From sequence record NC_010821.1: a stretch of 64,000 nucleotides of DNA; one strand, 5' to 3'. Both the position numbers and the translations under genes were made by a program. The notes below the pieces were generated by a model. The model saw only the letters and a list, made by a program, of their open reading frames with translations. It ran no database searches and had not been told where the DNA came from. Of this stretch, positions 1 through 64,000 are shown piece after piece. Each line of letters begins with the position of its first letter. The first letter of the stretch is position 1.

Positions 1-2
1 TA

Positions 3-758
3 ATGGATTCTGTAAACGATTTGTTGTCCGATCCACTTAAGGGCACTAAACGCGCGCAAGGCGTACTGTGTTATTTGTTCCGTGAAGCATTGTTGTGGCG
101 TAAGATGAACCGCTTTACTTGGGGTCGTCTTCAAAACAACTATTTCTTGAAACCCCATAATCAGGTTAAACCTGATAAAGGTAACTTGAATAAAGTGCTG
201 ATCGCAGATGACATGAACTGGCAGGCTTTCTGCAAAGCTATTGACTTCCTCAATCCACACAAAGCGTATCTTGATATCAAGCTACACTGGAAAGATGGTA
301 GTACTAGCGACTATCGGGTTGTAGTAGACCCGACTGATCCAGAAGACAAACCAACTGCCAACGAATTCCACTGGACAGATTGTGAAATCTTTAAGCGTGC
401 AAAAGATCCATCTTTGTTGATGGCTCATCTGTACCGTCACATCGCAGCCAGTGAAGGCTCTAAACACCCTGACCAACTCGTTTGGTGGGAAAAGCTGTTT
501 GAAGATTATACCAAGAACCCGGCTAACGTCGTAGGTATGACTCAGACTGAGATAAACAAGAACGTTCAAGGCTTGAAGCGATCCATCGTCGATCCGCGTT
601 TGAGCTGGAACGGGTTTCGTAAAGGACTGCATCTGCTTCGCCCTAAAGCGGAGGAGTACACCTTAACACTACAATGGGCGGATAACCCTGAGTTGCGTAA
701 GACTCTACCCGATTCAATTCATCCGATCTATATCGCTGATCCTTATTTCGTGGAGTGA
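3..758 (+). CDS. hypothetical protein with two internally repeated halves
   Basis: 251-aa ORF; both halves share the pattern LF/YR..W..L..Y..(P.N)..L.K..(M/L).W..F.K..(F/L)L.P....L.W. Confidence 0.75.
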   Translation: MDSVNDLLSDPLKGTKRAQGVLCYLFREALLWRKMNRFTWGRLQNNYFLKPHNQVKPDKGNLNKVLIADDMNWQAFCKAIDFLNPHKAYLDIKLHWKDGSTSDYRVVVDPTDPEDKPTANEFHWTDCEIFKRAKDPSLLMAHLYRHIAASEGSKHPDQLVWWEKLFEDYTKNPANVVGMTQTEINKNVQGLKRSIVDPRLSWNGFRKGLHLLRPKAEEYTLTLQWADNPELRKTLPDSIHPIYIADPYFVE

Positions 759-761
759 CAT

Positions 762-1298
762 ATGGTCGATACACAACGAGCTGATGCGGTATTGGAAACG
801 GTTAAAACAAGCCTTAGAGCTGGCGAGCGGTTTTTGCTTTACCTTGCGTTTGTTAACGGTAAAACAAAACCACCCAAATATCACAACGGTCATATGAGAT
901 CGCTGGCTCAGCGTGGACTTATTGAACTACTTCCCACCGGTGAATACAAACTGACTTTGGCGGGCGTAGACACATACACCCAGATTTATCTGAACGACGT
1001 AAAGATTGGCGCACGGGATGAAGTTACGACAATCAACTACTTCCGCTGTCACTTCAGTGAAAGATTGCGCGAGGGTTTCGAGGGACCAGTGATCGTATGC
1101 AGTAATGAGGGTGTAATCAATTACACCAAAATGCTCCAGATCACAGAACACCTGAGTCTTAGTCCACGTACGGTTGAATGTGACTACGCCGTGCTGGATT
1201 TCATTGACGAATACACGGGTGAGTCACATGATCTTTATCCGGGTGACACCGTGGTAATGAACAGTGACGGTTACGTAATCCACAAGTTCTCGGAGTGA
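762..1298 (+). CDS. hypothetical protein, possible N-terminal winged-helix
   Basis: 178-aa ORF 3 nt after the previous stop; LAQRGLIELLPTGEYKLTLAG resembles a wHTH wing. Confidence 0.7.
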   Translation: MVDTQRADAVLETVKTSLRAGERFLLYLAFVNGKTKPPKYHNGHMRSLAQRGLIELLPTGEYKLTLAGVDTYTQIYLNDVKIGARDEVTTINYFRCHFSERLREGFEGPVIVCSNEGVINYTKMLQITEHLSLSPRTVECDYAVLDFIDEYTGESHDLYPGDTVVMNSDGYVIHKFSE

Positions 1299-1300
1299 TA

Positions 1301-1678
1301 ATGAGCGTACTTGATCTGTCTGATCCAACAACCTGCCCAAAACAGTTTGACTTCGGCTTCGAGTACCCTAAATCTACATTGACGGGAATTACGTTCCTGT
1401 CATATGAGGGTCTTAGAGCTTACATCATCACAGGTTCAAAACACAACGAGTACTTACAAGGGAACATCGCTTACGCTAACCAGAACTACAAAGCTGATTA
1501 CATCTACGTGCCAGCTTTGAAGGAACTCATGGAATCGACGCTACGTATTGAAATTGCGAAGTATCCTTTCTTGGGTTTGAAGTATGGACCTAAGACTGAG
1601 GTTATCTGGTCTAAGATCGGAATCACTCCCGCTCAACAAGAGTGGGTTGAAACAGTACGGAAGGTACTGTCGAAATAA
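1301..1678 (+). CDS. hypothetical protein
   Basis: ORF from 1295 (GTG); ATG at 1301 follows the upstream stop. Confidence 0.7.
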   Translation: MSVLDLSDPTTCPKQFDFGFEYPKSTLTGITFLSYEGLRAYIITGSKHNEYLQGNIAYANQNYKADYIYVPALKELMESTLRIEIAKYPFLGLKYGPKTEVIWSKIGITPAQQEWVETVRKVLSK

Positions 1679-1744
1679 AGTAGTAAATCCAAAATAGCCG
1701 CCTGACCAATTCCGTTCAGGCGCTTAACTTAAAAGGTAGTACAT

Positions 1745-2638
1745 ATGAACGTTAAAGAAGAAACCCTCAAGTTGCAAGTCCTGACCACTAAAGCTCTGGC
1801 ATGGATCAATACTAAAGCGATCAAAGAAGAACGGGTCACCATCCAACAACTAGCACAGTCTCTACGTGTATCAGTTGCAAAAGCAAAGGAGATCGTAGGA
1901 TTCCTGATGCGCGGCCCAGGTGATAATGATCGTCTTGCCAACACATACCAGATCTTCGTTCAGGGGAATCAAATTCCAGATTGGATGAGGCCACATTTGT
2001 CGGGTGTGGCGATTGCTGCTATTCTTCGCACTGCCCGAAATCAGAACACCACCATCGTGTACCGCGATGTTCACCGTAAGATCCTCGCTGAAGCATATGG
2101 TGACACTTTCAAAGGATATCTGACAAGCCGTTACAACCATGCCGCGAACGCTATCGCTGATGCTCTTGACCGTTCAGGCATAGATAAGAAAGTATTCGAA
2201 GCAAAGGTTGATGACTACCCTCAACTCCGTCAACTGAACAATCCCGACTGGCACGTCCGGTCGCCGATGGGTGGTGGTTCTGGACTTAACATCACCTACA
2301 CAGCGGTGGAAGGCACAGAGATCTCACTACACTTCGGCTCTCTTCGATTCGAAACGATTGAAGCTGCAATGTACAATGTAATGCCAGAGCTTGTTCATTC
2401 TAAGCACGGTCGTTCAGACCACATGCCCGAAGAACTGGACGCTAAGCTCGATCAAGTCCGTAAGCTGATCTCCAACATGCAAGATCAAGGCTATGGATTT
2501 GTTCGTATGAGTCGACATTTCTCGATGAGTAAGAATCGCACCCATTATACCACGATTGTGTTCACCATGAACGATGACCTAGGTCTGACTGTTCGTGTTG
2601 TTCTCCCATGGGCTAATGTGATGTTTGACGAGGCATAA
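1745..2638 (+). CDS. hypothetical protein
   Basis: 297-aa ORF with AAGG upstream, followed by a terminator. Confidence 0.75.
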   Translation: MNVKEETLKLQVLTTKALAWINTKAIKEERVTIQQLAQSLRVSVAKAKEIVGFLMRGPGDNDRLANTYQIFVQGNQIPDWMRPHLSGVAIAAILRTARNQNTTIVYRDVHRKILAEAYGDTFKGYLTSRYNHAANAIADALDRSGIDKKVFEAKVDDYPQLRQLNNPDWHVRSPMGGGSGLNITYTAVEGTEISLHFGSLRFETIEAAMYNVMPELVHSKHGRSDHMPEELDAKLDQVRKLISNMQDQGYGFVRMSRHFSMSKNRTHYTTIVFTMNDDLGLTVRVVLPWANVMFDEA

Positions 2639-2643
2639 TAGAG

Positions 2644-2667
2644 TGGGGTACTTCGGTACCCCATTTT
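2644..2667 (+). terminator. intrinsic terminator, UUCG loop
   Basis: tggggtac-ttcg-gtacccca followed by tttt. Confidence 0.75.
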
Positions 2668-2694
2668 ATGACATTTCTTTTTTGGGTGATTTCA

Positions 2695-3822
2695 ATGTTG
2701 AACTTAGCTAATGCCTCTTTTACGGGCGTACCTAATGACACGGTCAAGAAGATCGATGTACTGGGCGACGTTGGGGATGAACTACAGAACAGTTTAGTTT
2801 CAAAAGTATCTGCATTCGATACTAACCTTGACGGTATCATTACCAGTTCCCTTAAGTCGATTAAAGGGATTGGGGACGCAATACTTAATACGGGACTCGA
2901 TCTTCCATCAGCCCGTGACCGGATCAAAGAAGCCCTAGGTGGTTCACGTTATGCTATATCAGAAATCTCTGAGGTATTGGAACGTGGTATCACTGGCGAC
3001 ATGACCGGTATTGATGAAGGTACAGGTTACGTACGTGGTGCTAACACCATGATCGACAACGTTAAGCTGGTAATGAATGGCGTTGACCGTACGTTCAACC
3101 AATCGGGCTATAAGAACGTTTCCGGTGTAATGGGATTCATCCGTGATCTCACAGGCAACCAACTGATCCAGTCGTTTGACTTGGGTGCTGAGGCTGCTCT
3201 GATCAAAGGGGTTATTACCGAGGTTAGTAAATGGGGTGTACCTGAACTCATCGATGAAACCTTTGGAGCTAAATGGAACGAGGACACTAAGTCTTATAAC
3301 TACGACTACAGTGACGAGTTTAGATTCAGCGTAACCAAGCGTGCATCTGATTCTATTTCACCTTCGACTAATCTAGCGGTTATCCAGACCCTTATTACCC
3401 ACGGCGGCGATAAAGCATTGGTCGCTGAAAACCCACAATTCCCAACTCAATTGTTGAATGGTTACGTGATTCCAGATGGCTGTATCCAAGGTGGCCCTTA
3501 TCCAGTAGACCCAGCTGATCCATACGGTGCACAGACAGTACCTAACTATCGGCATCAAGGTTATTCCTTAATCAAGATCCTAGACACACTTGACCCTACT
3601 TGGTTTAAGGTAGAACGGACTTATCATACCGGACAAGACGATATACCGTTTGCTAAAGACACTGTATGGCGATTAGAGTACCTTCAGACCGCCTCAGATG
3701 GCGCTAAGACGGTTTTATCTACAGATGCTGACCTACGTGACGCTTTACTCGCAGCGCCGTTCTATCGCGTTGAATCGGGCGTTAATCTACTTAAGTCAAT
3801 GTACCCTTATATTGTTCTTTAA
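2695..3822 (+). CDS. probable virion structural protein (phiKZ-like)
   Basis: ORF open from 2668, but that ATG abuts the terminator so 2695 is preferred; flanked by terminators; structural role inferred from location and composition. Confidence 0.55.
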   Translation: MLNLANASFTGVPNDTVKKIDVLGDVGDELQNSLVSKVSAFDTNLDGIITSSLKSIKGIGDAILNTGLDLPSARDRIKEALGGSRYAISEISEVLERGITGDMTGIDEGTGYVRGANTMIDNVKLVMNGVDRTFNQSGYKNVSGVMGFIRDLTGNQLIQSFDLGAEAALIKGVITEVSKWGVPELIDETFGAKWNEDTKSYNYDYSDEFRFSVTKRASDSISPSTNLAVIQTLITHGGDKALVAENPQFPTQLLNGYVIPDGCIQGGPYPVDPADPYGAQTVPNYRHQGYSLIKILDTLDPTWFKVERTYHTGQDDIPFAKDTVWRLEYLQTASDGAKTVLSTDADLRDALLAAPFYRVESGVNLLKSMYPYIVL

Positions 3823-3827
3823 TATGG

Positions 3828-3843
3828 CCTCCCTTCGGGGAGG
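3828..3843 (+). terminator. hairpin terminator, UUCG loop
   Basis: cctccc-ttcg-gggagg right after the stop. Confidence 0.65.
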
Positions 3844-3854
3844 TTATATGCCGC

Positions 3855-3885
3855 ATTATTAGAAGCCTTTTAAAGAGTATATTAC
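3855..3885 (+). promoter_or_regulatory. early (virion-RNAP) promoter, copy 1 of a 31-bp exact repeat
   Basis: attattagaagccttttaaagagtatattac ends in TATATTAC, the phiKZ early promoter motif; identical at 41500-41530. Confidence 0.7.
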
Positions 3886-3994
3886 TGTTGTGAATTAACA
3901 CCCTTCTATCAACCAAAGGAGTACTTAATATGGGACCTTAAGTTAGAAGAACTACCTACTCAAACATGTCAGTTAACTAAAAGAGGTATTTGTC

Positions 3995-4111
3995 ATGAGC
4001 GTTAAACTGCGTTGGCAAGTTGCTGCAATTGTGGCGGTAGGTTCGACCATTCAAACTATGGCCGTTCTCTACGTTGTTAGAAAGGCACCCAATATCTGGG
4101 TGGATGTGTAA
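3995..4111 (+). CDS. small hydrophobic peptide (38 aa), absent from the ORF track
   Basis: AGAGG RBS; MSVKLRWQVAAIVAVGSTIQTMAVLYVVRKAPNIWVDV. Confidence 0.55.
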   Translation: MSVKLRWQVAAIVAVGSTIQTMAVLYVVRKAPNIWVDV

Positions 4112-4140
4112 TCGCGTTACGGATTACGCTTTAACTAACC

Positions 4141-4175
4141 AACCACGACCCTTGCATGATGTAGGGGTCGTGGTT
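4141..4175 (+). other. 15-bp intergenic RNA hairpin
   Basis: aaccacgacccttgc-atgat-gtaggggtcgtggtt; no U tract. Confidence 0.6.
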
Positions 4176-4190
4176 CATGAGTAATGTGCC

Positions 4191-4967
4191 ATGGAAAGAA
4201 TATATGTAAAACACTACATCCTCGCAACCTACGGCAACACCTCTGCTTCCGACTACCGAGTGAACGCAATGAACGAGTTGGTTCACCGTTATGAGGTTGT
4301 AACGGAACGAATCACCAAAGCTCTTTTGGCGAACGGGATCGAAAACCCAGAGGCGTTGATCACCTATAGCTTTCGTATGCTTGGAGACCACCATGATGAT
4401 GTATTTCATCGCAGGGAAATGGTTGAAGTGGACTTCAAAGCGCTCAAGGAAGATAGTTCGAGTTTTCCGTGGGAAAGCTGGGGGTGGGTGCAGGCATTCC
4501 AACCGCTCGTCGATGTCGCTGGGTTCACTATCGTCGAGATCGATTCGGAATATCAATCGTTTGGGCCAGAAGCTACACCGGAAGTTGACTACATCCAACC
4601 AGTCTATCGGATCTACGAAAAAGGTAGGCCCGAATACGTCAAAGGCGGCTTTACTAGTTCGCGCAATAGACGGGCTGGGGATAATCCTAAAGGGTTTTAT
4701 GAAGAGGTAATTAAACCCTGCGGGAAGCTGTTAAAAGAAAACGTTGCCTCCGTGGTAGCTGTGACCGGTACCATCGTTTCGGTTGTTGTACTCTGGCGTG
4801 CATCGCAGACAATGGTTCACGACCTTGAAGAGAAGCAGGCTGAAGCTAGCCAGGTTCTCCACTATATTGAGGAGATGGTGTCGGATGTAATCGATATGCC
4901 TCAGATAGTGAAGGTCGAGTTTCCAGACGACAGTGAAACGGTTGGGGTTGGTCGTCGGACCTGGTAA
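4191..4967 (+). CDS. hypothetical protein with one C-terminal-half TM segment
   Basis: 258-aa ORF; VASVVAVTGTIVSVVVLW hydrophobic stretch. Confidence 0.75.
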   Translation: MERIYVKHYILATYGNTSASDYRVNAMNELVHRYEVVTERITKALLANGIENPEALITYSFRMLGDHHDDVFHRREMVEVDFKALKEDSSSFPWESWGWVQAFQPLVDVAGFTIVEIDSEYQSFGPEATPEVDYIQPVYRIYEKGRPEYVKGGFTSSRNRRAGDNPKGFYEEVIKPCGKLLKENVASVVAVTGTIVSVVVLWRASQTMVHDLEEKQAEASQVLHYIEEMVSDVIDMPQIVKVEFPDDSETVGVGRRTW

Positions 4968-4973
4968 ACAATT

Positions 4974-4997
4974 ATGCTCCCTCGAAAGGGGGAGCAT
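4974..4997 (+). terminator. hairpin terminator, GAAA loop
   Basis: atgctccctc-gaaa-gggggagcat followed by ttt. Confidence 0.6.
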
Positions 4998-5018
4998 TTT
5001 CTAACAATGGAGTATAAC

Positions 5019-5243
5019 ATGGAATTCTTCCATACCCTCCCTTTCGTGTACCAGTCACTGATTGTCCTCACATTAATCGTGGGTGCGATGAAACTCGGTG
5101 TTAACGAAATGGTGATGTGGCTATTTTCGGCATTCGGTAATCGGGGAATTCTCTTTGGAGCAATTCTTCTGATCGTTCTGTACCTAGCTTTCTTATGTGC
5201 AGTAGTTGCTTCCATCTGCTACTTCTTTTACTCGATCTGGTGA
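5019..5243 (+). CDS. small membrane protein (2 TM)
   Basis: ORF open from 4974; GGAG at 5009-5012 favours the 5019 start; hydrophobic. Confidence 0.65.
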   Translation: MEFFHTLPFVYQSLIVLTLIVGAMKLGVNEMVMWLFSAFGNRGILFGAILLIVLYLAFLCAVVASICYFFYSIW

Positions 5244-5246
5244 TAC

Positions 5247-5486
5247 ATGGAAATCGTTGAAGCTATACAAAACCTCGAAATGACCTACCGAATTGCGATC
5301 TTCTGTTTGTTGGTGTCTCTGGGGATGTTCGCCACCCGTGACTACATCAACGAACTGCTTACTCGTTGGGGTGGAGCTGTCGAGTTTTATCTCGATAGTT
5401 TCTTGGGTACAGTCCTTTTTGCATCTTGGATTGGTACCGCAATTGGGGTGATCCGTTTCGGTGTTCAAATAGTCTTTGGAGTCTAA
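5247..5486 (+). CDS. small membrane protein (2 TM)
   Basis: 79-aa hydrophobic ORF. Confidence 0.65.
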   Translation: MEIVEAIQNLEMTYRIAIFCLLVSLGMFATRDYINELLTRWGGAVEFYLDSFLGTVLFASWIGTAIGVIRFGVQIVFGV

Positions 5487-5875
5487 TGATGGATACGCTA
5501 CTTGACAATTTTGTTAAGGCTCAACTGCAACCAGTAATGAATGCCTACTCGTGCTGGCTCGGTCCAGAGTTTCATTCCAAGCGTACCCCTATTGAAGGTG
5601 GTGTCGATAATCTGATCACCTACTCGATGGATAAAGGTGCGAAGTCATATATCCATTGGATGGTGTGGAATGTCCACACTGACGACGGCGCTTTCAAAAT
5701 TCGCGTTGAATGGGCTATGCATGAATGCCATACGCTGGAGTTCATCCGTCCTGAAGACGCAACCTTCGATCAATGTCAGGAAGTTGTCGCATTGGTACTG
5801 AAAGACATCTACGAACAGTTGATGGCTTATACTGAACGCGAAGGCTGGCCTAGTGAAAACATGCAAATCTGCTAG
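5486..5875 (+). CDS. hypothetical protein
   Basis: ORF open from 5426; TAATG overlap favours 5486. Confidence 0.65.
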   Translation: MMDTLLDNFVKAQLQPVMNAYSCWLGPEFHSKRTPIEGGVDNLITYSMDKGAKSYIHWMVWNVHTDDGAFKIRVEWAMHECHTLEFIRPEDATFDQCQEVVALVLKDIYEQLMAYTEREGWPSENMQIC

Positions 5876-5888
5876 GGTTAAACAAAAC

Positions 5889-6320
5889 ATGAATAACGAA
5901 AATTACAAAAAGCTGGTACTGACTCTTCTGCACTCCTACACTCTTGCTATTCGCGCAGCGCATCCACGTGAAGCGGATAAGGAGCTTTACCATCGGTTGA
6001 TCGATACCACCAACCTGACCGGACACAAGTTGTTCGAGAAACGTTCGGATCATCGTCACTTCATTGCGACTGTACAGTTCGCAGATGGCCCTCAGCGGAT
6101 CATGACGGTGTACCACAACTCCAACACCGGAAAGCTCGATGTGGATATCGACAATCCGTTGGTTGGTGAAAACATTGAGGATGCATTTGAGGACATCATG
6201 ATGATCCTCATCCAGGTATTGCAAATGGCTGCCGGTGTAACTATCTCTGAAAGCATGGCGGGTGTTCGAAGCCATACTTCTGAGATCGCTGTAGCCATCG
6301 CTAAGATGGGCACGCGTTAA
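5889..6320 (+). CDS. hypothetical protein
   Basis: ORF open from 5853; in-frame ATG at 5889 after the previous stop. Confidence 0.65.
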   Translation: MNNENYKKLVLTLLHSYTLAIRAAHPREADKELYHRLIDTTNLTGHKLFEKRSDHRHFIATVQFADGPQRIMTVYHNSNTGKLDVDIDNPLVGENIEDAFEDIMMILIQVLQMAAGVTISESMAGVRSHTSEIAVAIAKMGTR

Positions 6321-6332
6321 GACGACATAAAA

Positions 6333-6352
6333 GCCAGTCCTTCGGGACTGGC
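6333..6352. terminator. probably bidirectional terminator between convergent genes
   Basis: gccagtcc-ttcg-ggactggc. Confidence 0.75.
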
Positions 6353-6374
6353 AATTATGCTTTTCTTTTTTGTT

Positions 6375-7292
6375 TCAACGCAACCAGTTAGGCTTACGAA
6401 TACCTTTAGCACGATCCCAGCCCAGTGTAGTGATCAGCTCACTTACGTCGTGGGTAGCAGATTCAAGACCCAGGCCAGTACGGCGCCTGGCTTCGTCCTG
6501 CATGCGCCACAGTGTATCTGGCGTAATGACCCGTTCTGGTTTGCATTCAGCCTCAGTGAAGCCCTCAAGAGCTGGAGAACTGTATTTGTTGGCAGTAAAG
6601 ATACCGCCTTCACCTACGAAGTCCCAAGTCGAGATTTCACGAGTATACTTAACACCACGATACGGATCATCTTGAGTGATGGAACGCACGGAGCAATAAG
6701 TGTTAATGCTTGGGTTATCGAGTGAGTCTTTAAAGACCTGTGCAAAAGGACCGTATGGCTTAGCCTCAGCTACAACCATAGTTACAGCCTTACCTTCTTC
6801 ATTGCGACCTGGCATCAGAGTCAGGTTACGAATGTGTGCACATACCCGGTTGTCATCAATCTGACGAATACGAGTGAGATACTCAGTATCAGACATTGGC
6901 TTACGAACTACACGACCATCGATCAAAAGATCAGTGAACGGTTCAGGGTGTTTGAATTCCATGAACAGAACGCCTTTCTTCAACCGACGCATCAATGAGC
7001 TATTAGGCTCGAACATCGCTCGACCAGAAGCTTCATCGTAGAACATACCAGCTGAGTTGTTAGTGCCATAGCTACCAACAACCAGCGTGTAGTATCCATC
7101 AGCCGAAGCTGGTAAGATACCACGTTTATTAGTGCCAGCCAACATAGCGCAGCCTACGGTAACCGCTGCGTTAGAGGTTGGAACCTGACCCATGGGATTA
7201 GGGACTGTACGCCCCACAACAACACCACTCAGATTCATAAGAACATTCCGATTAAGTACGGAGCAATTCCTCGATGAGTTCAACTGTTTCAC
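6375..7292 (-). CDS. prohead (head maturation) serine protease, phiKZ gp175 / SPN3US gp245-like; true start probably 7238 or 7193
   Basis: EFKHP (His) and CSVRS (Ser) motifs, DGYYTLVVG; C-terminal ALE/GLE self-cleavage-like motifs; synteny with the vRNAP block. Confidence 0.75.
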   Translation of the reverse strand: MKQLNSSRNCSVLNRNVLMNLSGVVVGRTVPNPMGQVPTSNAAVTVGCAMLAGTNKRGILPASADGYYTLVVGSYGTNNSAGMFYDEASGRAMFEPNSSLMRRLKKGVLFMEFKHPEPFTDLLIDGRVVRKPMSDTEYLTRIRQIDDNRVCAHIRNLTLMPGRNEEGKAVTMVVAEAKPYGPFAQVFKDSLDNPSINTYCSVRSITQDDPYRGVKYTREISTWDFVGEGGIFTANKYSSPALEGFTEAECKPERVITPDTLWRMQDEARRRTGLGLESATHDVSELITTLGWDRAKGIRKPNWLR

Positions 7293-7971
7293 TAGGGTTA
7301 ACCAGTGCAGAGTTGATACCCTCGGTGTAATATGCGCCGTTGAGTTTAGAAGTCGTATCGGAGGTGTTCCAAATAACAGATCGGAATGGTACTGTAACTG
7401 GAGGTTTAGTCAGTACGTCTTCCGGCCTTGCTAGGATGTGCCGATACAGCCGATTCATATCATCGGGATCTCGAGCGATAGTAGAGATAATTAATTCAAT
7501 TACCGACCGGCCACCCAAGTTAACTCCAGCGTGTTCTTCAGCTGTGTCGAACATGTTTGCAATGTCGAAATAGTTCATGTACCAAGGGATATTACCCTTA
7601 GCGATAAACTGGTCGTACATGTAGTAAGTCAGGGTGTCAGTCACAACCAGTGCAGTCGTATAGATAACTGTGTCACCTGCCTCAAATTGGAATTCGATAT
7701 AAGGTTCGTCTTTTATGACTACCTTTTCGGTAGAGCTAGGAGAGATCCGCATCATAGCGATTGTCTTGTTTACAGCGTATCGGTCACCCATGATGATCGG
7801 GAAGAAACCGAAAATAAAAACCTCACTGCCAATGACAGCGAGGTTCTTAGCGGTAAAGGACTCAGGGATCTGAATCCGACAAGGTTCGCTACAGACTACC
7901 GATCCAGACTCCGTTCGATGCAAACGTGCTTTGACGTATTCAGCATCTCGTTTGAGTTGGAAGATATCCAT
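7252..7971 (-). CDS. probable virion RNA polymerase beta' C-terminal subunit (SPN3US gp244 / phiKZ gp176-like)
   Basis: 239 aa immediately upstream of the protease; size and position match the recalled orthologue; no motif verified. Confidence 0.55.
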   Translation of the reverse strand: MDIFQLKRDAEYVKARLHRTESGSVVCSEPCRIQIPESFTAKNLAVIGSEVFIFGFFPIIMGDRYAVNKTIAMMRISPSSTEKVVIKDEPYIEFQFEAGDTVIYTTALVVTDTLTYYMYDQFIAKGNIPWYMNYFDIANMFDTAEEHAGVNLGGRSVIELIISTIARDPDDMNRLYRHILARPEDVLTKPPVTVPFRSVIWNTSDTTSKLNGAYYTEGINSALVNPSETVELIEELLRT

Positions 7972-8002
7972 GGGTTAACCTCTTACATTTTTTTGGTAGC
8001 TT

Positions 8003-8299
8003 TTAATTCTGCGGTCGAGTCATGGCAGCAAAACCAGCAAGCGGGTCACCGAACAATTTAGTTAGGCTGGTGCTATACTTGTCTTTCCGCGCACGTTCTT
8101 CGGCCATCAAAGGAGAACCCTGATGGATATCTTGCAAGCGTGCTACCCGTTCAGGTAATGACAATGTTTCATCAATACCCATCTCATTGCACTCTCTAGC
8201 AACTCGCGCTGCCGCATCATAAGCTTCTTGCTTGGTGAAGTACTGTGGTCCAGCTTTCTTCATGGTGGTCTCAATAGATTCACCCCGCCGCTCTTGCAA
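8003..8299 (-). CDS. hypothetical protein
   Basis: 98-aa ORF in the - strand operon. Confidence 0.6.
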   Translation of the reverse strand: MQERRGESIETTMKKAGPQYFTKQEAYDAAARVARECNEMGIDETLSLPERVARLQDIHQGSPLMAEERARKDKYSTSLTKLFGDPLAGFAAMTRPQN

Positions 8300-8355
8300 G
8301 CGATCGAGGCGTCTCTTTAGTTCTTCAGGTCCCCATGCTTCTGATGAAGGCTGGC

Positions 8356-10245
8356 TTAGTTCAAAGGGGTTTCGTCATCCTCTTCAGCAGCTTTGTCTTC
8401 TTCAGACTCTTCTTCTGCTGTTTCAGATTCTTCTGCGCCTTCGTCAGTCTCCTCGGACTCTTCTGATTCCTCAGTAGTGTCAGATTCTTCAACCGTGTCA
8501 TCTTCCAGATCAGCGTAGGCATCTTCCTCTTCTGGCTCACCACCAAAATCAGTTTCGTCTTCAGTGGTTTCGACTTCTTCAGTTACGCCATCAGGTCCGT
8601 CAATACCATCGGTACCGTCTTCACCAATAACTTCGTCCGTGGTCTCAACGACATCGTTCTCAGCATCGAACTCACCGCTAGTGTCAGTGGCCTCAGTTAC
8701 ATCAACTACTTCAGCAGTTTCTTCACCACCGTCTTCATAGTCAACTACCGCCAACAGACCAGAGTCATCGATTGCTCCACCTTCTTCAACTGCATTAGGA
8801 TCGATCTCAGGCAGGAAGTCTTCGATCACAATCTGCTTAGCGAGGAACAATGCAACCAAGCTAATAGTAGCCTGAGTATTCAGCTCACGCACCGACGCTT
8901 TAGGGAAGTCTTGACCCAGAGTATCGATAGTGTCCAAGTACTCGATGTAAGTGTCTTCAGGGAAGAACACACGACAGATCAGAGTAGAGAACACTTTGTA
9001 CGGGTTGGTGTAGTCATCACGACGTAGGTAGCGCAGTGATTCTTTCAGCTTAGGTTCAATCTCAGGAGACCAGCGGTCTTTAAGGATTTCCCCACGAGCA
9101 ACTTCACGGAAGGTCGAGATAACGTTATTGATACACTGACGCTCAGCGTAGTCAATTGCCGATTGCTTGATCAGCGGATAGATTGCATGCCAACGAGCGA
9201 TGAACTTATCTGAACCCGCCACAATGTGACGCAGATGAGTTACGCCTGTGTTCTCAATAGCTGCACCCAGTACAGCTTGGAAGTCACCGCCACTAATGAT
9301 CCATGGATCGAATACGTCACCGTTTACTGTCACAACAGCACGACGAGTTTCAATTGGATTAATAGCTTCGTTACGCAGAATCAGGTCGCCATCTTCACGA
9401 GCTTCCGCACGACGAATGTAAGCGCGCATCAGGTAGAAGCCAAACATCTCATGCAGCAACTTGAAGGTGTGTTGCCAATCTTCCAGAGAAACGTCAGTAC
9501 CAGGCACTTGTTCTGGATTATCGATGTAATGACCACACAGGAAATATGCGGTGAGAATATCGTCAACATTAAAAGGAGCCGCTTGCATGGACAGGTAAGG
9601 CAGGGCTGCTGGGGCAACTGGGCCTCCACCAAACAGACTGTTCCAAACAGCCAGTTGACGGTCAGCGCCAACCTTCAGTGCCCACTCGGTAACCTCTTCT
9701 TGTTCCATGTGCGGGTTGTTGATAGCACACATCTCAATGATAGCATCAGCGGTCACTGGAGACAGTACGTAAGAATCATAAATTTCTTTAGGTCGTACGT
9801 TAGTGTAACGAGTGTTAACATGGTTCACCAACACTGGGTTATCGTGAGGAGCCAGATAACGCCAAGGCACAACTTCATACTCAGCCTGTGCAACTGCTTG
9901 CTGTAGGTTAGCAAACGTTTTATGCATTTCTTTAACGGCTGGGATAATAACGTTTGAAGTATTAAACTGAATTTTGGATACGGCGTTAAACAGGTTGTTA
10001 ACAATAGCTTCACGCGAATCGTCAGCAGCAGGAGTGGAGTCCTGATTGATCTCATCGAAGTGATCTTCTACCGCAACCATCTCGGTATCAGGCAAAGCGG
10101 TATTGGTCGGCTCAGAATCGACTTGATAGGTATCAGCAAATACAGCCAAGGGGAACTCTGGGTTCCCCAAGGTCAGTACTTTACCTTCCCGAGTCAACTG
10201 TTGGGCACCGTCACGGACTGCGTCAAGAGTTTCGGATTGGTACAT
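8356..10245 (-). CDS. probable head/inner-body protein with a very acidic C-terminal tail (phiKZ gp177 / SPN3US gp243-like)
   Basis: 629 aa; last ~130 aa D/E-rich; synteny. Confidence 0.6.
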   Translation of the reverse strand: MYQSETLDAVRDGAQQLTREGKVLTLGNPEFPLAVFADTYQVDSEPTNTALPDTEMVAVEDHFDEINQDSTPAADDSREAIVNNLFNAVSKIQFNTSNVIIPAVKEMHKTFANLQQAVAQAEYEVVPWRYLAPHDNPVLVNHVNTRYTNVRPKEIYDSYVLSPVTADAIIEMCAINNPHMEQEEVTEWALKVGADRQLAVWNSLFGGGPVAPAALPYLSMQAAPFNVDDILTAYFLCGHYIDNPEQVPGTDVSLEDWQHTFKLLHEMFGFYLMRAYIRRAEAREDGDLILRNEAINPIETRRAVVTVNGDVFDPWIISGGDFQAVLGAAIENTGVTHLRHIVAGSDKFIARWHAIYPLIKQSAIDYAERQCINNVISTFREVARGEILKDRWSPEIEPKLKESLRYLRRDDYTNPYKVFSTLICRVFFPEDTYIEYLDTIDTLGQDFPKASVRELNTQATISLVALFLAKQIVIEDFLPEIDPNAVEEGGAIDDSGLLAVVDYEDGGEETAEVVDVTEATDTSGEFDAENDVVETTDEVIGEDGTDGIDGPDGVTEEVETTEDETDFGGEPEEEDAYADLEDDTVEESDTTEESEESEETDEGAEESETAEEESEEDKAAEEDDETPLN

Positions 10246-10256
10246 GTGTTAGCTCC

Positions 10257-10457
10257 TCAGTTGTAAGCTTTGAATTTAAGAATGCGACCAATCACACTGG
10301 CCTTGATATCGTTAGCTGTGATGTACTCGCCTTCGATGGTATTAGCTGCGGAGTCAGAACCCATGGTACGAGCGATTGCCTCGTATGCCAATTCAGCTGC
10401 GGCGGTCAGAACAGCTAAGTTCTGACCATGTACTACGTTGTTACTTTGCTTTTGCAT
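10257..10457 (-). CDS. small hypothetical protein
   Basis: 66 aa, overlaps the end of the beta gene. Confidence 0.55.
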   Translation of the reverse strand: MQKQSNNVVHGQNLAVLTAAAELAYEAIARTMGSDSAANTIEGEYITANDIKASVIGRILKFKAYN

Positions 10458-11580
10458 TTACAGTTCCTCGATAAACACCAGCTACCCGTTTAGAGAGAGC
10501 TTTCAAAAGAATGCTGGTCGTTGCGATTAGTTTAGGAGACATTACCATCCGTTCTTCCACAGAGGTGTTGCCGAAGATGATGTCAATTGGAGTGCCGTCT
10601 TCCAGAGTGTTAGTGCCAGTCATCACACGAGAGATAACAGTCTTCATCTGGTTACACAGTACAGCTTTGTCACCTGTACCGAATGGGATATCATGGTCGA
10701 TGTAAATACGAATAACCATGCTATCTGGTTCCAAGATCTGACCTTTAATACGGAAGGAGGAATCAACCTCACCCGAATAAGCATTACGTCCAGTTTGCTG
10801 AGCAATCTCTGCACGTGCTTTGTCTGAGGCTTCTGCGAGTTCACGCAGGTTATCAGACATGTCTTCGATGTCACCATGATAGAAACATTCGATCTTAGAA
10901 ACCGTACCTACGACCTTAGCAGTAGGGGTAGAAGACGACAGTCGTTTGAGCGTCTCAATAGAGGCATCATCAAACAGCGAGCCTGCGGCCGTTTCGGGGT
11001 CTTCAATAATACACAATATTGAACTGAGATCCAGATGGTCACCCGGCTGAACCAATTCAGATACGTGCTGATCAAACCGAACGATAACGTTCTTCACGTC
11101 AGTGGTCTGTGTATTAAGCTTCTTAGCAATAGACTCAGAAACTACCGATCCGTCTTCCAGAGTGTCCAAGTTGTCATCAAACGCAACTACACCGATTACC
11201 CCAGGCATCAGAGAAACCTGATCTGGATTGTAACGGTCTTCTTTGAAATATTTCCGGTTGTATGTAATTGTGTCACCACGTTTAAATTTGTCACCTTTCT
11301 TAAACTTGGTAACCAATTCGTGTGGATACACAACACCCGCAGCTGAACCGTGAATCGTGCCAAGGGGCATTGATTCAACTTCACCATCGGCGTACTGTAC
11401 AGTAATACCGTGTTTGTCCAACGCAACTACTTGACCATCTTGCTCTGCTGCTGTAGCAAAGATACTCGATGTACGTTGACCTACGACCTGTTCGTAACCT
11501 GTACGTACAGGCGAAAGATCGTAACCGTCAGCATACAGACCTTGTTGTTGCTGAATCGAAGCAAAGCCGATCCGCTTCAT
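10441..11580 (-). CDS. virion RNA polymerase beta subunit, exon 2
   Basis: MKRIGFASIQQQQ continues RpoB HDD.NR...Q; VRTGYE, GDKFKRGD and LEDGSVVSES RpoB-like motifs; no SD before 11580. Confidence 0.85.
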   Translation of the reverse strand: MKRIGFASIQQQQGLYADGYDLSPVRTGYEQVVGQRTSSIFATAAEQDGQVVALDKHGITVQYADGEVESMPLGTIHGSAAGVVYPHELVTKFKKGDKFKRGDTITYNRKYFKEDRYNPDQVSLMPGVIGVVAFDDNLDTLEDGSVVSESIAKKLNTQTTDVKNVIVRFDQHVSELVQPGDHLDLSSILCIIEDPETAAGSLFDDASIETLKRLSSSTPTAKVVGTVSKIECFYHGDIEDMSDNLRELAEASDKARAEIAQQTGRNAYSGEVDSSFRIKGQILEPDSMVIRIYIDHDIPFGTGDKAVLCNQMKTVISRVMTGTNTLEDGTPIDIIFGNTSVEERMVMSPKLIATTSILLKALSKRVAGVYRGTVNAKAK

Positions 11581-11916
11581 CGTGATATTCAGTATGAGTC
11601 GTTAATTCATACCCGCGCCATTACGCGCAGCTGCATGTCGCCATGCAGACTAGACTATATCTTCATCTCAGTGAGATGCTCCCCATTTCCACCCACTTGG
11701 GTGTACACCGTGATAAGCGGTTAGTCGTTGAACGTTCCTTACATTTCTGTAAGGCTTCGCTGCTGATTGTCTCAGAGAGATATCCCAGCAATTAAAGGAG
11801 ATTCCATCTAGGTATCGCTACCTAGTGGGACTGTATCTATTAAATCTTTGTATTGGATAAACCAAGTTGTCGACCACACTCAATGTAGCGTAGACTTTAC
11901 AAACATTCAATACACA
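11581..11916 (-). mobile_element. group I self-splicing intron (336 nt, no endonuclease ORF)
   Basis: Minus strand: P AAUUGCUGGG (11793-11784), Q AAUCAGCAG (11768-11760), R UCAACGACUA (11731-11722), S AAGAUAUAGUCU (11663-11652); exon ends in U, intron ends in G; splicing restores HDD|MKR in frame. Confidence 0.9.
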
Positions 11917-14900
11917 ATCATCGTGGGCAATACCAACACCCAGCAATGCAGAAGTCGAAAGCAGTTTAGACTTACCATCTTTAGATGGGTCATACAAACG
12001 GGTCAAACCACGCATCGATGTGAAGTTAGCATCTGGCGTCATGTAAGCAATAATACCTACGTCACCAGAGTCAACAGTCGACTCAGATACAACACCCAAA
12101 TCAGACTCACCATAAATACGAGTACGAGCAACCATCGATACCGCTGCACGCCCACCATCACCACGATAGGTCATGGCTTCTTGTTCACGCAGGTTAGCGA
12201 TTGGGTTGGAGTCTTCAATCGTCGCTACAGTCGGGTCGTTGAGTTTAGTCCATACTTCATGACGATCCAGAATCACCTTGACATCAGTGGAACCTTCACG
12301 TGCATTGTAACGCTTGATGGCCTTAGACAACGAACTGAAGATCTGACCTGCAATACGTTCGTAACCACGATAGCGCATGTACTGACCATCTACTTCACCC
12401 GGAGACCAATCTTCCATCAACAGTTCAACCGATCTGAACAGCAGACCTTGGAAGTCTGTCGGTTCACCCATCTCTATCAGCATACCTTCAGTGATCGGAT
12501 CAACGAATGCCTCAAACAGGAAATCGATTTCACGAATGAAACGGTTACCCATGTCTTGTTCGATCAGCACACGGTGATACACATCCTTCTTATCGAAGTC
12601 ATAACGAGAGTAATTACGCAGCACTTTGTGATAACGACGCAGACCACCTAAGACCAACATCGAACGATAATCATCGCGTGGGAACACAAGGATCTCATCG
12701 TTGAATGCCAATGTGTAATCGTCGCCAGTCACCACGATACTCTTACCACGTGAATGCGCTTGGTAGCTAACGCCCAACAGATCCAGCAAGTTAGTCAACC
12801 CGAGTTGATAGCCCAATACAAAACCAATTGGGATGTCCTTACCCGAGATCTTAACGTCAACAGCTTCCAGTGGAGCTTTAGCAGCGTTGATACCAGTCAT
12901 GTCCAACAGCGTACCCATTGGTTCCAACTCGTTACCTTCTTTAAGATAGAAGATACCAGCTTTATCCAACAGAATAGCATGTCCTTCACGAACACCTACC
13001 ATTACGTATCCATCACGTTCATTGAACTCTGGATCGATGTTGAACTTTTCCTTAAAGTACTTAGCTCGATTAGGGTAGTTGAAGTAAAGGTGATTGGCAC
13101 CGTTGTCAATACTAGCGAACTTACCGGCCATGGCCGAGTAAACACGTGGTAGGTGATATTCAGACAGATCCAACTCAATGTATTTCTGGTTGGTCACAAT
13201 CGGGTTAGTAGCATCCCGAGCTTTCGTATCGATCTGACGAGTTAACCAAACATCAAAAGCATGCTCTGCACGAGGTGAACGCATAACGAATGTTTTATTG
13301 GTATAGCTAGTCAGCGCAACCCGAGTAGGAGATACTTTACGGATTGGAATATCTGCCCGCTGAACGCGTTGACGATACGTTACGCCGTTACTGAGGAAAC
13401 GACCATCTTTATCGATAACAGGAATTGTAAAGTTAAGTTGTGAAGCCATACCACGAACCGGCTTAACTGTAACCGTGAAGGTTTGAGTGTGGTTCATAGC
13501 GTCTTCGTTTTCTTGAATCTTGATATCTGTTACAGCCACGCCTTGACGTTGAATCGCCATGATCGATTGCAAGATATCTTTTGGTAACAGAGTCTTGATG
13601 TACTTACGCATCATCGACTTGTGTACCGAACGCAACATGGATTTATCCATGATGGTTGTTTTATCAGGGAACTCGTGAGCAGGTACCTCGAAGTCTTCCT
13701 TGGCGTATTGCATGGCTTCTTTAACAGTCAGACCACTACCAAATGGATCAGGCATTTCTTCATAACGCTGGGCGTCATCAATAGCCATCTCGAATGTACG
13801 TTCAGAGATCATACCCACTTTAGCCAGACGGAATGCACGCTTTGCTACACCATCCAACATCTTATCGCCAGTAGTGAACTCTTGGTCAATAATCGTAGCT
13901 GGACGAGCCTGTTCCACCTTGAGGGTCTTAGCTGCGACCCCACTGAGTTCATCGTTTTCGATGTTAAGCGTAGTACGTTCAAGATCCAGCTCTGGTGGTG
14001 GCTCAAAAGTAACCTGCAAAATATCCAGATCGAACGACCGGTATACTTTACTGAGAGGTGGCGTTACCACCTCAGGTTCTTCGATATCGAGGTCAACACT
14101 GACTTGCTTAGCTTTGATCTCTACCGGTTCTTCCTCTTCAGAGAACTCTTCTTCGTCTTCATTAACGACGATTACTGGCTCATCAGATTCTTCAGCTTCG
14201 GCTTCGATCATGGCATTGGCTTGAACGTTAGCATCGTTCTCGATCAGTTGATCGTTACCAGCAGCATACTCAACCAGAGTAGTCATCAAACTAACAAAGC
14301 GGCGCTGAATCAACTCAGGTTTGAAGTAAGCTTCCATGCCGAATTCATCGACATAGGTTTCAAAGCCGTATGTCAATCGTTCGCTAATACCCATATCAGA
14401 GAGGTTACGTTTCTCTTCATAGGTCTCATAGTTACCGTCGGCATCTTGATAAGTCTCAAAAGTAACTGCATCTTCCAGTAGCTTGAGTTTATCCGCTTCT
14501 TTCTCTTCTTCGGTCTGTTCACGCCATTCGTCCAGCTTACCCAAGTTGATAACAAAGAAGCTACCTTGAACTCGGATAAAGAAGTTGATCTGCGGGAAGT
14601 ATTTCTTATCGACTTTAGAGACAAACGAAGTCTTACGATCTGGACCCAAGAATCGATACAGATCAAACAGATCCATCAATTCACCTGTACGGAAAGTCTC
14701 CAACAGGTTTTGAGTTTGAGACGTTTCGAACATCTTGAACTGAGCCATAGTCGGCATCGATTCAGGAACATGCAGCTCGATGAAATGGTTCCACGTTGGG
14801 AACCGAGTGCAGGCATCTTGTACCCCATCCCAGAAAGTAGCCGTGTCGTTCACCCAACGATAGTAGTTAGCTTTATAGCTAGCGATGTATCGATACAGTG

Positions 14901-15279
14901 GATTCAGCAGGTTGTAGTTAAACAACGCTACGTTCTGTTGGTTCAGTTTAACCGATTCATCACGACGCAGTGGTTTGAAGAAACGATTCTGTCTACGGAA
15001 GTCATTAATCAAAGTAGGTGGTAACACCGAAGTACGCTTTGGGTTACCTACTTCAGACTTAAGTTCGGTGATCTGTTCAAGGAACACCTTACCTTTAAGT
15101 TTGGCAATGATTGGATCTACTTGCGATGGACCTAAGACGGCTTGGTTATCCGCATGAAAGTGATACACTGTTTCCATAGGGAAATCGAATTTACCAATCG
15201 CGTGCAGACGCGGAGACTGAAGCTCCGCTGCCTGACGTAGACCAAAGCTTCTTAAAAACTGGTCAATTTTTAAACGCAT
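11917..15279 (-). CDS. virion RNA polymerase beta subunit, exon 1 (phiKZ gp178 / SPN3US gp241-like); spliced product 1500 aa
   Basis: 1121 codons ending ...GVGIAHDD; RpoB-like GVTYRQRVQRAD, YRGDGGR and ESTVDSGDVG. Confidence 0.88.
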
Positions 15280-15282
15280 GTT

Positions 15283-16935
15283 TTACTTCCTTGGGATAGG
15301 ATCGCCTGTCATATAACGCAGCGTCAAGTTAAGGGTATGAATATTCAGAGAGAATGCGATACCGCCACCGGCTCGAATATAGGCAAGACGGGATTTAAAG
15401 AATTTGTTGCACTCTGCAATGGACTCTTCCGAATAGCATGCAATCCACGAGGTGGTGTCACCATCGAAGTCAGCTGTGAGGGGAGCAAGGGTAGCAGGAG
15501 GTAGACTAATGGAGTCGTGCCACTGTGCTGGTTTGTTCAGTTCGAATACAGGGTATTCTAATGCAACTGGTAAAGTGTCATCACGTTCCCAATCCCAACC
15601 TAGTGGATAGCGCATCTCACCTTTAACAGTGGTTTTCAGGTACATGCGGCAAGGGATGGACGAGTTATAGTTCTCGATCGGGTAACGGGTAACAAAACCT
15701 ACAGTGGTATTCCACATAGATAAGCCTGCCAAGTAAACCAGCTCCGAATAAGTGAGTGGTCTAATGTTAGCCTTGTCTAAATGCTTTGGAAACTCAGAGA
15801 TATCGCGGAACACTTTAAATGTTTTATCCGGTCCTAGGTATACCAATGCCAGATAATGACCTTCGATCTCAATAGCCCGTGAACGCTGATCCACTACCTT
15901 AAGTTCGTTGATCACTTTCTCCAAACCATCAGGTGTACCCCATCGGTCGATTGTATCAACACCGATATCAACTGGCACCAACTTAAGCGTCTTCTTATCA
16001 ATAAGCTCAACTTGCTGTGTAAGGGTATCAAAGATACCGCTGAGTACAGAGTTACGCAAACCGAAGATCGTCTTAGGTTTAACCGATACAGCACCTTGAT
16101 ACAAACCGATCGCAACGTCTTTAAACTTAGGACGGTTAGGGAGGTCCAAGTCAGCAGCGTTAGTATCCAGAGAACTAATAACGTTTCGAGTACCGTTAAA
16201 GACTTTACGCGAAGCCCAGTTCGCCTGAATGAAACCACCTTTACCTGAGAGCAGTTTCTCATAATGCAGGTAGATCTCAAGTACTGTGTTCTGCAAAGCT
16301 ACACGCTTACGATCGTAAATCGACATGTCGTCATTAGGACCGAAGTACTCAGGAACGTCACGGGCTTGCATTAATAGACGACGATACATCTCGTTAACTT
16401 CGTCCATCGTAGTTCGACCGAATGCATCGATCTCAACTTCACGATAAGCGGCAGGTGCTACCAAGAATTGTTTCAGGATACAGTTAGGTTTATATTTCTC
16501 GATCAGTTGCAGTCGATTCAATCGAATACCGGAGCCTGTCGACTGGAAGTCAACGTTCTTCCAGTTATCAAAGAAGAAAGTATAACCTGTTTGACCTTCC
16601 AGTTCGTTGGACGGAACAAAGTCACGTAGGTTCCGATCGAAAATAGCAAACGCCTTACCGAGGATAATTTGTTCGTAGAAACTCTTGAGCTTTAGAATGT
16701 TACGGTAGATAACCGGATGGATTACGGGCAAACCCAGATCTATGTAACCAAAACGAGACTCACGGTCATTCGATCCGATCCGACCAAAGATCTCAACGGA
16801 GAACAAACCTTTCTCGTGAAAGTTACCGCCCAAGCCTTCGAAGATTTCGTGACTGGTGACTTGACCCAACATAGCGAGCTGTTGTTGAGTTGGAATCAGC
16901 AGTGAAATATTGAAGGGCAATAATGCCTTTTTCAT
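15283..16935 (-). CDS. virion RNA polymerase beta' N-terminal subunit (phiKZ gp180-like)
   Basis: 550 aa; catalytic ADFDGD, KGGFIQ..ASRKVFNGTRNVI, IFGRIG..GYIDLGLPVIHP. Confidence 0.9.
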   Translation of the reverse strand: MKKALLPFNISLLIPTQQQLAMLGQVTSHEIFEGLGGNFHEKGLFSVEIFGRIGSNDRESRFGYIDLGLPVIHPVIYRNILKLKSFYEQIILGKAFAIFDRNLRDFVPSNELEGQTGYTFFFDNWKNVDFQSTGSGIRLNRLQLIEKYKPNCILKQFLVAPAAYREVEIDAFGRTTMDEVNEMYRRLLMQARDVPEYFGPNDDMSIYDRKRVALQNTVLEIYLHYEKLLSGKGGFIQANWASRKVFNGTRNVISSLDTNAADLDLPNRPKFKDVAIGLYQGAVSVKPKTIFGLRNSVLSGIFDTLTQQVELIDKKTLKLVPVDIGVDTIDRWGTPDGLEKVINELKVVDQRSRAIEIEGHYLALVYLGPDKTFKVFRDISEFPKHLDKANIRPLTYSELVYLAGLSMWNTTVGFVTRYPIENYNSSIPCRMYLKTTVKGEMRYPLGWDWERDDTLPVALEYPVFELNKPAQWHDSISLPPATLAPLTADFDGDTTSWIACYSEESIAECNKFFKSRLAYIRAGGGIAFSLNIHTLNLTLRYMTGDPIPRK

Positions 16936-17006
16936 CTTACTTTACCTCAATGGGGTGTTTACGTGTTAACGATATGAATCTTTAAGATATCGATGGAGTT
17001 ATTACA

Positions 17007-20000
17007 ATGGCTAAAAAGAGTGTGCCCTTACGGAAACCAGCTGGTTCTGATGGGCAAGGCAACATCAAAGTACCCGGTGGGCCAGTTGTTCTGGACCTGG
17101 GTGATTTCGACGATATCTTTGGTCCAATGGAAAGTGAATCGCCAAAGCAGGGTCCATTGGGTCAGTTCTACACTGGACTCAAAGACTCACTTAGTGATCG
17201 ATTTAAAACAAAAGACATCGTGCGTAACTTCCTGCGCTCGGCGGCACCTGACGGTATTTCTAACGTCATGGGTTTTGCCGACGAGGCTATGGCGGTAACA
17301 CGCGACATCAAAGAATCGCTGGAACGTACTAACGCTGCTGATTTACAATACATTGCCAAGAAAGCGCAACAGATCTTACCTCAGGTTAAAGACTACGTCT
17401 CTGAGGACACTTACAACAACATCAGTGAAGGTCTAGAGAATAAGATTGATGAGTATGACTATACCATCCAATCCGGTCGAGACCAGACAGCAATTCGTCG
17501 CGCTCGTCAAGAAGAGAGCGACAGCAATCAAATAAAAGCGGCGATGGATAACATCGCTCTAACAGAACGTTTAAACCATAACAAGTCTGAACAGGCTGCT
17601 AACGCACGTCATAACCAAAGTCGTGCCGAGAACTCGATCCGTGATGTCTTAACGACTAAACGTTTTGACTTCATGGCTAAGTCCATGGGTATGGCAGTTG
17701 ATTCATTACAACGCCTTGCAGGTTATAATGAACAAGTTGATTATGGGTTTCAAAGAAAAGGTTTAGAGTTACAGTTCCGTAGTTATCTCGGTATCAAAGA
17801 ACTGGTTAAGCTTTCTGAAGCGCACCTAGAACTTAATGCTCGGGCTTATAACTCGATCGTCCGTAACACAGCATTGGCGGATCATCAGAAGACTAATCGA
17901 AAAGATTTAGGTCAGATAGGTAATGGGCAATCCAATAGTCGTGGTTTTGCATCTAATGCAGCACGTGCAATTGGTGGGAAAACCCTCTCTCAGTTCTACG
18001 GTAATTATAGTGGTAACGTACAGTCTCGAGTGACCGACTCATTGAGTCAAAAGCTCGGTATGGCGGTACAAGCTATTAAGATGGGCGAGGCTGGCCCTAA
18101 CCTTTGGGATAACAAGTATTCGTTTGCTGGCGGTATTGCCGGAGACTTCCTGTCAGATTTCCTTCTTAACGACTTAGTCCCAATGATGGGTCGTGAAGCA
18201 CGTAGTCCACTGACCAAGCTTTCTAATAAATACGGTGGTCGTCATAACCAAGCTGGTTACCTCATGGACAACATGCCGGCATTCATGCAGGAGTTCGTGA
18301 ACAACAACCAAAATCAACATGGTTGGAAAGGTTCAATCCGTAATTTGATCGCCCCCTACGTTCCACAGTTTGGATTGCAGGATCGGTTACAGAACGGAAC
18401 GTTCCAAACAATTGACCAGCATGCGGCATTTAACCAAGCCACCCAACGTAGTATCGTTGACGCTATCCCAGGCTACCTTGCTCGTATCTTACAAGAGATG
18501 CGAATGATCCGTACTGGTAGTGACCAAGTAGCGCGCGAAGTTTTTGACATGACCACGGGTAAGTTTGGTGTCGAAGCTAATATGCATGACAACATTCAGA
18601 ATCGTATCTTACCAGAGAATGCTGTTCGTAGTGCTTCGGCTACTATTAACGATGCACTCAACCAGATCGACAAAGATGGTAAGCTTAGTGCCGGTGCGCG
18701 AAAGGCATTAGGTGAGCGGTTATTACGCGACTCATCATCTAACCAACGTTTCGATCCAGAGGCGTATATCCGCACACGCGGTTACGCCCAAGGCACTAGC
18801 CCAGAAGTAGCTGCTGAACTTGAGCAACATTTCCGTGGTCAGTTTGAGTTTGACAATAAGGGTAAGATGGCTGATACCGCCGCTAACCACCAACTACGCC
18901 AAGAGTTCTCTCAAGCCTTCTTAGACATCCGTAGTATTTCTCGTGATCCAATCAAAGAAATCAATCGGATGATTAACTCTGGTCATACTGAACCCCTCCG
19001 TGCGTTGGGTATCATTGTTACTGAGAAAGGTTACGATCGGATTAACTATCCACGTATCTGGGAAATCCTTCGTAGTGGCGTAACGGGTCATAACCCTTAT
19101 GCCCCTGGTGGTGATGGAAACGATCCTAACACAATCGATCGTTCTGGTGAGGCAGGTCATAAATCTTTTATGGGTCCACAACACCCAGGTCTCGTTAAAG
19201 CTTTTGCAGCAAATAAGCTTGATGCTTTCCGTACTAAGTATGCTCCAGAGGAACAAGCAGCTCGTGACGCGATGGCTAAGCACCTTAAAGCAATGAGAGG
19301 TCGCTTTGGTTCTGCGTCTAAGAACGTCCAAGAGACCTTTGCAGACCTTACAGGCGGAAAGGGTACCGATTATACTCCTGGCATTCAAAGCTTCTCTAAG
19401 ATGATGTCAGCGGGCCCAGGCTTTGGTCCACAGAATCTAGGTGGTGGTTACTCCTCGTTTGTAGGTCAAGCTGTAGACGACCATAAAGACTCGATGCAAG
19501 GCTATGTCGCTAACGGCATGCAGCAACTCACTGACCTTTATAGTTCGTTTGATCCAACTCAACCAGTTATCAAAGGTATTGACTTTAGTATGGGTGATCT
19601 AATCGACATCAATACCAAGAAGATAATTACAAAGCCTTCTGATATCACAGGTGAAGTAATCAACCGACTCGGTCAGACTGTTGTAACTGCAACTGAAGCA
19701 GCAGCTGGCCTACTCTCACCTAAGGGTGAAGTTATTGTCAAAGCCGTTGAAGCTGGTGCAGCTGCAATTAGTAAAGCTATCGGGTTGAACCGAAAGACTA
19801 ACCAATCTGAGTCGTCTACCGACAATGAGTCAACAGATCCTAACGGGGCTGAACAACTCAATAAACAGGACTGGTCGTTGGGTCCTGGTGAGAATCCTAT
19901 TATCACCGCACGTGGTATGTTGAATGGCGACTATCGTGACGCAGCGGGTAAGATCATTGATTCGATCGCTGACATCAGTTCTGACGTTTATGACAAGACT

Positions 20001-23000
20001 GGTAACTTAGTATTAACGGCTAAAGAGTTTGCTAACGGTCTTTGGTCTAAACGTACTGGTAAACGATACCGTCCGACTAAGGGGTTGTCTAAATTACTTG
20101 CCCTTGCAAAAGGCGCATCAAAGTTCTCTGGAACTAATGCCACATCAATGGGCTTTGCTGCCATGAAGTTTGCAGGTAAAGCAGCACTAGGTGTAGCTTC
20201 CGCAGCATTTAACTTTGTAATGGATAACCAGAATGCATACCTTCCAGGTGAACCTGTTCCGGTAATCACTCGTCGGCAATTGCAGGCTGGTGAATATTAC
20301 GATGACAAAGGTAAAACCATCGAAGACTTCGCAGACGTTTATTCTCCTATTTACAATGCTCAAGGTGAGGCAGTAATTGCACCAGAGTTATATAAACAGT
20401 TGACTAACTTCGACGGGTCTAAACACGTACTGGCTAAGAACCGTCGTATCTGGGCTAAATTCATCATGCGTCCTATCCGGGCTGTTCGTGATGCTTATAT
20501 GCGTCAAACCAAACGCTATTACAAATGGCTTGGTAAGACGACAGCGAAAGCGGGAGGTTGGTTAGGCGGTAAATTGTTTGGTGGCTTTGCTAAGAGGGGT
20601 AGTAACCTCTTAGGTTCTGCTTTTGATAGCGTAGAAGATCCAAACACCAAAGCGCAGATCGATGCAACATTAATGGCTTCGCAGCAACAGACTTCTGTAA
20701 TGGAACAAGTGTTGCAGGCTATTCAGGACCTTAAACCAAAAGAGCTTCGTAAGGGTAGTTGGCAAGAACAAGCTGCTCGCAAGATGGGGCTTGGTTCAAA
20801 AGATCCTAAAGCTGCTGGCAAAGACGGCGATGAGAAACAAGCCGGATTCCTTAAACGTGGGTTAGCTGGTTTGGCATCAATGCTTGGCCTTGGTAATAAA
20901 GGTGAGGACGATGACGATGATGGATTCGGTCTTGAGGATGCAGCTGACTTAGCTGACATCGGTGATGCTGCTGGTAATGCTCGTGAACGGGGACGTAGAC
21001 GTCGCGGCGGTAAGCGCGGTTGGTTCGGTCGTATGTGGGACAAAGCCAAAGGTTCCAAGCTCGGTAAGTGGGGTGGTGGTCTGGTCGAGAAAGCGGGTCA
21101 GTCTCGTCTTGGTCAGATGGCCGGTCGTGGCCTAGCCATGGCTGGTGAATCGGCAGCGGGTCGTGCTGGTCTTGGTGTGGTTACTCAGGTAGCTAAGCGT
21201 CCAACGCTCTGGACGGCGGTTGCAGCGGCTTCCGTTGGTATGGGTGCTTACCTATACTCCAGTATCAAAAGCTCGTCTGGTGAGTTCCGTAGACTGCGTC
21301 TGGCACAATACGGTATCCGTGGGATGCGTCGTGAACTGAAGGTACTTGAGCTGGAAGCACTCCTTGAGAAATACACTGACAAGAACTCTGATTCACCGTC
21401 GTTCAGCCTTAATGGTGCCGGGGCTAAAGACATCTTGAGTATCATGGGTATTGATCTGGATAACCAAGCCGAGGTACAGAACTTTGCTAAGTGGCTTGAC
21501 CTGCGTTTTAAACCTGTTTATCTTGCGTGGATCGGTGGTCTTAATAAGATCGGTCAATCTCAGGTTAAGATAAATGAGATCGATGACAAAGTTCCTAAAG
21601 AACTCAAAGCCGACTTGTTGGACTCGGTACGGTTCCCTTACAATGGTGATACCCCATACGCTGTTTTGGTTAACCCATTTGATCCAGATGATACCCCAGA
21701 ACCTAACGCTGAATACATCTCCAAGATGTTCGATGAACTGAAAGCTGAGTACGATCCTGAAAGGAAAGCTGCTGAAGCCAAAGTTGATAAGAAAGGTGAT
21801 GGTAAAGGGACGATGGAGAAAGCGGCTGCTGCTGGTACTATTGGCACTGCTGTTGCAACTGGGAACGCGGCTAAAGACTTGGTAACCAAACAAGCTGCTG
21901 CCGGCGACAAGAACAGTGATGTACTGAAGACTCCTTTGGCCGCTACGGCTGCCGCAGCGTCGAGTATGTCAGGGACAATCGCAAACCTGAACGAACGTAT
22001 CGGTAACTCCATCACGGGGCTCCAAGCGATTCGTATGCGTGCTTACGGTGTACAGACGTTGCATTTGTCTGACGTACGTAGCTTACTGGCTTTGGAAGCG
22101 GTATATGCCAAAGACCTGACTGCGGTAGATGGTGTCGTTGACTACAATGGTGACGAATCTAAACTGCTTGCAGCCGCAGGTGCGTTGTTAGGTAAGGATA
22201 CATCGGTTGGTTCAAGTGATCGTCCTAAACTCTACAACTGGTTGGTTCAACGTTTTGGTCCAACATTCCGTGCCTACTACGGTACAGCTAAAGGTTTAAA
22301 TCCTTCTGCTGAACTTAAGTCTATGGAATCCAAGTTAAGTGGTGCTGATAAAGTAACTGTAGGTCAAGCCGTAATGGGTGCGGTCTATCGTCACGATCAA
22401 ACAGTGTGGGATAGTGAAAGTATCTTTGATGTTAAAGGTCCTTTGTCAGATCTTAAGCGTTTGGCTGATGCCGACTTAGAACAACTGCGGAAAGACTCTG
22501 CGAAGGAAGTCATTGACTCTCCAACCCAGAAAGGTTCCGATCAGATGGCTGGTAAGAATGCTGCTGAAACTGGTGGCAGTTTTGCTGACAAAGTCGTAGG
22601 TACTATCAAAGACACTTGGAACAAAACCACTGAGACTGTATCCGGTGCTTGGAACCGGGCATCTGACGCTGCGCAGGATACATATGCCGGTGCTAAGATT
22701 GCTATCGGTATGGGTCCTGACTACGGTGAGGGTGGTGCCAAAGGTGGTGCTGTTAAATCCACGGGTACAGGCGGCACAATGCTTTCGGGTACAGGTGGTA
22801 AGTTTGAGGAACTCCCTTATCCTTCTGCTAACGGTTCTATCAAAGCAGCATACCCAACTTTGTTGGCTGCTGGTAAGATGACTGGTGTACCGGTAGACTG
22901 GTTGACAGTGATTGCAGGTATTGAATCTAACTTTAACTACGATATCAAAGCATCAACCTCCAGTGCAACTGGTTGGTATCAGTTTATCGACAGTACTTGG

Positions 23001-24020
23001 GATCAGGTAGTTAAACAGTACGGTGCCAAATACGGTATCCCTGGGAAACAAGCTGACCCTGAGCGTAAAGCCCGTAAAGACCCTCGTGCCAGTGCCCTGA
23101 TGGGTGCCGAGTTCATTAAGGCTAACTACGCCACTGTTAGTAAAGGTATTGGTCGTAATGACTTAACTGATACTGATATCTACATGGCTCACTTCTTAGG
23201 TCCAGGTGGGGCAATCAAGTTCCTTAAAGCTGATCCTAACGCAATGGCTTACAAGATCTTCAGCAAAGAATACTCGGCTAACATGGCGATCTTCTTTGTG
23301 AACAGTAAACCTTCTCAACCGCGTACCATTTCTGACGTCTATAAGCTATTCCAAGCTAAGATGGATAAGTTCTGGAATACTGTTGGTAAAGGTTACCGTC
23401 AGGGTTCTGGTGAGTCACCGAGTAATACGGCCAACGCCGATGCTCAAACTCCGGGCGCTGTAGAGAATAGCCAAACTGCTGATGAAGCTGCAATGAAGGA
23501 TAAACTGAAAGCCGAGGCCTCTAACAAAGACGGTATGGGTTCTGACACTAAGGGTGAACAACCTGCTGGTGGCAACAGTGATATCAAACAAGGTGATGGT
23601 ACTGGTTCAGTTCAGTCCTTAGCCCGCAACACTGCTCCAATGCCGGGTGCTCCTGCAACTGGTGGCGGTAGTAGCTCTTCGGTTAGTAACACTGGTACTG
23701 ACTCGGGTGCAGGTACAGCTGACTCGCAACAGCAAGCTCAGCTAGATGCAGCTCAAGCTCAGAATACTCGTCGTGCAGCGGAAGTAAAACGTGATCAGAA
23801 TGTGGCGGCGGATGTTAATGACATCCAAGTTCGGCAACTGAATACACTGTTTGAAATCCGTGACCTGACACAACTCCAATTGGATAACTCCAAAGATTTG
23901 TTGAAGGCATTCACTGGCGGTCAATCGGCAGGTGGGCAAGGTTCAGGTAATAATATGAATCCGTCTACGATGCAGGGTCGTCCAGCTGCCCAGCGTGAAA
24001 GCAGTGTGACACTACGCTAA
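17007..24020 (+). CDS. tail tape-measure protein with lytic transglycosylase domain (phiKZ gp181-like)
   Basis: 2337 aa, helical and A/G-rich; SLT motifs [33 protein letters not shown] near the C-terminus. Confidence 0.88.
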
Positions 24021-24023
24021 CAC

Positions 24024-24047
24024 TAGCCGGTCCTTCGGGACCGGCTA
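24024..24047 (+). terminator. hairpin terminator, UUCG loop
   Basis: tagccggtcc-ttcg-ggaccggcta. Confidence 0.7.
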
Positions 24048-24070
24048 TTATTCCTTTCGAGGTTACAATA

Positions 24071-26071
24071 ATGGCCGAAGACTTACAACCCATCTGGCTA
24101 CGGAAAGCTTTCATGCTTCCAGTCAGTTATGATAAACGGAGTTATGGTTCTGGCGCAAAGCGTCGGGGCGCTAACTCAGCAGCATTCAAATTTACAAACA
24201 CATCCCCAGGCGGTAGCTTCCCAATCAACATGTTGCCCCAGTACACTCGTTATGCCGATATACGCGTACCGAGTCGTGGTCGTAGTCACAGTGATCGATT
24301 CCTAGGTATGGGTCGATACTACTCCGAGGCACATGACGACACCAAACAAGAAATTCACATGTCATTCGGCGTACCACGATTTAGTAGTTGGACGAGTTTC
24401 TTCACCAACTTCTACGATCGCAGTGCCGCGGCAATGGCTAACACGGGTGCAGGTACTGGACTGTGGTACAACTTAGGTAACGCGGCTGGTCTTTTAGTAT
24501 CGCTACCAGCACAGCCATTCATCTTGGGTTTGACGGGTACGATGCGAGTGATTAACTTCCTCACTCAGTCTCAGCCTTCTAAATGGTTCTACTTCAAACC
24601 TACAATGCACACGTACTGGTCCAGTGTTAACACCCTAGCTAACGAATTTGCAATCGGCCTAGGGATCACACCGTGGTTCTGGGCTAAAGAAGATGACCAG
24701 TTGGCCACACCGGGTGAGAAAGTAACAAAAGCTGACCTTGCCGAAATTAGTCGTATCTTCCCAACATTGTTTAGACCTGATGGTGGTGTGGATGTAATGG
24801 CACTGTCAGGCCGTGCTCAACGTATGTCCGATGCTTCACAGAAGTCTACTAAGGCTTTGATGGAGAAAGCGCGTACTATCGATGAACTGAATGCCGCCAC
24901 TGAGAAAGCAATGTCTCAGCCGGTAGAAGACCCTAACCCTGGGATCGATGCTCGAACTTACTTCCTTAACTACGTTGACACCATTGATAAGAAAGCTAGT
25001 GAAGACCCAACCGGTATTATCGATAACGAATTCTTCTCAAGCTGGTCTGACCTACAGCACATGTACAAATACATCGTGGGCGCTCAGCACGATGGTCAGC
25101 AGTTTGTTACCTTACGAGCTGACTATAATGGCGAGGTATCTGAAAGCTTTAGTAACTCTACCAAAGAAGTTGGCGTTGTACAAACCCTGAACACAAAAGT
25201 GAACGAAGGTCGTTCAGCAGCATTTAACTTCATGGGTGGTAACATTACTGAAGGCGTTGGCGCAATGACGGGTATGATTGCCGACTTTGTAACGGGTGCT
25301 CTAGATTCGGTAAACCTAGGTGGCTTGAGTGTTCTTACTGGTTCGGCATTCGTAGACGTTCCCGAGTACTGGGACTCTGCAATGGCCAGTCTACCAACTG
25401 CACAATACACGATCCCATTGATTACACCTTACGGTAACGTGATCTCACGCTTCCTCAATATCTATCTGCCGTTGGCGATGATTCTCCCTATGGGTCTACC
25501 ACGTTCAGCGGGCCGTTCTTCGTACACTGCCCCATTCTTGGTACAGATGTTCCATAAAGGCCGGGTACAACGTCAACTAGGGATTGTGGATTCTATTCAG
25601 ATCCGTCGTGGTACTGGTAACGTAGGCTGGAACGCTAACCACGAGATGTTAGGTTGTGAGGTAACCATTGGTGTTAAAGACCTGTCTAAGATCATGCATA
25701 TTCCTATTAAGGGTGGCTTCGCTTCCCCTAGCTGGATTGGCACTGGCGCTAGATGGGCTACAGCAACGGGCGCAGAGGCCGTTGTGAGTGCTGCTGGTGG
25801 TAACGGTGATGCTGGTATCGGCGCAGCCTTGGCGTTGACTGACGGTGCTGTGTGGGACGAACAATCCCTATTTAACGATTACGTTGCTACGTTGTGTTCT
25901 CAAAGTTGGAGTGATTTGTATTACGCAGGTAAACGGCTTAACTTGAACTTGACTCGAACAGTACAGTCATTTAAATCATGGCGTTCTCCATCTAACTTCG
26001 CTTCGTGGGTACTGGATGGTGATGTTGCACGTACGTTGTCTGCATTCGTACAAACGACTTCGCGATTCTAA
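24071..26071 (+). CDS. virion structural (tail/baseplate) protein, phiKZ gp182-like
   Basis: 666 aa directly after the tape measure; assigned by synteny. Confidence 0.65.
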
Positions 26072-26079
26072 AAATTACT

Positions 26080-26115
26080 GGGGTGGTAGATTCTACAGAG
26101 GATCTACCGTCCCCT
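26080..26115 (+). terminator. hairpin after the gp182-like gene
   Basis: ggggtggtagatt...gatctaccgtcccc followed by ttaactttt. Confidence 0.5.
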
Positions 26116-26145
26116 TAACTTTTATTCCCCATCGAGGATGCAATA

Positions 26146-26634
26146 ATGTTTAAACAGTTTATCTTGTGGTTGGTAACTAAGTTACTGACCCCGCGTGATC
26201 GCCTGCAACTTGTAGTGGATGATGGCTTCCTGGCCAACCCTCGTCGCACTATTGACAACCTTTACCATGTGGCCCACTCTAATAAACACGGTGTAAAATT
26301 CGAATCATTTGACCGTGTATCGGCAAAGCGGCTATCTGAATTCGATATCTCTGGGTCTGTCTATATAGCCGTACTGTTTGCCTTACATGACAAACTTATT
26401 GCATGCACTGGCGGCAGTTGTTTTGAAGAGGAGGTTCGCAACTTCTTCCATAAAGTGAACACTATTAAAGGTCATGGTAACCGTCTGAAGGTTAGTAAAG
26501 ATCTTTTCGAGTTGGTACGCAAAGAGACCCTGTTTGCCAACGAGCAAGATATTAATCTGGTAGCGCATGTATTGCAGCACCAGTACATCGACACTGAAGC
26601 AACTACTAAATTCCTCACTAACACTGGAGTGTAA
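26146..26634 (+). CDS. hypothetical protein
   Basis: 162 aa, GAGG RBS. Confidence 0.7.
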   Translation: MFKQFILWLVTKLLTPRDRLQLVVDDGFLANPRRTIDNLYHVAHSNKHGVKFESFDRVSAKRLSEFDISGSVYIAVLFALHDKLIACTGGSCFEEEVRNFFHKVNTIKGHGNRLKVSKDLFELVRKETLFANEQDINLVAHVLQHQYIDTEATTKFLTNTGV

Positions 26635-26637
26635 CCC

Positions 26638-27162
26638 ATGAGCCTTATCCAATCGATTGCCAAAACTATCTACACCACCTTCGTTCCTGAGAACGTGCGT
26701 CAAGAAGAAGCTACAGCTATTCTGTCCGATAACAACCGTGCTAGTATGGCGTTGTCTTACATCGGTAAAGAAGCGGCTACGCTCGATCACAGCTCGCAGG
26801 AATACAAACGTGCCTTGGGTGCAGCTGAAGCTCTGGTACTACTGCACAACCGTGCGTCTAGCTTTACTCAGATGTGCCGTAGTATGGTACGCCGTACTTC
26901 CACAGATTCGTACTACGTTACTGCTGTTCTGGGTAACCTGGTTTATAAAACTGAATCGTTGGCATCTGGTCAAACCTCTACCCAAGGTGGTGAAGCTGAT
27001 AAACTGCTGAAAGCTATCGCCGTTGAAGTAGCTGCTGCGAAAGAAGAGAAGTCTTTCATCAAACGTCGTAGCATTATCCGCAATGCGGTTAAGCGTGAGC
27101 TCCCAACGATGACTGCTGACGACCTGAGTCTGGCCGTTGAATTGATCCTCAATAATGTGTAA
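26638..27162 (+). CDS. hypothetical protein
   Basis: 174 aa, GGAG RBS. Confidence 0.7.
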   Translation: MSLIQSIAKTIYTTFVPENVRQEEATAILSDNNRASMALSYIGKEAATLDHSSQEYKRALGAAEALVLLHNRASSFTQMCRSMVRRTSTDSYYVTAVLGNLVYKTESLASGQTSTQGGEADKLLKAIAVEVAAAKEEKSFIKRRSIIRNAVKRELPTMTADDLSLAVELILNNV

Positions 27163-27183
27163 TTCACTATAAAGGATTCTTTA

Positions 27184-27783
27184 ATGGAAAGTATTATCAC
27201 TGGCCTTACTTGGGCCAAAGGTCTTGAGTCCGCTGACGGCGTAGCTCAGGTAGTAGATGTAAAAGAAGCTAAGTCTCACATTGACATTGATGACGTCGAT
27301 CAAAACGATGTTAAAGATGAAGACACTGAGACCCTACCTAATACCGATGGTGGTGATGAAGTTAAGGTTGCTACTGACCATGACGTGGTCTCGGCTGAAT
27401 CGGCGACAGTAGTGTCTGGTGATGAAGGCGGTAAAGTGATCGAGGCCATGTCCGTCGATCCTATCTCTGGTGCAGCTAAGCGGTTTGTGATCTCGGGCTT
27501 TAATGCCCAGACTAACCCAGCTGCCGAGCCGGGTGATAACCTGCTGAGTCTGGTAATCCTGTTGCAGAACGGTATTATCCCAGAAGTAGGTGTTAACGGT
27601 GTTACATGTGAAGACCTTCTGAAAGTAGTCGAGGAAGTTTTCGTAAGCTTCCAAGAAGGTAAGTTCGCATGTGAAGAAAACGAGGAAGTCCTCCAAGGTG
27701 TACGTATGGCACAAGCAGCCATTACTAAACGCCTGCTTCGTCGTGAATCCCAAGGTACCGAAGGGACCTACAAAGGTAACTGA
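27184..27783 (+). CDS. Tad1-like anti-defence signal-sponge domain with an acidic N-terminal extension
   Basis: C-terminal LQNG...NGV..EDLL.VV....SFQEGKFACEEN.........KRLLRRESQGTEGT matches the Tad1 pattern FQKG..HGV..DLL.IV.DRL.SFQAGPF..REN......RR..DR..R.V.GT as recalled. Confidence 0.75.
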   Translation: MESIITGLTWAKGLESADGVAQVVDVKEAKSHIDIDDVDQNDVKDEDTETLPNTDGGDEVKVATDHDVVSAESATVVSGDEGGKVIEAMSVDPISGAAKRFVISGFNAQTNPAAEPGDNLLSLVILLQNGIIPEVGVNGVTCEDLLKVVEEVFVSFQEGKFACEENEEVLQGVRMAQAAITKRLLRRESQGTEGTYKGN

Positions 27784-27789
27784 CATAAC

Positions 27790-27816
27790 GCCCTTCCTTC
27801 GGGAAGGGCTTTATTT
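27790..27816 (+). terminator. intrinsic terminator ending the late unit
   Basis: gcccttcc-ttcg-ggaagggc followed by tttattt. Confidence 0.75.
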
Positions 27817-27825
27817 CGTAGTAGA

Positions 27826-27847
27826 AAATATTTGAGATTTATATTAC
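27826..27847 (+). promoter_or_regulatory. early promoter
   Basis: aaatatttgagatttatattac containing TATATTAC. Confidence 0.7.
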
Positions 27848-27882
27848 TGCTATGTATTCTAAACTAGATGTAAGAATAACCC

Positions 27883-28005
27883 ATGATTGAGGAAATGCGG
27901 TCTGTCCCACCTGAACCAAGTCATGTTCCAGAACTACCGATGTCACCATTACGGCGGTGGTTACTGAAACTCAAATATAAACTGCGGAGTTTATTCAATG
28001 CGTAA
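27883..28005 (+). CDS. small basic amphipathic peptide (40 aa), absent from the ORF track
   Basis: MIEEMRSVPPEPSHVPELPMSPLRRWLLKLKYKLRSLFNA; overlaps the next ATG. Confidence 0.45.
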   Translation: MIEEMRSVPPEPSHVPELPMSPLRRWLLKLKYKLRSLFNA

Positions 28006-28489
28006 TTGTCCTACCGGATATTGTGGTGACCCTTGTTTGTGCAAAGGTGCGCTCGATCATCTCAGTCGTAGCGATGCCAAAGACATGTTGCGTCTGGCTG
28101 ATAATCGCATTAAAGCCATTGATGCAAAAGCGGCTAGTGAGAAACATGGCGAAACCCTCGTACCGTATGCGGCTATTGAGGTAGTACTGTGTGCACTCAA
28201 GTATAACGGTGGCATTGTCAAATGCAACGAGTTATTGCATCGAGTGTTACTGACCAAGCCAACTGACCGAATTGAAACTATATCTGGTATCAAATCGGTT
28301 CTACTGGACGTTGAGGGTGATCCAATCTTCAAGGCCGGTAATGTACCTGAAACTAATACTCGTATCAGGTTCGAGGTATTGCAATGGGGTGATACCGTTG
28401 GGGTATCTGTAGACTGCGAAGGCGGTTACATTCAAGAAGCCTACACCAAACTCAACTACACAACTGTTTTTCTACCAGAGGGTCTTTAA
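27998..28489 (+). CDS. hypothetical protein
   Basis: 163-aa ORF, N-terminal Cys cluster. Confidence 0.65.
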   Translation: MRNCPTGYCGDPCLCKGALDHLSRSDAKDMLRLADNRIKAIDAKAASEKHGETLVPYAAIEVVLCALKYNGGIVKCNELLHRVLLTKPTDRIETISGIKSVLLDVEGDPIFKAGNVPETNTRIRFEVLQWGDTVGVSVDCEGGYIQEAYTKLNYTTVFLPEGL

Positions 28490-29710
28490 ATGAGCGTTGT
28501 AAACTATTCGGACTTGGTCCAACTGTTCCCATCCGACGTTTTGGTGCAAATGGCTGAAGCTATCACCGTTGAGTTACGTAATCGGAATACCAGCCATAAT
28601 AGTACTAAACTGGAAGATCTCCGTGAGCGCTATGGTGCCGATGGTAACCGTCTACTGCAACTCCCAGTGTCAGGTTATCATGAACATATGTTAAACCAGT
28701 TTGGTATGGGCGTGCCTGGCCAAATGAACCTACCTCCGGTTAACTACAATCAGGTACCACAGGCTAGTTTCGGCAGCGTACAAACTGCGTATGAACTCAA
28801 CGATCTTCCTTTCAGCACTACGTTCGATATCGACTTCAATAAGTTCGTGTATCGTCCGACTGGACACGGTCTGAAGTCGTTGCAGGAGTTGTTCGGTAGC
28901 TCACTGATTGAAGAAGTGCGTCGTCTGGCTAACGATGACATGGAGATCTTTATCGACCCAACGCTGCTGCCTAACGGTCAGGTGCATCTGCATAACGCGC
29001 CTATTGGTTCGACTATTACCATCGCAGCTACGTTGCGTCAACTGGTAGACTGGTATAACGGTCTTCCTCCAGTACTGGAAGAAAGCGTTGTAGTGGAACC
29101 ACTTCGTTACATTGGTGGTTGGAGTGTCCATGGTGACCAAAACCAACTCCTGCTGGAATACGATGGTAAGTCTCTGGAAGCCGAAGGTGAGATTAACGGT
29201 AATCAGGTGAAAGGTGTTCCATTCAGAGCCAACCGTACTATCCAGTTGATCCCAAACTCCAACATACCTGAGTTGATGGAACAAGGGCGGATCAATGTAG
29301 GGGCGACGATTGAGCGGCTTCCAGCGATTAAGTCGGTGTATGTCGAAGTAGGTGGCCATATGCTCCGCGCTGTGACTAAGACTAACCCAACTGCACAATT
29401 CCAACCATCCCTGGAAAGCACTCTTTTCAAACTACTGGATATGCGCCTCGGTATTGAACTCAAAGCTGGCATGACTGATTGCTTTGGTGAGATTATTGAG
29501 TGGAGTCATCTGCTGGGTGATGAGACCATCACGCTCGACCTCACCTTGGCTGCACGGTATAATCCAGATCGAGCTGAAATCGTTACCACGACTACGCCAG
29601 TTGAATTTATTCATAACGGTCCTAAAGGATCGTACCTGAGTTCACTGCTCTCGATGCCTAACTGTGGTATCCTCGCATTCGATCTCAGCGCTGTAATCGA
29701 AACTAACTAA
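28490..29710 (+). CDS. hypothetical protein
   Basis: 406-aa ORF abutting the previous gene. Confidence 0.75.
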   Translation: MSVVNYSDLVQLFPSDVLVQMAEAITVELRNRNTSHNSTKLEDLRERYGADGNRLLQLPVSGYHEHMLNQFGMGVPGQMNLPPVNYNQVPQASFGSVQTAYELNDLPFSTTFDIDFNKFVYRPTGHGLKSLQELFGSSLIEEVRRLANDDMEIFIDPTLLPNGQVHLHNAPIGSTITIAATLRQLVDWYNGLPPVLEESVVVEPLRYIGGWSVHGDQNQLLLEYDGKSLEAEGEINGNQVKGVPFRANRTIQLIPNSNIPELMEQGRINVGATIERLPAIKSVYVEVGGHMLRAVTKTNPTAQFQPSLESTLFKLLDMRLGIELKAGMTDCFGEIIEWSHLLGDETITLDLTLAARYNPDRAEIVTTTTPVEFIHNGPKGSYLSSLLSMPNCGILAFDLSAVIETN

Positions 29711-29739
29711 TTCAAACACACTAGAAGGAAAACTGAAAA

Positions 29740-30150
29740 ATGGCTAAAGAACTCAAATCCCGTGGCTACGCTGAAGAACACAAACTGAACGAAGTATTCG
29801 TACTGAACGAAGCCAATGGTTTCGACGTACCGGCTGACGTTTATAACACTCTGGTTCTGGAACCAGCGGGTATTACACTGGACCAAGAGAAGAAGCGTGT
29901 TAAGCTGGAAGGCGAACTCCTGACCGGCGCACTGCTGGTAGGCGGCGAGCAAGTAGGTGATCGCTTCAAGACCGATACCAACCTGCAAGAAGTTAGCATG
30001 ACCATTCCAATGGGTCCTAACCGTACGGCATCGGCTATCTTTGGTCGTGGCGTTGAAACCGTAGTTCAGGTTCAGACTAAGATCGACACTGCTGAGATGA
30101 AGCGTGTGCTGGCACACGTGAACCACCTGTTCGAAGACGTGTCGAACTAA
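29740..30150 (+). CDS. hypothetical protein, probably highly expressed
   Basis: 136 aa, AGAAGG RBS, strong CTG/GAA/ACC/GGT codon bias, own terminator. Confidence 0.8.
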   Translation: MAKELKSRGYAEEHKLNEVFVLNEANGFDVPADVYNTLVLEPAGITLDQEKKRVKLEGELLTGALLVGGEQVGDRFKTDTNLQEVSMTIPMGPNRTASAIFGRGVETVVQVQTKIDTAEMKRVLAHVNHLFEDVSN

Positions 30151-30162
30151 GTCATTAAGACT

Positions 30163-30198
30163 GGGGGTCCCGAAAGGGACTCCCTTCTTATTATTTTT
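30163..30198 (+). terminator. intrinsic terminator, GAAA loop
   Basis: gggggtccc-gaaa-gggactccc plus a T-rich tract. Confidence 0.75.
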
Positions 30199-30213
30199 TT
30201 ACGTGGAAGTTTT

Positions 30214-30597
30214 ATGAATATCGAAGACTTTAAAAACTATCAGGAGTCTATCATTGAATTCTGCAAAGCAAACGACATCCGTGAATTCCCAGAAACGTAC
30301 TTTGTCTACCGTAAGCGCCTTGTTGAAATCGCTAATGATAAATCCATTGATAACACAGTGCGAATCAACGCCGCCGAGTTGCATAGTCAAATCAAGTGGA
30401 CCTTTAATGCTGTCTACGGTCGCGGCCTCGCTGATCAACTAAGGAAGTATCCAGAGTCGACCCTCTATGATAATGGACAGTGTTTGACTACACGTTGCCG
30501 TACTAAAGTGGTACAACTAGCTGAGCGCTTTGCATTTAAACCCCAACCTCTGGTGTTGGGTATCAAACATTACTGGGCGTTAAACAATGGGACTTGA
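30214..30597 (+). CDS. hypothetical protein
   Basis: 127-aa ORF. Confidence 0.7.
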   Translation: MNIEDFKNYQESIIEFCKANDIREFPETYFVYRKRLVEIANDKSIDNTVRINAAELHSQIKWTFNAVYGRGLADQLRKYPESTLYDNGQCLTTRCRTKVVQLAERFAFKPQPLVLGIKHYWALNNGT

Positions 30598-30955
30598 TAC
30601 AGACATCTATCGTGTTAATCGTAAGAAGGCTGAAGCGGCCATCTGCAAAAGTTATGATGGTACTAAAGAGTATATTGATTACTGGAGTATCACCGATGAC
30701 GTTGAATCAGTTTGCTACCAGCGTAAGAACTACTTTCTTCAAGGGCTACTCGAAGAACTTACTTGGAGTAACCAATGTGAGTATATCGAGTTAACTAAAC
30801 TCCATGTACACCACTTGGTGTACTGTATGCAGCAGCGATATAAATGGCAGAATAGTTTCGAACGAAAGCGCGCTGCGACGATAGTGAGGGATTTGAAACA
30901 AGTCCTCCATAACTTCGACTGGGATCGTGACATGCTAGTTTGGAACTGGTGCTAA
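30587..30955 (+). CDS. conserved phage protein of the MGLD..Y.RK.N type
   Basis: MGLDTDIY...YQRKNYFLQG pattern. Confidence 0.7.
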   Translation: MGLDTDIYRVNRKKAEAAICKSYDGTKEYIDYWSITDDVESVCYQRKNYFLQGLLEELTWSNQCEYIELTKLHVHHLVYCMQQRYKWQNSFERKRAATIVRDLKQVLHNFDWDRDMLVWNWC

Positions 30956-31032
30956 CGAAGTTTTACTAGTGTGATGAATATTGTAGGAGATCTACTCCTA
31001 CCAATTCTTAAATTTGTTATAAAGGTAATTCA

Positions 31033-32106
31033 ATGTCCGACAATCGTACTTTCATTGTTCTTGATGGTCCAGACTTCTCCGGTAAGTCTACCCTGATGAA
31101 AGCTTTCCTTGCCCGTGTCGAAGCCGAGGGTATTGATCACGTTGCTATGCGTGAGCCCGGCGGTATCCCAGGCAGCGGTTCGCTTGCTGAGGAAATCCGT
31201 GTTGCTTTGATCGCTAATCGTGATGAACGTGTCCATCCAGAGACTGATGTACTGTTGCATATGGCCTACCGTGTGCAAAACGTTAAAGACATCATTCTCC
31301 CCGCATTGGCCGATAACAAGTGGGTGATCTCTGATCGTTTTGTGTTCTCGACTTGGTGCCTGAATGTTCAAGCTCATCTCGAAACGCACCCGTACCTGAC
31401 TGATATGCTTTACGGCCTGATGCCGTACGTACTACAAGGTCTGCCTGAACCACTGACGTTCATTCTGGATACTCCACGTGAAATCCGTGATCAGCGTGCT
31501 AACTCTGACGAACGTAAGAAAGATCGTTATGAATCGCAGCCTGCCGCGGTACACGATCGTATCGAAGCAGCTTACGAGCAACTGCGTTCTAGTCCAAGCT
31601 GCAAGTTCATTGATGGTACTCTGCCAATCGAAGAACAAGTGGACATCATGTTTGCTTACATCAAAGGCTTCAAAGAACAAGTCCTCGGTCAAATGGCTGA
31701 AGCTGAAGAACGTTCTGGTCTGATGAAAGACGAACGTGAACAAGCACGTGACATGGCTGAACAGATTCGTGACGAACTGAACGCTGACGAATCGTGGGAT
31801 CTGGAAACCGAAGTTGCTAAGTATGTTGAGACTAACATCACTGCAATGGCAGACCAACTGTTCCAAGGTGCTGACCCAGAAGCACTGGCTAAAGAAACCG
31901 AGTTCGCTAAAGAGTTCGCTGCTAATATTGCACGTACTACCTTTGAGCGTACTAATGGTGACCGTACTGTGTTCCACCCTACTCGGGTTGGACAGATCAA
32001 TCAGAAAGTTCACTCGATGCTTAGCTGGGGCTTTGCACGAGATTCATGGGCGAAGCATTTCGCCAATGGTGGCGATAATGGCGCAAATCAAACTCAACAA
32101 GCTTGA
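31033..32106 (+). CDS. tmk: thymidylate kinase with a ~140-aa C-terminal extension
   Basis: P-loop DGPDFSGKST, REPGG, SDRF. Confidence 0.9.
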   Translation: MSDNRTFIVLDGPDFSGKSTLMKAFLARVEAEGIDHVAMREPGGIPGSGSLAEEIRVALIANRDERVHPETDVLLHMAYRVQNVKDIILPALADNKWVISDRFVFSTWCLNVQAHLETHPYLTDMLYGLMPYVLQGLPEPLTFILDTPREIRDQRANSDERKKDRYESQPAAVHDRIEAAYEQLRSSPSCKFIDGTLPIEEQVDIMFAYIKGFKEQVLGQMAEAEERSGLMKDEREQARDMAEQIRDELNADESWDLETEVAKYVETNITAMADQLFQGADPEALAKETEFAKEFAANIARTTFERTNGDRTVFHPTRVGQINQKVHSMLSWGFARDSWAKHFANGGDNGANQTQQA

Positions 32107-32299
32107 TTTGTGGAAGTACGCTGACTGCGAGTTCCAATCGCAGGTAGGTGGCCATCGAGTCCGTGTGATCTTAAAGTCTACGGATTCGAAACATGCCATT
32201 GTATCAAACTACTATCACCGAATCAATACTTACAAAATCAGTCTCAAATCATTTCTTGAATCATTTACTCTGGTAGAGGATACCACACGCAATGTCTGA
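32078..32299 (+). CDS. small hypothetical protein (73 aa)
   Basis: 3' part of track ORF 31814; MAQIKL... overlaps the tmk end. Confidence 0.6.
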   Translation: MAQIKLNKLDLWKYADCEFQSQVGGHRVRVILKSTDSKHAIVSNYYHRINTYKISLKSFLESFTLVEDTTRNV

Positions 32300-32528
32300 A
32301 ACACTGTCGAAAGGCACCCTGTATGTACGCGCAGCTGAAGTGGGCGATCTGAAAGACTATTACGGCCGTACGTTCATTATTCGTAAGAACAGCGCTGTCA
32401 AAGCAGTCAAGCTTGAGAAAGTAAAAGGTTCTAAAGCTTATCTGGAATACACTGAAGGTCGAGTAGATTCATTTAGTATTCCGCTGAATGAGTTTTTGAA
32501 GTACTATGAATTGCCACAGAAAGGGTAA
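32292..32528 (+). CDS. small hypothetical protein
   Basis: 78 aa; C-terminus similar to the preceding ORF. Confidence 0.65.
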   Translation: MSETLSKGTLYVRAAEVGDLKDYYGRTFIIRKNSAVKAVKLEKVKGSKAYLEYTEGRVDSFSIPLNEFLKYYELPQKG

Positions 32529-32531
32529 GCC

Positions 32532-32897
32532 ATGACATTTAAAGTTTCTAACAACCTTGCAATGCTGGCCATGTTGATGACTGGTCTGTATGACGCTAAC
32601 GCTCAGGATCTTGATAACGAAGTTACCATGACAATGGGCGATGTTCGGATGGGTGAATCCGTATACGTAGATGCAACTAAGTCTAAGTATCAGATACACC
32701 TTCGTTTGGAGAAAGGACTCGATGCTAAACTCCAAATCGAGTACTGGCCTAAAGACGAAGAAGGTTTGGTCGAGGGTCACCTACAGCACACTGTGGAAGT
32801 TGATTGCAACGATCCAGATACTTGGATCGAACCAATGATCATTCTTCAGAACGTGTTGGACGGTAAGTGTGAACCTGAAGACGAGTGTGAAGAGTAA
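32532..32897 (+). CDS. hypothetical acidic protein
   Basis: 121-aa ORF followed by a terminator. Confidence 0.7.
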   Translation: MTFKVSNNLAMLAMLMTGLYDANAQDLDNEVTMTMGDVRMGESVYVDATKSKYQIHLRLEKGLDAKLQIEYWPKDEEGLVEGHLQHTVEVDCNDPDTWIEPMIILQNVLDGKCEPEDECEE

Positions 32898-32903
32898 ATA
32901 AAG

Positions 32904-32923
32904 TGTCCTCCTTCGGGAGGACA
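32904..32923 (+). terminator. hairpin terminator, UUCG loop
   Basis: tgtcctcc-ttcg-ggaggaca. Confidence 0.7.
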
Positions 32924-32952
32924 TTATTCCGTATTAGACAGAGGGTAACAAA

Positions 32953-33372
32953 ATGGCTAAAGTATCTCCGTTGTTGGGTCGCACTAAGTTTGACTGGGGT
33001 ATCCGTCTCGGCGCGCTGGTATACGAAATCGGTAATTGGGCACTGAACATGGGCGATGAGGGTACTAAACGCTCCAGCGGCTCCATCATGCGTAACGGTT
33101 ACCGTTTCGTTTACACAAGTAAGAAATTTGGTCGTCATCGTACACAAGCCACATGTATTTCGATTTACGGTAGAGGTAAGGCCTATATCTTCGGTTCACG
33201 TAATTATAGTCTAGATGGCGTTAACTGTATTACCTCTGGTGTGGAAGTAACCGACTATAAGGAAATGTATAAATTCTTAGAGCGTCGCGTATATGCTACG
33301 TTTAACGCTAAAATAGCTTCTGAGATTATGTCCGAGGCAGATTCCCTTTATGATGTCCTAACCTCGAGGTAA
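32953..33372 (+). CDS. hypothetical protein
   Basis: 139 aa, GAGG RBS. Confidence 0.7.
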   Translation: MAKVSPLLGRTKFDWGIRLGALVYEIGNWALNMGDEGTKRSSGSIMRNGYRFVYTSKKFGRHRTQATCISIYGRGKAYIFGSRNYSLDGVNCITSGVEVTDYKEMYKFLERRVYATFNAKIASEIMSEADSLYDVLTSR

Positions 33373-33377
33373 TAACC

Positions 33378-33620
33378 ATGCACCAGTATGATCCAAATCG
33401 TGAACTCGAACTCCACATGAGTGTTGGCACCGCTGACGCTGATAGCGTGACGGACAACTTTGCAGTACTGATTGATCGGGGTCCTTTGGACGCAGGTCAA
33501 CTACAAAGTATGTACGAGGGCGGTTGGCACCTTATTAGTGGCCCTGTGGTAGTTGATACCATCGAGGTGAATGTGAGTTTCTATTACTACACCTTTCACA
33601 AACGTGCTTTTCACGGATAA
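33378..33620 (+). CDS. hypothetical protein
   Basis: 80 aa, GAGG RBS. Confidence 0.65.
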   Translation: MHQYDPNRELELHMSVGTADADSVTDNFAVLIDRGPLDAGQLQSMYEGGWHLISGPVVVDTIEVNVSFYYYTFHKRAFHG

Positions 33621-33624
33621 ATAA

Positions 33625-34317
33625 ATGAAACGTATCCATTGGGTAATTGTTGGCATCATTGCCGTGATTATTTTGACCTGTCGTATTCAGGGTGTGCACG
33701 CCGCACCCATGCAATATTTCGGTACACCTATATTCTACGGTAAGTACTCTACCGATAAAGTTGAATGTGTTTTCAATCAGTCAGCCGCCTATGGGTTTTG
33801 CGGTGACATCCGTGACCCTGAAGAAGGGGTAGTCGGTCTAACTAATCCCAATGATCCAACTAAAGGTGTTGGGGCAATGGTCAGGCTATTCACTGAGGTC
33901 GTATGTGTAAAGGGTGAATGCGCTAGTAACTATGGCGAGCCATTAGGTCGTATTGCTGATACTCGTACTAGTTATTGGTATATCCCAACTGGCTACTACC
34001 TTGGTAATAAAGGTGAGAACGCATTAGCTTACCGTCAAGGTACTGGACCAATGGCTAATGAATTCCCTATGTCGTCAATCAAAGTGTTAGGTGCCCTTCA
34101 GGACCCTCCACGAGGCGTTGTAAGGAAGTATAATGACGATCTTGAGCGGTACAACGTATACTGCAATGAATCGCTTGAGTGTAGCTATATGGGACGTGTG
34201 ATGATGGCTAGTCAGTTAGCTGAATACATCCCCAAGGTACTGACCTATAGCTGCGGTACGGTCTTTTGCTATCACGCAGATAAAACCATTGCTGGCCTAA
34301 ACCCTAGGAAATTTTAA
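33625..34317 (+). CDS. exported Cys-rich protein
   Basis: N-terminal MKRIHWVIVGIIAVIILTC signal/TM segment; multiple Cys. Confidence 0.7.
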   Translation: MKRIHWVIVGIIAVIILTCRIQGVHAAPMQYFGTPIFYGKYSTDKVECVFNQSAAYGFCGDIRDPEEGVVGLTNPNDPTKGVGAMVRLFTEVVCVKGECASNYGEPLGRIADTRTSYWYIPTGYYLGNKGENALAYRQGTGPMANEFPMSSIKVLGALQDPPRGVVRKYNDDLERYNVYCNESLECSYMGRVMMASQLAEYIPKVLTYSCGTVFCYHADKTIAGLNPRKF

Positions 34318-34318
34318 G

Positions 34319-34696
34319 ATGTTTAATATTTGGATTACACACGGTATTTTCTACGGCTATTCAGATGCATCCATTATTCATTTTGTTCGCCGGATATGGG
34401 ACATTGAATATGATGTGCCCCTATTGCCAGTAAACGGTAAACTGTTGGGGACTGGTCTGGTACTCTGTCCAGAAGAGAGTGAGCTTGATGAGAAACAGTT
34501 GCTGGAAGAAATAAAGGCTCGCCGTATTGTTCCTGACGATTTCCCACACGGACATTGTGGACGTTATACCTTGGAGCAGAAACTTGCCTTCCTAAACCAT
34601 CCGCTATTTCTCCCTCGCTATAAGCTGATCGTTGAAAGGCTTCGCGGCGAGTTCGATTTGCCTAAACGTAAACCCCTACCTGCTAAAGAGAGCTAA
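34319..34696 (+). CDS. hypothetical protein
   Basis: 125-aa ORF. Confidence 0.65.
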   Translation: MFNIWITHGIFYGYSDASIIHFVRRIWDIEYDVPLLPVNGKLLGTGLVLCPEESELDEKQLLEEIKARRIVPDDFPHGHCGRYTLEQKLAFLNHPLFLPRYKLIVERLRGEFDLPKRKPLPAKES

Positions 34697-34700
34697 TGAC

Positions 34701-35174
34701 ATGAAGCGCATTACAACTGATTTGTCAGTATCTCTGAAAGACCTTACTGTTGAAAAGGTCCGTGAGATCGTTATGTCTACAGAAGACGACCTGTGGGCTA
34801 AGCCTTATGTCGACACAATCTGTGAAGACTTCGGTTATCTTGATCCAGGTATGTGGCCAATGAGTGAGTTGACCGTACGTCATTTGGCTGTACACGCTTA
34901 CAACCGTGGTGCCTACTACAATGCCCGCACCGGCGAAGGTTCCCGCAATGCACAATGTCATCAGTTCATGGATCTGTTACTGAGCTATGCATCGTCAATG
35001 GAAGGTAGTTTGCCACCATCCCTACGTTACAAAGAGAGTGAGCGGATGCCTTACCTGATCTATGAGCAACTGGGTAAGTTTGACTTCCTGGGCTACATTA
35101 AAAACGTACCTGAGTTGAGCCATAAGTGGTCTATCTACGGTTGGGAAATCCAATCTGTGTATTCTTACGAGTAA
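34701..35174 (+). CDS. hypothetical protein
   Basis: ORF open from 34632; ATG at 34701 follows the previous stop. Confidence 0.65.
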   Translation: MKRITTDLSVSLKDLTVEKVREIVMSTEDDLWAKPYVDTICEDFGYLDPGMWPMSELTVRHLAVHAYNRGAYYNARTGEGSRNAQCHQFMDLLLSYASSMEGSLPPSLRYKESERMPYLIYEQLGKFDFLGYIKNVPELSHKWSIYGWEIQSVYSYE

Positions 35175-35184
35175 GTCATAAAAC

Positions 35185-35210
35185 GCCTCTACCTTCGGGT
35201 AGAGGCTTTA
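35185..35210 (+). terminator. hairpin terminator, UUCG loop
   Basis: gcctctacc-ttcg-ggtagaggc followed by ttta. Confidence 0.75.
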
Positions 35211-35276
35211 TACCCTTTTCTTTTTGTTCAATGGTACGTAACACCCTTTTAACGAAAACGCTAATAAGGGAGTGGT

Positions 35277-35774
35277 ATGGTGTTGACATACGGAACAGTA
35301 GCAGGTATTGACTTACAAGTTTCCAAAGGCCTAGCCGTTGGTTACTTCGGGATTGAAGACGACGTGTCTAAGATATCTAGAGTAGTAGGTGACTGGGAGC
35401 TACGTACAGTCCCAGATAATCATCGACATGGAATCGGAATGATAGTCGCAGTACCAACAAACCGTAGAACACGCAAGATCTATAATAAAGGTCGTATCGC
35501 CTGGCTAATGGCTTTAGATTTCTCTGAGGAGAAAGCTTGGTTGTATTTCAAAGCGTCTAGAGATCATAAACGAAAATGGGACCATCGCGTTGCACAATTT
35601 GTTTGTGATAACTTTGACTTAGATCCATTCATTATAAATGACATTATCGAGAGCGAGTCCCCACGAAGGACCTGTTTAGATCACGGCGTTTATACGACAA
35701 TGAATCCCGGACAGATATTAGGTGCATGCCAAATCCTGTCTGTGATTAATCAGCTAAAACTACAGGGAACTTAG
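35277..35774 (+). CDS. hypothetical protein
   Basis: 165 aa, GGGAG RBS. Confidence 0.7.
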   Translation: MVLTYGTVAGIDLQVSKGLAVGYFGIEDDVSKISRVVGDWELRTVPDNHRHGIGMIVAVPTNRRTRKIYNKGRIAWLMALDFSEEKAWLYFKASRDHKRKWDHRVAQFVCDNFDLDPFIINDIIESESPRRTCLDHGVYTTMNPGQILGACQILSVINQLKLQGT

Positions 35775-35786
35775 GTTCCCTTTTTA
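35764..35786 (+). terminator. intrinsic terminator
   Basis: agggaac-ttag-gttccct followed by tttt. Confidence 0.6.
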
Positions 35787-35845
35787 TAGCCAATTCATAT
35801 GTATCATTAACTTTTGTTATTGGGTAAGGCCCATGGGAGTACCAC

Positions 35846-36277
35846 GTGAACTTTTTCGTAGATTGCGAATTCGACGTACCAACTAAAACACTGATCAGCC
35901 TTGGCATTATTAGCGAGGATGGTCTGCGTGAATTTTACGAAGTGTTAGACTATTCTAACATTCAGGACGAATGGGTAAAACAGAATGTTATTCCTATCCT
36001 ACAGAAAGCCCCTATCACTCGTGAAGAATTTCAAATCAAGCTGACTAAGTTCTGTGGTCAGTTCGCTGGTATGCACATTATCGTTAACCATCCGAATGAC
36101 GTTATTTATTTCAGTGAGGCTCTCTTGGGTGAAAAAGGTAAATGGATTAAGATCCAACCATTAACTTTTGAGGTTGATGACAAACTAAGTGGTAAGGGAT
36201 CTAAGCTACTCCACAATGCTCTTTACGATGCTATGGCTACCCGTGAAGATTGGTTATTACAGAATGGATTTAAATAG
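35846..36277 (+). CDS. DEDDh 3'-5' exo(ribo)nuclease
   Basis: FFVDCEF, HPNDVIYF and HNALYDA motifs; GTG start with GGGAG RBS. Confidence 0.75.
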   Translation: MNFFVDCEFDVPTKTLISLGIISEDGLREFYEVLDYSNIQDEWVKQNVIPILQKAPITREEFQIKLTKFCGQFAGMHIIVNHPNDVIYFSEALLGEKGKWIKIQPLTFEVDDKLSGKGSKLLHNALYDAMATREDWLLQNGFK

Positions 36278-36286
36278 GTAATAAAA

Positions 36287-36958
36287 ATGTCAACATATCA
36301 ACAAATGACGGAGGCCCGTAACCGTCGTTGCAGGCCCGAGACACTCTTAAGACTACTGCTTTCCACTAGTTATCCTTTATCGACCCTGAGTGACCTCACA
36401 CTGGCTCTAAATGTACATGGTGGTGAGACTAACAAAGACGAACTCGAACGTAATGCTGAAGACCTTCGTGAAGTAGAACGCAACTACACTTTGTATGACT
36501 TTGTACGGTGCGTTGAAATCCGTAGAACCCTTGGTGGTATCCGTATCGTAACCAAAGGACTTGACATCGATCCAGCAATGAAGGCAATCAATGATTGCAC
36601 TGAAACCCATAAAGAAATGGCTGCTGTAGATATCACTCTGGTTAAAGGAGATGAAGCTCTTGATGACGTAGAAGGTTTAGCAACTCGTCTGATGGAGATG
36701 TTCTATCGTTCACAAGTGAAGTCTAAACGTCCAGGTGATTCAATCGAACACACTGAATGGCGATGCCGTGTTAAAGAAGTAGATCGTAACAAACCGGGTA
36801 AGCCAACACGTACTGTTGACACTACCCTGGATGTCAAGCAAGCAATCCATCGCCTGAGTACATCTTTACGTAAACGTAGCTTCCACATCGTCCTCACGCA
36901 GAACTGTATTCTACTGATGGATCAGAAAGCTAGACTGTTTGGTGTTAGCAAAAAATGA
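36287..36958 (+). CDS. hypothetical protein
   Basis: 223-aa ORF. Confidence 0.7.
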   Translation: MSTYQQMTEARNRRCRPETLLRLLLSTSYPLSTLSDLTLALNVHGGETNKDELERNAEDLREVERNYTLYDFVRCVEIRRTLGGIRIVTKGLDIDPAMKAINDCTETHKEMAAVDITLVKGDEALDDVEGLATRLMEMFYRSQVKSKRPGDSIEHTEWRCRVKEVDRNKPGKPTRTVDTTLDVKQAIHRLSTSLRKRSFHIVLTQNCILLMDQKARLFGVSKK

Positions 36959-36967
36959 CAGCATAAA

Positions 36968-36988
36968 GCCCAGCCGTAGTGGCTGGGC
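36968..36988. terminator. hairpin between convergent genes
   Basis: gcccagcc-gtagt-ggctgggc. Confidence 0.65.
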
Positions 36989-36997
36989 AATATGTCG

Positions 36998-38923
36998 TTA
37001 CGGAATGCGTGTTGTACTAGATGCACCGATTTGCCACCACGTACTGTCACGCGTGTTGAAAGCATGACGTCCAACGTTGAACAACAAGTTGGCTGTTTGT
37101 GGATGCTTGACCCAAACCATAGGTAGGTCATCCCAATAGTAAACATCGTTAGTTGCAGCAACTAACACCGCATCACCTTTCGCTCCAGTTGCTGGAGTAT
37201 TAGACATCCACTCGGTAGTCGTCGCATAGATCTTCAGTCGAATAGGGCGTAGTCTTGAATTAGCTACAAAAGCTAATCTTGATTTACCCATAAACTTCCA
37301 AGTATAACTGGTAGGAGAACTACCTAGGTTTTCAGCGTCATGGTAGAACTGATCACAAAAAGATTGTAGATCAGTTTTAATAGTAGGGATACTACTAATA
37401 CCGGTGTAGTATGGGTGACCCCTTACTGACTTGATAAACTCGCTTAACGTACCTGAGTTAACATAGTACGTTTCTGGTGCCGATACGTTTATAGTAGTAC
37501 TGATAGAATACTCAAACGGATCAGTTATCTTAAATGTGATTACGTCACCACTAACAGCACCTAGAGGACATCCAGCACCGGTAAATGGTTGATACGATGT
37601 GACCCCTTCAAGACTTCTGAAATACCCTTGCAGAATACCGTTCTTAAGGATCTCACCGGAATAAGTCTGTGTAACACCTGCACCAGGAAACAGAGATAGA
37701 TCGATACCACGTTTGTAAGTAGTCTGTGGTGATCCCACGGTTCGACCGAGGCTATCCCTCAGTATAATGACACTAGGGTCGATTACTTGGAACAACATTG
37801 GTTTAGTTAAGATCGTACCATCGTCCAATTGCACCAGTACGTTAACCCGATAAGTACCAGCTGTATTCATCGGTACAACTAGGGGTTGATCTGGATCAAC
37901 TTCTTCGTTGGTATATAGTTCAGGCATTACCAGTGATTCAGATGCACCCGCGAATATGTAGGCTGTATCAGGTAATCCGTTTAACAATGGGTGAGATTCA
38001 GGGGGACCTGGATAACCGATCTGACGTTTGATCTCGGATACCAACACAGGTTGTCGGTCGACGTTACCTGAAAAATAGCAGCCATATTCTTTTGCTAGTC
38101 GTGTAGCATCGGCACCAAAAACAAACCCACGGGCTAATGCGTCGGCCACACTAGTGAAGTTGTCATTACAGTGGTCAGTGATAATAGCGATACCATTACC
38201 TGCTGTCCGATAAGCAGCGAGTTCCTTAGCAAACCGTTCAGTGACATGCGTTTCAGACGGTGACTGAGTAGCGTATAAACCAAAGAATACCACGGTCGCA
38301 AATTGATCCAGATAATCAAATGTGAAGTCAATTTTAGAGCTATTGTCAGGTAAGTCGTAATAGGTCGGTGTCCAATTACCAGCCTGACAGATACCATCTA
38401 ATGTATCCCTAAAACCATTATCTGCTCGGGCACCACCTTGATTCTGATAATGTGAATCGGTCAATACAAACGAATAACCTTTAACCGAGTTGCCGATAAA
38501 CAACACCTTGCGGTTACCGGCGGCGACCTTACGTGGGTTAGCACAAAAGTTAAGTCCGTTATAAAGGTACTTCTGTGCCGGGGTTAATGTCGCAAATGTG
38601 TTTGGGTTTACTGCTGGATACGTTCCGCCATTGTTAGCAGCAATCTGATCATTATAAAATTTAGGGAACCCGCCATCGTAAATTACGTTACCGCGACCAT
38701 CTTGCGTAACAGCTAGGAATGGTCGATCGATAGTGGGTCCAGCCGGATCACCTGGCGGTACAGGTGTAATAGGACCCGTGTCGTATGCGAGGATCTCAGT
38801 CAATACAGGCGACCGTTCATTTCGAGTAACAATCGCCCTTCGTGTATTAGCTGGGAACGTCACAGTTAACGTCTGACCCGTGGTGTAGTAACCCGGTTGA
38901 ATTGACGTACTGATCTCAGCCAT
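36998..38923 (-). CDS. virion structural protein, possibly tail-fibre/receptor-binding related
   Basis: 641 aa, T/G/P-rich beta-type composition; DGRGNVIYDGGFPKFYN motif recalled from jumbo phage virion proteins. Confidence 0.6.
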   Translation of the reverse strand: MAEISTSIQPGYYTTGQTLTVTFPANTRRAIVTRNERSPVLTEILAYDTGPITPVPPGDPAGPTIDRPFLAVTQDGRGNVIYDGGFPKFYNDQIAANNGGTYPAVNPNTFATLTPAQKYLYNGLNFCANPRKVAAGNRKVLFIGNSVKGYSFVLTDSHYQNQGGARADNGFRDTLDGICQAGNWTPTYYDLPDNSSKIDFTFDYLDQFATVVFFGLYATQSPSETHVTERFAKELAAYRTAGNGIAIITDHCNDNFTSVADALARGFVFGADATRLAKEYGCYFSGNVDRQPVLVSEIKRQIGYPGPPESHPLLNGLPDTAYIFAGASESLVMPELYTNEEVDPDQPLVVPMNTAGTYRVNVLVQLDDGTILTKPMLFQVIDPSVIILRDSLGRTVGSPQTTYKRGIDLSLFPGAGVTQTYSGEILKNGILQGYFRSLEGVTSYQPFTGAGCPLGAVSGDVITFKITDPFEYSISTTINVSAPETYYVNSGTLSEFIKSVRGHPYYTGISSIPTIKTDLQSFCDQFYHDAENLGSSPTSYTWKFMGKSRLAFVANSRLRPIRLKIYATTTEWMSNTPATGAKGDAVLVAATNDVYYWDDLPMVWVKHPQTANLLFNVGRHAFNTRDSTWWQIGASSTTRIP

Positions 38924-38936
38924 GATTTAACTCCAC

Positions 38937-39305
38937 TTAGATCTTAACAGGCATCGTGATGCGAGCATAGTAAGTAACTGGACCAGTAGCAAAGTTACTC
39001 TTAATAACCAGTTTACCGTCGGCCTGGATTTGATAGGTCAATACACCACTGGCTTCAACCACTGGCGGGTTAGTTCCAACAGTAGGGTCAACCATTGAGA
39101 GTTGAACACCTAAAGAGTAGACATGGTATTGAGCAGCAGTAAAACCTAGTTCGGTTGGAGCGTCAATTACGATTTGACCGTTGGCAGGAACACTACCAGT
39201 TTTATAACGGAAGCTTGCACTACCGCCAGAAACAACCGCGGCTTTAACTTTTGCAAAGTAAGCTGCCATTTGTGCTAGCATGTAAGCCTTAGCAGTTTGA
39301 CTCAT
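38937..39305 (-). CDS. small virion-associated partner protein
   Basis: 122 aa, co-oriented upstream of the 641-aa gene. Confidence 0.6.
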   Translation of the reverse strand: MSQTAKAYMLAQMAAYFAKVKAAVVSGGSASFRYKTGSVPANGQIVIDAPTELGFTAAQYHVYSLGVQLSMVDPTVGTNPPVVEASGVLTYQIQADGKLVIKSNFATGPVTYYARITMPVKI

Positions 39306-39315
39306 AAGTCACCTC

Positions 39316-41448
39316 TTATCGCATATATGCGGGTACGTTTGGTTTAAGGATAGCCTTGGGTAAAGTGAACTCATTGATATCAATTTCAATACCGTATTGT
39401 TCAAATGCCTTAGAAAGGATACCGTGTAGGATTTTGTTTTCGTCGAAGTATTCGGGTTTGAAGTCTTCGGCAGCAACGTTGGTAAACACGTCACCTTCTA
39501 ACATAGGGGCTTCAATCCCCATGATTTCTGCGACTTGCGACTGTGACCACGCCAAGATGTCTGCACTACGAGTAGAGATGTTTGGAATCTCACCAGTATC
39601 GAGTGTGCATTGATACACATAGGTTTGAGAGTCTTGACCTAATCGATAGATCCGTGAGATCGCCTGTTCCAGAATGTAGGCACGGAAAGGAGAGTTCAAC
39701 AGAATCATGGTGTCGGCAATGGTAAGTCGTACACCCGTAGACAACGAAGCATATGTAGCGAGTAATGGATTAAGATCTTTCTCGGCGTCAAACCTTTTAA
39801 CGTGCAAAGGTAGTTCGTTGGTATTCTTACCGTAAACCACCAAAGGTGTCATACCCAGTTTAATCGTAACCTGTTCCGCTGCATCCACCGCCTCAACGAA
39901 GCTTGTGAACATGATCGTTTTCTTTTCGGTGGACTCGGTAATACCAACCCAGTCAATGTAAGGTACCATAGCTACGTTAGCTTCGATACGCATACCACCA
40001 ACAACACGACCTAGTACTTCACCTTGGATTTTGAGGTTAACATATTTAACCACTGACTTAATGTCGCGGAAGTCTTTAACCATGGTCTGCGGAAGAAGTT
40101 TCTCGAAGATGTCTTTCTCATAAGCGTTTGCCCTCTTCATTTCATCACCTAGGTATCTAGGATCAGGAGTACGGGAGATCAAATGGACTGTATGCAAGTA
40201 CTCATCAAACTGAATCAATGCCTGGCGGTCTTTAAGCTTACTACGGGCGATCTTGATGAAGTTCTCCCACTTACGCATGTCTGTGTCACGTCGCTTCTGG
40301 TAATACGCTGTACGCTCTTTAATGAAGGCTTCCATCATCTTACGGATAGCTGGGAGAGTAAAGCGCTCACCATCGGGTACCTTAATTGGATAAGGTCTCA
40401 TGATTGGAGGCAATAAAGATTCATCAGCTTCAGACTTCTCGACTTTATAACTAACCAGTCCTAAACGATGGCGGATGATATCTAAACCTTTAGAGGCTTC
40501 TTTACCATACATCTTCTTGAACTTAGCTTCTACCGCTGGAGTGAACAATGGATCAACTACACGAAGCAGGGTAATGATCTCGGCACCCAAAGCTTTTACT
40601 GGGGTACCAGAACCTTGGATGTTATTCTCGGAATCCAACAACTTAACCAAGGACTGATAGAGCATACTACGGGCTGAGTTGGGATCGTTCATGTTGTGTG
40701 ATTCATCTAGAATCGTAACAATCTTCTTCCCTTGGTAAACACTAGGATCTTGAAATAGTTCTTGTAGCTTAGACATTGCATCGTAGTGACACATAATCCA
40801 ACGCTGTCCTTCATAAGCCATCGGCTCGCCGCTATGCCAGATTGACTGCGGTGACTTGAACATCTCATTAACCGATTCAACCCATACTGATTCCAATACG
40901 GCTTTAGGACAGAACACTACAATCAACTCCGCCCCCAGCATTTCGGCCAGTGCTGACATCGAATAGGTCTTACCTGTACCTGCCGCGGCAGCGATCAGGT
41001 CACCTTTAAGGTTGTACTGATCTAAACGGTAACTATAGTTCTTGAAATACTCCATCTGGTAGGGCTTAGGTGTAAAGTGTAAGTTCTTCAACTTACGGAA
41101 ATCTAACCGTCCTTTAATGGTAGTAGTGTCAGGAGGGATAGTTCCTTTCAACCACGTATGTTCGTTGAGACCTTCGATTATTCCATTAATAGCCCGGATA
41201 CTCGTCCATCGATGGCGGTATTTCTTTATGCCGTCAAGGATATAAGCAATCTCTGGGGCAAAGAACTTATAAAAGCTAAACGAGTTACCACTGACGGTAT
41301 TGAAGATGTTCTGCGTGATACGGGTGGTCTTCCAGTGCTTATCCATGTCACGGACGATGTCTTTAGCACGAATACCAGATACCACGATTTCAGTGTTAGT
41401 TTCCTTTACGGTCACTCCACCGAATACGTTTCGGAATTGGTCTAACAT
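39316..41448 (-). CDS. SF2 (SNF2-like) helicase, phiKZ gp203-like
   Basis: AAAGTGKT, DESH, SGTP and QAISRIYRLGQ motifs. Confidence 0.88.
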   Translation of the reverse strand: MLDQFRNVFGGVTVKETNTEIVVSGIRAKDIVRDMDKHWKTTRITQNIFNTVSGNSFSFYKFFAPEIAYILDGIKKYRHRWTSIRAINGIIEGLNEHTWLKGTIPPDTTTIKGRLDFRKLKNLHFTPKPYQMEYFKNYSYRLDQYNLKGDLIAAAAGTGKTYSMSALAEMLGAELIVVFCPKAVLESVWVESVNEMFKSPQSIWHSGEPMAYEGQRWIMCHYDAMSKLQELFQDPSVYQGKKIVTILDESHNMNDPNSARSMLYQSLVKLLDSENNIQGSGTPVKALGAEIITLLRVVDPLFTPAVEAKFKKMYGKEASKGLDIIRHRLGLVSYKVEKSEADESLLPPIMRPYPIKVPDGERFTLPAIRKMMEAFIKERTAYYQKRRDTDMRKWENFIKIARSKLKDRQALIQFDEYLHTVHLISRTPDPRYLGDEMKRANAYEKDIFEKLLPQTMVKDFRDIKSVVKYVNLKIQGEVLGRVVGGMRIEANVAMVPYIDWVGITESTEKKTIMFTSFVEAVDAAEQVTIKLGMTPLVVYGKNTNELPLHVKRFDAEKDLNPLLATYASLSTGVRLTIADTMILLNSPFRAYILEQAISRIYRLGQDSQTYVYQCTLDTGEIPNISTRSADILAWSQSQVAEIMGIEAPMLEGDVFTNVAAEDFKPEYFDENKILHGILSKAFEQYGIEIDINEFTLPKAILKPNVPAYMR

Positions 41449-41499
41449 GTTGGTAATCTCGAAATAATAATCATAAAATGATGGGTCAGCAGTACATCT

Positions 41500-41530
41500 A
41501 TTATTAGAAGCCTTTTAAAGAGTATATTAC
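41500..41530 (+). promoter_or_regulatory. early promoter, copy 2 of the 31-bp exact repeat
   Basis: identical to 3855-3885; ends in TATATTAC. Confidence 0.7.
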
Positions 41531-41566
41531 ACTCGTGAATTAGCTATAACCAATAGGAGTACAAAC

Positions 41567-41860
41567 ATGTGGAATACAATGGAAGAGTTGAACCGGTCGT
41601 TTGCTAAAGGCTTTGCTGTGGCAGCAGTTGCCTGTTCGGCCATTAGTTTTGGTATTGCTTACTACGTCAGTAAGCTACCTGACCCACTCCAACTCTTTTC
41701 GGTAACCAGTACTGAAACTGGTATCGTGTATATGGTAGTTGCCATGTACGAAGAAGATGTAGCTGATATCATGGCTAAGCAGTCTGTAGTGTATACCGAT
41801 ATCCAACACATCGGTGTAGCTTTGGATAATGCTAAAGCTGGTGATATAGTCGTACTTTAA
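41567..41860 (+). CDS. small early protein with an N-terminal TM segment
   Basis: 97 aa, AGGAG RBS. Confidence 0.7.
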   Translation: MWNTMEELNRSFAKGFAVAAVACSAISFGIAYYVSKLPDPLQLFSVTSTETGIVYMVVAMYEEDVADIMAKQSVVYTDIQHIGVALDNAKAGDIVVL

Positions 41861-41870
41861 ATCTACTGGA

Positions 41871-41911
41871 TAAACCAATGCTAAGGAGGGGGAGTTCCTC
41901 CCATTGGTTTA
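41871..41911 (+). other. long intergenic hairpin with a bulge
   Basis: taaaccaatg/cattggttta outer stem and ggagg/cctcc inner stem. Confidence 0.55.
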
Positions 41912-41967
41912 TTTAAAAACTATTAGCGTTAGCTAATATCCTTATTCGCTCTTAGAGGTACCATGCA

Positions 41968-42141
41968 ATGGGACGTAATTACATCTATATCGTGACTAAC
42001 GAGAACGGTATAAGCATTACAGTGATTGCAGAGTCAGCTGACAAAGCGAATGACTTTGTAGAACTGGCTGGACATGAAGCAGTGGAGACTCGTGAGGTGG
42101 GTAAAGCTCATCCGGGTTGCGCAGCAGGTATCGTTGACTAA
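41968..42141 (+). CDS. small protein (57 aa) paralogous to the C-terminus of 41567-41860; absent from the ORF track
   Basis: MGRNYIYIVTNENGISITVIAESADKANDFVELAGHEAVETREVGKAHPGCAAGIVD. Confidence 0.6.
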   Translation: MGRNYIYIVTNENGISITVIAESADKANDFVELAGHEAVETREVGKAHPGCAAGIVD

Positions 42142-42152
42142 GGAGCCCCAAC

Positions 42153-42512
42153 ATGGGACTTAAGTTAAAAGTTCTTCGTGAAGACACCACAGCGTGGATC
42201 GTTAAGTGGCTTGCAGACCACACTAACAAATCCAATATCGAGGTAGAACGTAAGTACTTTGACAACCCGCTGAAGCATTACATGCAGTTCACCAATTCTG
42301 AAACGAATCGCACGGTAAAGCTCAGAGCGAAGCCTGAGTATTATCTGGTGCACTTCATGGATCATCGGATCGATGGATACTTTCATTTGAACTTAGACTA
42401 CAATCGACCTGTGTCGGAAGCAGCTGAGATCATTCTGAAATACCTGACCAGTGATCTGCAACAAGAACAATTTAAGGATTGGGTGAAAGCTCTTATCCTT
42501 ACAGTAGACTAA
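42153..42512 (+). CDS. hypothetical protein
   Basis: 119 aa, AAGGAG RBS. Confidence 0.7.
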   Translation: MGLKLKVLREDTTAWIVKWLADHTNKSNIEVERKYFDNPLKHYMQFTNSETNRTVKLRAKPEYYLVHFMDHRIDGYFHLNLDYNRPVSEAAEIILKYLTSDLQQEQFKDWVKALILTVD

Positions 42513-42523
42513 GGAGTAGCAGG

Positions 42524-42946
42524 ATGGATAAGTCTAAAATCATTGAAACCGTTAAAGCATTCTGTGCTAAACAAGAATTCCCAATTGAGCGATTGGTATT
42601 GGGTTTTGAAACAGCAGCTGTGATGCATGGTCTGCAACGTGGTACTGGTGTTATCCACGCTGAAGTTGATGACCGTGACTTCGAATGGGTTTGGTGCATG
42701 ACTGACAGCCCACCAGGTCGTGGTCTGATGGGTCAGAACATCACCGTTGATGGTGTAACATTCCACGTCGGCATAGCTGGTCATAATGCCAGCCTGATCG
42801 ATGGCGTGATGGTAGTGAGTAAGACACGGTTGTGGGAACAATGTACACTACCGCACATCCAACGTGACTGTGTTCCAGCAATGATTAAGATGTACCAGTC
42901 GATCGCATATGAGTTGATCAAACCTGGTTATCCTGAAGCAGAATAA
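42524..42946 (+). CDS. hypothetical protein, degenerate nucleotidyltransferase-like fold
   Basis: AAGGAG RBS; LVLGFETAAVMHGLQRGTGVIHAEV resembles the G.AA.V.HG.R.T.DID motif without the Asp pair. Confidence 0.55.
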   Translation: MDKSKIIETVKAFCAKQEFPIERLVLGFETAAVMHGLQRGTGVIHAEVDDRDFEWVWCMTDSPPGRGLMGQNITVDGVTFHVGIAGHNASLIDGVMVVSKTRLWEQCTLPHIQRDCVPAMIKMYQSIAYELIKPGYPEAE

Positions 42947-42947
42947 A

Positions 42948-42990
42948 AGCTAGCTCCCTTCGGGGAGCAGCTTTCTTATTTTCTTTTTTG
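42948..42990 (+). terminator. intrinsic terminator, UUCG loop
   Basis: gctccc-ttcg-gggagc with extended stem and a T-rich tract. Confidence 0.75.
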
Positions 42991-43020
42991 TTAAATTATA
43001 CTTGGTGCATGATATTATAG

Positions 43021-43197
43021 TCATGAAGGCAGTCCGTGCAAAAACGCACTGCATACGAGGGGGTGATCCAGCCATAGGTGACCTGGTACGATAAAGCATC
43101 GGCGAGAGCTAACGCGAGTACCTAACTACGAGCCTTGTGACTATCGTTGGCACTATTCTAACCGACGGGTATCGAGCCAGCCTTCGGGTTGGCTTTA
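43021..43197 (+). ncRNA. candidate structured non-coding RNA
   Basis: ORF-free, GC-richer island between an AT-rich promoter-like site (gatattatag, 43011-43020) and a UUCG terminator (43175-43197); closing stem tcatgaaggc/gccttgtga plus several nested stems. Confidence 0.55.
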
Positions 43198-43265
43198 TGC
43201 CGTTAAACAATACTGAGGTAGACATAATCTGTAGGTAATGTTGCCTACTTAACCGAGTAAATAAC

Positions 43266-43991
43266 ATGACTAATGTTGCTACAATTAATAGTCTGATCAA
43301 GACTACAATACAAGCAGTGTTTGACGCAGCGCCAGAACCAGTGTTTAATCCAAGTAGTGTCGAGTATCTGATGGATCGACGAACCACTGGCTTCACCGTA
43401 CCTAAAGATCTCGTTGATTACACACTGTTTAAAGAAGAACTAGTAAACCCCAGTATCAAGGCAATCGTGGTTGTACCTAACCTAGACGACTGGGCTACCA
43501 TTCGAGATACCTTCACCCACGGCCTTGGTCAAGATCCTAAGTTCCGTGTTTATGATACAGAAGGTCAAGTCATCGATGCTTACAACTTCGGTAGTAAGTC
43601 TCACCTCAAATTAGCTAAGTTGTTGAAGATCGATCCAGAGCTTAAAGAGATCGTAAAAACTTCACACATTACTTTTGTAGCTAACGGTGAAGAACGTGAG
43701 GTACCGAGAGGCTTTGTGTTTGAATACCACGCCGAGCGGAATGGGTTCATCATCAAACAAGTGTTGGCTAGGTATCTTGGTCAGGTTAGGATGGTAAATG
43801 AAATCGTCTCTAACATTAATAACGATACACCTGCAATAGCAACCTTGAAAAAGGATGATCCACGTGAGCCACTTGATTTGGTAGTGGTCTATAATTCACG
43901 TAAGTTCTTTGATAAGGTACGTATCAATAAGTTTTACACGTGGTTGTCTACTCAGGCCCATGGTAAGACAAAGATCGTTTTTATCAACTGA
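43266..43991 (+). CDS. hypothetical protein
   Basis: 241-aa ORF. Confidence 0.75.
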   Translation: MTNVATINSLIKTTIQAVFDAAPEPVFNPSSVEYLMDRRTTGFTVPKDLVDYTLFKEELVNPSIKAIVVVPNLDDWATIRDTFTHGLGQDPKFRVYDTEGQVIDAYNFGSKSHLKLAKLLKIDPELKEIVKTSHITFVANGEEREVPRGFVFEYHAERNGFIIKQVLARYLGQVRMVNEIVSNINNDTPAIATLKKDDPREPLDLVVVYNSRKFFDKVRINKFYTWLSTQAHGKTKIVFIN

Positions 43992-43997
43992 GTTATT

Positions 43998-44022
43998 AAA
44001 GCCTGAGCATTGCTCAGGCTTT
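43998..44022 (+). terminator. palindromic hairpin terminator
   Basis: aaagcctgagc-att-gctcaggcttt. Confidence 0.6.
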
Positions 44023-44036
44023 ATACCGCCAATACA

Positions 44037-44058
44037 AATAATCTCAGATTTATATTAC
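44037..44058 (+). promoter_or_regulatory. early promoter
   Basis: aataatctcagatttatattac containing TATATTAC. Confidence 0.7.
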
Positions 44059-44087
44059 TAGAGTGTATTTAAATTGGAGCCTTAAGT

Positions 44088-44552
44088 ATGACTAGCAGTA
44101 AAAAGGAAACACGCCTCTCAGATTGGGGTTTCATCATTGTAATGGTTATCATGTCATGCTGGTCTACCTATGTCTGGCAAAATAACGAATACATGAGATA
44201 TCGTGATGTACCCGTTACCTACATCGACCGTCATGAAACTCGAAGCTGTCATAAAGGTAGTTGTAAAGATAACCTAATTGGTTTATTCAAGACCGATGAC
44301 GGTGTATTCTTTGAACGTTACATCGGGCTGTATACGTACCAACAAATGCATCTGGGTGAAAAGTTTGAACTGAACCTTCGCCAGATGGATATCAAACAAA
44401 CCGAACGGGATAACATCCTCTGGCTGTTTGGTCCGATTTTAGTTTATGCTGTGACATTCATCATGTGGGTTTTATTCATCTTTGCAAATATCCTCGAGCT
44501 AATCGAGCGAAATAAATCTAAGAAGGCCAAACAAAATGCAAATCACCGGTAA
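44088..44552 (+). CDS. membrane protein (2 TM, soluble middle domain)
   Basis: 154 aa, GGAG RBS. Confidence 0.7.
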   Translation: MTSSKKETRLSDWGFIIVMVIMSCWSTYVWQNNEYMRYRDVPVTYIDRHETRSCHKGSCKDNLIGLFKTDDGVFFERYIGLYTYQQMHLGEKFELNLRQMDIKQTERDNILWLFGPILVYAVTFIMWVLFIFANILELIERNKSKKAKQNANHR

Positions 44553-44883
44553 ACTGGATGTAGATTTCCTTAACCTCGGTTACGATCGTAGCATTAATGA
44601 AAACCTTAGTGGTGAGGAATACCTACGGGTTGATCGTTGCTGGAATATTTACTACCATGGGTTTATGGATGAGTTTGATGACATCGCTTACGTGAAAGGT
44701 AATGTATCAATCGAACCCGGTATCTACGAAGTGGTTACCTATGGTATTCCAGCTATTTTATTCTTGTGGCGCTTTACCCATGACCACCATCGTGACCTGA
44801 AAGGACTGATTGTTAAAGTGGGTGACGACGATATGATGAAAGACGCTTATCAGAAGTGGTTTAACCACGAATACTTTATCTGA
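44536..44883 (+). CDS. hypothetical protein
   Basis: 115-aa overlapping ORF. Confidence 0.65.
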   Translation: MQITGKLDVDFLNLGYDRSINENLSGEEYLRVDRCWNIYYHGFMDEFDDIAYVKGNVSIEPGIYEVVTYGIPAILFLWRFTHDHHRDLKGLIVKVGDDDMMKDAYQKWFNHEYFI

Positions 44884-44891
44884 GGTTAGTT

Positions 44892-45290
44892 ATGTCTATT
44901 GAAAACACCGCACTGAGTGACCGTGGTTTTAAAGGTGGTAAGTTCACTGACCGTTACGGTGAGGAATGCTCTATCCAGGAATCATCCATTTGCGCAGTTG
45001 AAGGTGATGGCGAAGGCTGGTGTATTTGGCTCGGTGTAGATAAGCCTAAATGTACTCAACTCATACCCGGTCAAGGTTGGACCGATGTACCCATCCCGGA
45101 AGACGCACTCCATTCTGGACGCATGCATTTGTCTCAACGTCAAGTAGGTGAGTTGATCCCACATCTGCAATACTTCGTTGAAACTGGTTATCTACCAACT
45201 CCCGAACAACACGATGAGTTCGTTAAGCATCTTGATGACAATCGCGTTCAAGACATTATTAATGATTTCTTTTCAGAGGTATCTAACTAA
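44892..45290 (+). CDS. conserved phage hypothetical protein
   Basis: RGF..DRYG..CSIQESS..CIWLG..RMHL family pattern. Confidence 0.7.
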   Translation: MSIENTALSDRGFKGGKFTDRYGEECSIQESSICAVEGDGEGWCIWLGVDKPKCTQLIPGQGWTDVPIPEDALHSGRMHLSQRQVGELIPHLQYFVETGYLPTPEQHDEFVKHLDDNRVQDIINDFFSEVSN

Positions 45291-45601
45291 TGGAATATTC
45301 GGCACGCATTGATCGTATTAATGTTGTACGCTTTAAACAACTTAAAGGTGGTCGAGTTATCATCCGAAATCACCGTACTCTAAAATGTAATGCACCCATC
45401 ATACCTGATGAAAACGGGGTCGCTAAAGTACGCATTAATACCAGTCAGTTCGAAGTGACTATGTCTGGTACTATGAAAGGTGAAATAATTAACATGACGG
45501 CCACCTCGCCACTGATCGTTAAAACAAAGTTTTTGAAAAAGGGTTTTAAAACTGTGATGGCCTATGGCCTGCGAACTAATAAAACTAACACGGGTCATTG
45601 A
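45290..45601 (+). CDS. basic hypothetical protein
   Basis: 103 aa, TAATG coupling. Confidence 0.65.
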   Translation: MEYSARIDRINVVRFKQLKGGRVIIRNHRTLKCNAPIIPDENGVAKVRINTSQFEVTMSGTMKGEIINMTATSPLIVKTKFLKKGFKTVMAYGLRTNKTNTGH

Positions 45602-45605
45602 TAGC

Positions 45606-46007
45606 ATGAAATCTAATTCGGGATTTAGGATTGAAGTCTCTCCAAACACTAAGCTCGGTAAGCGATTGATTAGCCTAAGTGTACACCTACGTAATCGTAG
45701 TGACGCTGTTAGGATCACCCGTAAGATACTTGTGTACGTGAAAGGCCTAGGTGTGGTGGCAGGTAAGTGGACTGTTCGACAGTCTGGCGCAATCAGCTTT
45801 AAAGGTATTACATCGGAATGCGGTGAGATTGAATACATTTATGGTAAACTGACCATCGGTTTGAATCTTAACTCACCGGGTCATCAGGTATGGCTGCCTC
45901 GTGACAAGACAATCCGATTGATGTCGCAGTTGATTGTTACAGCTTTCCCACATGTCAATTACAATTTGACTGAACGTGATCTCAATTCAAAACTAATCAT
46001 TCGTTAA
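45606..46007 (+). CDS. basic hypothetical protein
   Basis: ORF open from 45564; ATG at 45606 after the previous stop. Confidence 0.6.
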   Translation: MKSNSGFRIEVSPNTKLGKRLISLSVHLRNRSDAVRITRKILVYVKGLGVVAGKWTVRQSGAISFKGITSECGEIEYIYGKLTIGLNLNSPGHQVWLPRDKTIRLMSQLIVTAFPHVNYNLTERDLNSKLIIR

Positions 46008-46016
46008 GGAATTACA

Positions 46017-46931
46017 ATGGGCTGCGATATTCATCCAAACTTCGAAAAACGTGTAACTCGTGAAGACGGCACTAAGGTCTGGGAAAAGATCGAGGAACAT
46101 AAATACGAGGGTAATCGTCACTACTTCTTGTTCGGTTGGCTGGCCAACGTTCGTAATGGTTATGGTTTCGCCGGTGGTGATACTGGTGACGGCATTAAAC
46201 CACTGGCTCTCCCGAGAGGTTTGCCTACAGACATTGCCAGTTATGAGCCTGAGCCACCAATCAACGATGACACGAATTGGAACTCACCTGAGTACAAAGT
46301 GTGGGAAGAGTGGTACGAGCGTAATGACTACGGTGATCACTCTCAGAGCTGGTTGACTGGCGAAGAGATCATGAAAGGTCTCGAGGAAGTCGGTGGTACT
46401 CGTAAGCGTGGCGTGTTGTCTCTGGCACAATACACTAATTGGGATCGTAAGAGTCAGCCTGATCGTTGGTGCGGTGCTATCTTTGGTCGTGGGTGCGTGA
46501 CTCTCAGTACTGACCAAGCTAACCGTCTCGACCCTAAGGTAGGTAAATATATCAAAGGTGTAACTGACGACCTAACTCATGTTAGTAAGTCTGGCCGCTG
46601 GGTTAACAAACGCAAGATGATCGAAGTGCGACCAAATCTCGATCGTTGGCACTACATGTACAAGGTTGGTGGCAACTATCCTAAACTAGAAGGTGAGACT
46701 ACTGAGTTCAAACTCGTATGGGACCGTCAGTACAAAATCAAACCCTCTAAAGCCAAACATCTGCGTAAGTTGAATAAGTATGCTGACCGCATTGGTAATA
46801 TCAACGTGGCGTGTCAGTGGACTCTGGACAACAAAGCTGTCCGCGAAGAGTTTGCTTATTTCACCGATGAAGTAAAGCGCCTGATGGACCTCCATGGTGA
46901 GATCCGCATGGTCTTCGGTTTCGATTCTTAA
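46017..46931 (+). CDS. MGCDIH-family phage protein with a large insertion
   Basis: MGCDIH..R.Y.LFG.LANVRN..RGLP.D..YGDHS.SW..MVFGFDS pattern. Confidence 0.75.
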   Translation: MGCDIHPNFEKRVTREDGTKVWEKIEEHKYEGNRHYFLFGWLANVRNGYGFAGGDTGDGIKPLALPRGLPTDIASYEPEPPINDDTNWNSPEYKVWEEWYERNDYGDHSQSWLTGEEIMKGLEEVGGTRKRGVLSLAQYTNWDRKSQPDRWCGAIFGRGCVTLSTDQANRLDPKVGKYIKGVTDDLTHVSKSGRWVNKRKMIEVRPNLDRWHYMYKVGGNYPKLEGETTEFKLVWDRQYKIKPSKAKHLRKLNKYADRIGNINVACQWTLDNKAVREEFAYFTDEVKRLMDLHGEIRMVFGFDS

Positions 46932-46944
46932 TTAAGAGGTTAGT

Positions 46945-47496
46945 ATGAAAGCTTGGGGTATCGTTCGTTTCATGGGTTCTTTGGCAATGTTGTCCAAAGA
47001 CAATATTACCTTTACCGATGACATCTATAAAGCACGACAGTTTGCTAGCCGTGAAGATGCAATGCTGATAGCGTCTTCTATTAAGACGCCTACTCAGGTT
47101 CAGGAGATGGATTTCCCTGAACCAATCAGGAGTAATTTCCCACCACCTGATTTCTTTGAGTCTGTGCCGGACAGTATGACGGTGAACCAACTCATTGATC
47201 TCCTGCGTTTGGAAGACCTGACTGAATATTTTACCCCAGTGGATAATATTACAGGTGCTCGACAAATGACGGGTAGTGCAATCGCCGATGAGCTGACGGG
47301 TAACATCGTTGGACGCAGGTATCAATTCAGTTTCGCCAAATGCCTGACGGACAGCGCAGCTAACGATCTGGCTGAGATCCTTCAGGCTGATGCAACGTGG
47401 ACTGGCTATCGGTATATCCGTAAACGTGCTGGATTCACCAGTTATGCTGTCCTAACTCTCGTGCGTTCTAACAATCCTATAGGTACTAACAACTAA
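46945..47496 (+). CDS. hypothetical protein
   Basis: 183 aa, GAGG RBS. Confidence 0.7.
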   Translation: MKAWGIVRFMGSLAMLSKDNITFTDDIYKARQFASREDAMLIASSIKTPTQVQEMDFPEPIRSNFPPPDFFESVPDSMTVNQLIDLLRLEDLTEYFTPVDNITGARQMTGSAIADELTGNIVGRRYQFSFAKCLTDSAANDLAEILQADATWTGYRYIRKRAGFTSYAVLTLVRSNNPIGTNN

Positions 47497-47508
47497 CAAG
47501 GTATACCA

Positions 47509-47877
47509 ATGGCTATTCCAACCCCAGACTCACTGCTCGATTTAGTAAGAGTAACAGCAGATACCCCAGAAGCTTTTATCGCTAAACTGTCAACCCAAAT
47601 GGCCGATCCAGAATTGGTCAAGAACGGTTACCGTGGCGCAGGGCTATTCAGTTTCTACGTGCCGGGCGCAATGCGGCCTATCGGACATGAAACCGTTCGT
47701 AAGCAACTGAAAGAAGCAGGTTATGATGTACATCAAGTAGAACAGATTGTTGGCTACATGCCACCTAATCTGGTAATCGATTTCCGTAGCGCTGGACCTT
47801 ATGATCCAGATGTAACTGGTCCATCGACTTTCCCTTGGATTCATGTACAGGTTTCCAAGACACCACCAGCATCATGA
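47509..47877 (+). CDS. hypothetical protein
   Basis: 122-aa ORF. Confidence 0.7.
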   Translation: MAIPTPDSLLDLVRVTADTPEAFIAKLSTQMADPELVKNGYRGAGLFSFYVPGAMRPIGHETVRKQLKEAGYDVHQVEQIVGYMPPNLVIDFRSAGPYDPDVTGPSTFPWIHVQVSKTPPAS

Positions 47878-47883
47878 CATAAC

Positions 47884-47920
47884 GCCCTCCCTTCGGGGAG
47901 GGCTTATGCCTTTCTTTTTT
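47884..47920 (+). terminator. intrinsic terminator, UUCG loop
   Basis: gccctccc-ttcg-gggagggc plus a T tract. Confidence 0.75.
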
Positions 47921-47930
47921 GCTCAACTCA

Positions 47931-47957
47931 AATTATTTCAGATTTATATCATGTATT
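47931..47957 (+). promoter_or_regulatory. early promoter variant
   Basis: aattatttcagatttatatcatgtatt; same AGATTTATAT core as the 27826 and 44037 sites. Confidence 0.55.
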
Positions 47958-47981
47958 CGTAATCAATCAAAGGTAACCATA

Positions 47982-48404
47982 ATGGACATTCAAACTGTAA
48001 CCCCAGAGTTGTTGACTAACGCTGTAGTGAGCTATATCCTCACTGATTGGAGTACTGTTCCTCCAACACCAGATGTTGCCTTAGCCACCATCTTATTCAA
48101 GGATAGTGCTTTCTACGATCTCTACGGAAATCATTGGGATAGCTTTGTCGATCTGCGTAAAGAAGTCAGTAATGCACTCGTTGACCCAGCACACCTTAAA
48201 TTGGAGAACAGCGAGATGGTATTCAATTTAAGTAGTAACGAGGTCAGCCCGGAATCTTTGGGTATTCTTAAGGTATTTCTGACTCAGTGTGGTTGGGACA
48301 GCTTCACTGTACATTGCACTGGATTTGTTAATTTCTTATACCGGGGCACCATGGGCAGCAAATCGTGTTACGAATTCCGTCTAACCAATAAGCGAGCTAA
48401 ATAA
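47982..48404 (+). CDS. hypothetical protein
   Basis: ORF open from 47919; AAAGG RBS before 47982. Confidence 0.7.
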   Translation: MDIQTVTPELLTNAVVSYILTDWSTVPPTPDVALATILFKDSAFYDLYGNHWDSFVDLRKEVSNALVDPAHLKLENSEMVFNLSSNEVSPESLGILKVFLTQCGWDSFTVHCTGFVNFLYRGTMGSKSCYEFRLTNKRAK

Positions 48405-48877
48405 TGACTTTCCCTAATATTGAACAATCGGGTTATGCTGTAGATGATACAGTTCACCCACATATTACTCAGGACTTCACCGCCGCAATGGTCGATCGAT
48501 TAAATGAAATCGGTCAAAACTATCTCGATCGATATATGAAGCAGTGTTGGATTGAGACACCTGAATTCACTGGATGGCGATGGGATAAATTTAATAACCC
48601 GCGTGTAGTAGCTGGCGTGGCTAATCGTTACGGTAGTATTATCGTGATGGGAGTTCGCCATTACTCGAACATGATGCAGGTTGCCTTGGATGCATTAGGC
48701 GGCGTAGAACTTTTAATTCGATGGGCGGGGGAAGAAAACTGTGAGCAAGGATTCGTGGATCAATATGGTACTTTCTTGGATCGCCAAGAAGCTTGGGTTC
48801 TGGCAGAAGCAGCTGGACAAATCCGTCACCGAGCCAACCTCCCAACCGGCACCCTCTACTCAGAACACCTTTGGTAA
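48404..48877 (+). CDS. conserved phage hypothetical protein
   Basis: G.RH..GF.DQYG.FL.R.EA..A..AGQI..LYSE.LW family pattern. Confidence 0.75.
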   Translation: MTFPNIEQSGYAVDDTVHPHITQDFTAAMVDRLNEIGQNYLDRYMKQCWIETPEFTGWRWDKFNNPRVVAGVANRYGSIIVMGVRHYSNMMQVALDALGGVELLIRWAGEENCEQGFVDQYGTFLDRQEAWVLAEAAGQIRHRANLPTGTLYSEHLW

Positions 48878-49301
48878 TAAAGCTTACCTTGTATGGGTTG
48901 AAGCAGAAAATTGGTTTAAAACGCCAAGCGCCTTTTGTAGCGATAAAACATTATCGGAAAAATTAATTCGCCATCGCCTGATCGCAGGACGCATTGCCGG
49001 AATAACTGGGCGTTATACTCGACTACATTATAATGAAATTGGTAAGACTGCTACATGGTACGCGGTTTCACCAAAAGCAGTCAGCGGCGTGCGCGTTTTG
49101 ATGGTAACCAATCGTAACGGTAAAGTCTACGCTAGGAACCGAATGTTCGTTTCTTACATAGACCAACTAGAGTACCTGGTTGAAACGTATGGTGGTCAAC
49201 CCGTAACGTTGTATTACTACGATGTAAAGATACCTGTAGAACCCGCTTTCTTTAAACAAACCTTTCTCGATGGAGTATTTCAAAATGTCAAAACCGACTA
49301 A
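48741..49301 (+). CDS. hypothetical protein; start uncertain, overlaps the upstream gene
   Basis: 186-aa ORF fills 48878-49301 but has no in-frame start codon just past 48877. Confidence 0.55.
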   Translation: MSKDSWINMVLSWIAKKLGFWQKQLDKSVTEPTSQPAPSTQNTFGNKAYLVWVEAENWFKTPSAFCSDKTLSEKLIRHRLIAGRIAGITGRYTRLHYNEIGKTATWYAVSPKAVSGVRVLMVTNRNGKVYARNRMFVSYIDQLEYLVETYGGQPVTLYYYDVKIPVEPAFFKQTFLDGVFQNVKTD

Positions 49302-49719
49302 ATTCAAAGGTAACCAAGCAACATTCAATATTACTTTTGATGGCATTGACCTTACCATCAGCAACGTAATGGTTAAGGAAGTAGATATTGGTTCAGGTAA
49401 TCATTGGGCAATGCTGGAGCGCCGGGGCGATCGTTGGATGCTGCTGACTACCCCAGGCTATTTGATCGAACCACTTGTCGACCAGCAACAAACGCTTGAG
49501 TTTGATCGAACCGATGTAGATCGACCAGTTCTGGTGAATGGTCACATGGAACGTCTTCCAATTACAGTTCACACTGCACTGAATATCAGTGAGTCTAAGT
49601 TGTTCTATTCGATTGACGAGTGTTCTACTGGGACCCGTCTTCAGTACAACAGTAATTTGTTCAATGGGGCTGAACACGATGCCATTAAACACATTGTATT
49701 CGATAAGGTGGTCAAATGA
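49285..49719 (+). CDS. hypothetical protein
   Basis: GGAG RBS before ATG 49285. Confidence 0.7.
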   Translation: MSKPTKFKGNQATFNITFDGIDLTISNVMVKEVDIGSGNHWAMLERRGDRWMLLTTPGYLIEPLVDQQQTLEFDRTDVDRPVLVNGHMERLPITVHTALNISESKLFYSIDECSTGTRLQYNSNLFNGAEHDAIKHIVFDKVVK

Positions 49720-50231
49720 GTAACATGGACCGGATTGCTAAATTCGCTCGTCGATTGGAAACCTCCATCAGCACAGGTGGGTGCCCAATCGATAAACTGT
49801 TTATGACGGCTTGCTTGGTACATTCAAATTACCACATTGTCGAAATGGACCCGGAGGTTAACGCTAAGGTAGTTCAGGCGGACGTGGCCTACAAGTTGGT
49901 CGTGGAAGTTACAATGTGCATTGCACGTCCAGAGCACGAATCTAAGTGGCGCTGGGAACCAAACAAGTACGATAGTGGTGTACTGCTTTTCTATCATTAC
50001 GACTTCGATGCGTTGCTTGCTTATGTAGCCGATTATCTTGAAGCACACCACGATACAATGGTACCAGCGTACATGGTTAATAAGGCCACTGAAACGCGAC
50101 GAGCTTACTTCGTTAAGTGCCTTAAGCACGCTCCAATCGGACGTGTTAAACATATTACCGATGATCCAGATTATCTAAGTGAGTACAAAGTCTATTTTGA
50201 CGAACTAAAAAATCCACTGGAGGAAGACTGA
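49716..50231 (+). CDS. hypothetical protein
   Basis: 171 aa, ATGA coupling. Confidence 0.7.
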   Translation: MSNMDRIAKFARRLETSISTGGCPIDKLFMTACLVHSNYHIVEMDPEVNAKVVQADVAYKLVVEVTMCIARPEHESKWRWEPNKYDSGVLLFYHYDFDALLAYVADYLEAHHDTMVPAYMVNKATETRRAYFVKCLKHAPIGRVKHITDDPDYLSEYKVYFDELKNPLEED

Positions 50232-51043
50232 TGAAAGACCAACTTGGCGATCGGATGAAGATGTTTGAAAACGACTTCATCGTAAAACGTTTTATGCCGG
50301 GACTACCAATTGTAGCTCGCATCGACGGACGAGGCTTTAGTAGATTCACTCGTGGTATGAAACGCCCATACGACCCTGACATGTCGGCTGCTATGATTCA
50401 CACCACTCGTGAATTAGTTAAGCATACCCAAGCCACTGTAGGTTATACTCAGTCGGATGAGATTACTTTGATCTGGTATTCGAACGATTACAAATCAATG
50501 AACTGGTTTGACGGTCGTGTACAGAAAATGGTTAGTCTGTTGGGTTCTCATGCAACGTTGTACTTTAACCAGTACATCATGCAATACATGCCTCAGTATG
50601 CGAAGCGTAATCCGACGTTTGATGCCCGTGTATGGAACGTACCTTCTTTGGAAGAAGCAGCTAACGTCCTAGTGTGGCGTGAATGGGATGCTACCAAGAA
50701 CTCCATTCAGATGGCGGGTCACCACTATTTCAGTAACAAAGAACTCCACAAGAAAAACACCAGTGAGATCCAGGAGATGTTGTGGTCTCAACACGACGTT
50801 AACTGGCATCACTATCCAGTGTTCTTCAAACGGGGTACTTATATTGGCTGGAAACAATTCAGGGCTGGCCGTCGTCTGACCGATGAAGAAATGCTGTTGC
50901 TCCCACCAAAACACCACGCTCACAAGAACGATGGTTGGATTGAGAAAGAGACTCGTGTACTGACTGAACTTAGTCTCCCGCCGATCACTCAGATCGAGAA
51001 CCGGGTTGAATTCTTCTTTGGAGCTAAAACTAAGGGGGTGTAA
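50231..51043 (+). CDS. tRNA(His) guanylyltransferase-like (Thg1/TLP) 3'-5' polymerase
   Basis: LGDRMK, RIDGRGFSRFT, YTQSDEI, FDARV and WREWDATKNS motifs. Confidence 0.88.
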   Translation: MKDQLGDRMKMFENDFIVKRFMPGLPIVARIDGRGFSRFTRGMKRPYDPDMSAAMIHTTRELVKHTQATVGYTQSDEITLIWYSNDYKSMNWFDGRVQKMVSLLGSHATLYFNQYIMQYMPQYAKRNPTFDARVWNVPSLEEAANVLVWREWDATKNSIQMAGHHYFSNKELHKKNTSEIQEMLWSQHDVNWHHYPVFFKRGTYIGWKQFRAGRRLTDEEMLLLPPKHHAHKNDGWIEKETRVLTELSLPPITQIENRVEFFFGAKTKGV

Positions 51044-51315
51044 TGCAACTACTATTGTTGGTGTTACCATTCTTTACAGCATTCGGCGTTACGTTCTCTG
51101 AGGCTCTCGTGAAGTGCTTCCAGGCTCGTAACATCGCGCAGGGTAAAGAGTGGCATTCTGGATTTACATCAATACTAGTGACCTGTATGAACTTCTCTAC
51201 GTTTGGGTTGTTCTTATACCAAGGGTTTCTGGTATTGATACCAGCGGCATTAGGTGGAGCTATTGGGACAGTACTTTCTATCAAATTACATAAACGTTTC
51301 TTTAAGAAGGGATAA
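51043..51315 (+). CDS. small multi-pass membrane protein
   Basis: 90 aa, three hydrophobic segments, GGAIGT. Confidence 0.7.
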   Translation: MQLLLLVLPFFTAFGVTFSEALVKCFQARNIAQGKEWHSGFTSILVTCMNFSTFGLFLYQGFLVLIPAALGGAIGTVLSIKLHKRFFKKG

Positions 51316-51318
51316 GTA

Positions 51319-51543
51319 ATGGAAAATGAGGCCCAATGGATTAATTCCACATGCAAACCTCTCCTTTGGGAAATAATGTGGATCATAAAAAATCCACACT
51401 ACTACGATGACATGGACCATCGGATTACAGTTATTCAGAACATCATGGTCAGGTATCGTCGCAATGACTTAATCAAATCAATCCTACAGTTGAGGGCTAC
51501 CAATGGAATCAAAAGGGTGCATCGCTATAGTGGGCTCACGTGA
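51319..51543 (+). CDS. small hypothetical protein
   Basis: 74-aa ORF. Confidence 0.55.
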   Translation: MENEAQWINSTCKPLLWEIMWIIKNPHYYDDMDHRITVIQNIMVRYRRNDLIKSILQLRATNGIKRVHRYSGLT

Positions 51544-52162
51544 GGTTCCGTTAGACGAACTAGAGCTATTAATCCGACTGGGTCGTACGTTTACCGATCT
51601 GGGCTACGAGGATAGCTCTGGAGACGCATTCGGGTCTGACCGAGCCGGTTGGGTAGGTGCAAGACAATCGGATCGCTATGACCCACACAGTGCACGTATC
51701 TACCTAGTGGATTCTATCCGCAACCGTAAGCGTGCATTGGAACATGGTTTCAAGATTGCGCAAGACTATCCTGAGAACTGGGTAACCGCAGAAGCGATTG
51801 CCTTAAAGGCTCGGGGCAGTTGGAATGGTATTGATGGACCTCATAACCAATTCAAACGCGACTTACATATTCGCAACGTATTCCAGATCCTAGGTCACAG
51901 TTTAATAGACCCAGCTAAGGCTCTGGTCTATTACGCACCACCTGTGGGTCGTCTAGAACGTGAGGTGGTATCGGGTGGAACTAACACGGCTCTGCAAATT
52001 GCTAAGACTGTGGGAATCGAGAAGCGGTATAACTTAGCTACTAAAGCGGGCTACGATTGGGCTAACGAATTCCTAAAACAATACGAAACCGAAAAAGAAT
52101 ACGAGGAGATCGACTGGCGAGAAATACTAAAGCCTGATGATCCCCGTCTAAGTTACCTGTAG
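51503..52162 (+). CDS. DprA/Smf-like SLOG-fold protein
   Basis: IAIVGSRE, SGDAFGSD, RNVFQILG and SGGTNTA motifs. Confidence 0.75.
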   Translation: MESKGCIAIVGSREVPLDELELLIRLGRTFTDLGYEDSSGDAFGSDRAGWVGARQSDRYDPHSARIYLVDSIRNRKRALEHGFKIAQDYPENWVTAEAIALKARGSWNGIDGPHNQFKRDLHIRNVFQILGHSLIDPAKALVYYAPPVGRLEREVVSGGTNTALQIAKTVGIEKRYNLATKAGYDWANEFLKQYETEKEYEEIDWREILKPDDPRLSYL

Positions 52163-52170
52163 AGGCCACG

Positions 52171-52671
52171 ATGGAATACAAAATTGCTAAAGTAGGGTTG
52201 GGTGAAAAGACTTGTGATGTTCCAGAAGACATCCAACAAAAGATCCATGTCGTGGGAGTCATCTACCACAAAGAGATGTTTCATCTAACTCATGCCACTC
52301 CAAGTGAAGCACTTGATTTCTATGACAACGTCAGTCGACTTACCCTTGAAAATGAATTTGACCCAGCACCTCCTCCAACATGTGTAGACGTCAGTGCCTT
52401 ATCAAGTGTTATGGGTACAAAGAAATATTTTGTAATCAATAAAGTCGCTCAACACAAGGTGACGTATGCCTGTCAGCCAGCATGTTGGTTGGCTTGGTAC
52501 GATGGTCATCCCGATAAGATGTTCTTTGCGCCACTCGACATCTTCTACAGCGATAACCTGAAACGTGTCGAAAGTGAGTGCTGTGTCTATGCATTGAATC
52601 AAGATGTAATTGACCTTAGAATGACCTTCGATGCAGATAGTACGTTTAACGATATCATTAAGGAACTGTAA
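52171..52671 (+). CDS. hypothetical protein
   Basis: 166 aa, GAGG RBS. Confidence 0.7.
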   Translation: MEYKIAKVGLGEKTCDVPEDIQQKIHVVGVIYHKEMFHLTHATPSEALDFYDNVSRLTLENEFDPAPPPTCVDVSALSSVMGTKKYFVINKVAQHKVTYACQPACWLAWYDGHPDKMFFAPLDIFYSDNLKRVESECCVYALNQDVIDLRMTFDADSTFNDIIKEL

Positions 52672-53045
52672 TGCGCACCAATCCGATCAAAACTCGCGAG
52701 TCTGATATCCGCGATGTCATCAAAGCTACCTTCGAGCGATTCATTCCAAAAGTCTGGTATGCCTGCTATCAGCTTCCTAAGCACCTGATGGGGAACTATC
52801 AGAAGATCGCTGTGCCGATCAAAGACGAACCTAAGATGCAGGTGACTTTGCAACGTAGTCGGCTTGAAATACTGTACAACGGTGAACTGTATGTCGTAGA
52901 CTGGGAATGTGATCCACGGTCAGCCCAGTTCTCTGGTTTCCTGATCTCCTCCAATTGGGGTAGCCCATCGGGTAGCCTATTCTGCTTCCCTAAGGTCATC
53001 ACTGGATTGACGTGCCACATGGCTGACGTAGCGCAACGGATCTAA
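52671..53045 (+). CDS. hypothetical protein
   Basis: 124 aa, TAATG coupling. Confidence 0.7.
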   Translation: MRTNPIKTRESDIRDVIKATFERFIPKVWYACYQLPKHLMGNYQKIAVPIKDEPKMQVTLQRSRLEILYNGELYVVDWECDPRSAQFSGFLISSNWGSPSGSLFCFPKVITGLTCHMADVAQRI

Positions 53046-53090
53046 CTTTACTGATCTTGGTTATCTAATGTAATCAATTGGAGTTAACTA

Positions 53091-53450
53091 ATGTCATTTG
53101 AAACTACATTCCGCGGTAACCAGTGGACGCACAGTAGTTCTATTAAAGGTGGGCGACGAGAGATCGTAAAGAAAGGTGTATACGTAATCGACCATCGGAA
53201 CACCGGTAAGTTTATCGTGGGTACGTCTTCGGATGTATCCAAAGAAGTTGATAAACACATGACATTATTAGCCAAAGGGAAGTCCCCGATCAAACAGCTT
53301 CAGCAACAGTATATCGAGGAAGCCCAACGCGAGAATCGTCAACCGGTGTTTGTGGTGATTGAGTATGCGCTCAATTCCGACAAAGATATCAAACGAACCC
53401 TTAAAGAGATCCGTGAGACTAACACGACTCCTTACTGTTTATTAAACTGA
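53091..53450 (+). CDS. GIY-YIG-like protein
   Basis: GVYVIDHRNTGKFIVGTS..V...H; GGAG RBS. Confidence 0.6.
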   Translation: MSFETTFRGNQWTHSSSIKGGRREIVKKGVYVIDHRNTGKFIVGTSSDVSKEVDKHMTLLAKGKSPIKQLQQQYIEEAQRENRQPVFVVIEYALNSDKDIKRTLKEIRETNTTPYCLLN

Positions 53451-53458
53451 GGTGTTAT

Positions 53459-54100
53459 ATGCGTGAACATGCTTTACAACAATACACTATTCTGGACGTG
53501 GCGCGAGCCTTTAGCGTAGCCGCGCATTGTGCCGTCGGTCAGAAACGTAAATACAGTGGTGAGGATTATTTCCATCACCCCGAAGAAGTATTGCAAATCT
53601 TGCTGACGTACGAAGATCCAACCCTCGATGCGCAAGTAGCTGCCCTGCTACACGATGTCGTTGAGGACACCCAGGTTAAATTAGATCAAGTCAATCGTAT
53701 CTTTGGTCGCAAGGTGGCTATGTATGTTGAACAGCTCACTGAGGTTTCTAAACCTGGTGATGGTAACCGCGAGGCCCGAAAAGCTTTGGACCTAAAACAT
53801 CTTGAGTTGGCTAGTCACACTGCGATGTGTATTAAGTGCGCCGACTTGATTTCTAACTCACGGAGTATCGTTGAGCGTGACCTGAACTTTGCACGTACGT
53901 ATCTGGTTGAGAAACTCCGCATGCTGAAGGCTATGGAGTATCTGATTGGTGGATGTGCCATCTGGTCAGCTGCACTGGAAGTATGCTATAACGGCATCAA
54001 AAAGATCTGGACATCCCCAGAAGATCAACTGGGTCTGTTCCATCGGGAAGGATTCACTAACATCACCATGGCTATGTTAACACAGGACACTCCAAAATGA
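53459..54100 (+). CDS. HD-domain protein, RelA/SpoT hydrolase (small alarmone hydrolase/Mesh1)-like
   Basis: AH..QKRKYSGEDY..HP, ALLHDVVEDT and KCADLISN motifs. Confidence 0.85.
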   Translation: MREHALQQYTILDVARAFSVAAHCAVGQKRKYSGEDYFHHPEEVLQILLTYEDPTLDAQVAALLHDVVEDTQVKLDQVNRIFGRKVAMYVEQLTEVSKPGDGNREARKALDLKHLELASHTAMCIKCADLISNSRSIVERDLNFARTYLVEKLRMLKAMEYLIGGCAIWSAALEVCYNGIKKIWTSPEDQLGLFHREGFTNITMAMLTQDTPK

Positions 54101-54504
54101 GTCACGCTTATGCGATGGTAGCTAAACACCTGATGGCGATCAGCACTAATTTCGACAACGGGGTTCCTTATCACTACACTGATCCAGCTAAAGTTGAACA
54201 GATTAAAGCTTTGGTAACTAAGTGTGCAGAAAAGCTAGACTATGGTCTACCGACTTGTGGTACAGCTCACCTTCGCATGAACGTCATTGTTAAAGAATCC
54301 CCTAACAAGGAATCTTGGCAGTACTCAGGGGGTGTGCTGACGTCCCATGATGTTGACGCTCAGATTGAAGCTGCCTGTCAACGAACCCTGAAAGCTAATC
54401 CGGGTAAAGTGGTTAAAGATAAATTGTTGACGTGTCACATTCTAAATGAATGGGGTCGTTACTCCGTAGTGTTCGATTTGGTTATTACGGTAGGATTGGA
54501 ATGA
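54097..54504 (+). CDS. hypothetical protein
   Basis: 135 aa, ATGA coupling. Confidence 0.7.
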   Translation: MSHAYAMVAKHLMAISTNFDNGVPYHYTDPAKVEQIKALVTKCAEKLDYGLPTCGTAHLRMNVIVKESPNKESWQYSGGVLTSHDVDAQIEAACQRTLKANPGKVVKDKLLTCHILNEWGRYSVVFDLVITVGLE

Positions 54505-54893
54505 GTGATCTTAGTGAGATGGTTGAAGCCTTGACTTTGGGTATGGCGCGTAATGCACATTTCCATGAGTGGCTTCCTAAGATGGATAGCGTTGTAGTTA
54601 GCTACAGTTCAGAGGAAGTCTTCCAAGCATTTCAAACCGCTTATTACCTGCAACATGGTGAACACTTTTGCTACACGATTACAGACTGGCTTAAACTAGA
54701 CGTGGAGAGTAAAGCTCAGTTGATTGGCGAGAAAGTCATGTTGATCAAACCCCGAAATGAGATGCAGGGTATTGGTGGAAGTATTCTATTTAATACTCGA
54801 CGTTACTATACACAACGTGGTAACGAGTTCATCGTGCTGAAAGACGCAACTGCCGAAACCGGTAAACCGTACACCCCATCATTTAGCTATTGA
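54501..54893 (+). CDS. hypothetical protein
   Basis: ATGA coupling at 54501. Confidence 0.7.
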   Translation: MSDLSEMVEALTLGMARNAHFHEWLPKMDSVVVSYSSEEVFQAFQTAYYLQHGEHFCYTITDWLKLDVESKAQLIGEKVMLIKPRNEMQGIGGSILFNTRRYYTQRGNEFIVLKDATAETGKPYTPSFSY

Positions 54894-54900
54894 GGTTTAT

Positions 54901-55518
54901 ATGTACCCAACTAAAGCCGATTACAAAGCCGCTGTGAATGGTGAGAAGCCATGGCCAGTTAGTCCTACTCCAGTTGATTTTGAAGTACCCGAAGTTAAAG
55001 GTGTCGTATTGAAAGATTCTTTAAAAGTCCCTGATGTACCCGGCGAGGAAGACGGATTCACTAATCACGAATACCGTCTTAATCAAGGTGGTTTGAATGG
55101 CGGTGACTTGTTGGGTACCAGACAGGTGTCTAACCGTGTCATTGTAATCGCCCCAACTATTGAAGACGTCGTAAAGTTCAGTGCTGCACTACCTGAATTT
55201 TTCCGTGTTCATCACCCGATTTCGTTGCCCGATGCAATCGAGCAGAACATTCGACCTGAGCCATGTCAGATCATCCACGTTACACGTGAAGAAGTTAATA
55301 CTTACCGTGATGAAAAACGTGGTCGTGTATTCTTCCTAGCCTACGCTATATTCGAAAACATCGAAGGTTATGGTGGTTGGGTGGATCTACGTGACCAGAA
55401 TGATTGTAAATGGGGTCGTAATCCAGTACGCCATGCACCAGGGTGCACCCGTTCGTTCCAAGTCCTCAACGGTGAAACTACCATCGAAGAAATCAAAGCC
55501 AAGTGTGGTTTCCAATGA
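54901..55518 (+). CDS. hypothetical protein
   Basis: 205 aa, GAGG RBS. Confidence 0.7.
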   Translation: MYPTKADYKAAVNGEKPWPVSPTPVDFEVPEVKGVVLKDSLKVPDVPGEEDGFTNHEYRLNQGGLNGGDLLGTRQVSNRVIVIAPTIEDVVKFSAALPEFFRVHHPISLPDAIEQNIRPEPCQIIHVTREEVNTYRDEKRGRVFFLAYAIFENIEGYGGWVDLRDQNDCKWGRNPVRHAPGCTRSFQVLNGETTIEEIKAKCGFQ

Positions 55519-55661
55519 AGACTGGTAATTCAAAGCTATTCAGAAAGCTATCGCTCAATCGCCGAAGCAACCGAGTTAGCTCGGCCGCTCGGAACCCATC
55601 TAAATTGTCAACCCCTATCCCTAACTGGTGGAAGGCGGTTAATGTTAAGGACTCTCTATGA
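55515..55661 (+). CDS. small basic peptide (48 aa), absent from the ORF track
   Basis: MKTGNSKLFRKLSLNRRSNRVSSAARNPSKLSTPIPNWWKAVNVKDSL; ATGA-coupled at both ends. Confidence 0.55.
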   Translation: MKTGNSKLFRKLSLNRRSNRVSSAARNPSKLSTPIPNWWKAVNVKDSL

Positions 55662-55999
55662 GAAGAGGCGGTTATAAACAAGTTCCCCGTGAATGGTCAC
55701 AAGACGCCATTCACAAAATGATTCAAGCAGTCTACCACCTAAAGTATTACCTACCACGTCGTGATCGTCAGGAACCATTTGAGATCACCTATAATGACGT
55801 GACCATAATGTTCTATCCTAATGGGATTGACTATGGCATCGGTCAAGGTCCTAACGGATACCTTAACCAGATTAAGTGGGAGAACATCACTCATGGCGAT
55901 GCCCTCGTACCAACAGTAAGTAACCTCACACCGTTGATTGAGACAGTTCGTAACGGTTTGGGTCCCCTCCTCAGACATTGGCTGGATACTACAGAATGA
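55658..55999 (+). CDS. hypothetical protein
   Basis: 113-aa ORF. Confidence 0.65.
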   Translation: MRRGGYKQVPREWSQDAIHKMIQAVYHLKYYLPRRDRQEPFEITYNDVTIMFYPNGIDYGIGQGPNGYLNQIKWENITHGDALVPTVSNLTPLIETVRNGLGPLLRHWLDTTE

Positions 56000-56415
56000 C
56001 AGTGAATATATCACATAAATTCCCGCACGACTACGATGAAGACGAATACATTGAGTCCGTGAAGAATAATCCATCGACCAAGCTTTTTGATGAACATGAT
56101 CTACGTACAGACTATCGTCTGCGCAAAGCCGGTGTAGCTGGACTCCTAGAAGAAGCCGGTCGTTACATTAAAGATCTGGTGACCTCTGATGGAGAGCTAA
56201 CTGTAGAGAAAGTCGACTTTGATAATTTTGTTAACCAACGACTGGGTTCGGTAGCAAGTGCACTTGATGGTAATATGCCATCCACTCGTTGGGTGGTATT
56301 AGATTATCAATTTGAGGTAATCAAAGATCCAACTACAGGTAAAGTCGAATTACTTGAAGAAACTCGACCTGTTGGGAGTATAGCTACTGCCTATTGGGAT
56401 CTGGTGAACGGATAA
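55996..56415 (+). CDS. hypothetical protein
   Basis: ATGA coupling at 55996. Confidence 0.65.
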   Translation: MTVNISHKFPHDYDEDEYIESVKNNPSTKLFDEHDLRTDYRLRKAGVAGLLEEAGRYIKDLVTSDGELTVEKVDFDNFVNQRLGSVASALDGNMPSTRWVVLDYQFEVIKDPTTGKVELLEETRPVGSIATAYWDLVNG

Positions 56416-56464
56416 TTTACTACATTAGCTAATAATGTACACCATCCATTCAAAGGTTAACTAA

Positions 56465-57052
56465 ATGACAATTCTTGCAGACTGGCAGATCCATACCCTG
56501 TGTACTGGTGACAAGCCAATGATCACCCCATTCCACGCTGAGAAAATGCGATACATCGGCGATGGGATTCGGGTACCTTCTTTCGGTCTTTCGAGCTACG
56601 GTTATGATATCTCGATCTCTGATAAAGGGTTGAAGCTGTTTACTGACGTACACTGTATCGAAGTAGACCCACGCAATATTGATCCACGTATTTACATCGA
56701 ACCTGTAATCAAGTACGCCAATGATGGCGCGCCATATGTATCGTTACCACCTAACGGCTTCCTGTTGGGTCATACGCTTGAATGGTTCGACATGCCTAAT
56801 AACGTATTGGGTAACTGCCTAGGTAAGTCTACTTACGCTCGTGGTGCAGTATCGGTTATCGTTACACCACTGGAACCTGACTGGTCCGGTAATCTGGTTG
56901 TGGAAGTAGTAAACAACTGCAACCTACCAGTGCGCGTGTATTTGAACTGTGGTATCGCACAGGTCCTGTTCTTCCAAGGTGAACCATGTGACTCCGGTTA
57001 TGGTGACGGGAAGTATCAGGGACAAAAGGGTACTCAAGACGCAATTGCTTAA
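56465..57052 (+). CDS. dcd: dCTP deaminase
   Basis: SFGLSSYGYD, GKSTYARG, TPLEPDWSG, GIAQVLFF and KYQGQ motifs. Confidence 0.92.
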   Translation: MTILADWQIHTLCTGDKPMITPFHAEKMRYIGDGIRVPSFGLSSYGYDISISDKGLKLFTDVHCIEVDPRNIDPRIYIEPVIKYANDGAPYVSLPPNGFLLGHTLEWFDMPNNVLGNCLGKSTYARGAVSVIVTPLEPDWSGNLVVEVVNNCNLPVRVYLNCGIAQVLFFQGEPCDSGYGDGKYQGQKGTQDAIA

Positions 57053-57058
57053 TTAACG

Positions 57059-57080
57059 GGGGTTCTTCGGAACCCCTTTT
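57059..57080 (+). terminator. intrinsic terminator, UUCG loop
   Basis: ggggttc-ttcg-gaacccc followed by tttt. Confidence 0.75.
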
Positions 57081-57106
57081 ATATCGTCTTTTATTTGGAT
57101 TTGATT

Positions 57107-60104
<2,998 letters not shown>

Positions 60105-60112
60105 GGTGTGTA

Positions 60113-61219
60113 ATGCAGTGGCTTAAAAAACTGTTTGGTGGCGAACCTTGTGGTACCGGTGGCGATGAACCTAAGAAAGAACCATTTACTATCATGTCGC
60201 TGTATGACAAGATCGTAAAGGATGCGTATCAATACCCTACCCATGTTGGTCGACTTGAACTGGAATATAAATTACCCCACGGTGAGCACGTATACAAGCG
60301 GGATGTGGTTCTTAAATTTGACCCTAAGGAATGTGAGATCAAGTATTGCCGTATCGACTGTAACGATTTCTCCGTGTTTACCTTCCGGCTAGACGATCTT
60401 CGTAAACACATTATTAACACTGGCAGTGAGCACGTTTATGAACTTGATCGATATAACCTTGAGTTCAAGTTGAGTTGGGTTAACTACGCTGAGATGGAAA
60501 AGCTAACGGCATTGGGTGTACGGGCTCTACTGGAAGAAACTCCACTTGGGACAGCACTTCGAGCATTCAATCACCTGTACATGGTCAGTAATGACGCACC
60601 GGATGAGTCCGCCTTGTATCTAACTCATATAGGTGGTCATCGCAGTGTCCCACATTGGGTGACAGACAGTTATTACCATTTCGGTAAGGTGAGTGAGACT
60701 AGTACCTTACCTTCGTTGATTGTAACTGATGACCGTATTTGTGACGTGAAGTATCTCCCGATGGATCATCACCGACGTTGGGTCACTTTCACAGAGACTA
60801 CTGGCCAGGGGGTTGTTACCATCGTACCGACTGAGAGCTTTACTGGTAAAGTGATTAGTTGTGACGTGGTATTCGATCTTGACGATCCAGCTATGGCTGG
60901 TGTGAGTGTCAACGTCTGTAAACTGTTGTACGATGCATGTGGTGACCTATGGCGCGATAGGTTTAAAGAACTCTACGGAGGTGCAGCGAAAAATAACTCC
61001 GCACTCGCCCTGATTCTCGAACCAAAAGACTTGAAAGTTAAATGGGGTGGAATCCATTACAATCTGTGGGATTTCATATACGACCAAATTGAGAAATTCG
61101 ATCCTGAGAAACGACCTTACATCCTTACTAATGTATCGCCAGTCAACATCCTAGAAAACATCTTCGGTATTGATCGGCATGGTAATATGACCTTTAAACC
61201 AGCAGAGGCGCAACAATGA
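60113..61219 (+). CDS. hypothetical protein
   Basis: 368 aa, GAGG RBS. Confidence 0.75.
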   Translation: MQWLKKLFGGEPCGTGGDEPKKEPFTIMSLYDKIVKDAYQYPTHVGRLELEYKLPHGEHVYKRDVVLKFDPKECEIKYCRIDCNDFSVFTFRLDDLRKHIINTGSEHVYELDRYNLEFKLSWVNYAEMEKLTALGVRALLEETPLGTALRAFNHLYMVSNDAPDESALYLTHIGGHRSVPHWVTDSYYHFGKVSETSTLPSLIVTDDRICDVKYLPMDHHRRWVTFTETTGQGVVTIVPTESFTGKVISCDVVFDLDDPAMAGVSVNVCKLLYDACGDLWRDRFKELYGGAAKNNSALALILEPKDLKVKWGGIHYNLWDFIYDQIEKFDPEKRPYILTNVSPVNILENIFGIDRHGNMTFKPAEAQQ

Positions 61220-62247
61220 GTGTTATCGGTGACATTAAGAAATACCTTACTCATCAGTTTACTGATCCTACGGTATTCTTGGGTATTGCCCAGATGCTTC
61301 AAGCGGGTATTCCAATCGTAAAGGTACGTTATCGTAATGTACCAGAACCTCGATATTACATGGGCACTGGCGAGCGTTATGGTAACGGTGTGGGTAAACA
61401 TGCTCGTTGGATGATGACGGTAACCCACTTCAAACAACACGATGATGGCATTAGTCGTTTGGAACCTGAGATTAGTCCTTGGATGGACCAACGCGAGTTG
61501 GATCTTTTGCTCCAATGGCACAACTATGATATCCATGTGATGGAAGCCACCTTCGTATCAGCTGTAACAGCTGAGGATCAGGTCGACATCATCAAGGATA
61601 TCGTACGTCGTTTGAAGCCTGGTCAAGGTTACAACTATAGCGGTTCTGAGATCAAGACTGATTGCATCCAACCGGACGGTTATCTGATCCATACCGGTAG
61701 CCATAAACGAATCGTACCTGAACGATTCATTAATACTGGTCTGGTATTCCCACGAGATCAATTCGGCAATGACTTCAAAACGAAGAACTTGTTCGTAGCC
61801 GATGAGAAGCGTATTAGACGTCAACATCGTTCGAACAAAGATCTCCATCGGTGGCTGGTGGTTAAACCAGTGGTCAGTGTAAATGATCAATGGGCTATTA
61901 AATACACCAATGGTCACACAGCACATGCACCGGTACATTATTACAGTGTCGATATTGACATTGATAATAAAGCCATGAAGGGCCACCCCTTCTATATCCG
62001 TGAACTGGTAGAACAGGCCCTTAAGGACATTCATGCGATACACTCCGATGGTGACTACGTTTTCAATCCAGATAACGTTTTGATCACATGGGACGGTCGT
62101 TCAGAAACCCTCCCTAAATGGTTAGAACGCGCAGCGCGGTATCGTGCTTCTAATGATGAGGAACCGATCATCATCACTGAGAATTTCAATGGTGAAGTTG
62201 ATTTCGGTTACTATAATAATGTAAAACTAACTTTGGGGAATAAATAA
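61216..62247 (+). CDS. hypothetical protein
   Basis: 343 aa, ATGA coupling. Confidence 0.75.
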   Translation: MSVIGDIKKYLTHQFTDPTVFLGIAQMLQAGIPIVKVRYRNVPEPRYYMGTGERYGNGVGKHARWMMTVTHFKQHDDGISRLEPEISPWMDQRELDLLLQWHNYDIHVMEATFVSAVTAEDQVDIIKDIVRRLKPGQGYNYSGSEIKTDCIQPDGYLIHTGSHKRIVPERFINTGLVFPRDQFGNDFKTKNLFVADEKRIRRQHRSNKDLHRWLVVKPVVSVNDQWAIKYTNGHTAHAPVHYYSVDIDIDNKAMKGHPFYIRELVEQALKDIHAIHSDGDYVFNPDNVLITWDGRSETLPKWLERAARYRASNDEEPIIITENFNGEVDFGYYNNVKLTLGNK

Positions 62248-62486
62248 TGACACGTACACGACTCGAGAAAAAATTGCTGAAAGACTACCTCCATTCACAA
62301 AGCTTTGTTGAGTGGTTCCAAGACTTCCGTGGTGCACTACTGGAAACCTTGGAAGAGAACAATGATCCTCGGGTTATCATCCGTCAGTTCAAGAACCGTA
62401 TGGTTAAACGGGGTAACCGTAATGTGTGGTTCCGTCGTACGCGGATGGCACATTACGTTAAAGTGGCATTGGACCTCGATCTGTAA
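62247..62486 (+). CDS. small basic protein
   Basis: 79 aa, TAATG coupling. Confidence 0.65.
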   Translation: MTRTRLEKKLLKDYLHSQSFVEWFQDFRGALLETLEENNDPRVIIRQFKNRMVKRGNRNVWFRRTRMAHYVKVALDLDL

Positions 62487-62519
62487 CCAATCCTGTAGTC
62501 TAACTACAGGGGCTACACC

Positions 62520-62927
62520 ATGACCTTTAATGTTGTTGAAACAGTGGTTGATCTGAACTATCGGTTCAACCGCACCTACTACGAACACGGGGATAACCTA
62601 GTTAAAGTAGGTAATAAAGATTGGGGATTCACTGACGCGGATATTGTAGAGATCAAGTTGTATGGTTGGCAAGCTAAAGAACAGAAACTTAAGTTCTATA
62701 AAGAACGTAACTATGTTCAGCAAGACCGATTGATCTTTACGATCTTTGATGAATACACTAACCTGATTCAAACTGAACTGCATGTAATCCTTTCTGAGAA
62801 AAGAACTTACTGGCGTGAGAACCGCGAGACCCGTGGTCGCACGTTCCCTAATTTCTCATTAAAGCTTAAGATCATTCAAGATCCAAACAAGAAGACTTAC
62901 GTGTGGTCTGGGGAGTATTGGGGATGA
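62520..62927 (+). CDS. hypothetical protein
   Basis: 135-aa ORF. Confidence 0.7.
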   Translation: MTFNVVETVVDLNYRFNRTYYEHGDNLVKVGNKDWGFTDADIVEIKLYGWQAKEQKLKFYKERNYVQQDRLIFTIFDEYTNLIQTELHVILSEKRTYWRENRETRGRTFPNFSLKLKIIQDPNKKTYVWSGEYWG

Positions 62928-63352
62928 AGTCATCAACGCGTATCACGATACCTATTATCCACGGTGTTAATGGTTGCATCATGGATTTCCCATTTACACG
63001 TCAGGGTGAGACTAGGTTGGCTCCAATCAAATGGATTACACCTATCGAAGTTGAATACCCTGATGGATGGGCCATCTTTAAACTGAAAACCGTTCCTACC
63101 TTGATCCTTTATGAAGACCATAAAGAGTTCGAGATATGGGATCAGTACATGATGTCCAAACCTAAGTTGGTAGGTCGAGTTAAAATCAACTGCACTACCG
63201 ATTATTATGAAGTCGAACTTGAACCTAAGTACAGGTGTTTCCGACTGAGTATGATTCTGTTGGTACACCATAACCCACAGGAACCTTTTTATACCAATGC
63301 GTTTCGTAACCGTACTCCGTATGGTGAGTGGCGCTATAAGGATGTTATCTAA
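62924..63352 (+). CDS. hypothetical protein
   Basis: ATGA coupling, GGGAG RBS. Confidence 0.7.
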   Translation: MKSSTRITIPIIHGVNGCIMDFPFTRQGETRLAPIKWITPIEVEYPDGWAIFKLKTVPTLILYEDHKEFEIWDQYMMSKPKLVGRVKINCTTDYYEVELEPKYRCFRLSMILLVHHNPQEPFYTNAFRNRTPYGEWRYKDVI

Positions 63353-63601
63353 ATGTGGAACGATCCGTTAATCACCCCAAAGCCGGCTGCCAGGCCACCA
63401 GCACCAAAGGCACCACCACGGAAACCGGCTAAGAAGAAGCCTAAACCAAAGCCTAGGCCTAAGTCCACTGCTAAGTTGGAGAAAGACCTAGCTACCCTAA
63501 AAGAGTTGACTAAGTCTCAAGGTATCCAGCTTGCACGTTTGGGTGAGATCGTTACCAACCTTCAGTTGAATCATATTGATCGAATCGCGGTGGATACATG
63601 A
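63353..63601 (+). CDS. Pro/Lys-rich protein with a C-terminal coiled coil
   Basis: 82 aa; KPAARPPAPKAPPRKPAKKKPKPKPRPK. Confidence 0.65.
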   Translation: MWNDPLITPKPAARPPAPKAPPRKPAKKKPKPKPRPKSTAKLEKDLATLKELTKSQGIQLARLGEIVTNLQLNHIDRIAVDT

Positions 63602-63921
63602 ATGACTTATGGGAATTGTTAAAGAAAGTCTTTTGTTCGAAGCGTAGTGAAGGGCACCATAAGAAACTTCATGACGCTTGTACACGCAAACCTTTACCTG
63701 ATAAGGCTCCACCTGGACCACCTAAGATCAATAAAGTTACTACCGTAAGGCTTGAGGTCGATATGGCAAAACAAACTAAGAAAGATAAGATTGTTGAACT
63801 AGAACGTGAACTCAAAGACCTGCGTCAACAATCTGAGAATCAAACAGCTTTGTTGGAAGTTATCGTTAAAGAGTTGTCTGGTCTACGCCGTGATCTCTCA
63901 CACCTACTCCCGGAGAAATAA
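63598..63921 (+). CDS. Pro/Lys-rich protein with a C-terminal coiled coil
   Basis: 107 aa, ATGA coupling. Confidence 0.65.
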   Translation: MNDLWELLKKVFCSKRSEGHHKKLHDACTRKPLPDKAPPGPPKINKVTTVRLEVDMAKQTKKDKIVELERELKDLRQQSENQTALLEVIVKELSGLRRDLSHLLPEK

Positions 63922-63923
63922 GA

Positions 63924-64000
63924 ATGGCAATTGCAGTAGTTAACCATAGTGATCTTGTTAAGTTCACCGATGACTTGGGGTTTCCTAAGTACACCAAAGT
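63924..64000 (+). CDS. partial ORF running off the window
   Basis: ATG GCA ATT GCA GTA... open to the end. Confidence 0.5.
   Translation, partial: MAIAVVNHSDLVKFTDDLGFPKYTK

Follow-up and report, generated by a model that had tools for sequence, protein, structure and literature searches.

The intron that separates gp211 and gp209 of phage PhiPA3 carries the gene for the HNH homing nickase gp210 (Birkholz et al., 2024, PMC11620839), an enzyme that nicks the intron-less gp178 gene of phiKZ and also the intron-less junction of PhiPA3 itself (PMC11620839). A related intron lies between gp71 and gp73 of phiKZ and encloses the HNH gene gp72; it interrupts a different gene, encoding the β subunit of the non-virion RNA polymerase (RNAP), at another site. 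For Pseudomonas phage 201phi2-1, the GenBank record presents gp273/274, the gene for the β subunit of the virion RNAP (vRNAP), as one joined CDS ("RNA polymerase beta subunit") with the notes 'identified using mass spectrometry' and 'interrupted by a mobile...'. A diagram of the genes for the vRNAP subunits of SPN3US, phiKZ, and 201phi2-1 has introns marked in it (PMC5105663, 2016, Fig. 7), and ONT-cappable-seq of 201phi2-1 provided two reads from which exactly the annotated intron is spliced out and no further introns in this phage, the authors wishing for more coverage (PMC11512511, 2024); as cited in the latter work, earlier proteomics had pointed to an intron in gp273/274. Because it was annotated when the genome was deposited and has been published since, the 201phi2-1 intron itself is already known. 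To our knowledge, and within the literature searched, what is new is its resolved P1 helix, a family of introns at the same site that includes those of phages EL and HPP-Temi, and a possible sibling armed with an endonuclease. Taken together, the data presented here make it very likely that the 336-nt insert is a functional, ORF-less and, by its architecture, IA2-like group I intron of gp273/274, which is spliced via P1 to give a β subunit of 1500 amino acids, and that it is one member of a same-site family whose distribution follows the pattern of a homing cycle.

The DNA analysed here (the window, a stretch of 64,000 nucleotides) is 100% identical to 201phi2-1 (NC_010821/EU197055) in the region of this gene, window base 10441 corresponding to record base 196441. 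Features are collected in Table 1. Alignment with the uninterrupted gene of Viktualia, the closest sequenced relative (83% nucleotide identity), leaves a clean 336-nt gap at GAT|ATG and fixes the junction to the base, so that the coordinates given in the preliminary description are exact. HDD-MKRIGF is likewise read without interruption in two relatives from IMG/VR (L005 and L006). Removal of the insert joins 1121 and 379 codons in frame at HDD|MKR, which adds up to the 1500 residues proposed before. When both exons were queried separately, exon 1 matched PHROG 3148 ('RNA polymerase beta subunit') at profile positions 2-1051 of 1424 and exon 2 at positions 1051-1423, which makes exon 2 the direct continuation of exon 1, with exons that abut exactly. 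The insertion point is situated directly after the second Asp of HDD, in a very conserved segment of RpoB. Exon 2 also matches Thermus RpoB weakly (residues 579-656 and 821-884); Pfam searches gave no match for either exon, and a PDB sequence search with the final 350 residues of exon 1 gave none. If not spliced, the frame of exon 1 runs for 32 codons into the intron (CVLNVCKV...) before it meets a stop, and no Shine-Dalgarno-like sequence was found upstream of the ATG with which exon 2 begins, both as described earlier. The small ORF gp272 (66 aa, window 10257-10457, minus strand) overlaps exon 2 by 17 nt at the 3' end of the exon, and its position is kept in Viktualia, HPP-Temi, PA1C, and phiKZ (PHIKZ177.1).

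Table 1. Features of the interrupted vRNAP β gene of 201phi2-1 (window coordinates) and of the newly recognised introns at the same site.
Feature	Position	Strand	Description
Exon 1, vRNAP β gene gp273/274	11917..15279	-	1121 codons; 3' end ...AHDD, GCC CAC GAT GAT
ORF-less group I intron	11581..11916	-	336 nt; first base U, last base G
P1, 5' strand	11912..11919	-	exon GAU (-3..-1) + intron nt 1-5 UGUGU; RNAfold, pair check
Extended P1 arm (P1a, P1b, two small hairpins)	11839..11911	-	intron nt 6-78; HNH gene in this loop in PhiPA3
P1, 3' strand/internal guide sequence	11829..11836	-	intron nt 81-88, AUACA GUC
P2 hairpin	11808..11825	-	7 bp, GCGA tetraloop
Catalytic core: P3, P4, short P5, P6 (GAAA loop), P7, P7.1, P7.2, P8, J8/7	11653..11800	-	Rfam alignment, pair check, covariation
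P9.0 (2 bp), P9 (GCGA loop), P9.1, P9.2, 3' tail	11582..11650	-	pair check, covariation
Terminal G (omega G), 3' splice site	11581..11581	-	sequence, pair check
Exon 2, vRNAP β	10441..11580	-	379 codons; begins ATG AAG CGG (MKRIGF)
HPP-Temi intron	L036:2308-2655 (PP968062)		348 nt, ORF-less; RF00028 70.5 bits
EL intron	L035:2086-2500 (AJ697969 199959-200373)		415 nt, ORF-less; RF00028 40.5 bits, E 1e-8

The insert folds as an intact group I ribozyme. A covariance-model search, a check that had been recommended with the original assignment, finds the group I intron family RF00028 at window positions 11851 to 11631 (minus strand) with 87.4 bits and an E value of 6.2e-21 over the full model (1-253), the gathering score of this family being 50 bits; this is the sole Rfam match in the 64-kb window and the sole RF00028 match in the 316,674-bp genome of 201phi2-1. 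P4 (UGCUG(G)/(U)CAGCA), P7 (GACUA/UAGUC), the P8 hairpin, and the P9-type hairpins named in the preliminary description are all recovered in the Rfam alignment and the pair check, as are the U that ends exon 1 and the G that ends the intron in the sequence. P7, the guanosine-binding helix, is formed by G191-A195 with U260-C264 and P3 by C117-U122 with G233-G238, the two together constituting the pseudoknot. All pairs are canonical in 18 of 18 helices according to a scripted pair check, and GNRA loops close P2, P6, and P9. For the cores of four introns, those of 201phi2-1, PhiPA3, phiKZ gp71/gp73, and one from phage PA_ZH1, RNAalifold predicts 74 pairs, half of which (37/74) show compensatory changes on both sides. 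Between 201phi2-1 and PhiPA3, a G-C pair of P2 is replaced by A-U, and the P9.0 pair U268-A334 of 201phi2-1 is A-U in PhiPA3, as judged by eye. P7.1/P7.2, situated between P7 and P3', and P9.1/P9.2, which follow P9, are present, and all four covary when the related introns are compared. From this architecture alone, we infer an IA2-like intron. For P10, the 201phi2-1 intron has a weak helix or none.

P1 is contained in the minimum-free-energy structure that RNAfold calculates for the exon tail plus intron nt 1-113. The 5' splice site lies just after the U at 11917, and on the exon side this U(-1) forms a wobble pair with G86 at the splice site, followed by A(-2)-U87 and G(-3)-C88; with these, the exon side has only 3 bp, whereas the intron side has 5 bp. 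In five introns (201phi2-1, PhiPA3, HPP-Temi, EL, and phiKZ gp71/73) the guide is found 3 nt ahead of P2. In EL, HPP-Temi, and phiKZ gp71/73, P1 covaries on its intron side (U3-A to A3-U, U5-A to G5-C) and, between the two insertion sites, also on its exon side, where GAU/GUC compares with GGU/GCC. Other guides were considered and discarded. A naive guide scan proposed G43 (GUGUG GUCG), which would pair mostly by wobbles and lies in the variable loop; this guide was rejected because its segment is not conserved among the related introns, EL and HPP-Temi lacking it and both PhiPA3 and the wastewater contig described below having other sequence in its place. A guide near nt 40-46, chosen by eye (GUUAU at nt 42 in PhiPA3), was dropped on the same grounds.

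The preliminary description had suggested comparing the insertion site with that of the PhiPA3 intron. Gene and site are identical, the PhiPA3 intron (L002:4089-5440, 1352 nt) being placed after the second Asp of (H/N)DD, between AAC GAT GAT and ATG AAA CGC, and the two introns are homologous and closer to each other than had been assumed, with about 70% identity over 320 aligned nt and 84.6% over the core aligned by BLAST. Their 5' and 3' ends and their P1 guide regions are homologous (intron nt 66-92 are identical), and both possess P7.1/P7.2 and P9.1/P9.2. In contrast, of the two only the PhiPA3 intron has P5 extended by about 70 nt and an HNH ORF of 330 aa within the extended P1 loop. The product of this ORF, gp210, is an I-HmuI-type protein (HNH_3/NUMOD). 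It is encoded by PhiPA3 intron nt 67-1059, between the strands of P1b, and the end of its reading frame, approximately 15 codons, extends over P1b, P1a, the guide, and P2. At the position of this ORF, 201phi2-1 has 16 nt (nt 49-64). Its intron lacks any endonuclease ORF, the longest frame in all frames measuring 65 codons between stops, and Pfam has no match for the two longest ones. A search for gp210 homologues, which recovered gp210 and one paralogue from PhiPA3 as a positive control, found none in the genome of 201phi2-1 or in that of Viktualia.

The introns of HPP-Temi and EL share the insertion point of the 201phi2-1 intron, lack ORFs, and have the same P1 design, GAU|UG.. with ..GUC at 3 nt before P2. 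They are 63% (HPP-Temi) and 45% (EL) identical to the 201phi2-1 intron, and both have a P5 extension. The score of the EL intron does not reach the gathering threshold of Rfam, but all core motifs and P1 (GAU|UGAG with CUCA GUC) are present; no mention of it was found in the literature searched. Whereas the 201phi2-1 record joins the two exons in one CDS, the records of HPP-Temi and EL list them as separate genes and mis-annotate one spliced gene as two. In HPP-Temi, these are two CDS for 'RNA polymerase beta subunit', with a hypothetical ORF of 39 aa within the intron, and in EL the intron lies between ORF186 and ORF187, annotated as two hypothetical proteins. Since exon 2 begins with a Pro codon in HPP-Temi and with a Val codon in EL, its independent translation cannot start at the junction. 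The site is not occupied in phiKZ/PA7, Phabio, PA1C, Viktualia, L005, and L006. A scan of IMG/VR with a 20-nt motif returned PhiPA3 only, and the 14 loci detected in metagenomes with a conserved 19-nt motif from the 5' part of the intron were dismissed as chance matches in which the exon context is missing.

Outside this site, the phiKZ gp71/gp73 intron has a core that is about 80% identical to that of 201phi2-1 over intron nt 114-290, and it uses exon GGU with guide GCC for P1. phiKZ gp72 and PhiPA3 gp210 have in common that the endonuclease is encoded in the P1 loop; in the phiKZ intron (L033:519-1772), gp72 is contained in a long extended P1 stem, in which AUAUCCAUCCAUC is paired with GGAUGGAUGGAUAU, and PHIKZ072.1 is an annotated ORF inside the ribozyme core. 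The phiKZ-like phage PA_ZH1 possesses two full-length RF00028 matches within about 850 nt (L034:1449-1698 with 88.9 bits and L034:1964-2284 with 75.6 bits), and a 37-aa fragment of an 'HNH homing endonuclease' (L034:1888-2001) overlaps the start of the second one. The P5 extension of this second intron closely resembles that of HPP-Temi, a likeness that hints at exchange of modules between introns of different genes.

A core of the 201phi2-1 type occurs on a wastewater contig of 1213 nt. It aligns without gaps to window positions 11708-11852, with 6 differences in 145 nt, and because the alignment is ungapped, the contig has the short P5 and does not derive from PhiPA3. In place of window positions 11853-11889 (intron nt 28-64, in the P1 loop) it contains 980 other nucleotides, after which it matches positions 11890-11974, that is intron nt 1-27 and 58 nt of exon 1, with 11 differences in 85 nt. 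Such an arrangement would be expected of a sibling that has an endonuclease gene in a 201-type intron, and judging from this single contig, one may exist in a phage that has not been sequenced.

The distribution of these elements fits a single family of introns at one site in nucleus-forming phages of Pseudomonas, in which a homing cycle operates and endonuclease-free copies persist. The preliminary description considered that the 201phi2-1 intron had lost its weapon; this putative loss would fit the standard homing cycle. It is quite possible, if not the outcome we would expect, that the ORF-less form is ancestral instead and that the P1 loop was entered by a free HNH gene in the lineage of PhiPA3 and in the wastewater variant alone. 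ORF-less introns make up three of the four at this site, the HNH gene occupies a terminal loop, where a secondary invasion would be expected to place it, and nt 49-64 of 201phi2-1 are devoid of any recognisable remnant of an ORF. Also, phiKZ has related HNH genes that are free-standing or intron-borne, and the PhiPA3 record labels gp210 as similar to phiKZ gp179. However, the 201phi2-1 hairpin of nt 22-48 is the counterpart of the PhiPA3 hairpin that encloses the ribosome-binding site of gp210, the patchy distribution, with the intron present in 201phi2-1 and missing in Viktualia, L005, and L006, requires mobility, and a nearly identical core with a 980-nt insert does exist in wastewater. Loss is favoured by the hairpin upstream of the ORF site and by the wastewater contig, and the opposite by the predominance of ORF-less introns. 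Co-conversion of exon flanks with PhiPA3 was not detected, as only 10 of 39 201phi2-1-specific sites within 300 nt of the junction match, which is the chance level, and there is no peak of identity near the junction between the two phages.

The alignment with Viktualia shows that the half-sites are physically separated by 336 nt in 201phi2-1. Protection against a gp210-type enzyme would probably follow passively from this occupancy, a standard consequence in the homing cycle. A more ambitious proposal is that the introns at HDD belong to a single family whose homing cycle is active, that, as suggested by the wastewater contig, a 201-type sibling armed with an endonuclease still circulates, and that the ORF-less copies of 201phi2-1, HPP-Temi, and EL are resistance alleles against gp210-type nickases. 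We put this forward tentatively and regard it as rather unlikely to hold in full; if true, intron occupancy at one codon would help to decide which chimallivirus wins in mixed infections.

More doubtful is the suggestion that the ORF-less intron is kept by selection as a shield, interrupting the target of a gp210-type nickase and protecting 201phi2-1 during co-infection. The 201phi2-1 intron occupies the site of the PhiPA3 intron, whose gp210 is published to nick intron-less sites of phiKZ (gp178) and PhiPA3 only (PMC11620839), intron-less relatives retain a similar target sequence, and both intron-exon junctions of 201phi2-1 resemble those of PhiPA3 itself, which are presumably self-immune. 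Likewise, the wastewater contig, with its short P5, close match, and large insert, may indicate that a sibling of a size suited to encode an endonuclease circulates. In contrast, a homing cycle can be expected to let ORF-less introns persist even where selection is absent, and the intron is missing from Viktualia and the two phages from IMG/VR, which are the closest relatives of 201phi2-1. Moreover, gp210 is of the I-HmuI type, and nickases of this type reportedly cut intron-containing alleles as well (Goodrich-Blair and Shub, 1996). The recorded hosts also differ, being P. chlororaphis for 201phi2-1 and P. aeruginosa for PhiPA3, and in phiKZ the phage nucleus already keeps gp210 out.

Whether or not the intron protects its carrier, the virion polymerase of 201phi2-1 would depend on its removal. 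In the proposed sequence of events, GAU at the end of exon 1 and intron nt 1-5 of the pre-mRNA would pair with nt 81-88 to form P1 with U·G at the splice site, guanosine-initiated transesterification would remove the 336 nt up to the terminal G, a chemistry ascribed to this intron by its family membership, and ligation of HDD to MKR would provide the β subunit of 1500 amino acids. That full-length β requires splicing, as put forward in the preliminary description, is supported by the in-frame joining of the exons. Splicing in vivo rests on the published reads and on the mass-spectrometry note in GenBank; contigs from three public runs with DNA of this stretch cover small shares of it only and do not cover the spliced junction, and no report on self-splicing of this intron in vitro was found in the literature searched. 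It is highly improbable that the ribozyme is dead and that the two ORFs yield separate polypeptides which assemble, for although exon 2 starts with ATG and RNAP subunits of jumbo phages are often split (PMC7598289), the core is intact and shows numerous compensatory changes, the ATG has no ribosome-binding site, Viktualia, L005, and L006 have the same Met within a gene that is not interrupted, and spliced reads have been published (PMC11512511).

The preferred reading, that of a spliced group I intron, describes ordinary and documented phage biology and not a discovery; its value is modest and comparative. At precisely the codon that the PhiPA3 endonuclease targets in phiKZ, four phage genera have homologous introns, three of them endonuclease-free, and this series constitutes natural material on whether occupancy protects against an intron-borne weapon.

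Compared with better known systems, the 201phi2-1 intron has a core similar to that of T4-type IA2 introns (td, nrdB), T-even introns being among its 763 BLAST hits, and, like them, it interrupts an essential gene at a conserved catalytic motif. T4 introns encode their endonuclease in P6a or P9.1. The family to which the PhiPA3 intron belongs differs from them in that the endonuclease is located in the P1 loop and in that the host gene codes for a subunit of a multisubunit RNAP packaged in the virion. In the co-occurrence of ORF-less and ORF-bearing forms at one and the same site, the introns described here correspond to the homing cycle of Goddard and Burt.

Follow-up and report, generated by a model that had tools for sequence, protein, structure and literature searches.

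The closest described counterpart of the protein considered here is gp184 of phage ΦKZ, which belongs to the inner vertex-binding complex as a minor capsid protein. It has been described as 'mainly β-strands', is only partly resolved, closes the gap that separates gp86 from a subunit of the major capsid protein, and is cut by the head protease gp175 (PMC11297242). Its annotation reads 'structural protein'. Western blots made with tagged virions and translation-blocked cells showed that gp184 is injected (PMC10449902), and a TnSeq study reported 'Tad1, gp184' of ΦKZ as non-essential. Literature that cites Li et al. 2024 (Nature 635:719) names the protein Tad1 and states that it blocks both Thoeris and CBASS by sequestering their signals; the 2023 preprint of Li et al. 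is without ΦKZ data. For Goslar, a phage of the same family, no gp184 homolog has been reported in the capsid. Two other ΦKZ proteins are processed at sites that have been mapped, gp93 at E13|S14 and gp162 at 17|18 and 137|138; in each of them the capsid holds the middle piece and the C-terminal domain is set free (PMC11297242).

Stand-alone members of the Tad1 family are represented by CbTad1 (7UAV/7UAW/8SMD/8KBE-H), CmTad1 (8KBB-D) and SBSphiJ7 Tad1. Mutation of CbTad1 residues F82, N92, R109 and R113 abolishes the binding of gcADPR and of 2',3'-cGAMP (Li et al. preprint). A second site, which requires formation of a hexamer, binds cA3 and cAAG and is built from CbTad1 R90/T97 (equivalent to CmTad1 R88/T95) together with neighbouring residues; the two sites are independent, in that mutation of one leaves the other unaffected (Li et al. 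preprint).

Results

Genomic context of gp280

The window, by which we mean the whole stretch of DNA analysed (64,000 nucleotides), matches Pseudomonas phage 201φ2-1 (EU197055.1/NC_010821) at 100% identity, and a position in the window equals the position in the record minus 186000. The gene under study is the following.

27184..27783, + strand: gp280 (ABY63107.1), an ORF of 199 aa with an ATG start, read here as a precursor composed of a leader, an acidic linker and a Tad1 domain

The deposited record describes gp280 as 'identified using mass spectrometry; similar to phiKZ gp184', a note that we infer to refer to the virion proteome, and the protein has thus been seen by mass spectrometry as has gp184 of ΦKZ virions. 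Synteny and similarity together make gp280 the positional ortholog of ΦKZ gp184. A search of PHROGs assigned it to phrog_23843 (2.3e-110), and the families into which it falls, three in all, are of unknown function. The whole gp184/gp280 group is still named 'hypothetical protein' in public databases, and our literature search found no experimental work specific to gp280.

According to the record annotation, gp276, gp277, gp278 and gp279 lie upstream of gp280 on the + strand. A previous interpretation of this DNA made from its letters alone (hereafter the sequence-only reading) had seen a tape-measure gene here, and gp276 is annotated instead as a virion protein of the cell-puncturing or tail-lysin type; its identification of a gp182-like gene was correct, gp277 being similar to ΦKZ gp182 and seen by mass spectrometry. 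The same reading had placed gp280 at the end of the co-oriented run, but gp281–gp296, which follow gp280, are annotated on the + strand as well, and gp280 is at most the end of a transcription unit. Gene order in ΦKZ (gp181-gp182-gp183-gp184, a gap, gp185) matches that in 201φ2-1, and the order in Viktualia is equivalent; ΦKZ has one shorter gp183 in place of gp278 and gp279. No PHROG family was found at E≤1e-3 for gp278 and gp279 (26146-27162, + strand) or for gp281 and gp282 (27998-29710, + strand). Directly 3' of gp277 lies a long terminator-like hairpin of 15 pairs (26080-26123, + strand), and gp278–gp280 may therefore form a transcription unit apart from gp276–gp277. Elsewhere in the window, on the minus strand at 10441-15279, the gene for a virion RNA polymerase β-subunit, gp273/274, is annotated as two joined pieces and is described there as 'interrupted by a mobile ...' element.

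gp280 contains a complete Tad1 domain

Three independent tests, a single-sequence search, a family-profile search and a comparison of predicted structure, identify gp280 aa ~74-199 as a complete Tad1 domain.

27400..27780, + strand: predicted mature Tad1 domain, aa 73-199 (127 aa), delimited by the AF2 model, Foldseek and the profile search against the PDB

When the gp280 sequence by itself was compared to the PDB with phmmer, it matched CmTad1 (8kbb) at 4.7e-7, and the single-sequence search also matched 8y6v_I, labelled 'gp184', at 1e-43. A profile built from 27 family members matched CmTad1 at 2.2e-16 and the CbTad1 chains at ~1e-14 (range 2e-16 to 2e-14). The profile match spans residues 7-123 of the 125 in the Tad1 chain, and aa ~78-199 of gp280 therefore make up the whole domain rather than a fragment. 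In the AF2 model, aa 74-199 are predicted at a pLDDT of 80-95 (aa 1-73 fall below 50) and form a four-stranded β-sheet and two long helices, at 142-158 and 164-190; this is the arrangement by which the Tad1 fold is recognised, with an antiparallel β-sheet in the N-terminal part and two long helices after it, towards the C-terminus. Foldseek, run with the gp280 model against the PDB, returned Tad1 as each of the top 20 matches, all with a probability of 1.00, E-values of 1e-7 to 2e-5 and TM-scores to the target of 0.64-0.78; the next match had an E-value of 0.15. The fold is thus that of the stand-alone Tad1 proteins, to which gp280 is ~25% identical, and the suggestion that the C-terminal ~115 aa are Tad1-like is borne out by both the profile and the model.

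In precomputed annotation, 52 of 57 homologs carry the label PF24729.3, for which UniRef gives the name 'Acb2/Tad1 hairpin domain'. When we scanned gp280, its C-terminal domain and four homologs against Pfam, no relevant family came up, even though the homologs bear the PF24729 label, and an NCBIfam scan of gp280 gave no match. We do not count the Pfam result against membership in the Tad1 family because homologs labelled PF24729 drew no match either.

Conservation of the ligand pockets

To place the ligand-binding residues on gp280, we combined tool-made alignments with the residue numbers of the Li et al. preprint. CbTad1 F82, N92, R109 and R113 align with gp280 F156, N166, R183 and R187, respectively. 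In an alignment of the 58-sequence family, the first of these positions is F or Y in 58/58 relatives, N166 and R183 are each present in 58/58, and R187 is present in 57/58; the four residues are nearly invariant in a further 147 nearest representatives too. The C-terminal lid, G-T-E-G-T, is conserved in gp280 as it is in Tad1. gp280 accordingly shares both the four pocket residues and the lid with the stand-alone proteins.

The second site is a different matter, since the residues that contact cyclic trinucleotides and those of the hexamer interface are replaced in gp280, unlike in stand-alone Tad1. The trinucleotide arginine corresponds to E164 of gp280, a position that is E, Q, D or A in the family and R in 0/58 relatives, and the arginine is found in just 15 of the 147 nearest representatives. 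The trinucleotide threonine corresponds to Q171, and the CmTad1 hexamer contacts K96, Q98, E99, M102 and W103 correspond to gp280 G172, R174, M175, A178 and A179. The absence from gp280 of these trinucleotide and hexamer features concerns a secondary property of some Tad1 proteins and not one that defines the family.

The sequence-only reading had noted that several pocket positions differ and had supposed that the ligand may differ also. Our mapping does not support this, as the differences sit in the trinucleotide/hexamer site and the residues at F156, N166, R183 and R187 are conserved. Judged by these residues, the gcADPR/cyclic-dinucleotide pocket at the dimer interface is predicted to be retained in gp280, and the canonical hexamer with its two cA3 sites, and with it the trinucleotide site, is predicted to be lost. 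gp280 probably acts as a dimer whose range of ligands is narrower than that of the crystallised Tad1 proteins.

The N-terminal extension and its predicted processing

Unlike stand-alone Tad1, gp280 carries a 73-aa extension that looks cleavable and in which two parts can be told apart.

27184..27228, + strand: predicted leader peptide, aa 1-15, ending in G-L-E|S, placed by motif conservation
27229..27399, + strand: acidic linker, aa 16-72, predicted to be disordered and ending in V-S-A-E|S, placed by pLDDT, composition and motif

The acidic N-terminus of ~80 aa with its two protease-type motifs had been described correctly beforehand: aa 1-80 are 26% D+E with a net charge of -16, and the motifs G-L-E|S and S-A-E|S fall at residues 13-15/16 and 70-72/73, that is, at E15|S16 and E72|S73. 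A short helix is predicted at aa 4-14 in the AF2 model. The leader is the best-conserved stretch of the extension and is kept in ΦKZ-type sequences. In the second motif, P4 is V and P1' is S, which are the residues preferred by the related protease of SPN3US according to its sequence logo, and the S-A-E|S site lies where the prediction changes from disorder to order, at residue 73.

The extension is kept, with motifs conserved in position, in 58/58 relatives. An (S/A/G)xE motif occurs within the first 25 aa of 56/58 relatives as compared with 44% of composition-matched shuffles, and between positions −25 and +12 relative to the start of the domain in 56/58 relatives as compared with 61% of shuffles; the motif column that ends at E15 is common to 55/58. 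Such a motif is cheap in sequence of this composition (it is found in 44-61% of the shuffled windows), and what makes the motifs suggestive is solely their conserved position. Their conservation supports processing but does not prove it, because the sequences are related to one another and the motif arises so readily.

The enzyme predicted to act on these sites is encoded in the same window.

6375..7217, − strand: gp268, head maturation protease and homolog of ΦKZ gp175, assigned through phrog_3014

gp268 matches phrog_3014, 'head maturation protease', at 2.3e-87, and the record lists it as a virion protein with similarity to phiKZ gp175. A protease gene in the window had been anticipated by the sequence-only reading and is indeed present, but on the minus strand and with an end coordinate other than the one proposed (7292). 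By analogy with ΦKZ, gp268 would be the enzyme that processes gp280, and we infer cleavage after E15 and E72. Such processing would yield aa 1-15, aa 16-72 and a Tad1 domain of 127 aa, the size of a stand-alone Tad1, with the leader a candidate head-targeting signal. The same logic of processing is seen in ΦKZ gp93 and gp162, where a cut ~13-17 residues from the N-terminus is combined with a second one further in, made by the same protease family. The cargo of those two proteins is unrelated to the Tad1 domain of gp280, as they are helix-rich proteins of the inner body, and the middle segment of gp280, unlike theirs, is short, acidic and predicted to be disordered.

Comparison with the capsid-bound part of ΦKZ gp184

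ΦKZ gp184 (PHIKZ184, PDB 8Y6V chain I) and gp280 are 59% identical without a gap over gp184 111-230 and gp280 80-199. Both have an acidic extension with a protease-type motif right before the Tad1 domain, and both have a leader with a motif of this type. Their N-terminal parts (79 aa in gp280 and 110 aa in gp184) gave no BLASTP alignment with each other.

When the ΦKZ-type protein was modelled, an additional small β-module was predicted at aa ~64-100 (pLDDT 70-86), followed by a low-confidence linker at 104-110 and then by Tad1. With this model, Foldseek matched 8y6v_I at 97% identity and an rmsd of 1.4 Å, the modelled length of 8y6v_I being 34 residues; with the gp280 model, Foldseek gave no match to 8y6v_I. 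Alignment, BLASTP and the PDB search agree that gp280 has no counterpart of gp184 aa ~61-110. These comparisons of models suggest that the capsid-bound and sole resolved piece of gp184, the 34 residues of 8y6v_I, would be the β-module that is absent from gp280. As gp280 is without the β-module, its mode of incorporation into the capsid may differ from that of gp184. The leader, which is the element that the two proteins share within the extension, is therefore the better candidate for a loading signal.

The junction downstream of gp280

Two elements follow gp280 on the + strand, both of which had been pointed out before and both of which are supported by our analysis.

27790..27819, + strand: intrinsic-terminator-like hairpin (27790-27809) with a T-run, found by pattern scan
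27834..27851, + strand: AT-rich promoter-like element for gp281 onward, recognised by conservation across three phages

The hairpin has an 8-bp stem with 6 G-C pairs and begins 7 nt past the gp280 stop codon, and an equivalent hairpin lies directly 3' of the orthologous gene in both Viktualia and ΦKZ. The element, which the sequence-only reading had located at ~27840, contains an AT-rich core of ~14 nt (27838-27851) that is identical in 201φ2-1, Viktualia and ΦKZ and is found 59-60 nt past the stop codon in each, the remaining spacer being divergent (junctions compared: window 27790-27851, L003 4107-4180 and L004 3861-3935). An 8-nt core (27840-27847) occurs four times in the 64-kb window, at 3878, 27840, 41523 and 44051, always on the + strand, and two pairs of these sites have longer flanks in common; intergenic position was checked against the annotation for the sites at 3878 and 27840 only. 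A search of the window for a 10-nt element with one mismatch allowed showed no enrichment (9 found as against 5.25 expected), and the AT-rich element is supported because it is conserved across phages.

Early promoters of ΦKZ share an AT-rich consensus, and transcription in this phage is independent of the host, being carried out by phage-encoded RNA polymerases only (PMC10914365). A match to the σ70-type promoter consensus at 27832-27860 was set aside on the assumption that 201φ2-1 resembles ΦKZ in its independence from the host. Past the AT-rich element and just ahead of gp281 is an unannotated ORF of 40 aa (27883-28005, + strand), with a stop codon that overlaps the gp281 start. Neither blastp nor tblastn found a counterpart of it in Viktualia or ΦKZ, and it is probably not a gene.

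Distribution of Tad1-domain proteins

Tad1-domain proteins form a large family, with 5,020 representative clusters matched at E≤1e-3, of which 2,602 remain at E≤1e-10. Among the best 150 of the 5,020 clusters, the domain is stand-alone in 61. In 63 it sits at the C-terminus behind an N-terminal extension of ≥40 aa, in 23 the extension is C-terminal, and 3 are extended at both ends. The N-terminal extensions among these best 150 clusters (~40%) range from 44 to 466 aa and are mostly non-acidic and unrelated to that of gp280. We considered whether an acidic propeptide might be general for extended Tad1 proteins and found that it is not, since D+E exceeds 20% in just 7 of the 63 extensions; a protease-type motif close to the start of the domain shows only weak enrichment, with 26 of 63 extended clusters having one as compared with 34 of 150 in the background.

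In a collection of phage genomes, 147 records matched: 66 from Pseudomonas, 72 from Bacillus, 6 from Rhizobium/Agrobacterium and 3 others. The 66 Pseudomonas records are ΦKZ-like and 201φ2-1-like jumbo phages, and gp280 is matched over its full length in only 15 phage genome records. Partial proteins ascribed to 'Klebsiella pneumoniae', encoded on contigs of 220-572 bp, are fragments of the ΦKZ gp184 sequence and look like carry-over or contamination in those assemblies.

Discussion

On the evidence presented here, gp280 is most probably the precursor of a Tad1-family immune-signal sponge that is loaded into the phage head. In the mechanism that we propose, gp268, a protease of the gp175 type, would cut gp280 after E15 and E72 during head maturation; the cuts would release the ~127-aa Tad1 domain inside the capsid, and the domain would be ejected together with the DNA and bind the gcADPR of Thoeris and the cyclic dinucleotides of CBASS before any phage gene is expressed. 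Given that gp280 is without the vertex-anchoring β-module of gp184, the loading signal would more likely be the conserved N-terminal leader. A sponge that is packaged, matured and injected to act ahead of expression was also what the sequence-only reading had put forward. Each of these steps has published support for ΦKZ gp184, for which the mechanism has already been described, and the idea for gp280 was right without being new.

We weighed this proposal against three others. If gp280 were mainly a structural minor capsid protein or a cement of the vertex, its Tad1-like fold would be a relic without a role as a sponge, and the reported position of ΦKZ gp184 between gp86 and a major capsid protein subunit (PMC11297242), like its annotation as a 'structural protein', would find a ready explanation. 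However, the capsid-bound part of gp184 amounts to 34 residues that match the ΦKZ-specific β-module and not Tad1, and this is the module that gp280 lacks; ΦKZ orf184 is moreover dispensable by TnSeq, which argues against a structural cement. The invariance of the ligand-pocket residues across the 58 relatives, set against a mean column identity of ~48%, points to selection on binding, and we regard a chiefly structural role as decidedly unlikely. We also think it unlikely that the fold has been retargeted to a different ligand, such that it would bind neither gcADPR nor the usual CBASS signals. Such retargeting could account for the substitutions at the trinucleotide Arg/Thr and hexamer positions (E164, Q171, G172, A178 and A179, with Arg in 0/58), but these positions belong to the second site, which is independent of the gcADPR/CDN pocket, and the four residues of that pocket are conserved together with the C-terminal lid. 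In addition, the 59%-identical ΦKZ protein is reported to counter both Thoeris and CBASS.

The remaining proposal accepts that gp280 is a sponge and holds that it is active only when newly made in the cell, the copies in the virion being either incidental or never set free as active protein. For the most part, Tad1 proteins are small, cytoplasmic and stand-alone (61 of the best 150 clusters), and gp280 is without the capsid-anchoring module of ΦKZ, both of which would fit with a protein that acts after synthesis. Yet the N-terminal extension with its positionally conserved motifs is present in 58/58 relatives, the record of gp280 notes its detection by mass spectrometry, and the ΦKZ ortholog is found after infection in cells in which translation is blocked (PMC10449902), and we consider activity restricted to newly made protein very unlikely. 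We thus favour a sponge that is loaded into the head and delivered with the DNA.

What is added here to the ΦKZ literature is, first of all, the existence of 201φ2-1-type proteins that do without the capsid-anchoring module; to this come a residue-level prediction that the ligand range would be narrower and the conserved junction of terminator and promoter. One could go further and speculate that the leader and acidic linker of gp280 together form a self-sufficient, portable cassette, at once a head-loading signal and a propeptide, which needs no anchoring module and pre-loads a soluble, dimeric sponge for gcADPR and cyclic dinucleotides, and that extended Tad1 proteins could mark a wider habit among phages of shipping sponges in the virion; we offer this with little confidence and consider it doubtful as it stands.

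Anti-defence proteins that are injected act before phage gene expression, which is the moment at which an infection is most vulnerable. Because a virion-delivered sponge has already been documented for ΦKZ, gp280 mainly carries that case into a second genus (Serwervirus, host P. chlororaphis). The 'hypothetical protein' labels could be replaced across ~66 Pseudomonas jumbo-phage records. The capsid-anchoring module of gp184 appears to be dispensable for the family, so that the conserved leader is what remains as the likely packaging signal. Finally, retention of the gcADPR/dinucleotide pocket in this clade of jumbo phages, in combination with absence of the trinucleotide site, would predict which host defence systems these phages may be able to blunt and which they may not.

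Follow-up and report, generated by a model that had tools for sequence, protein, structure and literature searches.

The stretch examined here encodes a non-coding RNA whose gene and fold are conserved among phiKZ-like giant phages; its most conserved segment could pair along its whole length with the end of the host's 16S rRNA. Across 23 members the helices covary, no conserved open reading frame accompanies them, and the complementarity to 16S rRNA is itself conserved. Judged from these comparisons, there is about an even chance (roughly 0.5) that the RNA acts in trans and that a "super Shine-Dalgarno" leading into no ORF docks it on 30S subunits.

The window, by which we mean the whole 64,000-nt stretch of DNA analysed, belongs to Pseudomonas phage 201phi2-1 (genus Serwervirus), and window positions are obtained by subtracting 186000 from genome positions. 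Between the end of gp304 (42946) and the start of gp305 (43266) lies an intergenic gap of 319 nt, which contains the flagged stretch (43011-43197) and in it the RNA gene of about 175 nt (43020-43197). A terminator-like hairpin lies at 42953-42968, and the only ORFs overlapping the flagged stretch are short and unconserved. Taken alone the stretch has a mildly unusual fold energy (z = -1.98), and its minimum-energy fold recovers the closing helix together with several of the hairpins first proposed. Transcription of the RNA would start at about 43019-43023. The parts of the RNA are collected in Table 1.

Table 1. Parts of the RNA gene and its flanks (window positions).
Feature	Position	Strand	Remarks
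Promoter-like TAC-N14-TATAG	42999-43020	+	Same WTAC-N14-TATAG spacing 5' of the RNA in 201phi2-1, Viktualia, PhiPA3, PS119XW and phiKZ
P1, 5' strand	43021-43030	+	Core GAAGGC 43025-43030; extension 43021-43024 specific to 201phi2-1; pairs with 43132-43140
P2 hairpin, CAG..GUGC-loop-GCAC..CUG	43030-43052	+	95% paired; double changes at 3 of 4 modelled pairs
Invariant motif, G-AGGGGGUGAUCCAGCC	43057-43073	+	Between P2 and P3; complement of the Pseudomonas 16S rRNA 3' end
Joiner after motif, variable	43074-43084	+	Begins AUAG, ends pyrimidine-rich; sequence differs among groups
P3 stem, 43085-43089 with 43118-43122	43085-43122	+	Encloses P3b; 6 of 6 pairs changed on both sides
P3b	43096-43103 with 43108-43115	+	7 of 8 pairs changed on both sides; capped by GAGA
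GNRA tetraloop GAGA	43104-43107	+	G-N-G/R-A in all members
J3/1 joiner, UAACUACGA	43123-43131	+	Includes ACG; ACG(G) kept in all groups
P1, 3' strand	43132-43140	+	Core GCCUUG 43132-43137 plus extension
P5 hairpin	43145-43167	+	Group A only (phiKZ/201phi2-1/PhiPA3-type)
Intrinsic terminator, GCCAGCC-UUCG-GGUUGGC then UUUA	43176-43197	+	Hairpin 43176-43193
Conserved tail, UUUAUGCC	43194-43201	+	YUUAUNCC after the terminator hairpin in nearly all members

At the DNA level Viktualia shares 92% identity with the gap, PhiPA3 74% and PS119XW-type phages 72%, and the counterpart is intergenic in each; against this range of 72-92% for the RNA, the flanking proteins of related contigs share only 35-55% identity, with the adjacent SNF2 helicase at 51-66%. 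A scan of IMG/VR for the 15-mer core of the motif returned mostly chance matches in GC-rich coding DNA, plus the same architecture in many contigs of 170-325 kb. The members fall into three groups, A (phiKZ/201phi2-1/PhiPA3-like), B and C, the last including the isolate pPa_SNUABM_DT01 (DT01). Phages of the phiKZ-like giant type have their own multisubunit RNA polymerase, and group B phages are judged broadly phiKZ-like because they encode a fragment of a multisubunit RNA polymerase beta subunit.

The four helices P1, P2, P3 and P3b were defined by eye on five group C sequences, where 91% of positions paired, compared with at most 44% when the partners were slid. A covariance model (R1) made from these five distant uncultured group C sequences alone recovered all members of groups A and B over their full length, the window element included, with a single weak false match among 80 loci; in the alignment of its matches 87.7% of cells were paired, as against 31-37% after sliding, and 18 of the 23 pairs had changed on both sides. 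A further model (R2) scored the window element at 63.7 bits (43025-43137) and its phiKZ counterpart, in the gp203/gp204 gap, at 50 bits, and it also detected DT01, Psa21 (beside its helicase) and two further uncultured lineages. The 23 members found include phiKZ, PhiPA3, PS119XW, Psa21, Viktualia, DT01 and uncultured giant phages. In the 23-member alignment 88.6% of cells are paired (31-36% with partners slid), double changes occur at 19 of 23 pairs, and the covariation score is 0.658 compared with 0.216 in shuffles, a value that none of 500 shuffles reached. A plain MAFFT alignment gave a poor structure in RNAalifold, its variable arms being misaligned, and the hand-defined structure and covariance-model alignments were used instead. 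With the R1 matches and the 23-member covariation the comparative evidence is decisive, and the element therefore stands beyond chance.

Individual helices behave alike. In the P1 core pairing reaches 98% among the 23 members, and three of its five pairs show compensatory changes; P2 varies in length and loop from group to group; and P3b is capped by GAGA, GGGA, GCGA or GUGA, always of the GNRA type. The P5 stem, read directly from the sequences, is kept despite different sequences in Viktualia, L079, PhiPA3, PS119XW and phiKZ. At the terminator site a GC-rich hairpin and U-tract occur in all members of groups A, B and C, the stem again with compensatory changes, and a simple terminator scan had overlooked the terminator of the 201phi2-1 RNA because its T-run is short. 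The tail UUUAUGCC was also considered as a general terminator signature and rejected, since it is not a window-wide feature.

The original prediction, a stand-alone structured non-coding RNA, is thus borne out by the covarying fold, its own terminator and the absence of a conserved ORF, a promoter-like sequence lying upstream, and the covarying structure it had asked to be sought in syntenic regions of relatives is there. Its multibranch domain is real, the closing strands 43021-43030 and 43132-43140 being supported by covariation. Among the hairpins it had listed, gtgc/gcac, ggtac/gtacc, ggc-GAGA-gct, the extra hairpin at 43145-43167 and the UUCG hairpin stood, and two did not: cgat/atcg, and ccag/ctgg, the ccag of which sits within the invariant single-stranded motif.

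Searches around conserved neighbours and at the margins of the family helped to set its limits. When loci were anchored on the helicase in other genera a member was found in Psa21, and none within 20 kb on either side in EL, Erwinia phage RAY and Xanthomonas phage RTH11. Relatives of Burkholderia phage FLC9 (group D) have the 15-mer and a hairpin in common with the family; they scored about 18 bits, lack P1 and the terminator, and were rejected as members.

Known families do not account for the element. The Infernal search against Rfam 15 that had been proposed yielded, at the gathering threshold, only a group I intron elsewhere in the window; at the element region, with E<=10, only chance matches appeared, all to the adjacent terminator and scoring 12-19 bits where the thresholds are 45-75, and five other members gave no match at E<=0.1. 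ARAGORN found no tRNA or tmRNA in the window, nor did any overlap the element at 22 related loci, in agreement with the earlier view that this is not a tRNA; the exclusion of a hammerhead likewise holds, with no ribozyme or other Rfam family matching. The functions suggested at that time (capture of host immune proteins, imitation of an antitoxin, or self-cleavage as a ribozyme) would suit a phage RNA that is both conserved and structured. Rfam offers no matching ribozyme or antitoxin family, however, the neighbours vary with no conserved toxin-like gene among them, and the conserved single-stranded motif points to the ribosome, so that we consider these functions very improbable indeed.

Neither does the element appear to encode a protein. 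Among the members no conserved AUG, GUG or UUG start codon follows the motif, and no start codon about 5-13 nt downstream opens a conserved ORF, as would be expected of a Shine-Dalgarno site. Member lengths differ by non-multiples of three, stop-free spans stay below 30 codons, and in group C and L279 a UAG follows the motif directly. The small "hypothetical proteins" annotated over the RNA in Viktualia and DT01 are most plausibly spurious calls by automatic gene finders.

Among the relatives found by BLAST the longest invariant run is the 17-nt AGGGGGTGATCCAGCCA, and the motif is complementary to the 17 nt that precede the terminal A of Pseudomonas 16S rRNA, a stretch made up of the anti-Shine-Dalgarno tail and the foot of helix 45. 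The 16S 3' end was taken from a Pseudomonas genome and delimited by Rfam; in Pseudomonas sp. B22129 the match occupies 394-410 of the locus, where the Rfam SSU model ends at 411. We also scanned the reverse complement of the motif, with one position left free, against one genome per species; the matches listed were at the 16S 3' end in genomes from across bacterial phyla, and 118 of 121 among the matches listed combined T at the free position with helix-45 context on the 5' side. The original prediction made no mention of this complementarity.

With 16S rRNA the 201phi2-1 motif forms 15 Watson-Crick and two G.U pairs at a duplex energy of about -35 kcal/mol, members with A at the 5' flank form 16 Watson-Crick pairs and one G.U, and the duplexes predicted for all 23 members span 17-20 bp at -33 to -38 kcal/mol, many members having an additional U opposite the 16S terminal A. 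The few internal variants of the motif in relatives all retain this pairing. The central column of the G-run is G in 20 members and A in 3, opposite a U that accepts either (G.U or A-U); the second column from the motif 3' end is C in 21 members and U in phiKZ and Psa21, opposite G (C-G or U.G); the last column is C in 22 members and A in one, at an end that frays; and the 5' flanking column, opposite U, is A or G in 22 of 23. The remaining columns of the 16 core columns are invariant across the 23 members. A UAG lying 0-1 nt 3' of the motif is semi-conserved, and it could lengthen the pairing into helix 45.

Most of the distant members were retrieved by means of the motif, and its invariance is in that measure a matter of ascertainment. 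This bias is limited, because the motif is as invariant in the BLAST-found set as in the set fetched by the motif, because the phiKZ and Psa21 members were located at the syntenic site, and because a motif-free probe from another conserved stretch retrieved only motif-carrying members. In E. coli a single base of the 16S tail is changed, and since the Pseudomonas-type motif would still pair with that base through G.U, a comparison of hosts does not discriminate. Scans for motif variants fitting the E. coli tail found no family member and no member from an enteric phage.

The UGAUCCAGYC half of the motif is predicted to be fairly open, at 40-68% unpaired, which accords with docking. Pairing of the full motif would have structural costs on both sides. 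Within the RNA, the G-run is predicted to be partly paired, with an unpaired probability of 0.05-0.5. On the ribosome, the last 4 nt of the match (AGCC) face bases which in the mature 30S subunit belong to the foot of helix 45, and full 17-bp pairing therefore needs local unfolding; the RNA may remodel helix 45, or the AGCC-paired bases may be conserved for another reason.

Could the match to 16S rRNA be incidental, the RNA being an ordinary base-pairing sRNA that acts on phage or host mRNAs, or having a purely structural role? Many phage sRNAs have no known function (PMC11512511, PMC8545117), and our search for other targets covered just the 64 kb of the phage genome in the window. Against this, the contiguous Watson-Crick/G.U run of 17 bp was reached by none of 200,000 shuffles of the core, no second target complementary to the motif was found within the 64-kb window, and the match falls on the only part of the ribosome to have evolved for RNA pairing. 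Elsewhere in the window the longest run in any 113-nt tile, on both strands, was 13, and the motif is by far the strongest "Shine-Dalgarno" in the window, with no gene behind it. An incidental match is on these grounds quite improbable. In other phage contigs an identical 16-mer stands directly 5' of the ATG of a 430-515-aa ORF, where it serves as a ribosome-binding site, in keeping with docking on 30S subunits.

A reading in which the motif mimics a ribosome-binding site in order to engage a protein, with no 16S pairing at all, deserves consideration as well: the RNA would then titrate, for instance, a translational repressor, a regulator of the RsmA/CsrA type or a nuclease with Shine-Dalgarno sequences as its target. 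Decoy RNAs of such logic exist in CsrB, RsmY and RsmZ, and the elaborate conserved fold beyond the motif could hold a protein. The conservation, however, extends over 16-18 nt in exact 16S register, far beyond the GGA or GGAG sites that such proteins are known to recognise; each RNA has a single site; and the variants of the motif are limited to transitions that are neutral for pairing. We regard a protein sponge as rather unlikely. Because the 17-nt invariant stretch complements the 16S 3' end, we instead take the ribosome to be the probable target.

Genomic position bears upon whether the RNA works on its own. As a rule it is found directly next to the 5' end of the virion helicase gene (phiKZ, Psa21, PS119XW, PhiPA3, L076, L279, L081 and L042), and it lies elsewhere in DT01 and L048; in phiKZ and PS119XW the RNA and the helicase gene are divergent, in PhiPA3 they stand in tandem. 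In their records the phiKZ locus occupies about 212845-213045 on the plus strand and the PhiPA3 locus about 216205-216400. The gene downstream is unrelated from one genome to another, being gp305 here, gp204 in phiKZ and the helicase in PhiPA3, and in L016 the RNA lies between two ORFs of the opposite strand. Among the members it holds no fixed 5' UTR position before an orthologous gene, and it has the own terminator and the conserved covarying structure of a stand-alone sRNA gene. Taken together, these arrangements suggest that the RNA behaves as a stand-alone unit.

The same loci nonetheless offer some encouragement to a cis-acting interpretation, in which the element would be the 5' part of a longer transcript, a leader or standby element that pre-loads 30S subunits for the next gene upon read-through of the terminator. 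In many members a co-directional ORF begins 25-95 nt after the terminator (gp305, phiKZ gp204, the PhiPA3 helicase, L040, L043, L077 and L055), the group D 15-mer sits in a terminator-less gap resembling a 5' UTR about 115 nt before a start codon, and the 201phi2-1 transcriptome paper attributes eight sRNAs of this phage to premature termination in 5' UTRs (PMC11512511). On the other side, the downstream genes are non-homologous and the orientation to the conserved neighbour flips, L016, L018 and L021 have no co-directional gene downstream, and a strong GC-rich terminator closes the RNA in all members of groups A, B and C. Moreover, chimallivirus transcription takes place inside a ribosome-free nucleus (PMC13282480), which makes ribosome-coupled attenuation unlikely. 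A cis-acting leader is unlikely overall, and we return to an RNA that would act in trans.

The time of expression is best approached from the promoter region. In groups B and C a TATG lies immediately 5' of P1, and T(-3)ATG(+1) is the core of the phiKZ late promoter (PMC7598289). Group A, 201phi2-1 included, instead carries the conserved WTAC-N14-TATAG 5' of the RNA, and in the window neither TGATATTATAGTCA nor TAC-N14-TATAG recurs above chance. Differential RNA-seq of early phiKZ infection confirmed no phage sRNA (PMC8244752). The proposal that the RNA is transcribed early thus finds no support, given the late-promoter core in groups B and C and the early phiKZ data.

Published transcript catalogues can be set beside the locus. 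Poppeliers et al. give 11 sRNAs in 201phi2-1, three of them intergenic (PMC11512511), and our locus may already be one of these three. The ncRNAs from phiKZ Grad-seq are at other loci (PMC8545117), as are those PhiPA3 eCLIP peaks that are named in the text of the corresponding paper. Also described is sRNA005 of 201phi2-1 and phiKZ, which lies upstream of gp277/gp182 (PMC11512511). Like the RNA studied here, sRNA005 and the phiKZ Grad-seq ncRNAs are short and terminator-bounded, and some are conserved between genera; they come from other loci with other sequences, and no rRNA complementarity was reported for them (PMC11512511, PMC8545117). A search of the literature returned no description of this RNA or of any rRNA-pairing phage sRNA.

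How such an RNA might work can be outlined as follows. In the conserved fold P1 holds together P2 and the long P3/P3b arm with its GNRA tip, leaving the invariant 16-18-nt segment between P2 and P3. After export from the phage nucleus the RNA would dock on free 30S subunits, where the motif would pair along the anti-Shine-Dalgarno tail and into the start of helix 45. Because the motif lacks a start codon or ORF and is followed by a folded arm, the resulting complex would be unable to initiate; the arm could not thread into the mRNA channel. The RNA would thereby occupy the anti-Shine-Dalgarno site or tether the subunit, and host ribosomes would be re-programmed in their choice of mRNA during middle or late infection. 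Other outcomes are conceivable, among them a block of Shine-Dalgarno-led initiation, the holding of ribosomes near the phage nucleus and the covering of the tail against nucleases. The phage's own genes also use Shine-Dalgarno sites, so a global sponge would hit phage mRNAs too. Stated in full, namely that nucleus-forming giant phages make a dedicated ncRNA which pairs with the anti-Shine-Dalgarno tail, invades the foot of helix 45 and re-programmes, tethers or shields host ribosomes in trans, the proposal has in our estimation slightly less than even odds.

Even without a link to the ribosome, this element is among the best-supported conserved structured RNAs of phiKZ-like phages, present in phiKZ, PhiPA3 and 201phi2-1, and it would be a new RNA family for annotation, over which automated pipelines now place spurious small proteins. 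If the 30S subunit is indeed bound, the RNA would provide a natural and very strong 30S-binding module, together with a testable handle on how phages that transcribe in a ribosome-free compartment bias ribosomes late in infection.

Comparison with known systems places the RNA between several of them. Its motif has the same partner as the Shine-Dalgarno sites of mRNAs, the 16S 3' tail, in the same register; it differs from them in pairing over 17-20 bp rather than the usual 4-9 bp, in having no start codon or ORF, and in being embedded in a multi-helix RNA that ends in a terminator. Phages are known to take over translation with proteins, and to intervene at this tail. In Bacteroidetes ribosomes bS21, bS18 and bS6 occlude the anti-Shine-Dalgarno tail (PMC7797042), phage-encoded bS21 is known (PMC9723584), and MazF toxins cut the tail off (PMC12274833). 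All of these target the same piece of the ribosome and alter which mRNAs are translated; they are proteins, whereas the phage RNA would act by direct pairing. A viral structured RNA with a tract complementary to the 3' region of small-subunit rRNA is found in the BYDV-like cap-independent translation element, which acts in cis on a eukaryotic viral mRNA and, having no homology to the phage RNA, is a conceptual parallel only. We know of no RNA from bacteria or phages that captures the anti-Shine-Dalgarno tail by base pairing, and there is a substantial chance that the ribosome-docking mechanism is categorically new. The nearest logic is that of 6S RNA, which captures RNA polymerase, and of CsrB, RsmY and RsmZ, which capture CsrA/RsmA: a stable structured RNA mimics a natural ligand, the ligand mimicked by the phage RNA being the ribosome-binding site of an mRNA. 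These RNAs share no sequence or structure homology with it, the Rfam searches being negative, and its presumed target is rRNA and not a protein. If our reading is true, the phage RNA would be to the ribosome what 6S RNA is to RNA polymerase.

The RNA's invariant block, which is complementary to the 3' end of 16S rRNA, also occurs in other settings. In several IMG/VR contigs (L223, L234, L247, L248, L268, L283, L286 and L301), AGGAGGTGATCCAGCC, a 16-mer that is perfectly complementary to the 16S tail, lies immediately 5' of the ATG of a conserved ORF of 430-515 aa. The 16-mer at this position is a natural Shine-Dalgarno site of unusual length, extending into the foot of helix 45. Relatives of Burkholderia phage FLC9 carry an element in which a covarying hairpin comes first, then the 15-mer shared with the RNA, GGGGGTGATCCAGCC, and then a second hairpin; it sits in a gap that lacks a terminator, about 115 nt 5' of a gene of ~520 aa. 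With a score of about 18 bits, this element was rejected as a clear member of the RNA family, and the same ribosome-pairing module may act here in cis. Another conserved element, '...cccctattacaAGGAGGTGATCCAGCC(a/g)..acactttggg...', differs from the RNA but has the same 16-mer, and was found on small IMG/VR contigs (L226, L227, L229, L238, L239 and about 15 similar loci). No long ORF crosses this element in any frame, and it may represent a second non-coding family, unrelated to the RNA, with the same motif.

In nearly all members of the RNA family, the sequence YUUAUNCC, mostly UUUAUGCC, is kept right behind the terminator hairpin, and within the window it is not a general feature of terminators. 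The tail of most members contains TATG, the phiKZ late-promoter core (PMC7598289), and can also be read as containing AUG. Two small genes have been annotated over the RNA, one of them antisense to it, and both are probably gene-calling artefacts.

Location of features associated with the RNA, its motif and the window
Feature	Location	Strand	Remark
YUUAUNCC tail, 201phi2-1	window 43194-43201		directly 3' of terminator hairpin
YUUAUNCC tail, phiKZ	L204, about 11723-11730	-	place equivalent to 201phi2-1 tail
Viktualia CDS0006	L002 3083-3172		'hypothetical protein', on top of RNA
DT01 PA10_00263	L205 5034-5156		'hypothetical protein', on top of RNA
SNF2 helicase, PhiPA3	216447-219605		next to RNA, matches in two pieces
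SNF2 helicase, PS119XW	208783-211929		next to RNA, matches in two pieces
SNF2 helicase, SL2	74235-77162		next to RNA, matches in two pieces
tRNA-Trp	L055 60-136	-	group C contig
tRNA-Asp	L055 872-948	-	group C contig
15-mer-bearing element	L019 8503-8705		FLC9 relatives; also L047, L052, L056, L064
Group I catalytic intron	window 11631-11851	-	Rfam RF00028, 87.4 bits

In PhiPA3, PS119XW and phiKZ alike, the RNA lies at the 5' side of the helicase gene, but relative to this gene it points the other way in PhiPA3 than in the other two. The SNF2 helicase matches in two pieces spanning about 3.1 kb in PhiPA3 and PS119XW and about 2.9 kb in SL2, versus 2.1 kb in 201phi2-1 and phiKZ, suggesting that about 1 kb, an intein or an intron, has been inserted into the longer genes. 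The tRNA genes of L055, on the same strand as the RNA and a few hundred nt downstream, were not seen in the other members.

Elsewhere in the window, the RF00028 match spans the full-length model. This is probably the already known intron of 201phi2-1, since the transcriptome paper on this phage devotes a section to an intron.
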